Shown piece by piece: positions 1-38,469 of a stretch of 38,469 nt of DNA. The DNA is from a virus (taxonomy: Duplodnaviria; Caudoviricetes), in the IMG/VR virus record IMGVR_UViG_3300037045_000087, positions 1 through 38,469 of that record. One strand, given 5' to 3'. Positions within the stretch are counted from its first letter, which is position 1. Each line of letters begins with the position of its first letter. The notes beneath the pieces are model-generated. The model did no database searches and was not told the DNA's origin. It was given only the letters and a program-made list of their open reading frames with translations. The position numbers and the translations under genes are program-made.

Positions 1-1
1 G

Positions 2-832
2 GCGGAATACAAAAAATGGGCTGGCTCGGCTCGGGAGCTTAAAACCTTCCGGGCCGACATGCTGGCCCTGGATCAACTCCTGGCCGTGGCGGGAGCCTCG
101 ACGCGCCTGGACAAGCTGACCCTGAAACATGCCGACATGATGATCGCTGCCTGTCGGAAAAGGGGCTGTCGCCCTGGGACGATCAACGCATACGTCCGCC
201 ATTTGCGTGCTGCCACGAAAAAGGTGGTCGATTGGGGCTATCTGCCCTCTCCGCCATTCCGGGCCTTGCGCGAGGTCCCACGGGAACAGAAGGCCCCTTT
301 GTATATCCAGGCGAATGAGGTGTCTGGAGTCCTGGCATCTGTCCAGGATCTTGACGAGCGACGGATCCTGGCCGCGTACCTGTATTCCGGGAGGAGGCGG
401 TCGGAGCTTCTGGCCCTGCGCTGGAAGGACGTCGCCCTGGACCGGGAGGAGTATTTCGTCGCCCGGTCGAAAGCCCACCTGTCGCGCTGGTATCCCATGC
501 ACCCCTTGTTCAAGGCCGTGCTGGAGGCGATAGGCGCGGGTGCTCCTGAGTCCAGGATCTTTTCCCGATGGAGTCACCCCGACTCGATCACGCACCTGGC
601 AAAACGGGCCATGCGAGATGCTGGCTACCCCGATATGTCCCTCCACAAGCTCCGGCACACTTTTGCCACCCTCCTGATCGAGCAAGGCATCGACCTTGTG
701 ACCATCGGGGCCCTCCTGGGGCATACCGATAAGCGTGCGACTGAGATCTACACCCACGCCTCTGACTCGCGCCAAAGGGCTGCGATCCGAACCGTAAATG
801 CTGGTCCCGTTGACCTCCTGGGGCCAAAATAA
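2..832 (+). CDS. int: Tyrosine recombinase (phage integrase), 5'-truncated by the window edge
   Basis: Catalytic motifs SGRRRSE (R), HKLRH (HxxR), LLGH and TEIY (Y). The frame is open from position 2, so the true start lies upstream. Confidence 0.95.
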   Translation, partial: AEYKKWAGSARELKTFRADMLALDQLLAVAGASTRLDKLTLKHADMMIAACRKRGCRPGTINAYVRHLRAATKKVVDWGYLPSPPFRALREVPREQKAPLYIQANEVSGVLASVQDLDERRILAAYLYSGRRRSELLALRWKDVALDREEYFVARSKAHLSRWYPMHPLFKAVLEAIGAGAPESRIFSRWSHPDSITHLAKRAMRDAGYPDMSLHKLRHTFATLLIEQGIDLVTIGALLGHTDKRATEIYTHASDSRQRAAIRTVNAGPVDLLGPK

Positions 833-899
833 AAGGGCAGTCTGCGTACTGTTTGCAGACTGCCCGTATTTAACCCGCTGAAATTCCTCACACTGCCCG

Positions 900-941
900 C
901 TGATTACGAATCAGTTGCTCTACCAACTGAGCTATCCTGGC
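900..941 (-). other. attP core: 5' half of tRNA-Thr(CGT), not a complete tRNA
   Basis: Minus strand reads GCCAGGATAGCTCAGTTGGTAGAGCAACTGATTCGTAATCAG: 5' acceptor strand, D arm and anticodon arm with CGT. No T arm or 3' acceptor strand follows. Confidence 0.9.
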
Positions 942-956
942 GAACCCACGAAAGGC

Positions 957-985
957 CTGATATATGGGGCTTCGCGGGTCGTCAA
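957..985 (-). promoter_or_regulatory. Sigma70-like promoter pointing into the tRNA 5' fragment
   Basis: Minus strand TTGACG (985-980), 15-17 nt spacer, TATATCAG (964-957), about 15 nt upstream of the tRNA 5' G. Confidence 0.6.
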
Positions 986-1092
986 GGTCTTTTCTCCTCC
1001 CCTCCAAATCCTGCCAAAATCGGGCAAAGAGTCTGCACCCTGCAGACCGTTTGCAGACCGTTTGCAGACTCCTGCCCCCTGCCTTTTTCCTT

Positions 1093-1674
1093 CTATCCCA
1101 TGACTTCCGAAACCGCCTCCATCGCCGCCCTGTCCCCGACCGCATAGGCCTGGGCGAGCTCCTGCTCCCTGGCTGCCTGCCATGCGAAACAGGCCTGGAT
1201 ATGGGCCTCGTATGCGGGCTGAAGGGCCGCGAAAAGGGCTGCGTCCATCTGGACCCATTGCCCCCTGGAGGCCTTCCAGGGCGTTGAATATGTGGAGTCC
1301 TGGGCGAGCTTGACCGCGAGCTCCAGATAGGCCAGCCGAGCTTTGGTGTCCGAATCGAAGAGGATGCCGTCATGTGAAAAGCCGCCGTCGAGAGCCCTGT
1401 TTTTGCCGTTGTTGATGGCCTCCATCTTGGTCGCGAGGATGTCCTCCAGGCTTGGCTCGAAGCCTGGGTCCACCGGGGGACTGTCTGGGTCTGCCGAAAC
1501 AAGATCCCATCCTGCGCCGTTAAACACGCGGACCTTTCCTGGGGCGGGAGTGGGGGGCGTGATGCTTGTGGCGAATCCAGGGACAAGCCAGACTCCAGGC
1601 TCAAGCGGAGAGGGGTCGGCGGGACCGTGACCGAGATATTCGCGCGTGTCCGGGTGGTAGTGATATATCTGCAT
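1093..1674 (-). CDS. Tail fibre assembly chaperone (Tfa-like N-terminus, DUF4376-like C-terminus)
   Basis: MQIYHYHPDTREYLG...ADPSPLEPGVWLVP...AT N-terminus typical of Tfa proteins; directly after the collar-domain gene. Confidence 0.8.
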   Translation of the reverse strand: MQIYHYHPDTREYLGHGPADPSPLEPGVWLVPGFATSITPPTPAPGKVRVFNGAGWDLVSADPDSPPVDPGFEPSLEDILATKMEAINNGKNRALDGGFSHDGILFDSDTKARLAYLELAVKLAQDSTYSTPWKASRGQWVQMDAALFAALQPAYEAHIQACFAWQAAREQELAQAYAVGDRAAMEAVSEVMG

Positions 1675-1683
1675 GATGACTCC

Positions 1684-2271
1684 TTAAAATTTGATGCAGG
1701 CGAGAAGGGCGATGTTTCGGGGTCTGGCCTCTGTGCCTCCGCTTGCCTGCGCGGTGTGGGTATGTGCGCCTGCGGACGATGTGTTTTGCGCTTGCGAAAC
1801 AAAGGAGTTTTGCTCTGGGGTGTGCATGTTTCCCGACGACGCAGTTGTGCCGTGTGGGTTTGTGAACGTATGTGTATGCGCCCCTTGGCTATCAGTCGTG
1901 TGTGTGTGCGAAACGTTCTGTCCTGCCTGTGCAGACGCCAACACACGGGCAGAATCGACGCCACGGCCATCGTCTAGGCCGCGCACAAACTCGCCGCGCA
2001 AATCTGGCACGTTGAAAGTTGTGGTCCCGTCACCGACGCCGCAGGATGTCCCGATTGCCGCGAAAAGGGTCGAGTAGGTTGTGCGCGAAACCGCCGCGCC
2101 GTTGGCCTTGAGCCATCCGGTCGGAGGGGTGGATCTCGGGAAGAAAACGACCGCGCCTGCCGCGATGCCCTCCATCCCGGCTATGTGCTCCCGCATGTCG
2201 GTTATCGCCGTTTTGAATTGGGCCTCTGTGACTGCTGCCCCTGTAAAGTTTGTCGCTGGAGGTAATGGCAT
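1684..2271 (-). CDS. Short tail fibre protein with phage tail collar domain
   Basis: PTGWLKANGAAVSRTTYSTLFAAIGT...FNVPDLRGEFVRG collar motif, HTHT repeats, terminal EARPRNIALLACIKF. Confidence 0.92.
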   Translation of the reverse strand: MPLPPATNFTGAAVTEAQFKTAITDMREHIAGMEGIAAGAVVFFPRSTPPTGWLKANGAAVSRTTYSTLFAAIGTSCGVGDGTTTFNVPDLRGEFVRGLDDGRGVDSARVLASAQAGQNVSHTHTTDSQGAHTHTFTNPHGTTASSGNMHTPEQNSFVSQAQNTSSAGAHTHTAQASGGTEARPRNIALLACIKF

Positions 2272-2274
2272 TTT

Positions 2275-4902
2275 TTAATATCTCCACATAAGGTTTGCCG
2301 AGTTTGCGTTCCACATAAGTGTTGAGCCTGAAGAGTTCCACATATAGTCGGCTACGTCTCCGTAATAGAGTGTCGCCCAGGGGCCTCTGGCCGCGCCCAT
2401 TGCCGCCACCCTGACGATGGTTGCGTTTCCGTAAATGGCCGTGGCGATACAGTTGGAGGCCGAGGGCTCGTTTGTACGGGTCCAGTTCACGCCGTCGCTG
2501 GACTGCTCGACCAGATAATAGTCTGCCCAGGGTGATGGCTCCCAGGATAAAAGCATCCGGGTGGGGTCTGTGGCTACCGATCTCCCGATGAGGCCCCGCA
2601 GGGATGGGGCCAGCTTGAAGCCCTCCAGTTGGCTGGTGGGCGGGGTCGGTATGATCTGGCCCGTGTCGATGGTGTGGACGGCATCGTCTTCGTTGACGGC
2701 CTCGATCTCGACCTGGTTGAGGCTTCGGGGGCGAATCGAGATGACCCTGGCCCGGAGATATACGGAGGCCCCCCATCCGAACGAGATATGGGTCCGCTCA
2801 TGATCCAGGCCTGTGCTTGGGGTGATCTCTGGCGCGGAAAGGAGCGTCACCGTCAGGTCGGAGGGGCCCTTTACGCACTGGTACGGACCAACGAGAGATC
2901 CGTTTTTTTTCCGCAGTGCGATGTAGTGAGTCTGGCCCTCCTCCCAGGTCAGGGGCTCTGAGAGTGTCGCCGTTAAGGTTCCGGCATCCCAGGCCACGAT
3001 CTCGCCGTGCTGCCCAAAGGCTGGCATGTCGTGCTGAATTGCGATGAGGTCCCCAGGCGAGATGAGAAAGCCCTCCATCTCCGTCGAGAAGGTCAGGAAC
3101 ATCCTTCGCCAGGCGTTCGACCCGGCATGGTAGAGCCCTTCCTTGAAAGCCTGCTCCCGGCCCGTGATCCCGAAAAGCTCCAGGGTTGCTGGCTTCATTT
3201 CGAGAGAGGCTGGAACTTTTGCCCGGACTGTTCTTTCTGCCCAGACTGAGGCGTCGAAGTATTTAACGTCGATACAGTCTGCCGAGTCCTCTGTGGGCAG
3301 GACGAAGCGCATCGAGAACGACCCCTCGACGATGTTCCTCTGGCTGAAAAGGGCCACGGGGAGCGTTTCGGCCTGGTCCCGGTAAACGCGAAGGGTTCCG
3401 GCCTGGAGGTAGTGGCGGGCGCGACCTGTTGCCAAAATCTTTGCAATGGCTGTCCAGGCGTCCATCGTGTTGTCGAATCTGGCGTTGAACTTGTCCCCTC
3501 TGAGGGCCCAGGCCTGGTCGAGGGCCAAGAAGGCTTCAAGGTCGATCATGCTGTCCGTGAATCCAATCTCTTTGGCCGTATAGACGGCTGCCCAGGCGAT
3601 GGAGGTTGTCGGGATCTTGCTTGTCCATGCCGTGCCGCTCCAGGTCTGGAGCTTGCGCGTGGCGATGACGTTGATCTTGCGGGAGGAGAGGCTCGAAAGC
3701 TGGCTGGAGGCCCGCATAATCAGGGCGATGTGGGTCGTGTCCCCATAGTCGCGCTGGCCCCTGATGTATCCGCGCAGGCCTGCCCAGACGATGTTGTGGC
3801 CGTATCTCGATCCGGTCTGCTCCGTGTTCGTCCTGATGACCCTGGCCTTGTATCGACCGGGGGCCAGGGCGACCTTCTGCGAAAACCTCTGGGGGGTTGA
3901 GGTGGACCCGGAAAAGGTTCTGGTGACAACGGTTGCCCAGGACCCTATTTCGGTTCCGTTGTTGTCGATCAGGCAAACCTGGCCTTGCACGGAGATCGAA
4001 ACCGAGGAAAGGCTCCCGTTGTCCTCCGCGTAATACATCCCGCGAGGGGCTACGAAGTCGAACCCGATGAAGTTGATCTCTGACCCTGCCGGGTTGACCA
4101 CGAACGCGCCCGTGTACGTATTGTAGGCCATTGCCTGGCCTGCGACCTCGGTGGATGTCACGACGTTGGCCGGGAAGAGGGTCACGGGCTGACCTGGCCC
4201 TACGATCTCGTAGGTTACGTCCGAAAACTCGCTGATCGGGGTGTCCTCAATCCTGATGGCTTCGATGGAGTATTCGCCACGACCAATGCACAAAAGCGAG
4301 TATAAAAACTGCTCGTTGCCGCTGTACTCTTGATAGGGAAGTGCCCCGTAGTCCGGGTAAGCCAGCATCCGGCCAAAGTGCTCTGGCACTGCCTGGCCGA
4401 GCCTGGCCGCGTTGCCCTGGGCTTGTATGCTGTATGTCGGGGATGGCGCGGCCGCGTTTGCCATGCCCCCCGCTGATGGCAGGGCTTGTGCCGGAATGAG
4501 GGCGTTGACCAGGGCCGAGCCGACCATCATGACGCCCGCTGAAAGCATGGCTCCGCCAAAGGTCCCGGCTGCGAACATGGACCCCGCAGGCGCGAGGAAC
4601 GGAACGGCGATGGAGAGGGCCACCACGGCCAGCATGGCGATGATCCTGACCGGGTTCGAGCCCCCGCCTCCTCCCTGGGGGAGTGCTTCAACGTCGACGA
4701 AAATGAGGACCTGACCGCGTAGCACGACCAGGTTCCAGTCCTTCCGCAGCACGGGCCTTCCGTCGAGAATAGCCACATAGGGCCTGGCCCATTTTGGATC
4801 GAGCGAGGCGATGCTTGTCTCCTCGACCTTGGTGATCCTTCTTCGTTGTGGGCAAAGGGCGTGGTCGATAAAAATCGCGGTTGCCTGCTGGTGGTCAGTC
4901 AT
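2275..4902 (-). CDS. Tail tip / host-specificity protein (lambda I+J-like fusion, TipJ family)
   Basis: 875 aa; N-terminal ubiquitin-like part plus hydrophobic segment, NAARLGQAVPEHFGR, PGDLIAI and a C-terminal FN3-like segment; position in the tail module. Confidence 0.85.
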   Translation of the reverse strand: MTDHQQATAIFIDHALCPQRRRITKVEETSIASLDPKWARPYVAILDGRPVLRKDWNLVVLRGQVLIFVDVEALPQGGGGGSNPVRIIAMLAVVALSIAVPFLAPAGSMFAAGTFGGAMLSAGVMMVGSALVNALIPAQALPSAGGMANAAAPSPTYSIQAQGNAARLGQAVPEHFGRMLAYPDYGALPYQEYSGNEQFLYSLLCIGRGEYSIEAIRIEDTPISEFSDVTYEIVGPGQPVTLFPANVVTSTEVAGQAMAYNTYTGAFVVNPAGSEINFIGFDFVAPRGMYYAEDNGSLSSVSISVQGQVCLIDNNGTEIGSWATVVTRTFSGSTSTPQRFSQKVALAPGRYKARVIRTNTEQTGSRYGHNIVWAGLRGYIRGQRDYGDTTHIALIMRASSQLSSLSSRKINVIATRKLQTWSGTAWTSKIPTTSIAWAAVYTAKEIGFTDSMIDLEAFLALDQAWALRGDKFNARFDNTMDAWTAIAKILATGRARHYLQAGTLRVYRDQAETLPVALFSQRNIVEGSFSMRFVLPTEDSADCIDVKYFDASVWAERTVRAKVPASLEMKPATLELFGITGREQAFKEGLYHAGSNAWRRMFLTFSTEMEGFLISPGDLIAIQHDMPAFGQHGEIVAWDAGTLTATLSEPLTWEEGQTHYIALRKKNGSLVGPYQCVKGPSDLTVTLLSAPEITPSTGLDHERTHISFGWGASVYLRARVISIRPRSLNQVEIEAVNEDDAVHTIDTGQIIPTPPTSQLEGFKLAPSLRGLIGRSVATDPTRMLLSWEPSPWADYYLVEQSSDGVNWTRTNEPSASNCIATAIYGNATIVRVAAMGAARGPWATLYYGDVADYMWNSSGSTLMWNANSANLMWRY

Positions 4903-5302
4903 TCAGCTTGCTCCTGTGTCGGAGATATTCCCTTCGGCCAAAGCCGCTACCCTGCCAGGCCGCGTTCCTGGTGAAGACGACCGAGGCCCCCCTGACGCAG
5001 TGCAGGACCCCTGGGCCAGTGGGTGTCTCTATCCAGACCCCGATATGCCGGGGCCTGTGCACGATAACCAGGTCGCCGTGCCTGGGCTCTTTTACCGGGG
5101 TCCAGCCCTGCTCCTGGACTCCTGCTTCGATCATGCCCACAAGGGCCAGTGCGTCGTCATAGTCGGGCACAATGACCCTGGAAACGTCGACGCCGAAGTG
5201 GTCCCGCTGTACCACCCGGAAAAGGGCCGCGCAGTCGTAAGCGTCTGGCCCTTCTGCCCATGCCCCCCAGGGCTTGCCGATGTATTTTTCAAACTCGTTC
5301 AT
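4895..5302 (-). CDS. NlpC/P60-family tail assembly protein (lambda K-like)
   Basis: YIGKPW...GPDAYDC and HIGVW...GVLHC catalytic motifs. Confidence 0.88.
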   Translation of the reverse strand: MNEFEKYIGKPWGAWAEGPDAYDCAALFRVVQRDHFGVDVSRVIVPDYDDALALVGMIEAGVQEQGWTPVKEPRHGDLVIVHRPRHIGVWIETPTGPGVLHCVRGASVVFTRNAAWQGSGFGRREYLRHRSKLND

Positions 5303-5826
5303 GCGACCACCAGCCCCGGCCACCGCTCTGCCGTGTATTCCTGGGATGGAAACTTGCGGTTCATGAGATTGGGAAAGCCTGCCGTGGCAATGACGGATAG
5401 GGGCGTGGCCGTAGCCCCGGATATGTCCATGTGCGTTGGGGGGTCGTTCTCTGGCCCGGAGTCCAGGCCGGAGTCCAGAAACTCCCGATAGGTTGCTTTG
5501 GTCGGGGTCTGGGATTTTGAAACCTCGATCAGGGCTGCGGTTATCATACGGTCTATGTTCTCGATCTCGATCTCCAGGGTCGGGACCCCTTCGGATGAAA
5601 TCTCTGGCTTCGTGAATCGAAAATAATACCTGATGAACGTCACCTTTTCGCTAGGGTTTGCTGGTGCGTCTGCTTCGAGCCTGGCCTCGATGTTGTCGTT
5701 TCCGAGGACCAGCCGGATCGGGTGGGAAAGGCTGGCGTGGCGGATCTCTATCGTGTGATAGATGACCCGCCCCGGAGCCGAGGCGTAAGCCTCCCTGATG
5801 GCCTCAGAAAGTGAGATATCAGGCAT
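5299..5826 (-). CDS. DUF1833-like minor tail / baseplate hub protein
   Basis: SEAIREAYASAP...YHTIEIRH, LEIEIENID, NRKFP...Y..ERWPGL motifs; lambda L position. Confidence 0.8.
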   Translation of the reverse strand: MPDISLSEAIREAYASAPGRVIYHTIEIRHASLSHPIRLVLGNDNIEARLEADAPANPSEKVTFIRYYFRFTKPEISSEGVPTLEIEIENIDRMITAALIEVSKSQTPTKATYREFLDSGLDSGPENDPPTHMDISGATATPLSVIATAGFPNLMNRKFPSQEYTAERWPGLVVA

Positions 5827-6211
5827 CCCGGACCTCCAGCGTTGCCGTGACCTTCCACTTCAGGGGCCCAATGACTGTGGCCTTGTATGTGCTGCCGAAC
5901 CTGGCCTGAGTCGGGACGACGCCGCCCGTCCCGTGTGCCAGGTTCTGCCAATACCAAGCCGCCCCGCCGTTGGCTCCATCCTGGGAATAAAACCACTCCC
6001 GGAATTCCTGAAACTCCTGGTCGTCAAACTTCCAGGCTACGTTGATCCTCTCGAACGGCGTGAAAAACCTTCGCCTGGCCCGCCCTGGGCCAGCCTCAAA
6101 GGATTGGCGGAGGACCTGGTCGGTCGGTGTGACTTCGTAGCCCTCTACGAGGGGTAGGGGCGGGGCCGTGATGGTTGGAGCCACGGCCCCCACAAGGATG
6201 GGTAGCAGCAT
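5819..6211 (-). CDS. Distal tail / minor tail protein (lambda M-like position)
   Basis: GPGRARRRF, F.EF.EWF...GGAAWY and WKVTATLE motifs; position after the tape measure gene. Confidence 0.7.
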   Translation of the reverse strand: MLLPILVGAVAPTITAPPLPLVEGYEVTPTDQVLRQSFEAGPGRARRRFFTPFERINVAWKFDDQEFQEFREWFYSQDGANGGAAWYWQNLAHGTGGVVPTQARFGSTYKATVIGPLKWKVTATLEVRDA

Positions 6212-6221
6212 GGGTGCGTCC

Positions 6222-7082
6222 TTATGTGTAAGACAGTGCCAGCGTTACCTGGTTGAGGGCCACGGCTCCGGTGTCGGTGTCTGCTGCTCCTGTGGTGATC
6301 GCGTAGGCGATACCAGTTGCGAAGGCGATGCCGATACTATTTCCGATGCCCAAGTCCACGGTCTGCCCTTGCGGGATGCCGATGACGAGGATCGGCACAT
6401 CTGTGCCCACGGTCGGGGCCGAGGCCTTGTTGTAAAACTTCAGGTAGCAGGGAGCGGCCCCCGCGTTGAACGCCCGCCCACCGTAGAGGGTTCCGGCTGA
6501 AGTCTTGAGGGCTGTCGCGTTTGTCGTGGCCGCAGAAACGAGCTTGGCCCCTATGGCCCCGCCTGTGGTCTTGCCAGACACGCCCACGTTTCCGATCAGG
6601 GCTGCCCCCGCGACAAGCGTGACCTGGTTCATGCCTGCTGGATCGTATCCGAGAGGGGATCGGCCGCACGTGACGACCATCGTTCCCGAAGTGTAGGCCG
6701 TGGCCCTGACTCTGAACCTTGCGAAACCCGAAACGCCAAACTCCCAAGCCCTGTTTGTGCTTGAAAGTGTCCCGGAGGCGGTAACGAAGGTTGCGGCGTC
6801 GGTCTGGACTCCCATGACCGGAAACCAGTTTGTCCCGTCGATGGAGGCCTCAAAGGCTATGGCGACCGAGCCGTAGGTCCCTGTAACGGCAAGAACGAGT
6901 GTGACCGCGTCCGCGATATCGAACTCGACTGTTCCGCCGTTGACGGTGATTTGGCCCGCCAGAACCGGGAGGGGGTTCACGTTGGCGACCGCCTGAATAC
7001 TTTCGACATCCGACCCGTCCAGGCGGGTAAAGGTCATGATCTTGGCATTGCCGAGGCTGTTCGGCAGGGTGATGTTGCTCAT
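6222..7082 (-). CDS. Putative virion structural protein, beta-rich, probably two domains
   Basis: 286 aa A/T/G-rich ORF coupled to the TMP stop (ATGA overlap); FEASIDGTNW and RFRVRATA resemble beta-sandwich virion domains. Confidence 0.6.
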   Translation of the reverse strand: MSNITLPNSLGNAKIMTFTRLDGSDVESIQAVANVNPLPVLAGQITVNGGTVEFDIADAVTLVLAVTGTYGSVAIAFEASIDGTNWFPVMGVQTDAATFVTASGTLSSTNRAWEFGVSGFARFRVRATAYTSGTMVVTCGRSPLGYDPAGMNQVTLVAGAALIGNVGVSGKTTGGAIGAKLVSAATTNATALKTSAGTLYGGRAFNAGAAPCYLKFYNKASAPTVGTDVPILVIGIPQGQTVDLGIGNSIGIAFATGIAYAITTGAADTDTGAVALNQVTLALSYT

Positions 7083-9595
7083 CGTAGGGCTCCTCTTGAG
7101 CGGTTAAGTCCGAAAGTCTTGGTAAGGGCTGCCGTTGTCTGGCCGCGCCCCTGGTTCACGTTCTGGGCCATTTTCGCGTCGATCTGGTCGAAAAAGAGAT
7201 CCACGATACTCACCCCATCCTCTTGCCGCTGCTCTGCCTGTCCGCCCTTGCCCTGACTCTCGATGATGTTGACGACCAGCTTCATGCCGCCGCCGCCGAT
7301 GGCCTTGACCCCCAGGCTTCCTGAAGAGTCGCGCGACAGCGGCATGATGGCCTCCGGCCCTGCCTCGCCGAAAACGCCTCCCTGAGCGAAGGCGAAGAGT
7401 TGAGGGGAGTCATAAACGCCGCCGGAATAGGCCGACAGGCTTGGGCTCTGGTAAACGTTGCCCTTGGCGTTGCGGCTGAAAAAAGAGCTCATTTCGCCTG
7501 CGAAGTTGAAGCCCCTGGATGCGGACCCGGCGGCGGAGGACGGTCCCGAGAACAGGCCGGAAAGGAAACCCCCGGCGGCTCCTGCTAGCGGCCCAAGGAT
7601 CTGCTGCTGGATGACTATTCGCATTAGGTCACGGATGACGCTGTCGGCGAAGTCGGAGAAGGACATTTTGCCCGTCATGGCGAATTCGGTGATGGCGTCG
7701 GTCATGGCCTGGAAGGCTCCCGAAACCGCGTCCTCCATGGCCTGGGCTGCGTCCTGGCCCCCGGTAGAGATCTCGTCCAGGGCCCGGAGAGTGCCGGAAA
7801 GCCAATCGGTTGCCAGCCTTCTTTTTTCTGCCTTGACCCACTGCTCGACCGCGAGCTCGTCTGCCCCTGCGCGTTTGTAGGCCTCTGCCTGCAAGTTCAA
7901 CTGCTCGATCTTGAATTCTGTCTCACCGACGACGACCTCGCGGTGCTTGTCGGTGAATTCGGTGAGGAGCTCGTCGTTTCTCTTGTAAACGTCATTAAGG
8001 AGATCCAGGCCCCTTTTGTTCGCGTCCTCCAGGCCGAAGAACATGTCTCCTCTGTTGAGTCGCTCGAACTCGGATACCTGGTAGGGCTCCAGCTTGGCCC
8101 TGGCCTTCCTGGCTGCCTCTTTCTCGGCCTCCAGCTTCTTCTCCCTGGCCAGGGACTCTTTCGCGGCCTTGTCGTTGATCTCGGCGATGCGCTTGGCCTT
8201 GAATTGTGCGATCTCGACCTCGGCCAGGCCTGCTGCCCGCATCTGCTCGACCTGCTTGTCCAGCTTCTGCCGCTCGGTCTGGAGCTCGTCGTCGAGGATC
8301 TTTTTCAGACGGTCCTTTTCTGCCTGGGTGATCTTGACCTTTTCCTCGGCGACGGTGCGCGTCCTGGTCAGGATCTCGTTGGCCGTGGCGAGCTCTGCTG
8401 CCTCATACTTCAGGAGTTGACCTTCGAGCTCGGCATAGGTCTTGCGATAGGCGTCGGCCTTGGCCTTGGCCCCGGAGGAGATGCTCCCCAGGTTTCTGGC
8501 GATCTGCTCCTGGTAGCGGATCTTGCTCTGGAGGGTGTCCATCTCCTTTTCGAGGTTCTGGCGGGTGTTTGCCAGTGAGGCCCTGAGATCCGAGGCGTTC
8601 ATGCCTGCGAAGTCCGTGAACTTCATCCGGCCCTGGCCCAGGCGGGAAATGGCCTCGTCGATGTTGTCGATGGCCCGGTAAAGGTCGCCGAGGGGCCCCA
8701 GGACGGCCTCCACCGCCCCCTTCGTAAGCTGGAGGGCTCCCGATATGCCGTTGAGGATGTCGACGGCCAGGTCGGCGTTGTACAGCGCGGCGAGGAGGTC
8801 CTTCCAGGACTGCGAGAGCTTGTTCACCGCTGCCTGGGCACTCTCCATGCCGCTTGTTTCGGCTGCGGCCCCGTACATCTTGTGGAGCTCGTCCGCCAGT
8901 TTCGGGAGGAGATCCGCTGCCGCGACCTCCCCCTGCTCCAGCATCTTGTTGAGCTCCTGGGTCGTGACGCCCATCGACCGGGCCGCTATCTGGAACGCGC
9001 CGGGAAGGCGTTCGCCCAACTGCCCGCGGAGTTCTTCCGCCTGGACGTTGCCCTTGCTGATCATCTGCGAGAGGGCGTTCAGGGCCCCGGAGGTGTTGTC
9101 CGCCGTCATGCCCAGGGCGGTAGAGGCCTCCGTGATGGCCGAAAAAACCTTGTGAATGGCCTCGCCCTCCAGCGAGGTCCCCTTTGCTGCTGCCGAAATC
9201 TGCTTGAACTGTGGAGCCAGGACGTAGAAGGACTGCCCGAGTCGGTCGGACTCTGACCTGACGAAGGCGAGCTCCTGGGCTGCAAGCTGCGCGTCTCCGA
9301 AGATCGCGGTGAAGGATCGATTCAGGGAGTCAACGGCCAGGCCTGCGTCGAATATGCTCTTGGTGAAGGCAAACACGGAAATGCCTGCCATGGCAGGGCC
9401 GAGCATCCTTGCGGAGGATGCCAGGGCCGAGAGTGAAGAGGAGGCTTGACCCCCTCCTCGCTCCAGTGCGCCGAGGCCGCCCCCTGTCCTTCTGGCCTGC
9501 TCATCGACTTCACGAAGGGCATCGGTTGCCCTCCTGGCCCCTGCGGTGGCCCCTGCTGCGTCAATGTTGACGGCTATCGTTCGGTTCAGCTTCAT
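7079..9595 (-). CDS. Tail tape measure protein
   Basis: ALSQMISKGNVQAEELRGQLGERLPGAF N-terminal TMP domain, coiled-coil middle, C-terminal FAQGGVFGEAGPEAIMPL. Confidence 0.95.
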   Translation of the reverse strand: MKLNRTIAVNIDAAGATAGARRATDALREVDEQARRTGGGLGALERGGGQASSSLSALASSARMLGPAMAGISVFAFTKSIFDAGLAVDSLNRSFTAIFGDAQLAAQELAFVRSESDRLGQSFYVLAPQFKQISAAAKGTSLEGEAIHKVFSAITEASTALGMTADNTSGALNALSQMISKGNVQAEELRGQLGERLPGAFQIAARSMGVTTQELNKMLEQGEVAAADLLPKLADELHKMYGAAAETSGMESAQAAVNKLSQSWKDLLAALYNADLAVDILNGISGALQLTKGAVEAVLGPLGDLYRAIDNIDEAISRLGQGRMKFTDFAGMNASDLRASLANTRQNLEKEMDTLQSKIRYQEQIARNLGSISSGAKAKADAYRKTYAELEGQLLKYEAAELATANEILTRTRTVAEEKVKITQAEKDRLKKILDDELQTERQKLDKQVEQMRAAGLAEVEIAQFKAKRIAEINDKAAKESLAREKKLEAEKEAARKARAKLEPYQVSEFERLNRGDMFFGLEDANKRGLDLLNDVYKRNDELLTEFTDKHREVVVGETEFKIEQLNLQAEAYKRAGADELAVEQWVKAEKRRLATDWLSGTLRALDEISTGGQDAAQAMEDAVSGAFQAMTDAITEFAMTGKMSFSDFADSVIRDLMRIVIQQQILGPLAGAAGGFLSGLFSGPSSAAGSASRGFNFAGEMSSFFSRNAKGNVYQSPSLSAYSGGVYDSPQLFAFAQGGVFGEAGPEAIMPLSRDSSGSLGVKAIGGGGMKLVVNIIESQGKGGQAEQRQEDGVSIVDLFFDQIDAKMAQNVNQGRGQTTAALTKTFGLNRSRGALR

Positions 9596-9923
9596 CTTTC
9601 AGCTTCTCCCTGGATCTTCTGAGCTCCGCCCGTTCTAGGGCCTGGAGTCTGGCCAGGTTTGCGGGGTGCAGTTCTATTTCGAGGATGTTTGCCACCTGGA
9701 AGGCTGCCGGGTAGTCGAGGCCGATTGCCCCTGCTGGCCCTGCCCTCCATTGTGTCGATGTGGCCTGCCAAAGTATCCAGGCCGGGACGTTTTCTGGGTT
9801 CAGGTCTGGCCGCCTGGCCTCGCACTTGCGGCAGTCGATGGGCTGCTTTTTCTGCCGTGCTGCTGTCTGGCAGGCTTCGCAGTAACCGGGCCCATTTTCG
9901 TACCATCGCCAGACCTCGACTAG
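9561..9923 (-). CDS. Tail assembly chaperone GT extension (DUF1799-like), reached by -1 frameshift; absent from the ORF track
   Basis: The -1 frame after A AAA AAC (9929-9923) is open: LVEVWRWYENGPGYCEAC...DCRKC...TQWRAGPAGAIGLDYPA..., stop at 9563-9561. It has no Met codon. Confidence 0.85.
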   Translation of the reverse strand, partial: LVEVWRWYENGPGYCEACQTAARQKKQPIDCRKCEARRPDLNPENVPAWILWQATSTQWRAGPAGAIGLDYPAAFQVANILEIELHPANLARLQALERAELRRSREKLKDEAEPNDSRQH

Positions 9924-10168
9924 TTTTTTATGGAGTCCGGGCCGCCTGCCGAGTAGGCCAAAAGGGTCTTTGCCAGGTAGGCGATGTCGGCCCCTGGGGT
10001 GTCGTCGTCGATGGCGAAGCCTATCTTGGCCTTCTCGATGACCAGATCCCAGTATTCGTCCACGGTCTTGCCTGTGGCTGCCTCTCGCAGTTCCTTCATT
10101 TCCTTGCGCGAAAAGCTCTTGATCTCGATCTCGATGCCGGATTCCGGCAGGGTGATGGTTGCGCCCAT
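9920..10168 (-). CDS. Tail assembly chaperone (G-like)
   Basis: AAGGAG RBS before ATG 10168; between tail tube and TMP; ends ATA AAA AAC TAG on a slippery heptamer. Confidence 0.85.
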   Translation of the reverse strand: MGATITLPESGIEIEIKSFSRKEMKELREAATGKTVDEYWDLVIEKAKIGFAIDDDTPGADIAYLAKTLLAYSAGGPDSIKN

Positions 10169-10250
10169 GGTGTCGCTCCTTTGGTGATCCGGGAGAAGGT
10201 GGCGGGGAGCGACTACCGCCCCCCTGCCCGCCACCGCCCGAAGGTGATGG

Positions 10251-11201
10251 TTAATACGTTGCCTGCGCGTTGATCAGGGTTGCGATGAAGGCCGAGGCCC
10301 CCGCCGCGTTGTCGTAAAAGGCCTGGAACGGAAGCGTGATCTTGACCCCCTTGGGGCCAGTGATGCCTGGCGACTTGGGGGAGTAATAGAGCTCCGGCAC
10401 ATCGAACTTGAGCGAGTGCGCGGACTTGGTCAGGGTGATGGCCAGGGCCGTCTCGGTCGTGTTGAGGGCCTTGGTCAGGAGGGCCGTGGAGTCGAACAGG
10501 GCCGTGACGGACCCGGACACGCCTGCGATGCCCTCTGGGATGTCTCCCAGGGTGCCGCCGCCGCCGATGACGAAGTTCTCCGGGTCGAGGCCGAAATCCA
10601 CGTTAAACTCGCACTCGGTCACGGTTGCGATGGCCGAGCCCCCTTCCGTGATGGTGGCCTCAAAGTTCGAGACGCGGTTAAAGGAAACGGTCGTCGCGGC
10701 CGCGTGGTACTGGGTGCCGGTTGGCGCGGCCTCTGTTGCTCCCAGGATGCCCAGGTTCGCCACAAGCTCGTCGTCGCCGCCGAACTTGAGCCCCAGGGAC
10801 GAGATCTTGATCCCGTTCTGCCTGGTGTACTGCTGGCTGCCTACGAAGTCGTATCGCTTTTCCGCGACCATCGAGGGCTGGCTGTCCCCGATCTTGAAAA
10901 CGTGCGTGTAGGGGCCCGTCCCGGTCGTGGTTGGAGCCCCGAACATGCCTCGGAGCCACCACCCGAAGGCGATGAGATCCAGCGGGACCACGGCGGAGCC
11001 TTCAACCTTGGTGAAGCCCGCGAAGGGCATGACCGGGTTGCGGTTCCCGGTGATCGTCTGAGCCTGCTTCATGGGGCGATCAAGGCCAACGTCCCAGGTG
11101 TTGATGGGGACGATCCTGCCCGCCGGGGATCCTGGGTTCTGGCCGAACGTGGTCTCGAAATCGATGACCAGACGGCCCTTGTATCCTCTTGCCTGTGGCA
11201 T
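10251..11201 (-). CDS. Major tail tube protein
   Basis: FETTFG, GPYTHVF and VSGSVTALF motifs; 316 aa; precedes the chaperone and TMP genes. Confidence 0.85.
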   Translation of the reverse strand: MPQARGYKGRLVIDFETTFGQNPGSPAGRIVPINTWDVGLDRPMKQAQTITGNRNPVMPFAGFTKVEGSAVVPLDLIAFGWWLRGMFGAPTTTGTGPYTHVFKIGDSQPSMVAEKRYDFVGSQQYTRQNGIKISSLGLKFGGDDELVANLGILGATEAAPTGTQYHAAATTVSFNRVSNFEATITEGGSAIATVTECEFNVDFGLDPENFVIGGGGTLGDIPEGIAGVSGSVTALFDSTALLTKALNTTETALAITLTKSAHSLKFDVPELYYSPKSPGITGPKGVKITLPFQAFYDNAAGASAFIATLINAQATY

Positions 11202-11204
11202 GGC

Positions 11205-11378
11205 TTACTCCTTGGGCTTGGTGTCCTTGCCCTCTGCCTTGGGCTTCTCAGCCTCGGGGTATTTGTAGCCCTTGGGGGCGAAACGGGCGTCGATGATCTT
11301 GTAACCCTTGGCGCGAAGGTCGGCCTTGCGCTCTGGGGTGACGGGGTGCGGTTCGTAGATTATCTTCTCTTTTTCCAT
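11205..11378 (-). CDS. Small 57-aa phage protein after the capsid gene; absent from the ORF track
   Basis: GAGGAG RBS; MEKEKIIYEPHPVTPERKADLRAKGYKIIDARFAPKGYKYPEAEKPKAEGKDTKPKE; fills the gap between capsid and tail tube. Confidence 0.8.
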   Translation of the reverse strand: MEKEKIIYEPHPVTPERKADLRAKGYKIIDARFAPKGYKYPEAEKPKAEGKDTKPKE

Positions 11379-11430
11379 GACTGCTCCTCACTTAGGAGTG
11401 GCCGAGGAGTTGGTCCCCGGCCCTGGTTGG

Positions 11431-12399
11431 TTACTTGGAAGCGTCGCCCACTGCGATGACGCCAGCGGTGTGCTTGATGGAGGTCGCCACCTTGTCCCAG
11501 TTTGCACCGGACGCCAGTTCGGAGTCGGTCGGGGACTTGCCGCCGTTGGACTCGTCCCAGGTGTAGCCCTTGAGGGCCAGGCCGAAGGTGTAGTCCACCT
11601 GCATGGTGGTTTCGATGCGCTCTTTGCCGTTGCTGGTCTGCACGTTGGTGATGATGTCCTTTCCGTCATAGACGGTGGCTGCGCCGGAAACGAGGCCGAG
11701 GACCTTCTGCTTATTGGGGGTGCCGCTCTGGTAGAGGCTCGGAGCGTCCACGACCACGGAGGGCTTGCCCAGGATGTCCACGATGGTGACGTTGCCAGCC
11801 TGGAAAAGGTTCGTGGCGTTGGCCAGGTTGACCCCGATCAACTTGTGATAAACCTCGCCGGTCATGACGTTGCAGATGATGAGCCCGGAGTGGTCCCCGA
11901 ACTTGGCATGGGCGCTGTTCAGGGCCACGTAGGACAGGCCCAGGGTGGCGGAAACGTCATTCTTGGCGTCGGTCTGGTTCTCGATGGCCGCGACCAGGGC
12001 TGCGATGGCCGTGAAAAGCTGATCCTTGAGCAGGGCCTCGGCGAAGTTGCGGGAAGCAACCTCGATGCCCTGGGCCGTGGGCCGCTGGAGCCAGGTCAAC
12101 TGCGCGGGCTCGAAAAGGATCGGGCCGAAGCCGCCAGCGACCTTGACCCCGGACTTTTTGAGCTCGGCCAGGTTGGTGGCTGCCTGGGTGTTGTTGGCCG
12201 CGTAACGATCAACACGCCGCTGGGCGGAGTGGATGGCCTGGAAGAACGACTCCTGGTAGAAGTCGCCGTCAAAGCCTTCGGTCGTCAGGCGGATTGCGCC
12301 GTTGCTGGCCTGGTTGAATTTGTCCACCATGACGGCAAGCGTCTCGATGGTGGCGGGCATGATGTAATCGTTGAAAACCTGCATCTGCGTGAGAGCCAT
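11431..12399 (-). CDS. Major capsid protein
   Basis: 322 aa, strong AAGGAG RBS, follows the scaffold; VDKFNQASNGAI and LKGYTWD...GGKSPTD.ELA..ANW motifs. Confidence 0.88.
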   Translation of the reverse strand: MALTQMQVFNDYIMPATIETLAVMVDKFNQASNGAIRLTTEGFDGDFYQESFFQAIHSAQRRVDRYAANNTQAATNLAELKKSGVKVAGGFGPILFEPAQLTWLQRPTAQGIEVASRNFAEALLKDQLFTAIAALVAAIENQTDAKNDVSATLGLSYVALNSAHAKFGDHSGLIICNVMTGEVYHKLIGVNLANATNLFQAGNVTIVDILGKPSVVVDAPSLYQSGTPNKQKVLGLVSGAATVYDGKDIITNVQTSNGKERIETTMQVDYTFGLALKGYTWDESNGGKSPTDSELASGANWDKVATSIKHTAGVIAVGDASK

Positions 12400-12411
12400 G
12401 GTTCAAACTCC

Positions 12412-13074
12412 TTATTTGTCGGGAAGGTTGGGGAACTTCTGCTTGATGGCTGCAACGCGCTCTTGGCGGCTGCCGCCGAGTTCCGGTTTTGTGCCTGCTC
12501 CTCCTGTCCCCGAATTCGGGACCCCGGCCCCGGTGTCACCCGGAACCTTCAGGAGGCCTGGCTTTGCTTTGACAATCTCGGCGACACCATCTGCAACGGA
12601 GAGGACTTTTCCGCCCTCGCCCTTGAAGATGAGCTCGTCCCCTTCCCACTCAAGGCGGGTGGATACGAAGGTCTCGACGACATCACGATCTACGAATTCA
12701 TGAGCCCCCAGTGCCTTGGAGAGGGTGGCCGTTTTTGTGACCTCCCGGTTCTGCGCGAAAAGGGCGTCCCGCTCCTTTGTTGCTGTCTCCAGGTCCCTTT
12801 CGAGCTTGCGGACCTTGGCCTCGAACTGCTTTGCCGCGTCGGCCTGGCCTTGAATGTTCAGGTCCTCGATTCCTTCCGGGGATTCGAGGCCGAGCTTTTC
12901 AAGGGCCTTGTCCTGCCACGACTTCAGTTCCTTGATGGTTGCGTCCTTCGCCTTGCGCCCATCGATGGATTCCTTCCTGGCTGCGTCCCGCTGCTCGGTA
13001 AGGTCCCCGACGAACTTGGAGAGCTCTTCAAACGTCGCGTCTTCGAGCCTTCCCTTCAGTTTTGTGATGTCCAT
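12412..13074 (-). CDS. Capsid scaffolding protein
   Basis: Charged coiled coil, Gly-rich linker and short C-terminal helix; GAGGGG RBS before ATG 13074. The longer ORF call is antisense to the portal. Confidence 0.8.
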   Translation of the reverse strand: MDITKLKGRLEDATFEELSKFVGDLTEQRDAARKESIDGRKAKDATIKELKSWQDKALEKLGLESPEGIEDLNIQGQADAAKQFEAKVRKLERDLETATKERDALFAQNREVTKTATLSKALGAHEFVDRDVVETFVSTRLEWEGDELIFKGEGGKVLSVADGVAEIVKAKPGLLKVPGDTGAGVPNSGTGGAGTKPELGGSRQERVAAIKQKFPNLPDK

Positions 13075-13134
13075 GATGTCGCCCCTCAAAAAAGTTGATG
13101 ATGAGGGTCGAATATCGGGAGCGGAGGGATGGCC

Positions 13135-13155
13135 CACCCTGGATTGGTTCAGGGT
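13135..13155. promoter_or_regulatory. Putative late-activator binding site in the divergent scaffold/portal promoter region
   Basis: CACCCTGGATTGGTTCAGGGT containing the dyad ACCCTG-N8-CAGGGT; 16/18 identical to 25227-25244; a GATATT hexamer lies on each side in divergent orientation. Confidence 0.6.
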
Positions 13156-13188
13156 CGCGGGGCGGATTGGGGCGGATATTGGCACGGT

Positions 13189-14541
13189 ATGAACTACCAA
13201 AACCGATTCAAATTCATCCGTCATGCACTGGAAGAGTCCGGGGGCTTTGACTCTACGGACGCGTCGAGCAATTCCTACCTGATTCGCTACCCCAGGGAGA
13301 GCCAGGACAAGTATGAGCGGCGGAAAGAGGTCGCTTGGTACGTGAACGACCTTCTGCCTGCCTGTTCCCGGTTTGCTGGACACCTGGCCTTGAGCCCTCC
13401 CGACAGGGACTTTCCGACGAGCGCGTATGAGGCCATGTCGAAGGATGTGGACGGCCAGGGCTCCCCGGTTGACGAGTTCTTCAAGGAGTTTGCCAAGCAG
13501 GCGAAGGCCTTCGGGTCCATGCTGCTGCTGGTGGATGGCCCCACGGAAGCCGCGACCAATGAGGATGACCGGGTGCGCCGCAAGCTCTTTCCCCGATTCC
13601 GGGCGATCAGCCCCGACCGGGTGACCGAATACGAGCTTGGGGATGATGGGAAATTCACCTTCGTGACCTTCTCTGGCCGATGCATGCACGATGGCAAAAT
13701 GGTTGACTGTGAGTGGACTTTCACGCGGACGGGATGGAAGGCTGTCGGGGTCAACGGTGGGGGGCTTCTGGCTTCCGGCTCTCATTCCCTGGGCGAGTGC
13801 CCGGTCCTGGTCTTCACCGAGTCTGGCCCCTTCCCCTGCTTTGGCCCCTTCTCTCAAATCGCGGCCCTTTCACGGCGGCTGTACAACCTGCACTCTGAGC
13901 TTGATGAGATCCTGCGGAGCCAGACGTTTTCCTTGCTGACCTACCAGGTGCCGCCCGACCAGGCCCATGCCTTCAAGGAGTCTGCCGGGAAGATCGCCGA
14001 GACTATCGGCACCCACAATATGCTGATGCACAACGGCGAACAGCCTGGCTTTATCGCGCCCCCTGAAGGGCCCGCGATGATCTACCTTCAGCGGATTGAA
14101 AAGCTGGAGCGGAAAATATCCGAAATCGCCATGAACGTTGAGATGCCCCAGGGCCAGGAGTCGGGCATCACGATGAAATATCGCTACCAGGCCTTGAACG
14201 CGGCCCTGGCGGATTTTGCTGGTCGGCTTGGGGATCTGGAAAGGCGAGCCTGGGATCTGGCCGCGCGGTGGTTCCGCCAGACTGCCAAGCCCGAGGCTGG
14301 CTACAAACAAAACTACATGCTGGCGGACATCATGGAAGAGATGTCTATCCTGCAGCAAATGCAGGCCGGGGCCATGCCCAGGCTGGTGGTGGCCGAGCAG
14401 ATGAAGCGGATCGTGTCCATCCAGTTTGGTGGCCTGGACCAGGACCGCCTGGACGAGATCACGGCCGAAATTGACGAATATGAGCTTGAAGTCGATCCCG
14501 ACCCTGAAGATAAAGCCGCCGATGAAGGCGATGAGGAGTAA
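13189..14541 (+). CDS. Portal protein (SPP1 gp6-like)
   Basis: YLIRYPRESQDKYERR, HSLGECPV, LYNLHSELDEIL and ESG..M motifs; 450 aa with an acidic tail. Confidence 0.85.
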   Translation: MNYQNRFKFIRHALEESGGFDSTDASSNSYLIRYPRESQDKYERRKEVAWYVNDLLPACSRFAGHLALSPPDRDFPTSAYEAMSKDVDGQGSPVDEFFKEFAKQAKAFGSMLLLVDGPTEAATNEDDRVRRKLFPRFRAISPDRVTEYELGDDGKFTFVTFSGRCMHDGKMVDCEWTFTRTGWKAVGVNGGGLLASGSHSLGECPVLVFTESGPFPCFGPFSQIAALSRRLYNLHSELDEILRSQTFSLLTYQVPPDQAHAFKESAGKIAETIGTHNMLMHNGEQPGFIAPPEGPAMIYLQRIEKLERKISEIAMNVEMPQGQESGITMKYRYQALNAALADFAGRLGDLERRAWDLAARWFRQTAKPEAGYKQNYMLADIMEEMSILQQMQAGAMPRLVVAEQMKRIVSIQFGGLDQDRLDEITAEIDEYELEVDPDPEDKAADEGDEE

Positions 14542-14544
14542 CCC

Positions 14545-14922
14545 ATGCCGATGTTGAACGACCGCGTTTATGATTTTGGACTGAACGTCCTCGATACTGA
14601 GGCTAACGCCCTGCACATTTGCAACCTGGAGCCGTCCACCTATGCGTCGGCTACGGGTGCCAACTCCCTGGGCTCCAAAGCCCTGGCCGCTGGTGGGATC
14701 GGTGCCCCTGGTGCTGGATCTCCCAACGGGCGAAAGGTGACCGTGGCCTCGATCTCCGATGGGTCGATAACTGTGTCCGGGACTGCCTCTCACTATGCCA
14801 TCGTTGACACGGTAAACTCCAGACTCCTGGCTGCTGGCCCCCTGGCCGCGAACCAGGCCGTGACCTCTGGCAATCCGTTCACCCTGGCTGCCTTCGATAT
14901 TCGCATCCCGGCCCCGGCGTAA
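14545..14922 (+). CDS. Small beta-rich virion protein, putative fibre subunit
   Basis: 125 aa; GTASHYAIVD...LLA and VTSGNPFTL..FDI resemble small fibre or decoration proteins. Confidence 0.6.
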   Translation: MPMLNDRVYDFGLNVLDTEANALHICNLEPSTYASATGANSLGSKALAAGGIGAPGAGSPNGRKVTVASISDGSITVSGTASHYAIVDTVNSRLLAAGPLAANQAVTSGNPFTLAAFDIRIPAPA

Positions 14923-14933
14923 GGGCCTGACCC

Positions 14934-16541
14934 ATGCCCATTGCGTTCGTAGGGTCCGCCGTAGGCGTTGGCACCGGAGCCAGCTACACCGTCAACTTGA
15001 ATGGCACGTTGACGGGCGGCCTTGCGTCGTCTCCAGCCACTGGCGACATCGTCCTCGTCTTCACGGCCTTTGGGCACACGGCCAACGTCGCGCCAACAGT
15101 CTCAGGCAACAACAGTGGCGCATACACGGCGGCCACGGCGAACATCTACGGCAACGACACCTGGGACACAAACTTCCGGCCCCTCTATGCCGTCCAGGGC
15201 GCGGCTGTTGACAACCTGCTGACCATCACCCGTCAAAACACGACCACCTACGGCGGCGCAACTGTCGTCATGGTCTGGCGCGGCGTCGATGCAGACAATC
15301 CGATTGACGTGACCCCGACAACGGCTGCGCAGAACAACCCCAACTCGTGCCTGTTCAATGCCCCGGCCATAACCCCCGTGACCGAGGGTGCAGTCATCAT
15401 CGCGGCTGGAGCGGGCACCATGCCCGCCACCTCCGTGGACTTCACGGGCATCAGTGGGATGGACAACTTCCGCACGGTGAAGGGTGACGGCTCGACCTCG
15501 GACACGGCGACCGCGGCTGCGTCTATCTTCTGGTCGGGCTCTGGAAGTTATGACCCTGCCGCTGTGGCTGGAGGCACCGTCAACGCCTCCTCTTCGTGGT
15601 CTGCGGCTTCTCTTGTTCTGCGGCCCGCTCCTCTGCCTGCACATGATTTGACCGCAAGTGAGTTGACCGCGGGCAGCCCTGTCTTGGGATCTCCTGCCCT
15701 GGGTCAAACGCATGGCCTGGCTGCGACGGAGCTCCTGGCCGGGGCCCCTGCTCTTGGGGCTCCGTCCTTGGGCCAGGTTCAGGTCCTGGCTGCGACCGGG
15801 ATCTCTGCCGGGGCTCCGGTGCTTGGCTCCCCCTTGCTGGAGTCGAGTTCGGGCCACTCCCTGACCGCAACCGGAATCACTGCCGGGGCTCCGATCCTGG
15901 GATCTCCTGGCCTGGGCCAGACCCACCTTTTGAGCGCAACCGGGGTGACGGCTGGAGCCCCTGCCCTGGCTGCCCCGGCCCTCGGCCAAAGGCATGCCCT
16001 GACGGCCTCTGCGCTTGCTTCTGGGCTTCCTGTCCTGGGATCTACCGCACTGGGCCAGACACACGTTCTGGCGGCCTCTGGCGTGACCCTGGGATCTCCA
16101 GTCCTGGGGGCTCCGCCACTGTCCCAGGAGGTTGTCCACTTCCTCGATGCCGTGCCCCTGGTTACTGGCTCCCCGGTGCTTGGGGTTCCGGCCCTGGGGC
16201 AGGTTCACAACCTGGCCGCTGCTGGCCTGGTCGCTGGCGTCCCTGTGCTTGGTGCGCCGTCCCTGGGTCAAAGGCACGCGCTGACGGCCCTTGAGATCCT
16301 GGCCGGATCTCCCGACCTGGGGTTCGCCTCCCTGGGGCAGGCTCATGTTCTGCTGGCCCTTGGCTTTGCGACCGATCCTGCGGAGCTTGGGGCTCCTGCC
16401 TTGACCCTGGGCAGTCCCATTGCCGAGGAGGACATCCGGGGCTTTGTGGTGTCCAGGCCGCGGCTGGTGCTGGTCCGGGCTCCTGGCCGTGAAACCGTTT
16501 CCCTTGCCCCCAACCGAAAAAGGACTGTCACCTATGCTTGA
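14934..16541 (+). CDS. Putative head/neck fibre protein: N-terminal globular domain plus 11 tandem ~23-aa repeats
   Basis: Repeat consensus HxLxAxxLxAGxPVLGxPxLGQx across the C-terminal half. Confidence 0.7.
   Translation: MPIAFVGSAVGVGTGASYTVNLNGTLTGGLASSPATGDIVLVFTAFGHTANVAPTVSGNNSGAYTAATANIYGNDTWDTNFRPLYAVQGAAVDNLLTITRQNTTTYGGATVVMVWRGVDADNPIDVTPTTAAQNNPNSCLFNAPAITPVTEGAVIIAAGAGTMPATSVDFTGISGMDNFRTVKGDGSTSDTATAAASIFWSGSGSYDPAAVAGGTVNASSSWSAASLVLRPAPLPAHDLTASELTAGSPVLGSPALGQTHGLAATELLAGAPALGAPSLGQVQVLAATGISAGAPVLGSPLLESSSGHSLTATGITAGAPILGSPGLGQTHLLSATGVTAGAPALAAPALGQRHALTASALASGLPVLGSTALGQTHVLAASGVTLGSPVLGAPPLSQEVVHFLDAVPLVTGSPVLGVPALGQVHNLAAAGLVAGVPVLGAPSLGQRHALTALEILAGSPDLGFASLGQAHVLLALGFATDPAELGAPALTLGSPIAEEDIRGFVVSRPRLVLVRAPGRETVSLAPNRKRTVTYA
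15642..16412 (+). repeat. Coding tandem repeat, about 69-75 nt x 11, degenerate at DNA level
   Basis: Eleven His/Gln-initiated peptide repeats counted by eye. Confidence 0.85.
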
Positions 16542-16821
16542 CCCCAAAACCCCGCGCGAGTCGTACCCGATTGAGTTTGACTTTTCCCGGCTCCTGGCCT
16601 CCATCACCTCGGCCTCTGTGACCGTGACCCTTTTGGCCGGAGTGGACGCGGCTCCGGGCTCGATCCTGTCCGGGCTTGCCCAAATCTCTGGCTCCAAGGT
16701 GTTCCAGAATCTTGTCGGTGGTGTTGACGGGGCCAAGTATGGCCTCCTCTGCCAGGCCTCTGACGGGACCAGGACCTTCGAGCTTGCTGACTCCATCGAA
16801 GTCCGGGAGCCGATGCCATGA
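16534..16821 (+). CDS. Putative fibre-attachment adaptor protein
   Basis: MLDPKTPRESYPIEFDFSRLL...GGVDGAKY; AAGGA RBS; overlaps the end of the fibre gene. Confidence 0.55.
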   Translation: MLDPKTPRESYPIEFDFSRLLASITSASVTVTLLAGVDAAPGSILSGLAQISGSKVFQNLVGGVDGAKYGLLCQASDGTRTFELADSIEVREPMP

Positions 16822-17240
16822 TCAAGGTCACGACGAAAAGCGTTGGCTCCAAGGAGTTCCTGGTCGATGAGCGGTTTGTGACCCCGATAATCAAGGACCT
16901 GGCCCAGGTGGTCTATGATGAGGCCCTGGACGGTGCCGATGACCACACGAAAACCGGGGCCCTGGTCCAAAGCCTTTTCAACCGGAAGACGCCCACGGGC
17001 CGCGCTGTTGGGCACGATACGATAAGGGCCCCCCATGCTGCCTTTGTGCTGTTCGGGACCAAGCCTCACAAGATCATGCCCAAGGACAAAAAGGTTCTGC
17101 GATGGGCTGGCCCTGGTGGCTTTGTCTTTGCCAAGGTGGTCAACCATCCTGGGTATGAGGGCGATCACTACCTGAACGACGCGGCGGACAAGGCCATAAA
17201 CCAGTTCGCCGAAATCCTGAAACGACACTGGAGGCCCTGA
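16818..17240 (+). CDS. HK97 gp10-like neck / tail-completion protein
   Basis: KTGALVQSL, HAAFVLFGTKPH.I.P and VFAKVVNHPG motifs. Confidence 0.8.
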   Translation: MIKVTTKSVGSKEFLVDERFVTPIIKDLAQVVYDEALDGADDHTKTGALVQSLFNRKTPTGRAVGHDTIRAPHAAFVLFGTKPHKIMPKDKKVLRWAGPGGFVFAKVVNHPGYEGDHYLNDAADKAINQFAEILKRHWRP

Positions 17241-17241
17241 G

Positions 17242-17553
17242 ATGCCCACCAAGAATACGTTCCACGACGCCTACCTGGCGAGACACTGCACCGAGGCGAG
17301 GGAAGAACGGGCCTATGCGGAAGTCGATGCCCTGGGCACGTTTTCAGCGGCTTGGCGTGACAAGCTGGCGACCGCCCGGACCTACGTAATCGCGTGTCTG
17401 GAGAGCCAGGCCTCCCCCGATGACCTGTTTGGGGCCAAGCTGAAACACTACCGGGCCGAGTTCGATACTGCCTTGAGCCAGGCCAGGGCTGCGACCCCGG
17501 ACGATGACGGAAACCCCCTGGCCGTGTTCTCCATCCCGATCCTGAGAGGTTGA
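17242..17553 (+). CDS. Hypothetical protein, probable head-tail connector
   Basis: GGAGG RBS; 103 aa helical; position in the neck cluster. Confidence 0.55.
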   Translation: MPTKNTFHDAYLARHCTEAREERAYAEVDALGTFSAAWRDKLATARTYVIACLESQASPDDLFGAKLKHYRAEFDTALSQARAATPDDDGNPLAVFSIPILRG

Positions 17554-17557
17554 AGCC

Positions 17558-17947
17558 ATGATGCAGCCGCTTGAGGCCCTGCGCGACCAGCTGGCCCTGA
17601 TACCTGGGATCGAAACCTGCAAGATCGGGATCGAGAAGGGCATGACTGCTGCCGACTACCCGATCATCCGAATCGTGCCCACAACGGTGCGCCATGGTGA
17701 CATTATCGGGATGCGTGCCGTTGAGGTGATGATCTACTTCGGGAAGCCCATTGAGGAGTTCGACGAGGAGCCCGACGACGAGGGCCGGGTCAGGCTGGAA
17801 AAGTTGTATGCGGCCCTGTTTGACCTGGAGGTAACCATCATCGAGATCCTGTCCGTGATGGGTGGCGAGTACGAGGAAACCCTGCTTGATGAGGACCGCC
17901 TCGACACGTACAAGCTGATGGCGATCCGGGCCACGGTGGAAGGATAA
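17558..17947 (+). CDS. Hypothetical acidic protein, probable tail terminator
   Basis: GAGG RBS; DYPIIRIVP motif and alpha/beta pattern; last gene of the + strand structural operon. Confidence 0.5.
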   Translation: MMQPLEALRDQLALIPGIETCKIGIEKGMTAADYPIIRIVPTTVRHGDIIGMRAVEVMIYFGKPIEEFDEEPDDEGRVRLEKLYAALFDLEVTIIEILSVMGGEYEETLLDEDRLDTYKLMAIRATVEG

Positions 17948-17988
17948 ATTTCGAGGGGGGTGTCCGCGCACTTCCCCTGGAAAAAGAG

Positions 17989-18013
17989 AAGGCCCCTTCG
18001 GGGGCCTTTTTTT
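17989..18013. terminator. Intrinsic terminator between convergent operons, probably bidirectional
   Basis: AAGGCCCC-TTCG-GGGGCCTT followed by a T tract and preceded by an A-rich tract. Confidence 0.88.
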
Positions 18014-18017
18014 GTGG

Positions 18018-18317
18018 TCAGTTTACGATGCCGGGGCCGAATTCCACTGGCCCTGGCCTTGGGTAGTGCTCCCGCAGGTCCTCCGGGAGATTATGCCAAA
18101 CTCCAATAATGGCGGCCATGTCTGCCTTGCTCTTGAGTGGCTCGGGGCTCAAATACCAACAGTCTGGAGGCGGCGACTTGGGGATGTAGGGGCAGCGGAT
18201 CATGGCCAGGATGATCTCGGCCGAAGGCCCGGAAACCTCCCCGGCTTCCTCGTCCCAATCAAACACAAGGGGCTCCTCCCCCTGTATTCGGTGCTCGCAA
18301 ATGTAGTGTTTTTTCAC
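18018..18317 (-). CDS. Small acidic protein, candidate immunity protein for the MuF C-terminal domain
   Basis: GTG start overlaps the MuF stop (GTGA); 99 aa. Confidence 0.55.
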   Translation of the reverse strand: MKKHYICEHRIQGEEPLVFDWDEEAGEVSGPSAEIILAMIRCPYIPKSPPPDCWYLSPEPLKSKADMAAIIGVWHNLPEDLREHYPRPGPVEFGPGIVN

Positions 18318-20200
18318 GGTGTCCACCCGAAGAGAAGGCCAAGCGCAAGCTCGATCATCTCCCTGTCTTGTTTGTATGTCGCCCGCAATGCGGCGGAGGC
18401 CATAATGTCGTTCTCTGGAGTGTACCCGAGGACCGTTTGAAACGCTACGGGTAGCACCTCCAGGGCCTCCCGACCCTTGCTCCATGCATACTCTCGGCCT
18501 TGGTATGCCCTTGCGTAGTTGTCTTTTCTCGTTACCTCTCCCCGCGGATAGCCGTCAAACGGTTCTAGGTCCGCCATTTCCTCCAGTGCCTGTCCTGCTG
18601 TCCTTCTGCTGTGGAGTTCCTGAAAATAGTCGTCAAGCTCTGGCATGACAGCTTGAAGGTGATGCGAAAACTCGTGGAGTGCTGGCAAAAATTCGTCGCG
18701 TGTTGATATTCTGCACCTAAGGGGGTCGTAGCTTGCCCTCCGAGTGACGATCTCGGCCTTGAGCGTGTTGGCGTACCTATCTGAAACAGCGGTCCACGAA
18801 TTTGGGAACCGCTTTGATGCATCTTGGACTAGGACCATGGCCTTCATTGTTGTCGCTGATACATTGCAAGCCTGGCTTGTCCCGACATCCTCCCCAAGCT
18901 GCTTGAAGAGTTCCAAGAAAAAGGCGCGTTGATCCCTGGCCGGGGATGGAAGACGGAGGAGCTTTTCCGACCCAAGGGTGATGAAGTCGTCTAGTGTCTT
19001 TGGCTTCGGCGCTGGCGCTGGCGAAGCCTTGGGCACTGGCACTGCCTTGGGCTTCGGTGTGGCTTTGGCCCTGGGCTTGGGCGTGGGCTTGGGCACGATG
19101 AGCCCGTGGAAGTGGACCGCCTCCCCCATGGGCCGAACCAGATAGGTCGGATCTTTGCCCATGTTGAAGATCTCCAGCCCGTCGCGCCCACTCAGGACCG
19201 CCTGGGCTCTGAACTTGTTACCCATGACCATTGCCGCCTGCCGCTCTGTGAGGCCCGAAAGGTAGGCCTGGTCGGCATAGGGCTTTGCCTTGGCCTTCTT
19301 CGAGGGCGTGTGGATGTCCAGGCGCGGTGCCACGATGCAACGGCAATGGGGGTGGATAGGGGCCAGGGGGCAAAGGCCCTTCGGATATACTCCTGGCCCC
19401 ATGCCGTAAACGTCCCGCTTGGCGAAAAGGTCGCAGATGTCCATCCTGGGGTGGCTCTTGCTCAAACGGTACTGGACCCATTCCACATCGGTGTCGGCGA
19501 TGAGCTCCCGCGCGTTGGTCAGGGCGTAGGCCCGGTGAAGTTCTGTTTGTGCGATCCGGTTGGCGAAATAGCGCATCCGTTCGTAGTAGGCCTGCTGGAC
19601 CTTTTTCTCCAGGAGCTCCGCCCCGACCCCTTCCTCGATGGCGTCCAAATATTCGAGATATGCGGCCTTGAGGGCCGGGGTCTTGAGTCGGAGGGCCTGG
19701 GCTCTGGCAAGTAGCCTGGAAAGCTCCCCCTGGACCCCTGGATCGATCAGGAGCTCGTCCCGTAGATACTTGGGAAGGCCTGGCGTCCCTGGACTGAGCC
19801 GAAGGACTTCCGAGGCCTTGAATCCGTAGCCCTCGAATATCTTCATGGTCAGGGTTCTGGCCTGGTCGAAGCCCTTTGTGTGGCTGTTGATGAGGTTCAG
19901 GACCGTGGCGTTGATGGCCTGCGTCTCCCGGTAGAGCTTTTTGGAAAGGGTCAGGTGGCCGATCTTCATGCCCAGGACCGAGGCCTCGCCGACTGATGCC
20001 TGGAGGATCTTCGAAAAGGCCTCCGTGAGCTCCCGCGTAAAGGCTCCCTTGAAGCCGTTCGTCGCCTGCTTCAGGGCCACCTGGGGCGAGACTCCCTGGG
20101 AGATGAGCCGCATCATTTTTTCGTATGCGGCATGGGCGCTCTGTTCGATGGTGGTGGCGGTCCCGTCGAGGAGCCGCTTCTCTGCTGATGGCTTCATCAT
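18314..20200 (-). CDS. MuF/SPP1 gp7-like minor head protein with C-terminal zincin (HExxH) domain
   Basis: RIAQTE, DICD and PIHPHCRC MuF motifs; PK/PA-rich linker; ALHEFSHHL followed downstream by ALEVL. Confidence 0.85.
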   Translation of the reverse strand: MMKPSAEKRLLDGTATTIEQSAHAAYEKMMRLISQGVSPQVALKQATNGFKGAFTRELTEAFSKILQASVGEASVLGMKIGHLTLSKKLYRETQAINATVLNLINSHTKGFDQARTLTMKIFEGYGFKASEVLRLSPGTPGLPKYLRDELLIDPGVQGELSRLLARAQALRLKTPALKAAYLEYLDAIEEGVGAELLEKKVQQAYYERMRYFANRIAQTELHRAYALTNARELIADTDVEWVQYRLSKSHPRMDICDLFAKRDVYGMGPGVYPKGLCPLAPIHPHCRCIVAPRLDIHTPSKKAKAKPYADQAYLSGLTERQAAMVMGNKFRAQAVLSGRDGLEIFNMGKDPTYLVRPMGEAVHFHGLIVPKPTPKPRAKATPKPKAVPVPKASPAPAPKPKTLDDFITLGSEKLLRLPSPARDQRAFFLELFKQLGEDVGTSQACNVSATTMKAMVLVQDASKRFPNSWTAVSDRYANTLKAEIVTRRASYDPLRCRISTRDEFLPALHEFSHHLQAVMPELDDYFQELHSRRTAGQALEEMADLEPFDGYPRGEVTRKDNYARAYQGREYAWSKGREALEVLPVAFQTVLGYTPENDIMASAALRATYKQDREMIELALGLLFGWTP

Positions 20201-21408
20201 AGGCCTGCGACCTGCATGGTAAGTGGGTGTTCAATCGAGGTGGTCAATGCCTGGTAGGCGTGTGCCAGGGCATCGCATCCGTCTTCGTGCTCCCCTTCTG
20301 GGAAGGCCAGGAGCTCCTCTCGAAACCAGTTCGGGACCCCTGCAGGGTCGTGGCGGACCAGCCTGCGCTCGTACCTGGTGATGACCGGGGCCAGGCGCGT
20401 GACCTTGTCCCTGTCTGGCCGGATGCCGATGACCGGAAGCGTGGTGGTCCTGGCGAGTTCCTGGACGACTGCCGCCTGGAACTGCACATTTTCAATGGCG
20501 ATGATCCTGGGGCGGTGCCTGGCCGCGGCGTCCTTGATCCTGGAAAGGATCTCGTTGAACGAACAGCGGTGCCGCTCGATCTCTTTGAGGTAGAGGATGC
20601 CGGAAACCGGATCTCTGGAAAGGGCCGCGATGGCGGTGAAGTCCGCCGTCTGCTTTTCCGAGATGGCGAGATCCACGCCGAGGACTGTCTCCAGGCCCCT
20701 GGGGGCTGGCTCCATGACGATCATCTCTGGCCGGATCATGCCCGCGCCGAAGGTCACGAATTCGGCCAAATACTCCTGCCGGAAGACGAGCTCCGGGAGA
20801 TCCTCCCGGTAACGCTCGATCTCCTCTGGCCGGATATGGGGGTTGCAGGAGGTGGGCAGGTGCCAGCTTTGCCAATCCGGCTGGCCTGGGTCGTCGCCTT
20901 TGCGGTAGAGTTCGTGGAAATAGTTGATTCCGTTGGGCGTGGAAATGAACCAGGCCTCGCCCAGAAAGTCGGTCAGGGTCGGGGATATGGCCCTTTCCCA
21001 GGCCTCCTGGAGAAGTCGGGCGTGGGCGGCCTCGTCGATGACCAGCCGCTTGTACTTCCTGGACCTGCCCGCGTTCTTGTCCTCCAGGGTCCAGAAGTCG
21101 ATCTTGCCCCCCGTGATGAGGTCGATCCGCATGTCGGACTTGTTGGACCTCTTGGTGATGGGCTGGAGGGTGCGCTTCATGTCCTCCCAGACATCGAGCA
21201 GGATCTTGTAAGTCGGGGCGAAAAAGGCCACGGGCCAGCCGTCGAGGGCCGAGCCTGGCATGAGGCCGAGCCACTCCGTAGCCAGCATGGTCTTGCCGAA
21301 TCGGCGACCGCACCGGGCCACCTTGAACCTGGAGCCCCCCGAAAGGATGGCCTTTTGCCCTGAGTGAAAGTCGATGGGCGGGACTACGATCTTGCGCTTT
21401 TTGCCCAC
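20197..21408 (-). CDS. terL: Terminase large subunit
   Basis: Walker A CGRRFGKT, Walker B LVIDEAA, ISTPNG, nuclease GVDLA and HEDGCDA; GTG start overlaps the upstream stop. Confidence 0.95.
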   Translation of the reverse strand: MGKKRKIVVPPIDFHSGQKAILSGGSRFKVARCGRRFGKTMLATEWLGLMPGSALDGWPVAFFAPTYKILLDVWEDMKRTLQPITKRSNKSDMRIDLITGGKIDFWTLEDKNAGRSRKYKRLVIDEAAHARLLQEAWERAISPTLTDFLGEAWFISTPNGINYFHELYRKGDDPGQPDWQSWHLPTSCNPHIRPEEIERYREDLPELVFRQEYLAEFVTFGAGMIRPEMIVMEPAPRGLETVLGVDLAISEKQTADFTAIAALSRDPVSGILYLKEIERHRCSFNEILSRIKDAAARHRPRIIAIENVQFQAAVVQELARTTTLPVIGIRPDRDKVTRLAPVITRYERRLVRHDPAGVPNWFREELLAFPEGEHEDGCDALAHAYQALTTSIEHPLTMQVAGL

Positions 21409-22271
21409 TATGCCCTCGCCTTTTTGAGCTCCTCGCGCAGGATAAGGGGGACGGCGTTGCGCCAGGATACGCGGTGGTGAATCCGGCGGTGCTTGTGACC
21501 CATCGAGCTGATCTGGACACAGGAGGGGGCGAACATGACCGTGTAGAACGACTTCACATAGGTCCCTTTGTCCAGGTAGAGCTCCGTCATGCCGCCTTTG
21601 TTCTGCTGCGTTGACTTCTGGACCAGGCCCAGGTTCAGGACCGTGAAAAAGAGCTCCCCGCGGCCTCCCTGGGTGACATAGGTGTTCACGTCCTCGTTGA
21701 TCCTGCCCGCGAACCGGATGGGGCGGTCTGTGGCGCAGATAAAAGAGTTCATGCACTTGCGCTTGGTGAAGGCTGATGCGGCCGAGGAGGCTGACCCTCC
21801 GAGAAAGTCCCCTCCCTGGGCCATGGCTACGCTCTTGATCGGGGTGCTGCGGTGGAGGTCCACCAGGGCGTCGAAAACCCTGTCCAGGTTGTGAATGTTG
21901 CGGTCGATGTACTCGAAACGGGCGTTCTTTTTGTAGAAAAAATTCGTGTAATCATCGTCGAGTTGGATGAAGTAATCGAGGCCGAGCTCCTGGGCGATCT
22001 CGAAGCTGGCCGTCCTGGCGTAGATGATGGCGCGGCGGTCCTGGAAATTGTCCCCCTCGTCTATCTTCCTGGCGATGGCCTGCTTGTCGAAAATGTGGAC
22101 CTGGTCCCCGAAGACGCGGCGATATTCCTCCAGGGTCTTGTCCTCGTTGTCCACCACGATGACCACGCGGCCCGTGTAGCCGTGCCGCCGAAGCGAGTTG
22201 AAGGTCACCACCCTGTCGGGCCTGCCGTGGGTCAGAATGAGGGCTGCGAAGCTGCTATTCCTCATCGCCAT
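21408..22271 (-). CDS. GT-A fold glycosyltransferase, GREB1/TET-JBP-associated (TAGT)-like; candidate DNA-modifying enzyme
   Basis: ILTHGRP N-terminal strand, QLDDDY (DxD) and GRINEDV motifs. Confidence 0.75.
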   Translation of the reverse strand: MAMRNSSFAALILTHGRPDRVVTFNSLRRHGYTGRVVIVVDNEDKTLEEYRRVFGDQVHIFDKQAIARKIDEGDNFQDRRAIIYARTASFEIAQELGLDYFIQLDDDYTNFFYKKNARFEYIDRNIHNLDRVFDALVDLHRSTPIKSVAMAQGGDFLGGSASSAASAFTKRKCMNSFICATDRPIRFAGRINEDVNTYVTQGGRGELFFTVLNLGLVQKSTQQNKGGMTELYLDKGTYVKSFYTVMFAPSCVQISSMGHKHRRIHHRVSWRNAVPLILREELKKARA

Positions 22272-23034
22272 GGTCTGCCTCGTATGCTCCTGCCACTTCC
22301 TGGAAAAACTGCGCGAAGCCGTTCTCGATGGCCTTGTCGAAGTCGATGATGACCAGGGCCGACCGCTCCATGAGGTCCTGAGTCTCCTGGTCTGCGTGGG
22401 CGTAGAATTCTGCGATGTTCCGGTAATCGAAAACGACATGCCGATAGGCTGCCAGGGTCAAGAACTGCTTGACCTCGTCCGGGATGCTGGAGGCCTGGAC
22501 CTGGTCCGCGAGTTTGCGGGCCTTGGCTGCGTCGAAAAGGTCCTCGACCTTGGGCTTCTCCCCGGTGGGCTCGTAGATGGGGGCCTCGATCTTCTGCGTG
22601 TAGATGTCCTCTGCTGACCCTTCCCCTGGGTTGATGTCCGCCAGGAGGCCGTCGAGCTCCTCTTTGTCGAAACCCGTGTAGGCCAGGTCGAAGTTCATGG
22701 CCTGGAGCTCCTCCAGTTCCACGCGCAAGAGCTCCTCGTCCCACTCTGCCCAGTTCGCGGAGCGGTTTACGAGGATGCGGAAGGCTTTGATTTGGGCCTC
22801 GGTGAGATCATCGGCCAGGATGACGGGGACAGTCTCCAGGCCGAGCTTTTGGGCTGCCTTGAGCCTCAAATGCCCGTCCACGATGAGGCCGTCCGACTTG
22901 GCCATGATCGGGAGCCGGAAACCGAACTCCTTTATGGCCCCGGCCATTTTGTCCACCTGCTCGTCGTTCTTCCTGGGGTTCCGGGCGTAGGGGATCAGCT
23001 TTTCGATGCCCCATTCCTGGATTGTCAAACTCAT
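22255..23034 (-). CDS. ParB/Srx N-terminal domain fused to an uncharacterised helical C-terminal domain
   Basis: LIPYARNPRKN, IKEFGF, IVDGHLRLKAA and AEWDEELL motifs; the C-terminus lacks methyltransferase motifs. Confidence 0.85.
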   Translation of the reverse strand: MSLTIQEWGIEKLIPYARNPRKNDEQVDKMAGAIKEFGFRLPIMAKSDGLIVDGHLRLKAAQKLGLETVPVILADDLTEAQIKAFRILVNRSANWAEWDEELLRVELEELQAMNFDLAYTGFDKEELDGLLADINPGEGSAEDIYTQKIEAPIYEPTGEKPKVEDLFDAAKARKLADQVQASSIPDEVKQFLTLAAYRHVVFDYRNIAEFYAHADQETQDLMERSALVIIDFDKAIENGFAQFFQEVAGAYEADHGDEE

Positions 23035-23537
23035 AAGCCGTAGCTCCTTTGGATGATGATTTCGACCGCGTCGTCCTCGTTGTCCCCGTCCAGGTTCCAG
23101 GCCTTGCGCTCTGAAACGTGCATATTGCGGACTGTCTCCGAGGTGATCTTTGCCGCCTTGAGTGTCTCGAAGGCGACTTGCTTTTCGATCATGGTCTTGG
23201 CTTGTTTGTGCTCCCTGATCCCGGCGTACATGAGGCCCCGGACGGCGTTGATCTCCTCCCGGTGCCTCTGGATCACCTCCACGGTTTTGTCGGCCTTGGC
23301 GTCTATGGCGGCGTCGAGCCGATCAGGGTCATGGGGCACAACCTTGGTCGCCTTTTCGAGGGCCCGCCTCTTGACCTCCTGCTTTGTGGCCTCGGTCCTG
23401 ATCCACCCGTCGCGGCTGGCCCGCATGTTGATGACCCGGCCCGTGCATCCGTGCTTTTGGCCGAGGGCGTTGGGTGGCTCCCCTGCCTCCCATGCCGCCC
23501 GGATGGTTGCCCAGGTGTCCAGGCTTAGTCGCGGCAC
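23031..23537 (-). CDS. terS: Probable terminase small subunit
   Basis: N-terminal HTH (W..IRAAWEAGE...RASRDGW), helical middle, ERKAWNLD; upstream of terL. Confidence 0.7.
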   Translation of the reverse strand: MPRLSLDTWATIRAAWEAGEPPNALGQKHGCTGRVINMRASRDGWIRTEATKQEVKRRALEKATKVVPHDPDRLDAAIDAKADKTVEVIQRHREEINAVRGLMYAGIREHKQAKTMIEKQVAFETLKAAKITSETVRNMHVSERKAWNLDGDNEDDAVEIIIQRSYGL

Positions 23538-23544
23538 GTGGGCC

Positions 23545-23937
23545 TCAAATGACGACCAGGGAGGGCCTGAATCCGTCCATGTCGAGCCTGAATTGATCCA
23601 GCCAAATTACCTCCTCTTTGTTCGTGACGGCCACGTTTGTGGCGTGGCTGCGTCCGTCCTTGAGTGTCCCGATAGCGAAGCCAAAGGCTGCGGGGTGGGC
23701 CCATTTTTCTGTGACTTGCATCTCCCTGACCCTGCCCAGGAGGATGATGGCTGCGTCGTCGCAGTCCGCCACCTCTGGCCTGAACTGAAAGCGAAGGGCT
23801 GCGCCCAGGAGTTGCACCCGGGCGAAGTCCTCCGAGGGGAGGAAATAGCGCTTGTCGATGGGGGGGCAGTAGGCCCACCGATGAGCCCTGAAGACGATGC
23901 GCCTTAGGTCCGCCCCTGGGATGACCTGGTCGCTCAC
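23545..23937 (-). CDS. Small papain/transglutaminase-like cysteine peptidase domain protein
   Basis: DCDDAA (Cys), HATN (His) and IWLD (Asp) triad pattern; GTGA coupling to the upstream gene. Confidence 0.6.
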   Translation of the reverse strand: MSDQVIPGADLRRIVFRAHRWAYCPPIDKRYFLPSEDFARVQLLGAALRFQFRPEVADCDDAAIILLGRVREMQVTEKWAHPAAFGFAIGTLKDGRSHATNVAVTNKEEVIWLDQFRLDMDGFRPSLVVI

Positions 23938-24356
23938 CTCTCGAACCCCATCTCCTCCCGGAAAACATCGTCGCGGCGATAGTTGTTCCAGGCCGGGAAC
24001 GCGCCGACCCTGACCCCTGCCCACATGGCCCACCTGGTCGGAAAGCTGACCCCCAGGACCTCCATGGCGTCGAGGAAAAGGTCGTCGGCCTGCTTGCGGG
24101 TAACCCTGGTCGAGCAGATGCGCCCGAAGTGGTAGAGGTAGTCGTGCAAAAGGCTGGCTTTGTTGTACCTCCCGAAGGGCGGGAAGATCGGCCAAAGGAA
24201 ACGGGGCACGCTGGCCCCATCGGTCAGAAAGCCTGCCGGGATGATGAGCGGCCAGCCGTCGATGTGGATGACAACGTCATTCAAAAGCTGCCTGGTCCTG
24301 CCGTTGGGCAGGTCGAAGTAGTGGGGCTCTGTCTTAAAAACGATGGGTGTTTTCAT
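23934..24356 (-). CDS. DUF1353 family protein
   Basis: IPAGFLTDGASVPR..W, ASLLHDYLY and RKQADDLF motifs. Confidence 0.88.
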   Translation of the reverse strand: MKTPIVFKTEPHYFDLPNGRTRQLLNDVVIHIDGWPLIIPAGFLTDGASVPRFLWPIFPPFGRYNKASLLHDYLYHFGRICSTRVTRKQADDLFLDAMEVLGVSFPTRWAMWAGVRVGAFPAWNNYRRDDVFREEMGFER

Positions 24357-24901
24357 ATCGCTTCCATGAGGAGGTGGACACGGCGAAGCCAGCCAGCCAG
24401 GAACACTCTGGCGCTGGGATCTCGCCTGGCCCGTTCTGAATACTCGGCCAGCCTGAAGGCACAGACGGCGAAGGCCAGGGGGCCGGGGTCCATTGTCTTG
24501 ACCGCGGCCTTTGTTTTGGGGCCGAAAGATCCATCGACCTTGACCCACTCGCTGCCCCCGATGCGGTTCATGGCGTGCTGCAGGATCTCCACGGCCCCCT
24601 TGACCTGGTCCCCTGCCCTGCCTGGCCCCATGTTCACGATGGCGTCACAGACAGCCTCTCGGAGCCTGGGCGGGAGGTGGTCCCAGTAGGGCGAAAGAAA
24701 GTCCCGGTAGAAGGCCCGGACGAGCGATTCGAATTGAGGGCCGGAGGAGATGCCCCGGTCAACCAACACCCATCCGGGCCAGCCGGGATGAAATTTTCTG
24801 GAGATGCCCCAGGCTGTTTGGCCTCCTGGGTCGCGCGGGTCGTGGTGCACGACTCTGGATTCTCGATCGAGGACGAATTCGACAAACTGGTCCCAGTTCA
24901 T
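24353..24901 (-). CDS. Endolysin, glycoside hydrolase family 108-like
   Basis: HDPRDPGGQTAWGIS, VDGSFGPKT and FLAGWLRR motifs. Confidence 0.88.
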   Translation of the reverse strand: MNWDQFVEFVLDRESRVVHHDPRDPGGQTAWGISRKFHPGWPGWVLVDRGISSGPQFESLVRAFYRDFLSPYWDHLPPRLREAVCDAIVNMGPGRAGDQVKGAVEILQHAMNRIGGSEWVKVDGSFGPKTKAAVKTMDPGPLAFAVCAFRLAEYSERARRDPSARVFLAGWLRRVHLLMEAI

Positions 24902-25167
24902 GGCTTGCCGCCCCCGTTTGTGACCCAGGCCACGAGGACCGCGATGGCGATGACGAGGGCCAGGATGACCTTGATGACGTAGCCGCCGACTGCTGACCTT
25001 GCCCGGTCCCAGGTTGATAAAAAATCGCGGAGCTTGAAGGCGTCTTCTGGCGTCATGCCGTTTGGGCAGCACCCGGTCACTCTCCTGATCTCCTCCAGGT
25101 CGGCCTTTGTCAGGACCATCTTTCTGCGGTCCTCTGCCCCTGGCCTGCTCTCCTCGTATTCGCTCAT
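24898..25167 (-). CDS. Holin-like membrane protein
   Basis: AAGGAGG RBS; single C-terminal hydrophobic helix (VIKVILALVIAIAVLVAWV); directly before the endolysin. Confidence 0.6.
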   Translation of the reverse strand: MSEYEESRPGAEDRRKMVLTKADLEEIRRVTGCCPNGMTPEDAFKLRDFLSTWDRARSAVGGYVIKVILALVIAIAVLVAWVTNGGGKP

Positions 25168-25226
25168 TTCGTCCCTCCTTTACGTGGTTCTTTTGTCATG
25201 CCGTGGCGTAGTGGGTGGAAGGTGGA

Positions 25227-25244
25227 CACCCTGGAGCGGTTCAG
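25227..25244. promoter_or_regulatory. Second copy of the putative late-activator site, upstream of the lysis/terminase operon
   Basis: CACCCTGGAGCGGTTCAG versus CACCCTGGATTGGTTCAG at 13135-13152. Confidence 0.6.
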
Positions 25245-25627
25245 CGGGAAGAGATCGGAAGAGTCTTTTGAACCTGCCTGCGGCTTGCCTGCCGCTTGAT
25301 GGTCCAGACCCAGGATTCGGTTGTGCCTGTCTCCAGGGCGATGCGCCTGGCTGACCACCCGGCGGCTAGGAGTTGCAAGATCCTGGCTTTTGCTGCTGGC
25401 TTCTTTTTGACCGCGTTGGGGAACATGAGCGTCGAACCGCCGTACCTGGCCGACAAGGCTGCCGCCGCACAGGTGCCGAGCAGGGCCATGAGGTCTCCGC
25501 GCCGGAAGTCGGAGGGGATGTACCGACTTGCCCCGCCGTTGATCGTGCAGATGGTCGTGGCTGCGTCCTCCCCTACTGTCTCGACGAGCTCTGCCCAGGA
25601 GATATGCTGCGCTCCCATTAGCTCCAC
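25241..25627 (-). CDS. Mor/C-family late transcription activator
   Basis: ELVETVGEDAA...GGASRYIP, YGGSTLMFP and a C-terminal HTH (SARRIALETGTTESWV). Confidence 0.8.
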   Translation of the reverse strand: MELMGAQHISWAELVETVGEDAATTICTINGGASRYIPSDFRRGDLMALLGTCAAAALSARYGGSTLMFPNAVKKKPAAKARILQLLAAGWSARRIALETGTTESWVWTIKRQASRRQVQKTLPISSR

Positions 25628-25821
25628 CCCTCCCAGGTTGGTTCGCCCTGGGCGATGGCCGTGATGAGGCCCTGCGAAAAGGTGATGGCCTCATCCCTGG
25701 TCAGCGTGACCTGGCACAGGCCTGGCAGGAGGATGCAGACGGCCCCGGCCCCGGCTGGTTCGGCTGCGATCTTGCGGGGGTCCAGACGCTCGAAAAGCTG
25801 CTCTTTGCGCGGGTCACTCAT
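25618..25821 (-). CDS. Hypothetical protein
   Basis: GAGGA RBS; overlaps both neighbours in the operon. Confidence 0.6.
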   Translation of the reverse strand: MSDPRKEQLFERLDPRKIAAEPAGAGAVCILLPGLCQVTLTRDEAITFSQGLITAIAQGEPTWEGWS

Positions 25822-26194
25822 CGGCCTGGTCCTCCTCTTCGTGGAGGAGGGTCATTATGCGCTCGGTCGCCCGCCTCGCCGCTAGGGCGACATCCAGCAT
25901 CATCTTCAGGCGCTTCATTTTGTGTGCTCGGAACTTGGCCACCATTTGCCTGAACTCCTCCGGCGTGATGGCCTCCTCCGGCTCTAGGCCCCCAGTTGCT
26001 ATGACGTAAGGCAGCTGGTCGGCCACAATGGAGAGGTCAGCGAGCTCTTCCGCCACCTTTTCCGCCGAGCCCCTTCCTCGGCGCCAGTGATTCAGGGCCG
26101 CGAAGAGCTCCCCGGCCTCCTCCGCCAGAAGCATAACCCTGTCCTCCGGCCCCCATTTTTCCACGGCCTGTTCGAATATCGTTTTTTCGCTCAA
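25814..26194 (-). CDS. MazG-like nucleotide pyrophosphohydrolase domain protein (start uncertain)
   Basis: LAEEAGEL...VAEELADL acidic motif pair; TTG start after GAGAGG. Confidence 0.7.
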   Translation of the reverse strand: MSEKTIFEQAVEKWGPEDRVMLLAEEAGELFAALNHWRRGRGSAEKVAEELADLSIVADQLPYVIATGGLEPEEAITPEEFRQMVAKFRAHKMKRLKMMLDVALAARRATERIMTLLHEEEDQADE

Positions 26195-26324
26195 AATTGC
26201 CTCTCTCTCGCGTTCTGGTTTTCGGGTGGCCCTTGGCCCGGTTTTTTGCCCCTGACTCGCCACGCGGCCTCCTGGGTGGCAAATCCGACCATCCGAGGGG
26301 TGCGTTTTGGGTGGTCCCTTTGTT

Positions 26325-26780
26325 TTAAGCTCGGTCCTCAAGAAGTTCGGCAGGAATGATCTCGACCTCGATCCTGGGGGCCAGGCCGTAATATTTGCCC
26401 GTGCCCTGGAGATATTCGACCACCTGGGCGTCGTCCTTCCAGAAGCACAGGTCGGTCATGACGTCCTTGACGTGCTTGAGGACGTTATCGAGATCCGGCT
26501 TACCTGTGGGCCGGATGGAGCCCTGGAGCACGGCTGCGACCTTTTTCTTCTGGCTCCAGCTGTCCGGGACCCTGAAGACGGCCCGGATGCGGAGCGCGAG
26601 TGGCCCCTCCAGGGGGGCTGCCGGAACGTGTGGTGCCAGGAGTGCTGCGAGGGTTGTCTCGCGCTCTGCCTGGGTGTCGTGCTTGAAGGTCTTCGAGATG
26701 ATCTTCCCGGACTTGGTTCGGATGGTGCCGTGCCTGGCTCGCATCTGGCCGACCGGGTTAATGCAGACGGTGAATTTCAT
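26325..26780 (-). CDS. rusA: RusA family Holliday junction resolvase
   Basis: KPDLDNVLK.VKD and WKDDAQVV motifs; GGAGG RBS. Confidence 0.92.
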   Translation of the reverse strand: MKFTVCINPVGQMRARHGTIRTKSGKIISKTFKHDTQAERETTLAALLAPHVPAAPLEGPLALRIRAVFRVPDSWSQKKKVAAVLQGSIRPTGKPDLDNVLKHVKDVMTDLCFWKDDAQVVEYLQGTGKYYGLAPRIEVEIIPAELLEDRA

Positions 26781-26956
26781 TTTTTGCCCTCCATGGCTTT
26801 GCGCTTCATGCGCTCCTCGCGCTGCTGTGCGCGTTCTGGGTCGTAGAGGATGCAGGACTCCGGGCCGCTGGTGATCTTGTGCCCGCAGTAGCCCTGGCGT
26901 GGCTCCCAGGCTGAACAGGGCTCGTCCAGGCAGATGGGGCGCGGGGGCCTTACCAT
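26777..26956 (-). CDS. Small Cys-rich protein (59 aa); absent from the ORF track
   Basis: MVRPPRPICLDEPCSAWEPRQGYCGHKITSGPESCILYDPE...; GAGGA RBS; overlaps both neighbours. Confidence 0.55.
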   Translation of the reverse strand: MVRPPRPICLDEPCSAWEPRQGYCGHKITSGPESCILYDPERAQQREERMKRKAMEGKK

Positions 26957-27492
26957 GCCGCGTCCTCTTCAGCCTCGCCGTAATAGCCCCGGCGATCATT
27001 GTCTGGCCTGGCGTATTGTGCTCTTGCCCTGGCAACCTGGTCCCTGACACCGGGGGCGTTTTTGAAGTCTGCGCCGAGTGTTTTTCCCTTTGTGCTCCTC
27101 CATCCCTGGGCTTCCATTTGTGCGAGAGATACACGGCCTACGTACCCGGCAGATCCCTGGAGGCAATGGCAAAAGATCACGGCCGTTCTTCCGTCCCGCT
27201 CAAGGAACAAGATCCCCGCCTCACAGTCTCGACAGCCCTTCTCGTCCACGCTTGCGACCTTGCCTGGGTTCTCCATCTGCCAGGCCCTGAACTTCTCGCG
27301 GAAGGCTTTGGGCAGGTTCCTGGGCATGGTGTCGCATTCGTCCGTTAATTTTTCGACGATGAAGGGCAGGGCCTCTTCCGGGATGTTCTGAACCTTTTCG
27401 AACCAGGCGACCTTTGTGTGGGCCGGGGCTTCTCGGGAACCTAGAAACGCGGCGATCTGGTTGACGGCATGGGCGAAATTCTCTTCTCTCAT
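26950..27492 (-). CDS. Replication-associated protein, possible helicase loader, with CxxC...CxC
   Basis: Follows the initiator with an ATGA overlap; CRDC and CHC motifs. Confidence 0.55.
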   Translation of the reverse strand: MREENFAHAVNQIAAFLGSREAPAHTKVAWFEKVQNIPEEALPFIVEKLTDECDTMPRNLPKAFREKFRAWQMENPGKVASVDEKGCRDCEAGILFLERDGRTAVIFCHCLQGSAGYVGRVSLAQMEAQGWRSTKGKTLGADFKNAPGVRDQVARARAQYARPDNDRRGYYGEAEEDAAW

Positions 27493-28346
27493 TGCAGGCT
27501 CCTTGTTGCGCGTATCTTGCGCATCTCTTCGGCGTCTTTTGCGGCCCTGGCTTCCGGTGTCATGTCCTGGCGCATGACGATGACCTTGTCTTCCCACCTT
27601 CTCCCCGAGATCCAGCCTTGCGCCCATTTCGGGGTATTGCCGCTTGCAATGACGGTCTCGCGGTTTGCCGCCTCTGCGGTGGCCGCTGTGATAATCTCTT
27701 CAACGAGGGTGTCGGTCAGGATGGGAATTTCGATCCAGGCGTCAGCGGCTTCGGCTTTGCCCTTGGGATATGCGAATGCTGACCAGAAACGGTTGAAGGC
27801 CTCCAGGCGTTTGCCCTTGAGCTTGCGCTTTTTCTTGGTCAGGTAGAAAGGTTCAGACCCCTGAGAGTGAACCTCATCGCCCTTGGCGTGAGGAATATTC
27901 TCTTCTGTCTTTATTCTTTCATTCTTAACTTTCTTGTCTTTCTTGTTTGTGTCCGTTTGTTGTTCGCTTGCTGTCCGCTTGCTGTCCGCTTGCTGTCCGG
28001 CCTGCTGTCCGGCCTGCTGTTGTTCGGCCTGGTAAGTGTCCCAATTTACAATGGTAATCACGGTGAATTTGTTGTTCGGTCTGGTGTCCACAAATTCGAG
28101 CATTTTCATCTTTTCTAGCGTCCTTGCAAACTTACTTGGTGAAATTCCAAGCTCCGTTGCGGCTGCGTTTCTGCCGGAGATGAATTGCCCCGCTTGAAGG
28201 TGTACGACCTGATTGCCGACAATCTGTTTTCGTTGTTTGTGTGTTGCTTTGAACATGGCCCATAAAAAAAACTGGCAGGCCCCTGGATCTTGTAAGATCC
28301 CGGAGTCTTCCAGTTTTCTCCAAACCTTGACATAGCCCCGGTGCAT
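27489..28346 (-). CDS. Phage replication initiator (replisome organiser)
   Basis: GYVKVWRK, GQFISGR, TVITIVNWDTYQ, FNRFWSAF and W.SGRRWED motifs; internal iterons. Confidence 0.88.
   Translation of the reverse strand: MHRGYVKVWRKLEDSGILQDPGACQFFLWAMFKATHKQRKQIVGNQVVHLQAGQFISGRNAAATELGISPSKFARTLEKMKMLEFVDTRPNNKFTVITIVNWDTYQAEQQQAGQQAGQQADSKRTASEQQTDTNKKDKKVKNERIKTEENIPHAKGDEVHSQGSEPFYLTKKKRKLKGKRLEAFNRFWSAFAYPKGKAEAADAWIEIPILTDTLVEEIITAATAEAANRETVIASGNTPKWAQGWISGRRWEDKVIVMRQDMTPEARAAKDAEEMRKIRATRSLQ
27895..28020. repeat. Putative replication origin: iterons next to an AT-rich tract inside the initiator gene
   Basis: GCTTGCTGTCC x3 perfect (27966-27998), two GGCCTGCTGT(CC) variants to 28020, T-rich tract at about 27895-27950. 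Confidence 0.75.
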
Positions 28347-28447
28347 CGCTTAATTTGACCTCGCTGTTTGTTTTGAACCCCTGGCTTCGATTTGACCCCG
28401 AGCCGGGGGTTTTCTTTTTGTCCCACCAATATCTTCTTGCCCCTCCC

Positions 28448-28639
28448 TCACTTCCGAATATCTTCGAGTTCAAGACGATCCAGGCCCCGGAGTTTGAGCA
28501 CCTGGGGCATGGCCAGGATGAGGCAGGAGCGGATCAGTTCCGACGCGCTCTTGTCTGCCTCGAAGGCCTGGGCCTGAAGCCACTCCTTAAACTCCGGGGT
28601 GCATTTGAAGGTGATGCTTTCGTCCGCCTTTGACATCAC
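28448..28639 (-). CDS. Small ribbon-helix-helix-like regulator in the CII position
   Basis: SITFKCTPEFKEWL...SASELIR pattern; GGAGG RBS. Confidence 0.6.
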   Translation of the reverse strand: MMSKADESITFKCTPEFKEWLQAQAFEADKSASELIRSCLILAMPQVLKLRGLDRLELEDIRK

Positions 28640-28857
28640 ACCTCCACCTTTTCTGGCTTTGGGTTATTCTCGTAGATTACTGGCCAGAGCTTCTCGATAG
28701 TTTTTCCAGCCAAACCCGTGTTCTGACTCGAGAGAAAACGGTCTATGCTCTTCCAGTCCACTCCAGCCTGTTTGGCGAGCTGGAGGCGAGTCCGGCCTGG
28801 CATCGAAACCCATTTAAGCGCGTCTTCTCTGACTTGTTTCAGTGAGAAAGTTTTCAT
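28636..28857 (-). CDS. cro: Cro-like HTH repressor
   Basis: TRLQLAKQAGVDWKSIDRFL HTH; divergent from cI. Confidence 0.8.
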   Translation of the reverse strand: MKTFSLKQVREDALKWVSMPGRTRLQLAKQAGVDWKSIDRFLSSQNTGLAGKTIEKLWPVIYENNPKPEKVEV

Positions 28858-28864
28858 GAGGCAG

Positions 28865-28893
28865 TTGCTAGGACAATTTTCCTAGGTTGTAAA
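28865..28893 (-). promoter_or_regulatory. PR-like promoter with overlapping operator
   Basis: TTTACA-17 nt-TAGCAA on the minus strand; palindrome CTAGGA-N6-TCCTAG at 28868-28885. Confidence 0.75.
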
Positions 28894-28939
28894 GTGGCAA
28901 AATTGGAAAAATTACGTTGAGAGACATTCAGGGGGTGGC

Positions 28940-29599
28940 ATGGTGTTTGACATGAAAAACATGAACGAAGTCAGATCGCGCCTTGAGGAACTAAGTAAAA
29001 CGGCATTTAATAGCGTGAATGATATGGCCGCAAAGACAGGGGTTGAGCAAAAATCCCTTTTTAGGTTTCTCCAGCCTGGGTCCACGGCTGGCCTGTCTCT
29101 TTCTACTTTTTTTAAGATCCTCGAATACTTTGGTGGACGTATTTCGTTTCCCGGAGATGAGCGTCCGCAGGTCTGTGACATGGGCGACTATGCCATGGTG
29201 CCCAAGGTCCGGGCGAAACTTGGCGCGGGATCGAGCCTCGTCACAGACGGAGAACAAGAGGGGCTATATGCCTTCCGAAAAGACTTCCTTCGGCGCATTG
29301 GTCTAGACGGCAATGGGGACCTTGCCCTTTTTGATGTGATTGGGGACAGCATGGACCCAACAATACAGCACATGGATACAGTGCTGGTATCGAGAAGGGA
29401 GACAGACCCCGTGAGCGGCCAAATATATGCGATCCGGGTTGATGATGAATTGCTGGTCAAGCGGATACTGAAGGAACCAGGAAAGCTGGTTGTAAAGTCT
29501 GATAATCCCGATTATGGGACCTTTGAAATAAATATTGCAGAACCGTCTGGAAGTGTCGAGATTATTGGAAGGGTGCGCTGGCAAGGGCGTGTTTATTAA
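28940..29599 (+). CDS. cI: CI-like repressor (HTH plus S24 autopeptidase)
   Basis: N-terminal HTH; VIGDSMDPT (Ser) and LLVKR (Lys) motifs. Confidence 0.93.
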   Translation: MVFDMKNMNEVRSRLEELSKTAFNSVNDMAAKTGVEQKSLFRFLQPGSTAGLSLSTFFKILEYFGGRISFPGDERPQVCDMGDYAMVPKVRAKLGAGSSLVTDGEQEGLYAFRKDFLRRIGLDGNGDLALFDVIGDSMDPTIQHMDTVLVSRRETDPVSGQIYAIRVDDELLVKRILKEPGKLVVKSDNPDYGTFEINIAEPSGSVEIIGRVRWQGRVY

Positions 29600-29612
29600 A
29601 CAGGGGGGGGCG

Positions 29613-30119
29613 ATGAAATATGTTTTGATTTTTTTATTGTTTTTTTCCGCAACAGACGCGCTGTGTGCAAATGTTAATGGATTCAGAGGAATTCATTGGG
29701 GTGAAAATGTAGAAAAAAGATCCAGTGAACTTATATTCATAAGCGAAGACAACGAGCTTGTAAATGGCAAGGTTTATGTTCGAAGGAATGATGAAAGGCG
29801 AATTGGTGGGGCTGTGCTTGAAAAAATAGAGTATGTCTTCATTGAAGATAAATTTTATTCAGTACGAATTTTTGTGTCTTCTGTTGAAAACTTTGAAGAA
29901 CTGAGACTAGCAACAACTGAAAAATTTGGACAAAAATTTAGTGTTGATCAAAATAAAAACTCTATTTCATGGGAAGACGATGGCAACACAGCCGTGTCTA
30001 TGTATTACTTTCCCATGAGCGAGTCCGGACTTCTTGAAATAACAAGCTCCGCAATGGTTGGTTCGGAAAAGCGAAAATCACAGGAAAGGGCCTCAAGTGG
30101 AGCGAAAAACGATTTTTAG
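29613..30119 (+). CDS. AT-rich exported protein downstream of cI (lysogenic conversion candidate)
   Basis: Signal peptide MKYVLIFLLFFSATDALCA; visibly lower GC than the flanks. Confidence 0.75.
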   Translation: MKYVLIFLLFFSATDALCANVNGFRGIHWGENVEKRSSELIFISEDNELVNGKVYVRRNDERRIGGAVLEKIEYVFIEDKFYSVRIFVSSVENFEELRLATTEKFGQKFSVDQNKNSISWEDDGNTAVSMYYFPMSESGLLEITSSAMVGSEKRKSQERASSGAKNDF

Positions 30120-30150
30120 CTAATATTAAAAAACTGCGCAGCGATTTTTT

Positions 30151-30184
30151 TCCCACTCCGAAAAACCGGGGTGGGATTTTTTTT
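30151..30184 (+). terminator. Intrinsic terminator of the cI operon
   Basis: TCCCACTCCG...CGGGGTGGGA stem followed by T8. Confidence 0.85.
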
Positions 30185-30192
30185 ATCCTGTG

Positions 30193-30245
30193 TTAGGATT
30201 TTTTTCCAATTAACGCTTGACCGGTTAGGAACATTTTCCTAGAAG
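30193..30245 (+). promoter_or_regulatory. PL-like promoter with two operator copies
   Basis: TTGACC (30217-30222)-17 nt-TAGAAG (30240-30245); operators TTAGGA-N6-TCCAAT (30193-30210) and TTAGGA-N6-TCCTAG (30225-30242). Confidence 0.8.
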
Positions 30246-30452
30246 GGAATCAAGACGAAGGGGTTCATTGAAAGAAAAAGAGACACACAAGCCGAGGCGG
30301 GAAGAAAGGCCCCGAAGAGTCCCGGCACAAACCACTCCAGGGGAACGTGGGTACGAGGACCCCCCTGGATACAACAACAAGCCAAGATCGTGATTTAAAA
30401 GGAGCCTTCGGGCTCCAAATCAAACCACGAACCTGAAACCTGGAGGACGAAA

Positions 30453-30653
30453 ATGGAAACGAAGTACGCAGTGCAGTTGGTCAATAATGGCTTCACCTTC
30501 TTTCTGAGAAAGACGACCTGGACCTCTACCCCTGAAAGGGCAAGCCTGTTCGAAAACGAAGCTGCTGCACGGATGGCCCTGGATAACGCAAAGCAGTTCA
30601 TGGCGCGGAAGTCTGACGCAAAGCGGTGTGTGATCATCACGATGGAGGGCTAG
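30453..30653 (+). CDS. Hypothetical early protein
   Basis: GGAGG RBS; first ORF after PL. Confidence 0.7.
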   Translation: METKYAVQLVNNGFTFFLRKTTWTSTPERASLFENEAAARMALDNAKQFMARKSDAKRCVIITMEG

Positions 30654-30656
30654 GAA

Positions 30657-30902
30657 ATGAGCGAGCTGGCAGGGTACAATAAATTTCAGAAACTTCTCGC
30701 CGAGGCCCTGTGGATGCACGCCGGGGCCTTGCTGGATAGCCCAACGACCTGCGCCATCCACTATGTCAGGATGTTCCGCAGGATGCCGATCCTGGCCGCC
30801 TGGGGGCTCTTTGCCCTGGCCAAGCGGCATGAAGAGCTCCACCCGGAGAGAGAGGCCCAAATCGAGGCCCTGCTCTTGAAGCGGTTGGACAACCTGAACT
30901 GA
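30657..30902 (+). CDS. Hypothetical early protein
   Basis: GGAGG RBS; tight spacing. Confidence 0.65.
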   Translation: MSELAGYNKFQKLLAEALWMHAGALLDSPTTCAIHYVRMFRRMPILAAWGLFALAKRHEELHPEREAQIEALLLKRLDNLN

Positions 30903-30945
30903 ATAACGAGGCCCCGAAAGGGGCCTTCTCTTTGGAGGTGCCGAG

Positions 30946-31190
30946 ATGTTTGGACACTATGACGACGAATTTGACCACCTGGCCACCCCTGCTGAAGCGG
31001 TCCGCGAATGGGCCCGGAACTTCGGCCACGACCACCCCGACCAGGCCTGGCTCCTGTCTGACCGGGACACCTGGGAACGTAACCCCTTTTACCAGGGGCC
31101 GCCCGTGGAGCATCCGGGGCGTTTTGGGCCTGGGTTCCGGACACCAAGCTGGACGAGTTTGACGAAGAGTTTCCGGGCTGCCTTTTTTAA
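30946..31190 (+). pseudogene. Small early protein, probably frameshifted near 31116-31119
   Basis: The annotated frame runs through a hairpin into the next gene; adding one base gives ...EHPxAFWAWVPDTKLDEFDEEFPGCLF* ending just before the hairpin. Confidence 0.5.
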
Positions 31191-31234
31191 CCACACTGGG
31201 GGCTTCGGCCCCCTTCTCTTTGGAGGGCTTCACC

Positions 31235-31426
31235 ATGGAAGTTTTGGCAACAGTGACGAGGAGCGACTGGACTCCGAGCAGTCCCTGGATTGTGAAGATT
31301 AAGGAGAGCAAGGCGCACAGGACGAAGGCCTGCGTTTTCCCTGGGTCTTGGAAGACGAAAAAGAAGGCCCAGGCCTTTGCTGATGAGTTCAACAGGCTGT
31401 CGAATGAGAGATGGGGGTCGAAATGA
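31235..31426 (+). CDS. Hypothetical basic early protein
   Basis: GGAGG RBS before ATG 31235. Confidence 0.65.
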   Translation: MEVLATVTRSDWTPSSPWIVKIKESKAHRTKACVFPGSWKTKKKAQAFADEFNRLSNERWGSK

Positions 31427-31695
31427 TCAAATTCATGAAACACTACGTCACGGACGGGAAGACAAAGGCGCGGGTTTGGTATTCCCTGGATAACCGGAGA
31501 GATGGCCGGAGGTGTGTCTCCCTGTATGCCAAGGACTACGAAGACGGGCGCTTCCTGGGTCAAATCCTCCCTGACCAGTACGTCAATAACACGGACTTCC
31601 ACACGGATTACTTCGAGAAGGGCCGCGCGGTCCTTTTTGAGGGCCACGACCTCTACCCCGCCGCGAGACAGCGGGCCGAATCCAGGGGGGCCTGA
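31423..31695 (+). CDS. Hypothetical early protein
   Basis: ATGA overlap; NNTDFHTDYFEK...HDLYPAA. Confidence 0.65.
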   Translation: MIKFMKHYVTDGKTKARVWYSLDNRRDGRRCVSLYAKDYEDGRFLGQILPDQYVNNTDFHTDYFEKGRAVLFEGHDLYPAARQRAESRGA

Positions 31696-31997
31696 TGATC
31701 ACCAGAAAGCAGTACCTGGCCGGAAAGGCCTCGTTCCAAGAATACTACGGGCAGTTCGTGACAACGGCGGTTCTGGCCGCCATCAAGTGTCGGTTTGGCC
31801 TGGCTCTGGCCAAGTCCACCGACCCCCATTTCAACGACATCCCTTTGCGCGATTGGGATCTTCTCGCAGACCGCCTCCGCCCGGTCCTGGGCCGCCGCAT
31901 AGCCGAGGCCAACGAGAATGGAGGGGTCAGCTTGTCCGACCTTGTCTGCACGCTGAAGGTGGGCGCCATGAAAATTCGGGAAGCCGAGTCCAGATAA
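31695..31997 (+). CDS. Hypothetical early protein
   Basis: TGATG overlap; EYYGQFVT, DPHFNDIPLRDWD and SLSDLVCTLK. Confidence 0.7.
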   Translation: MITRKQYLAGKASFQEYYGQFVTTAVLAAIKCRFGLALAKSTDPHFNDIPLRDWDLLADRLRPVLGRRIAEANENGGVSLSDLVCTLKVGAMKIREAESR

Positions 31998-32119
31998 TCC
32001 CGGCCCCTTCTGGGGCCTGAACCTATAGCCGCCCAGGGACGAAACGGCCAAGGCCAAGAGTTCATAACAGACCGCGGGCAGGGGCTGTCCCTGTCCCTGG
32101 GCGATCACGGAGTGAAAAT

Positions 32120-32551
32120 ATGAAAGGCAGTTCAAGTGCTTTTAAGATCGAGCGGGCTACGAGCCCCAACGTCCAGGAAAACCTTTTCTCGGATATGGCC
32201 CGGTGTGACCTGACCCAGGAGGAGCTCCAGGACTTGGCCAGGGAGATGGCCGACGACCAACTGGAACTGGAGCGCCTGGAGGGCGAAAAGGCCTCCGTCA
32301 CGAAGTCCTATGGCTCCAGGATCGAGTCCGTGAAGGCCAGGATCAGGGAGAAGTCCGGGACCTTCCGCCAGGGTTGGGAGATGCGCGAGGTCGAGCATGT
32401 GGAGGTGAAGGATTTTGACCTGGGCACCTGTACCTTGCTTCGCATGGATACGGGCGAGGTTGTGAAGTCTCGCAAGCTGACGAGGGCCGAGCTTGATAGC
32501 AAGGCGAGTCGGCTTCCGATTGAGGTTCCAGATAACGAGATCGAACAATAG
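32120..32551 (+). CDS. Hypothetical coiled-coil protein
   Basis: GGAG RBS; LTQEEL...RMDTGEVV..R.LT. Confidence 0.7.
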   Translation: MKGSSSAFKIERATSPNVQENLFSDMARCDLTQEELQDLAREMADDQLELERLEGEKASVTKSYGSRIESVKARIREKSGTFRQGWEMREVEHVEVKDFDLGTCTLLRMDTGEVVKSRKLTRAELDSKASRLPIEVPDNEIEQ

Positions 32552-32561
32552 GAGGTTCGAC

Positions 32562-32771
32562 ATGCCTGTATTTACCCAGAAGACGACCGAGGAAACTTCG
32601 GTTCACTTTACTGAGGACGAGCGGCGATATGTGGTCCTGAAGTGCGCCACCCCCACCCAGTTCCGCCAGATATGGGACCGGATGCTCCAGGGGGAAAACT
32701 TCGACGCCCTGGTCGATGAGCTTGGAAGGATCCAGGAGGAGTACGACACCCGGAAGGAGCGTGCCGCATGA
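32562..32771 (+). CDS. Hypothetical protein
   Basis: AGGAGG RBS before ATG 32562. Confidence 0.65.
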   Translation: MPVFTQKTTEETSVHFTEDERRYVVLKCATPTQFRQIWDRMLQGENFDALVDELGRIQEEYDTRKERAA

Positions 32772-32935
32772 CACCGACGCTCTGGGAGGCCTTCCGAGAG
32801 TTTGTGGGGCTGCCTGGCAAGGCGAGGGTCAAGGAGATCCCGAGCGATGCCCTGGCTATGTTCTTTTTCTCGAAACCAAAAAAGGCCGGGGATTGCGCCC
32901 CCGGCCAGAAACAAAAGGAGGTTCGCCCATGCTGA
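32768..32935 (+). CDS. Small hypothetical protein (55 aa); absent from the ORF track
   Basis: AAGGAG RBS; ATGA overlap; MTPTLWEAFREFVGLPGK... Confidence 0.5.
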   Translation: MTPTLWEAFREFVGLPGKARVKEIPSDALAMFFFSKPKKAGDCAPGQKQKEVRPC

Positions 32936-33768
32936 ACTTGCAAGACGCTGACTCCCTGGTCGGGGCTGGCTTAATCGCCAACCTCGACATCGAGGCGTAC
33001 CACTCTGGCCCTGGGGTCAGCAAGTCCCTTCTGGACAAGATCGACCAAAGCCCTGCCCACTACCTCTACGCGAAGGCGGCCCCGAAAAAGGACCCGACCC
33101 CCGCGCAGCGCATTGGGACCCTGGCCCATACCGCGATTCTGGAGCCCCACAAGCTGAAGACGGTCGTGGGGCCTGACCTGAACAAGAACGCCAAGGAGTG
33201 GAAGGCCTTCGTGGCCGAGGCCAAGGCCTCTGGCCTGGAGGTTGTCAGCAAGGACGAACAGGAGCTCCTGGAGGGCATGGCGCGGTCGATCCAGTGCCAC
33301 CCTTCTGCCTCCTGGCTGATCGGAACCCCTGGGAAGGTTGAAAACTCCGCATACTGGACGGACCCTTCGACGGGGCTCCTGTGCCGCTGCCGCCCGGACA
33401 AGCTCCTGGTGACGGAAAAGGGCCTGGTCCTGGTTGACCTGAAGACGACCGAGGACGCCAGCGAGGCTGAGTTCTCCAAGTCCATCGAAAACTTCCGCTA
33501 TCATGTCCAGGCCGCGTTCTACTCTGACGGGATCGAAACCGTCCTGCGCGAACATGTCTCCGCCTTTGTGTTCCTGGCCGTGGAGAAAAAGGCCCCCTAT
33601 GCCGTTGCCTGCTACCAGCTGGCGGACATCGACATCGAGGATGGCCGCGAGGCGTACCAGGCCAACCTCTTCCAGCTTGAAGAGTGCCTGCGGAAAAATG
33701 AGTGGCCTGGATACTCGACCAGAATTGAAACCATCACCCGGCCCTCTTGGGCCAAGAGGAGGAAATAA
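32929..33768 (+). CDS. RecE/exonuclease VIII-like PD-(D/E)XK nuclease (DUF3799-like)
   Basis: YHSGPGVSKS.L, GTLAHTAILEP, CRCRPD, VDLKTT and YHVQAAFY motifs. Confidence 0.92.
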   Translation: MLNLQDADSLVGAGLIANLDIEAYHSGPGVSKSLLDKIDQSPAHYLYAKAAPKKDPTPAQRIGTLAHTAILEPHKLKTVVGPDLNKNAKEWKAFVAEAKASGLEVVSKDEQELLEGMARSIQCHPSASWLIGTPGKVENSAYWTDPSTGLLCRCRPDKLLVTEKGLVLVDLKTTEDASEAEFSKSIENFRYHVQAAFYSDGIETVLREHVSAFVFLAVEKKAPYAVACYQLADIDIEDGREAYQANLFQLEECLRKNEWPGYSTRIETITRPSWAKRRK

Positions 33769-33770
33769 CC

Positions 33771-34814
33771 ATGGAAACGACTCAAACCCCTGTAGCCCCG
33801 CCCGCCCCTCCGGTGGATCTCCTGGCCCTGCCGAATATGGCCGTGAACCTGGAAACGTCCCACGGCTTCGCCATAGTCCAGCGCATTGCCGGAATGCTGT
33901 CCATGTCCACCCTGGTGCCGAAGGAGTACCAGGGAAAGCAGAACCTTTCGAACTGCATTATTGCCTTGAATATGGCCTACAGGCTTGGGGCCGACCCCCT
34001 GATGGTCATTCAAAATTTGTACGTTGTGCACGGACGGCCGGGATGGTCGAGCCAGTTCTTGATTGCCACCTTCAACAAGTCGGGTCGGTTTTCGGCCCTG
34101 CGGTATGAGTTTGTCGGGACGCGGGGCCAGGACTCCTGGGGATGCTTTGCCTACGCGACGGAACTTTCCACCGGGGAAGTGCTCCAGGGCACGACTGTGA
34201 CCCTGGGGACTGCCAAGGCCGAGGGCTGGCTCTCGAAGAATGGCTCCAAGTGGGGGACGATGCCGGAGCAGATGCTCCGCTACCGCGCGGCCTCCTGGTT
34301 CATCCGGGCCTATGCCCCGGAGATCGCGATGGGGCTCCTGACTGCCGAGGAGGTTCACGACACCTATGATGCCACGCCAGACAAGAGCGGGACTTATTCC
34401 CTGGACCTGAACGAGTTGGTCGTGCCGATGAACCAGGCCGACCTCCCTGGAACGGTGATCGGCCCCGATGAGTCGGAGCCCCTGGTCGATATTCCTGATT
34501 CCCTGCCCCCCCGGGCCGAGTGGGAGAAGAAAAACGCCCCGGCGGCTGGTGCGCCTTTCGACCTGGAGCCCCAGGCCCCTGCCCCTGAACCTGCCCCGCC
34601 TGCTGGCACGGGCGAGAAGAAAAACGGACGGGCCAAGGCTGCCGAGCTTGACGATATGCGCGAGGCCCTGGGGCTGGAGATTGCCGAAAAGGGTGTCTCG
34701 CTGTCGGTGGTCGAAAAGGCCGTGGGCGAGTTCCAGAACCGCTGGAGCCTGAAGGACATGGAGCGGATCAAAAACTTCATCGTGCCCAACCTGATGGGCG
34801 AAAAGCGGGGTTGA
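33771..34814 (+). CDS. RecT/Bet-like single-strand annealing protein
   Basis: NCIIALNMA...PLMVIQNLYVVHGRP and W..MPEQML.YRAA motifs; directly after the exonuclease. Confidence 0.8.
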   Translation: METTQTPVAPPAPPVDLLALPNMAVNLETSHGFAIVQRIAGMLSMSTLVPKEYQGKQNLSNCIIALNMAYRLGADPLMVIQNLYVVHGRPGWSSQFLIATFNKSGRFSALRYEFVGTRGQDSWGCFAYATELSTGEVLQGTTVTLGTAKAEGWLSKNGSKWGTMPEQMLRYRAASWFIRAYAPEIAMGLLTAEEVHDTYDATPDKSGTYSLDLNELVVPMNQADLPGTVIGPDESEPLVDIPDSLPPRAEWEKKNAPAAGAPFDLEPQAPAPEPAPPAGTGEKKNGRAKAAELDDMREALGLEIAEKGVSLSVVEKAVGEFQNRWSLKDMERIKNFIVPNLMGEKRG

Positions 34815-34815
34815 T

Positions 34816-35079
34816 ATGGCGATCAAGGGAAGAATTGACAACACCGGGGGGCTACTGCTTGGGCGGCCCCGGAAGCCCCTTGCGGGCGTGGATATGTGGA
34901 CAGCGTTACTCTGCTGCTATTCCGAAAACGCTCGCCCTTGCGGCGATTGGTGTCCGCACTTTGCCGAGCCCATCCTCCTGAAGGGGGTCGTGGTTGAGAT
35001 TCGGCTCTGCCAGGGAACCAAGATCGGATTCCTCTGGAATGACTTCTCGGACGAAAGGACGGGGGCGGGCGATGTGTAA
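34816..35079 (+). CDS. Hypothetical Cys-containing protein
   Basis: CGDWCPHF; tight operon spacing. Confidence 0.6.
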   Translation: MAIKGRIDNTGGLLLGRPRKPLAGVDMWTALLCCYSENARPCGDWCPHFAEPILLKGVVVEIRLCQGTKIGFLWNDFSDERTGAGDV

Positions 35080-35257
35080 TTCTGGCCGCTGCCACTACGA
35101 GCGGTTCGACGGAACGTGTAAGGGGCGGCCTTGGGGCCGCTCCCTGCTTTTCCGGCCTGCCTGCATGGAAGAGGAGGACTTCGAGGCCTTCAAGGCCTCT
35201 GCTGAAGAGGACGCGATCCTCGAATATGAACTGAGCAAAGGAGATCCTGAAATATGA
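35072..35257 (+). CDS. Small hypothetical Cys-containing protein
   Basis: MCNSGRCHYERFDGTC...PAC; overlaps both neighbours. Confidence 0.5.
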   Translation: MCNSGRCHYERFDGTCKGRPWGRSLLFRPACMEEEDFEAFKASAEEDAILEYELSKGDPEI

Positions 35258-35517
35258 GCCAGCCCGAAACGTGCCCTGTAGAGGCCAGTAGAATTATCGA
35301 CCAGGAAACCTGGTTAGCCAAGGGCGTTTCCTGCCCCCACTGTGGGTCGGGCAACGTGGTCCTGATCAATGCCAAATGCGACGAACACCGGACTTCCAGC
35401 GTCGAGTTTTGTGACCCTGAAACTGGAGGCTGCGACAGGCTGTTTATGGTGGACGGAGTCTTCCGCCCCCCCACCTTTGTTTGCACAACCCATAAAATCG
35501 AGGGGCTTGGACAATGA
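35254..35517 (+). CDS. Zinc-ribbon protein
   Basis: CPHCG...FCDPETGGC; AAGGAG RBS. Confidence 0.65.
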   Translation: MSQPETCPVEASRIIDQETWLAKGVSCPHCGSGNVVLINAKCDEHRTSSVEFCDPETGGCDRLFMVDGVFRPPTFVCTTHKIEGLGQ

Positions 35518-36479
35518 GCGACGAAACTGCACTCGCAACAATAGGGCCTGAAACGGCCCTTTCTTTTTTCTCTGAGGGCCAGGGCGTGGAGCTCCTGGTC
35601 GAGGCTGTCCGAAACAGGGCCCTGGAGCTCATGCCCGCGGATCTGGATCTGACCACGGCCAAGGGCCGCGCCGAACTGGTGTCTGTGGCCTACAAGGTAG
35701 CCCGGACCAAGTCCGCCATTGACGATGTGGGGAAGGCCCTTGTCGCCGAGTACAAGGCGATCCCTGCCCGGATTGACGCCACCCGGAAGAGGCTGCGGGA
35801 CGAGCTCGATAACCTCAAGGCCGAGATTCGGAAGCCCGTGACCGAGTGGGAGGAAAAGGAGGCTGGAAGGGTTCAGGCCATAAAGGACCGGATCGACGGA
35901 ATACGCGCCCATTCCGGGGCCAGGGCCGAGTCCTCCGAGGAAATCATGGATCTGTTGAAGGGCGTCCAGGCCCTCCAGATTGACGACTCTTTCGAGGAGC
36001 TCCAGGGCGAGGCTGCCCTTGCCAAGGATGCTGTCCTGTCCCGGCTGTTTGAACGCCACGCGGCTGCCGTAGGTCGGGAGGCTGAAGAGAAGGAACGCGT
36101 CGAGAAGATGCGCGTCGAGCAGGAGGCCAGGGCCAAGATCGAGGCCGAAAAAAAGGCCGCCCTGGAGATCTCCGAGGCCGAGAAGCGAGAAGCCCAGGCC
36201 CTGCTTGCCAAGGAGAAGGCCGAGCGGGAGGCCGCCCAGGCGAAGGCCGATTCCGAAAAGAAGGCCCTGGAGGCTGTTGAGGCCGAAAAGCGCAGGGTTG
36301 CCCTGGAGGAGGCCAAGAAAAAGGCCGAGGAGGAGGCCCGGACCAAGGATGCGGAGCGACGCTTCCAGGTCCATTCCGAGATCCTGGAGGATCTGAAGGC
36401 CGTTGAAAGTGTGACCCCGTTCCTGATCCTGGAGGCGATCCGCGATGGTCGCGTCCGTCACCTGAAAATTGAATATTAG
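35514..36479 (+). CDS. Phage coiled-coil protein (A/E/K-rich)
   Basis: DLTTAKGR..L.SVAYKVARTK, IRKPVTEWE and terminal HLKIEY. Confidence 0.75.
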   Translation: MSDETALATIGPETALSFFSEGQGVELLVEAVRNRALELMPADLDLTTAKGRAELVSVAYKVARTKSAIDDVGKALVAEYKAIPARIDATRKRLRDELDNLKAEIRKPVTEWEEKEAGRVQAIKDRIDGIRAHSGARAESSEEIMDLLKGVQALQIDDSFEELQGEAALAKDAVLSRLFERHAAAVGREAEEKERVEKMRVEQEARAKIEAEKKAALEISEAEKREAQALLAKEKAEREAAQAKADSEKKALEAVEAEKRRVALEEAKKKAEEEARTKDAERRFQVHSEILEDLKAVESVTPFLILEAIRDGRVRHLKIEY

Positions 36480-36490
36480 CGAGGCAAACC

Positions 36491-37075
36491 ATGGAGCGAA
36501 TGGCCCTGAAATTTATCGGAACTGGACCGATCCTCATGCACAGTGATCGACTTGTGAACAGGTTCGACCCTCTGGCGAAAAAGTTCTCCGCGATCAGTGG
36601 GAAGAGAAAAAAGACAGATGACGACCATGAACAACTGGCCCGGATTGAGTGGGAGGGTGGGCTCTATCTCGACGATACTGTTGGCCCCTTTCTGCCTGGG
36701 AGGATGATCAAGTCCGCCCTGGTCGGGGCTGCGAAAAAGACGAAGGACGGCCCCAAAGTCAAGTCCGGTGTGCTGATTATGACCGACAAGGCCCCGCTTG
36801 AATATGACGGCCCCAGGACCATCGAAAAGCTCTGGAAGGATGGCCGCTTTGCTGATGCCCGGAGCGTTGTTGTTCAGCGGTCCAGGATTATGAGGTGCCG
36901 CCCGATCTTCAACGGCTGGTCTGCTGCGTTCGAGGTTGTGTTTGACCCTGCCGTAATTGACCGCGCCGACATTGTGAGGATCTCGGAAACCTGCGGGGCT
37001 CTGGTGGGAATAGGGGACTATCGCCCCGAAAATGGCGGCGACTTTGGCCGCTTCTCTGTGGAGGTTCTCAAATGA
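36491..37075 (+). CDS. Stand-alone minimal RAMP/Cas7-like protein; candidate effector of the adjacent GGY-NN array
   Basis: FIGTGPILMH first strand, PFLPGRMIKSAL (compare Cas7-group PxIPGSSxKG), RCRPIF..W...FEV and the C-terminal Gly loop GIGDYRPENGGDFGRFSV. Confidence 0.7.
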   Translation: MERMALKFIGTGPILMHSDRLVNRFDPLAKKFSAISGKRKKTDDDHEQLARIEWEGGLYLDDTVGPFLPGRMIKSALVGAAKKTKDGPKVKSGVLIMTDKAPLEYDGPRTIEKLWKDGRFADARSVVVQRSRIMRCRPIFNGWSAAFEVVFDPAVIDRADIVRISETCGALVGIGDYRPENGGDFGRFSVEVLK

Positions 37076-37524
37076 GCGATGCCCCGATCAGGTTGAACGA
37101 CCCCGTACTGTTCTCCCTGGAGCGATTCGCGGAAGAGGGCTTCACCTTTGGCGACGTTATTCCGAGGGCCTGGTTTGACGAGTGCTTTGGGATTGAGCCG
37201 CCCAGGACCGTGGCCGAGGCCTACGATGCCCAGGTCCTCTACATGAACCTGATGGGGGCCTTCCGCAAGCGGCTCCTGAACGACAGAAAAATGGCCCTGC
37301 GGTCAAAGCCTGGAGTGGGCCAGGAGATTGTCCGCCCCTCGGAACAAACGGCGTGGGCCGTAAATGAGTTTCGGGGGGCCTTGACCCTGGCCGTTGAGAA
37401 GGCCCGCGACCGACTGAAAAATATCGAACTCAGGACCCTGACAGATGAGGAGAAGCGGGCCAACGCGGACGCGATAGCCAAGCTGTCCTTTTTTGCCCGG
37501 AAGTCCTCCAGGGCGTTGCCGTAA
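37072..37524 (+). CDS. Hypothetical protein translationally coupled to the RAMP-like gene
   Basis: ATGA overlap; 150 aa; its stop codon abuts the array. Confidence 0.75.
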   Translation: MSDAPIRLNDPVLFSLERFAEEGFTFGDVIPRAWFDECFGIEPPRTVAEAYDAQVLYMNLMGAFRKRLLNDRKMALRSKPGVGQEIVRPSEQTAWAVNEFRGALTLAVEKARDRLKNIELRTLTDEEKRANADAIAKLSFFARKSSRALP

Positions 37525-37525
37525 G

Positions 37526-37837
37526 TTTCCCGCGGCTTGGTGATGTATGGCCTGGCGCGGCTAGGCGATGCGCGGCCTGGCGTGGCGAGGTTGATCCTGG
37601 GCATGATCTGAAAAGGCCCGAATTTTCTCATGGCGTTGCGTGGCAGGGTCCGGTTGGGCTCGGCAGGGCGCGGCAAGGACTATTTTTCCCTAGGCCTGGC
37701 AAGGCACGGCCTGGCGTGGTGGGGCGAGGCAAGGCAAGGGTCCTGGGCATGACGGTAAAAGGCCCGACTTTTCCCAAGGCCAGGACGGGCGCGGCTTGGC
37801 AAGGCGCGGCTTGGCGAGGCTTGGCAAGGCGAGGTTT
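37526..37837 (+). ncRNA. Array of four GGY-NN pentamer tracts; candidate guide-RNA array
   Basis: Tracts at 37534-37593, 37632-37676, 37693-37737 and 37778-37837, each preceded by TTTCYC-NN. Linker TCCTGGGCATGA-N4-AAAAGGCCCGA at 37595-37621 and 37741-37767. Confidence 0.8.
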
Positions 37838-37865
37838 TCTTTCACAACAAAAAATCGAGGTAAAT

Positions 37866-38306
37866 ATGGCTGGAAGTCTGAACAAGGTAATCCTGATCGG
37901 CCGCCTGGGGCGCGATCCTGAAGTCCGTTACACGCCCCAGGGCCAGCCTGTGGCTTCCTTCTCCCTGGCTACGGATGAGTCGTACAAGGGAAAGGATGGC
38001 CAGAAGGTTGAAAAAACGGAATGGCACAAGGTCGTGGTCTGGGGAAAGCAGGCCGAGTTCTGCGGAAAATACCTCTCCAAGGGCCGCCTGGCCTATGTTG
38101 AGGGCAAGCTCGAAACCCGGAAATGGACCGACAAGGACGGGGTGGAGAAGTACACCACCGAGATCAAGGCCGACAGGGTCATGGGGATGGACTCCAGGCC
38201 CGAAGGACAGGCCCAGGGGCAGGCTGCGGCGGCTGGTGGATACGATAAAAACTATGGCCCCGCCTTCCCTTCTGAACCGTCCGGGATGGACGATGCACCT
38301 TTTTAG
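37866..38306 (+). CDS. ssb: Single-stranded DNA-binding protein
   Basis: LNKVILIGRLGRDPEVRY, TEWH and VEGKLETRKW motifs; DDAPF tail; GAGG RBS. Confidence 0.97.
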   Translation: MAGSLNKVILIGRLGRDPEVRYTPQGQPVASFSLATDESYKGKDGQKVEKTEWHKVVVWGKQAEFCGKYLSKGRLAYVEGKLETRKWTDKDGVEKYTTEIKADRVMGMDSRPEGQAQGQAAAAGGYDKNYGPAFPSEPSGMDDAPF

Positions 38307-38376
38307 CGGAGGCTCCGAACAATGACTGATCCCATCTACTTGAAGGATCTCGGACTCATAACCCCGGAGGCTAGCG

Positions 38377-38469
38377 ATGGCGCTATCTGTTTCTGACATG
38401 CTCCCGGATGATGAGGGCCTGGGCTCCAAGATGAATCCGCGCACGCCGAAGTGCTCCGCTGAGGCGGAC
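38377..38469 (+). CDS. Start of a hypothetical protein, truncated by the window end
   Basis: GGAGG RBS; MALSVSDMLPDDEG... is open to the end. Confidence 0.45.
   Translation, partial: MALSVSDMLPDDEGLGSKMNPRTPKCSAEAD

Follow-up and report, generated by a model that had tools for sequence, protein, structure and literature searches.

The systems closest to the locus analysed here are the VIPR systems, a class of programmable DNA-binding systems described only months ago. According to three 2026 preprints (10.64898/2026.04.26.720920, 10.64898/2026.04.26.720927 and 10.64898/2026.10.15.759431), one Vipr protomer binds each pentamer of a repetitive guide RNA, the protein holding GGY while NN pairs with DNA. 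Pairing skips one base and needs no PAM, and the outcome is transcriptional repression. Natural targets are given there as mostly satellites and prophages, and Vap1 is needed in infection. Published guide tracts contain 9-16 units. In the SUSP1 system, repression requires D177, R138, K82 and K33, with R39 required in part, and the K33A change abolished it (10.64898/2026.04.26.720927). A further preprint recovered 99 VIPR-like array clusters (10.64898/2026.10.21.760802), and such arrays are therefore common. One more member of this class is a useful addition and not a discovery; the present locus adds a likely sulfate-reducer phage host and a Vipr without the K33 contact, and the new item is the tail motif on two of its tracts.

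The window, meaning the whole stretch of 38,469 nucleotides analysed, is a linear record from groundwater metagenomes that CheckV rates as 51% complete. Terminase, major head, tape measure, TipJ, CI-like repressor, RecT and exonuclease VIII genes mark it as a tailed phage, presumably temperate because of the CI-like repressor gene. The 194-aa gene and coupled 150-aa gene pointed out in an earlier note on this DNA were both recovered as ORFs: vipr (36491-37075; phrog_4652) and a vap1-like accessory gene (37072-37524; phrog_5926), which overlap by 4 nt and, like all features of the locus, lie on the plus strand. They are flanked by a 321-aa gene and by ssb (37866-38306; Pfam SSB, E 6e-39). We put the probability at about 0.9 that this is a phage VIPR locus of a type II-like kind, composed of vipr, a vap1 homologue and four GGY-NN tracts, the tracts likely being guide RNAs of a DNA-binding, repressing Vipr filament. 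A promoter scan returned 1 site, compared with 0.4 in shuffles, and hence no clear promoter. The locus does not look like an assembly artefact: a sequencing run from a second study (X2) matches almost all of it, three contigs covering 36439-37627 and 37642-38214 with one differing letter.

The phage SSB was 78-84% identical to the SSB of about 15 genomes in one 35-genome family of the Desulfovibrionales, compared with 63% for a Desulfovibrio MAG of the same order and 54% for a Rhodocyclaceae MAG. Because identity was highest to that family, the host is likely a member of the Desulfovibrionales, the one order searched, as judged from sequence comparison. None of the 35 genomes in this family yielded a Vipr.

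Analysis of the 194-aa protein placed it in the Vipr family. A phmmer search of the PDB returned one significant match, SUSP1 Vipr (36pp, E 4.3e-32), and identity to the copy in the SUSP1 genome was 35%; 363 relatives were found. An AlphaFold2 model built with an alignment of 120 relatives (mean pLDDT 95.3) has the RAMP/RRM fold with a thumb and a G-loop. Foldseek matched the model to Csm complexes at E 1e-6, with Csm3/Cmr4/Cas7-type RAMPs among its matches, and VIA aligned it with a Csm chain (Z 11.2, rmsd 3.0, 135 aligned) and with Csm3 (Z 10.1, rmsd 3.4, 142 aligned). The RAMP/Cas7-like character proposed in the earlier note was thus right, the VIPR system to which it referred is real (10.64898/2026.04.26.720920 and 10.64898/2026.04.26.720927), and its view of the locus as a new member rather than a new class stands, VIPR being already in print. 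Pfam and NCBIfam contain no model for vipr or vap. Of the SUSP1 Vipr residues singled out in 10.64898/2026.04.26.720927, those kept in the window protein are H17, R39, M72, K82, G87, R138 (R137 here), D177 (D176) and R179 (R178), while W178 is replaced by Y177, K33 by S33, K88 by P, E71 by R and C173 by V172. The residues on which SUSP1 repression depends are accordingly kept at D176, R137, K82 and R39, and the counterpart of K33 is S. Among 120 homologues position 33 is K in 68, A in 32 and S in 13.

One reading, which we regard as extremely improbable, is that the gene is a stray cas7 or csm3, or an RNA-based anti-CRISPR, beside an unrelated low-complexity repeat. The predicted structure does resemble Csm3, Cmr4 and Cas7, and Class 1 RAMPs share with Vipr the RRM core, thumb and G-loop and a filament formed on guide RNA. 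However, the protein shares only about 5-19% identity with those RAMPs, compared with 35% for SUSP1 Vipr, none of the Cas models matched it, and the tracts described below travel with the gene on the same strand. Class 1 RAMPs are also encoded in multi-gene loci with CRISPR arrays, none of which are present in the window, and Class 1 CRISPR systems read a contiguous spacer with every sixth base flipped. The earlier report of no cas1, cas2, cas3, cas5 or cas6 gene and no CRISPR array was upheld within this linear, 51% complete record: Cas1 was not found, Cas models had zero matches among 60 submitted ORFs of 153 listed, and no CRISPR-like repeat family occurred in the 38.5 kb.

The 150-aa accessory protein was 25% identical over 112 aa (pairwise E 2e-12) to the product of the gene that follows vipr in SUSP1, which we infer from the locus description in the papers to be vap1. 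A profile of the accessory family matched 195 of 211 Vipr loci, a partly circular count in that the profile was built from 79 of these proteins; SUSP1, which lies outside the 79, was matched at E 7e-31. The model of the protein (pLDDT 92.8) has a predicted winged-helix-like N-terminal part and long helices. Foldseek found no solved structure at E ≤ 0.001, and its weak top matches were mostly winged-helix DNA-binding domains. Homology to vap1 and these winged-helix-like matches, which agree with the WH-like label used in the paper, point to a type II-like locus, with the node that joins SUSP1 in the Vipr tree supported at only 0.36. This tree of 171 proteins, which holds no reference members of other VIPR types, placed the window Vipr in an 8-member clade (support 0.91), and the node at 0.36 is the next one, containing SUSP1 and LESphi2.

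Two described groups of loci can be compared with the window directly. The type II VIPR of SUSP1 (PDB 36pp) likewise has coupled vipr and vap1 genes and four GGY-NN tracts, without cas genes or a CRISPR array, and its tails can form an H-type pseudoknot in which, by reading, a stem, a complementary loop and an A-rich linker are arranged as in the window tail. In contrast, one SUSP1 tract lies upstream and three downstream, whereas all four in the window are downstream; the tail sequences are unrelated, the window tail is on two tracts only, K33 is S33, and the window phage has a CI-like repressor and is likely a phage of the Desulfovibrionales. The VIPR loci of Pseudomonas prophages (LESphi2 and L005-L010), which we take to be near the P. 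fulva clade, also sit in the early region of a temperate phage and are 51% identical in Vipr and 34% in Vap, but their tracts precede vipr and are closed by long hairpin tails starting GGGCTG, where the window has downstream tracts and a pseudoknot.

The four tracts of the window contain 12, 9, 9 and 12 pentamers, within the published size range; they occupy three different phases, and the linkers between them measure 38, 16 and 40 nt. T1 (37534-37593) has 10 GGY and two TGY units, and its final base doubles as the first base of the tail stem. T2 (37632-37676; 8 GGY of 9 units) is followed by the 16-nt linker, which is U-rich and without a pseudoknot. T3 (37693-37737) is GGY in all nine units, and T4 (37778-37837; 11 GGY of 12) is U-rich and then A-rich at its end, where it runs into the ribosome-binding region of ssb. 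The periodicity that had drawn attention to the region was confirmed, the best run of 12 units holding 11 GGY; in 200 order-2 Markov simulations of the full sequence, scored on both strands, the count never exceeded 7. The strict, constant-GGY array of about 310 nt that had been described was not: pentamers make up 210 of 304 nt, interrupted by linkers, and 38 of the 42 units start with GGY, three with TGY and one with GGA. The array is better described as four guide tracts, some of them tailed, and the published code adds to the earlier note a one-base skip per NN pair and repression of dsDNA. All 16 dinucleotides are present at the NN positions, with skewed use (GA, AA, TT and GC together fill 22 of 42). 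This skew, and the absence of a structured tail from T2 and T4, would also fit a state in which some of the tracts are not guides but are drifting. Single-strand folding of the linkers, by a method that cannot model pseudoknots, was no better than for shuffles.

Of 210 Vipr loci, 167 had a tract of at least six GGY on the same strand as vipr and one had such a tract on the opposite strand, compared with none of 135 unrelated viral loci; the Vipr loci came from viral, metagenome and genome collections with duplicates kept, and the control loci were shorter. With a RAMP fold found and tracts next to vipr in this many homologues, the first two of the tests by which the earlier note proposed to refute its reading fail to do so. 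By the same rule 43 of the 210 loci had no tract (20 of 117 among loci of at least 5 kb). A vap homologue was present in 12 of 14 such loci (L046, L049, L051, L052, L055-L060, L072, L073, L075 and L078), and these 14 may use non-canonical pentamers. Denser arrays than that of the window occur in two Vipr loci with 9-10 short tracts and linkers of 8-22 nt (L013:3598-4300 and L016:1669-2960), and tracts of 21-27 pentamers with internal repeated blocks, above the published range, occur in L002:4026-4130, L047:4149-4273 and L053. A Desulfovibrio MAG contains a further VIPR locus, of 54% identity, whose two short-linker tracts sit immediately upstream of vipr (L348:3883-4000 and L003).

The mechanism proposed for the window follows the published one. 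Transcription of the tracts likely occurs as part of the early operon, and their RNAs would serve as guides. By homology with SUSP1 and P. fulva, one Vipr protomer would bind each pentamer and hold GGY; each NN would pair with the target, one target base being skipped between pairs, with no PAM. That a protomer grips GGY and displays NN, as the earlier note supposed, is borne out for published VIPR, and at this locus would hold by homology. The filament would likely bind the dsDNA of rival mobile elements and repress their genes without cutting, and Vap1 would strengthen the effect, again as in the described systems. Four guides would result, each reading 18-24 bases. The repeat part may be shielded by the Vipr filament and the U-rich linkers trimmed or cut, and guides 1 and 3 would have the predicted pseudoknot as a 3' cap, a part played in SUSP1 by a different pseudoknot. 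In VIPR arrays of types I and V, hammerhead ribozymes are interspersed between guides. The window linkers are 16-40 nt long and a hammerhead between its guides was rejected, with no Rfam ribozyme match in 36300-38000 at E ≤ 10; the linkers also appear to be without hammerhead core words. A hammerhead identity for the tail described below was likewise rejected.

Targets were sought under the rule that each NN pairs and one target base is skipped between pairs. Best self-matches within the window were 15/24, 13/18, 13/18 and 16/24 for T1 to T4, and skips of 0-3 gave nothing above 16/24 or 15/20 there; published VIPR systems are likewise without self-targets. Against viral contigs, units 4-11 of T1 as an exact sub-pattern had 16 matches (best 19/24) and units 1-8 had 8 (best 20/24), and T3 had no target match. 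Units 3-10 of T4 had 119 matches (55 of 64 parts of the viral contigs), the best being 22/24 in an AT-rich 266-kb contig (L279), which we estimate to be about chance for 119 trials. T2 had one exact 18/18 match in a contig of 35% GC (L409), where the skipped base falls, by reading, at third codon positions; this is at chance level, about 0.5-1 such matches being expected from 16-base counts. Exact search of GTDB with units 2-12 of T1 gave no match. No tract therefore has a target above chance in the collections searched, an absence that says little because exact sub-patterns miss internally mismatched targets and the host family was represented by only 35 species.

This outcome bears on two alternatives to a working VIPR locus directed at rival elements. 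It is unlikely that the locus is partly decayed or follows an altered reading rule, so that RNAs are bound while silencing is weak or absent, or so that only T1 and T3 are guides. The replacement of K33 by S33, the lack of a tail on T2 and T4, the many repeated TT, AA and GA units of T4 and the missing target would all fit decay. Both ORFs are intact, however, K30 is retained, K31 is a single turn away from position 33, and A or S at that position looks tolerated because 45 of 120 homologues have one of them. Short U-rich linkers without a large tail are also found in other Vipr loci (L002, L016 and L348), and the target databases are poor in elements of this host group.

It also seems quite improbable that the guides are aimed at host genes, or at the missing half of the phage itself, for take-over of the host or self-regulation. 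The record is only about half complete, and T2 had 12 matches at no more than 2 mismatches (16-17 of 18 bases) in the 35 family genomes compared with 1 for its reversed control, a control unmatched for codon pattern. These 12 matches were scattered over unrelated genes, none of them in a locus shared by the family, and the matches in the family genomes lie in what, judged by eye from the translations, are housekeeping-type genes. The other tracts gave no excess (4 matches against 8 in the control for T3, 1 against 1 for T1 and 0 against 0 for T4), and published natural targets are mostly prophages and satellites.

T1 and T3 each end in the same 28-nt element, which is absent from T2 and T4. 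Tail 1 (37593-37620) is predicted to form an H-type pseudoknot with an A-rich loop, stem 1 pairing 37593-37596 with 37605-37608 and stem 2 pairing 37598-37602 with 37616-37620; tail 2 (37739-37766) is a second copy in which stem 1 has three pairs. An 18-base pattern taken from the tail was run against viral contigs and found 45 sites in 44 contigs, mostly with the spacing seen in the window. None of these stand-alone sites had a tract of at least four GGY within 400 nt, and four of the 45, without the upstream stem letters, are probably chance matches. Among 42 distinct copies, which include the chance-like ones and the two of the window, one position that the search pattern did not cover is paired in 39, where 17.7 would be expected and 0 of 5000 shuffles did as well; all four Watson-Crick types occur there. 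The position after it is paired in 29 (16.5 expected). In an alignment of 31 chosen copies (two from the window, two from other Vipr loci and 27 of the 45 stand-alone sites) 94% of cells pair. Stem 1 is supported by two-sided changes in this alignment, while stem 2, largely fixed by the search pattern, shows only one-sided changes and its end pair fails in 5 of the 31, so that stem 1 is supported and the full pseudoknot is a prediction.

The same tail was present on only 2 of 467 tracts in 210 other Vipr loci. One of these loci is close to the window in the Vipr tree (L158, distance 0.71) and the other far (L026, 1.46), while loci closer than the latter have other tails (L002, L347 and L001), which suggests that tails are exchanged between VIPR loci. 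In 39 of the 44 records with stand-alone tails, 8 of the 39 being at least 90% complete, there was no match to a Vipr profile that did match its positive control. At 21 of 37 distinct stand-alone sites the tail lies no more than 35 nt after the stop codon of a same-strand ORF, compared with 7 of 37 in the opposite orientation and 235 of 3000 random positions. Nine of 29 ORFs upstream of such tails have a PHROG, and the five that are named are annealing protein (two), Hsp20 (two) and major head (one).

The tail is rare in Vipr loci, yet about 40 sites in viral contigs have it without a neighbouring tract, often just behind a stop codon. These data suggest that the guide tails are borrowed RNA end-caps, and we read the element as a 3'-end cap against exonucleases. 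We advance tentatively, at somewhat less than even odds, the wider idea that VIPR tails are interchangeable end-caps drawn from a phage pool, and that this pseudoknot is an undescribed, widespread phage RNA protecting the 3' ends of transcripts behind capsid, annealing-protein, Hsp20 and similar genes, captured more than once by unrelated loci. Alternatively, the tail may be bound by a protein or direct processing. It may also act in translation from a 5' position, since 24 of the 37 sites have a downstream start with a ribosome-binding-like word. If the tail is a true end-cap, engineered guides could be stabilised with it as a minimal tail, and it would also represent a new family of phage RNA; should it prove to cap phage 3' ends in general, it would account for the diversity of VIPR tails between clades and be the shortest candidate tail for reprogrammed guides. 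With two capped and two uncapped tracts in one compact array, the purpose of the tail could be asked in a single experiment.

The tail is provisionally regarded as undescribed. Rfam searches of the window and of 20 stand-alone loci out of the 44 gave no match to it, the motif was absent from 401 genomes of the order Desulfovibrionales, and its core words were found in no paper, the passages and supplements of PMC2864571 that were searched having the word only inside other motifs, and six supplementary files of PMC10690425 being without the core words. The STAXI RNA (RF01728) is comparable in being a small pseudoknot that belongs to mobile elements and often lies close to ssb, and is described as tandem, with UUCG loops, in Enterobacteriales (PMC2864571). 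Identity of the tail with STAXI was rejected on the lack of an Rfam match and the absence of the tail core word from the STAXI supplement rows inspected.

The stand-alone tails (L168-L211, motif at about 401-423 in each) form a candidate new phage RNA family. One of them is in a small contig with a microvirus-type major head gene (L177), two have tRNAs nearby (L180 and L193) and one contig has two copies (L179). A weak twister-P1 ribozyme match was seen at L180:624-690 on the minus strand (E 0.042), below the family threshold.

Three further regions of the window were noted. On the minus strand at 21408-23034, a ParB-like gene is followed by a glucosyltransferase-like gene (phrog_842), adjoining the terminase genes, as a possible DNA modification pair; the single methyltransferase-model match in the ORF searches was on a ParB-like gene. 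Repeats of 69-nt period occupy 15680-16410 inside a 716-aa ORF on the minus strand (15102-17252) that had no PHROG or NCBIfam match. Tandem repeats of 11 nt at 27950-28031, within a replication initiator-like gene (27489-28346), are probably origin iterons.

Follow-up and report, generated by a model that had tools for sequence, protein, structure and literature searches.

What is encoded by four tracts of five-nucleotide units, each a near-constant GGY triplet followed by a variable dinucleotide (NN), in front of the ssb gene of a phage? The DNA analyzed, hereafter the window (the whole stretch of 38,469 nucleotides), is a linear virus record that is about 51% complete. It comes from groundwater and is a temperate phage, with genes for an integrase, a CI-like repressor, terminase, capsid, and tail. 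The tracts are located in the recombination region, where exonuclease VIII and RecT are followed by a gene of unknown function, two small genes, the array, and ssb. VIPR, a CRISPR-related system, is described in several 2026 preprints (10.64898/2026.04.26.720920, 10.64898/2026.04.26.720927, 10.64898/2026.10.15.759431), and a further preprint deals with it (10.64898/2026.10.21.760802). Because the upstream gene matches the solved Vipr protein, the four tracts very probably form a VIPR guide array carried by the phage, placed behind vipr and a vap1-like gene (Table 1). Systems of this kind have already been published, and the window locus adds one more member.

Table 1. Features of the putative VIPR locus and its 3' boundary (window coordinates)
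Feature	Position	Strand	Remarks
vipr	36491..37075	+	194 aa RAMP (Cas7-like) protein; phmmer match to PDB 36pp; phrog_4652
vap1-like accessory gene	37072..37524	+	150 aa; overlaps vipr stop; phrog_5926
Guide tract 1	37534..37593	+	12 GGY-NN units
Predicted H-type pseudoknot, copy 1	37594..37621	+	stem 1 AUC/GAU, stem 2 UGGGC/GCCCG; likely 3' tail of guide 1
Guide tract 2	37632..37676	+	9 GGY-NN units
U-rich linker, 16 nt	37677..37692	+	between tracts 2 and 3; without pseudoknot; 5-nt phase shifted by one base
Guide tract 3	37693..37737	+	9 GGY-NN units
Predicted H-type pseudoknot, copy 2	37740..37767	+	stem 1 GUC/GAC, stem 2 UGGGC/GCCCG; likely 3' tail of guide 3
Guide tract 4	37778..37837	+	12 units; without pseudoknot behind; ends 28 nt before ssb start
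ssb (context; 3' limit of array)	37866..38306	+	PF00436, E 6e-39

The tracts as written in an earlier note on this DNA agree letter for letter with the plus strand. Among the 42 units, the triplets are GGC (32), GGT (6), TGC (2), TGT (1), and GGA (1); 38 are exact GGY, and the rest are three TGY and one GGA. The note had placed the information in NN and proposed to check this by the entropy per position. The values for positions 1 to 5 are 0.37, 0, 0.81, 1.93, and 1.91 bits, that is, near-fixed in the triplet and near-maximal in NN, which is the published VIPR code. The note neither named VIPR nor tied the tracts to the two upstream genes. Scanning of both strands revealed no tract of nine units elsewhere in the window, and none arose in 300 order-3 Markov simulations of it. 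Recounted in the published YNNGG framing, each tract gains one 5' unit and tracts 1 and 4 drop their last unit, which gives 12, 10, 10, and 12 units. These lengths fall within the 9–16 YNNGG units of published VIPR tracts (10.64898/2026.04.26.720920), with variable NN and an array near vipr.

The array is no assembly artefact, as far as contigs show. A single contig from run X1, which may be the source of the window, covers positions 36300–38206 with zero differences. Contigs from run X2, which belongs to a different study, cover 37213–37627 with no difference and 37642–38214 with one, leaving a 14-nt hole within tract 2. Both runs come from groundwater studies. Among the listed sequencing runs with this phage there is no RNA run, and run X3 has only a small share.

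The protein evidence begins with Vipr. The window protein matches the solved SUSP1 Vipr (PDB 36pp) over residues 3–193 (phmmer E 4.3e-32), and the G-loop, thumb, and clamp residues are mostly kept: H17, R39, K82, G87, R138, D177, W178, and R179 of SUSP1 correspond to H17, R39, K82, G87, R137, D176, Y177, and R178. The exceptions are K33 and K88, which are aligned to S33 and P88. According to the structural preprint (10.64898/2026.04.26.720927), mutations of five SUSP1 residues abolish or reduce silencing, including D177, R138, K82, and R39, and these four of the five are retained in the window Vipr. The same source describes K33 as essential in SUSP1, so the serine found here is a point against a simple transfer of function; residue 33 is also variable among close relatives. 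The protein encoded directly behind vipr resembles its counterparts at the same position in Felixounavirus Andreotti (25%, E 8e-12), LESphi2 (34%), and Medea1 (27%), and 12 of 18 related loci have a tblastn match to it behind vipr. By position and homology, vipr and this gene are a putative two-gene operon with a vap1-like accessory gene. Both frames are intact, and neither protein matches a Pfam family. A single-sequence structure model of Vap was poor (pLDDT 50) and was excluded as evidence.

Linkage between vipr and GGY-NN tracts extends to relatives. Vipr relatives numbered 363 at E ≤0.001 among 538 candidates, and 135 among annotated phages. Eleven viral, 4 genome, and 3 annotated phage loci were fetched, and removal of the duplicates L006, L023, and L024 left 15. 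All 15 non-redundant loci have GGY-NN tracts on the vipr strand, compared to none of 113 control loci that had been fetched for different purposes. The 45 related tracts (534 units) have entropies of 0.24, 0.48, 1.10, 1.91, and 1.98 bits. Compared in register, a related tract and a window tract never agree at more than four NN units, so the expectation of the earlier note that related phages would keep GGY and diverge in NN held. Its further expectation of conserved leaders failed, as the spacer motif of the window is in none of the related loci, and the published model makes this long element a 3' tail that belongs to the preceding tract, not a leader.

Two of the related loci have unusual tracts. 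The closest relative among the fetched loci, L001 (59% Vipr identity), has very regular tracts of 18 and 21 units (2860–2949 and 4026–4282) with internally repeated NN triplets and short U-rich linkers; these look like slippage expansion and not like copied targets. In a Nitrococcus MAG (L025:3548–4138), perfect tracts reach 23 units, longer than the published 9–16, and their tails are nearly identical.

The spacers between the window tracts are 38, 16, and 40 nt long, and the two long ones have a common 28-nt element that begins no more than 3 nt after the end of tracts 1 and 3. A pseudoknot is predicted behind these two tracts only, and tracts 2 and 4 have short U-rich linkers. A U-rich run precedes each of the four tracts, and another lies behind tract 4. 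An exact-pattern scan of IMG/VR found the element in one other contig, L129, a low-GC phage fragment (G001) with three copies on the minus strand (starts 3316, 3027, and 2725). These copies lie between small genes, each just upstream of a ribosome-binding site. There is no GGY-NN tract in the 4.8 kb fetched from L129 and no vipr in its 10.7-kb record, which is about 20% complete. Across the five copies in the window and L129, 37 of 37 cells pair, with one compensatory change per stem; 20 of 500 shuffles reach the same pairing, and slid controls pair at most 51%. This is suggestive of a conserved H-type pseudoknot, with the structure drawn from the same five sequences. A sixth, intergenic copy occurs in Rhizobium phage RHph_I1_23 (MN988556; L132:600–625; blastn E 4), where both stems are kept by eye despite further changes and no GGY-NN tract is seen in the 341 bases read beside it. 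The tract tails of Andreotti appear by eye to have the same H-type arrangement with an A-rich third loop, longer stems, and an unrelated sequence. Rfam searches of the window and L129 gave nothing meaningful, and the element belongs to no Rfam family. When spacers and guides are folded as single strands, the result is at shuffle level; the method is blind to pseudoknots.

The closest functional models differ from the window in part. Like the type II VIPR of the Escherichia phage SUSP1, the window has a phage-borne vipr and vap1-like gene with a GGY-NN array of four guides behind, a pseudoknot-type element 3' of tracts, and mostly retained contact residues. It differs in that its Vipr has about 36% identity to SUSP1-like Viprs and does not keep K33, no guide lies upstream of vipr, and the phage is temperate and likely infects Desulfovibrionales. 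Its pseudoknot is shorter (28 nt vs the roughly 40-nt SUSP1 tail), unrelated in sequence, and present at two of four tracts. The tail of published type II guides is called invariable (10.64898/2026.04.26.720920), whereas in the window a pseudoknot is predicted at tracts 1 and 3 only, with no structured tail predicted for tracts 2 and 4. The Viprs of Pseudomonas prophages are closer (51% identity to LESphi2, OQ594955) and also belong to temperate phages, and LESphi2 has the vap1-like neighbor mentioned above. The G-loop tyrosine Y177 of the window corresponds to Y176 of P. fulva in the structural preprint (10.64898/2026.04.26.720927). In contrast, the prophage systems of LESphi2 and Medea1 (MW862109) have longer tract tails that start with GGGCTG and are not the window pseudoknot. 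Class 1 CRISPR-Cas effectors are similar in that a RAMP protein (Cas7) coats the guide RNA, as the VIPR preprints describe. Unlike in Class 1 systems, no CRISPR array was seen in the window, no cas genes were found among the 44 window proteins scanned against PHROGs, so that vipr stands alone, and specificity is split into dinucleotides.

An organism name is attached to three of the 120 best SSB relatives, in each case one from Desulfovibrionales (Desulfomicrobium sp., Desulfomicrobiaceae, and Desulfovibrionales bacterium; 66–69% identity). Judging from this one gene, the phage likely has a host in Desulfovibrionales.

According to the VIPR rule, NN pairs match the target as NNx, with one base skipped (10.64898/2026.04.26.720920). 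A codon model was built from 6795 codons of 21 window genes. The best of the six phase and strand options was codon positions 1–2 for all four NN strings, in sense for tracts 1, 3, and 4 and antisense for tract 2. The summed codon score was matched by 0 of 20000 draws of background dinucleotides and by 15 of 20000 (0.075%) draws with the strings' own base composition. The bias is what guides taken from coding sequences would show if they pass over the wobble base, but part of it may reflect a scaffold that structurally prefers some dinucleotides. Within the window, the best skip-1 matches for tracts 1–4 are 15/24, 13/18, 13/18, and 16/24. No self-target at 80% was found in the window (best 72%; the record is about 51% complete), and published VIPR guides are likewise without a self-target at this level (10.64898/2026.04.26.720920).

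External targets were sought with exact 16–20-base seeds of the decoded guides. Six IMG/VR scans returned 0, 11, 16, 52, 13, and 16 loci, and one metagenome scan returned 3. The best whole-guide scores were 21/26, 20/22, 20/22, and 21/26 for tracts 1–4. Several of the loci pass the 80% cut-off of the VIPR paper, yet were picked by seeds, and no credible target was found among the 111 loci from the seven scans. None of the candidate target loci compared is similar to the window by blastn. Of the three metagenome matches for tract 1, two were rejected, because they lie antisense in a housekeeping gene and skip codon position 1; we take this gene, recognized from its sequence, to be RNA polymerase beta-like. 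A tract 2 match at the end of a 91-aa gene (L099:1764–2039) agrees at 20 of 20 YNNGG positions, antisense and with the wobble skipped. It was neither accepted nor rejected, being near chance level (13 seeds × 1/256, about 0.05) and in a phage contig of 35% GC compared to 60% in the window phage. Among 401 Pseudomonadota genomes, a set outside which the likely host group falls, no credible tract 1 target was found; the single 21/24 match is antisense in a small gene, in a phylum that is not that of the likely host. This blank says little, because the likely host group is outside the genomes searched.

As a control, a guide of the Vreelandella locus L023 was searched in 251 family genomes. Four genomes had a match at 18/20, compared to one for the reversed pattern and none for skip-2, and three of the four sit in look-alike stretches. 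These stretches are in three family genomes (L136:1354–2907, L137, and L138), and the L136 match lies inside a 517-aa gene, in sense and with the wobble base skipped.

Guides that are fewer or bounded differently from four tailed vrRNAs are compatible with VIPR. In such a layout, the pseudoknot would cap tracts 2 and 4 at their 5' end or mark a processing site between guides, or a single long RNA would contain both tract 2 and tract 3. We regard this as a realistic possibility, short of probable. It would account for a pseudoknot that follows tracts 1 and 3 only and for the U-rich run ahead of all four tracts, and L001 has a similar 21-nt U-rich linker between two tracts without such a pseudoknot. 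The L129 copies, which closely precede a ribosome-binding site and start codon, would also fit a 5' role, but at least one is close behind the stop of the preceding gene as well, so the copies favor neither side. The near-abutment of the window element on tracts 1 and 3 argues for a 3' tail, as do the tails of Andreotti, a member of the SUSP1 clade, directly 3' of its tracts. The cryo-EM paper also puts the SUSP1 pseudoknot at the 3' end (10.64898/2026.04.26.720927).

A decayed or inactive cassette, in which genes and repeats are real and silencing is lost, would agree with the replaced K33 and with the lack of a target in the sets searched. We consider it quite improbable, because both frames are intact, nearly all triplets are exact GGY, residue 33 varies in close relatives too, the array is unchanged in the second-study contigs (apart from the 14-nt hole in tract 2), and the target search did not include the likely host group. 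The earlier note had also argued against a slippage microsatellite and a protein repeat, and neither reading stands. Tandem Repeats Finder gives weak signals at periods of 10, 15, and 25, and a mechanical frame with a GTG start (37716–38306) crosses tract 4 into ssb. However, the SSB domain begins only with the ATG at 37866, downstream of the tracts, and neither slippage nor a coding frame agrees with fixed positions 1–3 beside near-maximal entropy at 4–5, with four tracts in different phases, or with the constant linkage to vipr. The chance that either explanation is correct is negligible.

For the guide array thus preferred, a mechanism can be outlined from sequence features and from SUSP1 and P. 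fulva. The array would be transcribed with the early recombination operon (exonuclease VIII, RecT, vipr, vap, and ssb) and its RNA cut into about four vrRNAs. The U-rich runs before each tract may be the processing sites, and the pseudoknot would serve guides 1 and 3 as a 3' cap. By analogy with SUSP1 and P. fulva, Vipr would coat the guide with one subunit per GGY, NN pairs would read double-stranded target DNA two bases at a time, skipping every third, and binding would repress transcription without cutting. Vipr filaments may thereby silence the DNA of competing phages, prophages, or satellites, with assistance from the Vap1-like protein. One weak promoter-like site was found inside vap (9/12; 0.4 expected) and no terminator-like site behind the array; neither result was given weight.

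VIPR is a recent and very compact programmable DNA-binding system, for which new orthologues are useful. The window locus leaves the general picture of VIPR unchanged; what it contributes is a member with a mixed layout, likely from a Desulfovibrionales phage. Follow-up would be most worthwhile for this layout and for the free-living pseudoknot. A tentative and rather doubtful idea is that guide tails were built from a free-standing pseudoknot, used by other phages between ordinary genes, and put on every second guide only. If true, this would show the origin of the vrRNA tail and that capped and uncapped guides can alternate within one array. A narrow literature search of main texts, in which only the VIPR preprint came up, found no pseudoknot tail on alternate guides in print. 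As the pseudoknot is short and occurs free in other phages, the origin of the tail and the need for it are directly testable.

Other regions of the window phage also have features of interest. A minus-strand gene at 21411–22439, between ParB-like and terminase genes, matches phrog_842 (E 3.5e-75), which is annotated as beta-glucosyl-HMC-alpha-glucosyltransferase. An 11-nt tandem repeat of 6.3 copies (27950–28031) inside a DnaD-like replication gene likely represents origin iterons. Behind the CI-like repressor lies a low-GC gene of 194 aa (29535–30119) without a PHROG match, the start of which resembles that of a secreted or membrane protein.
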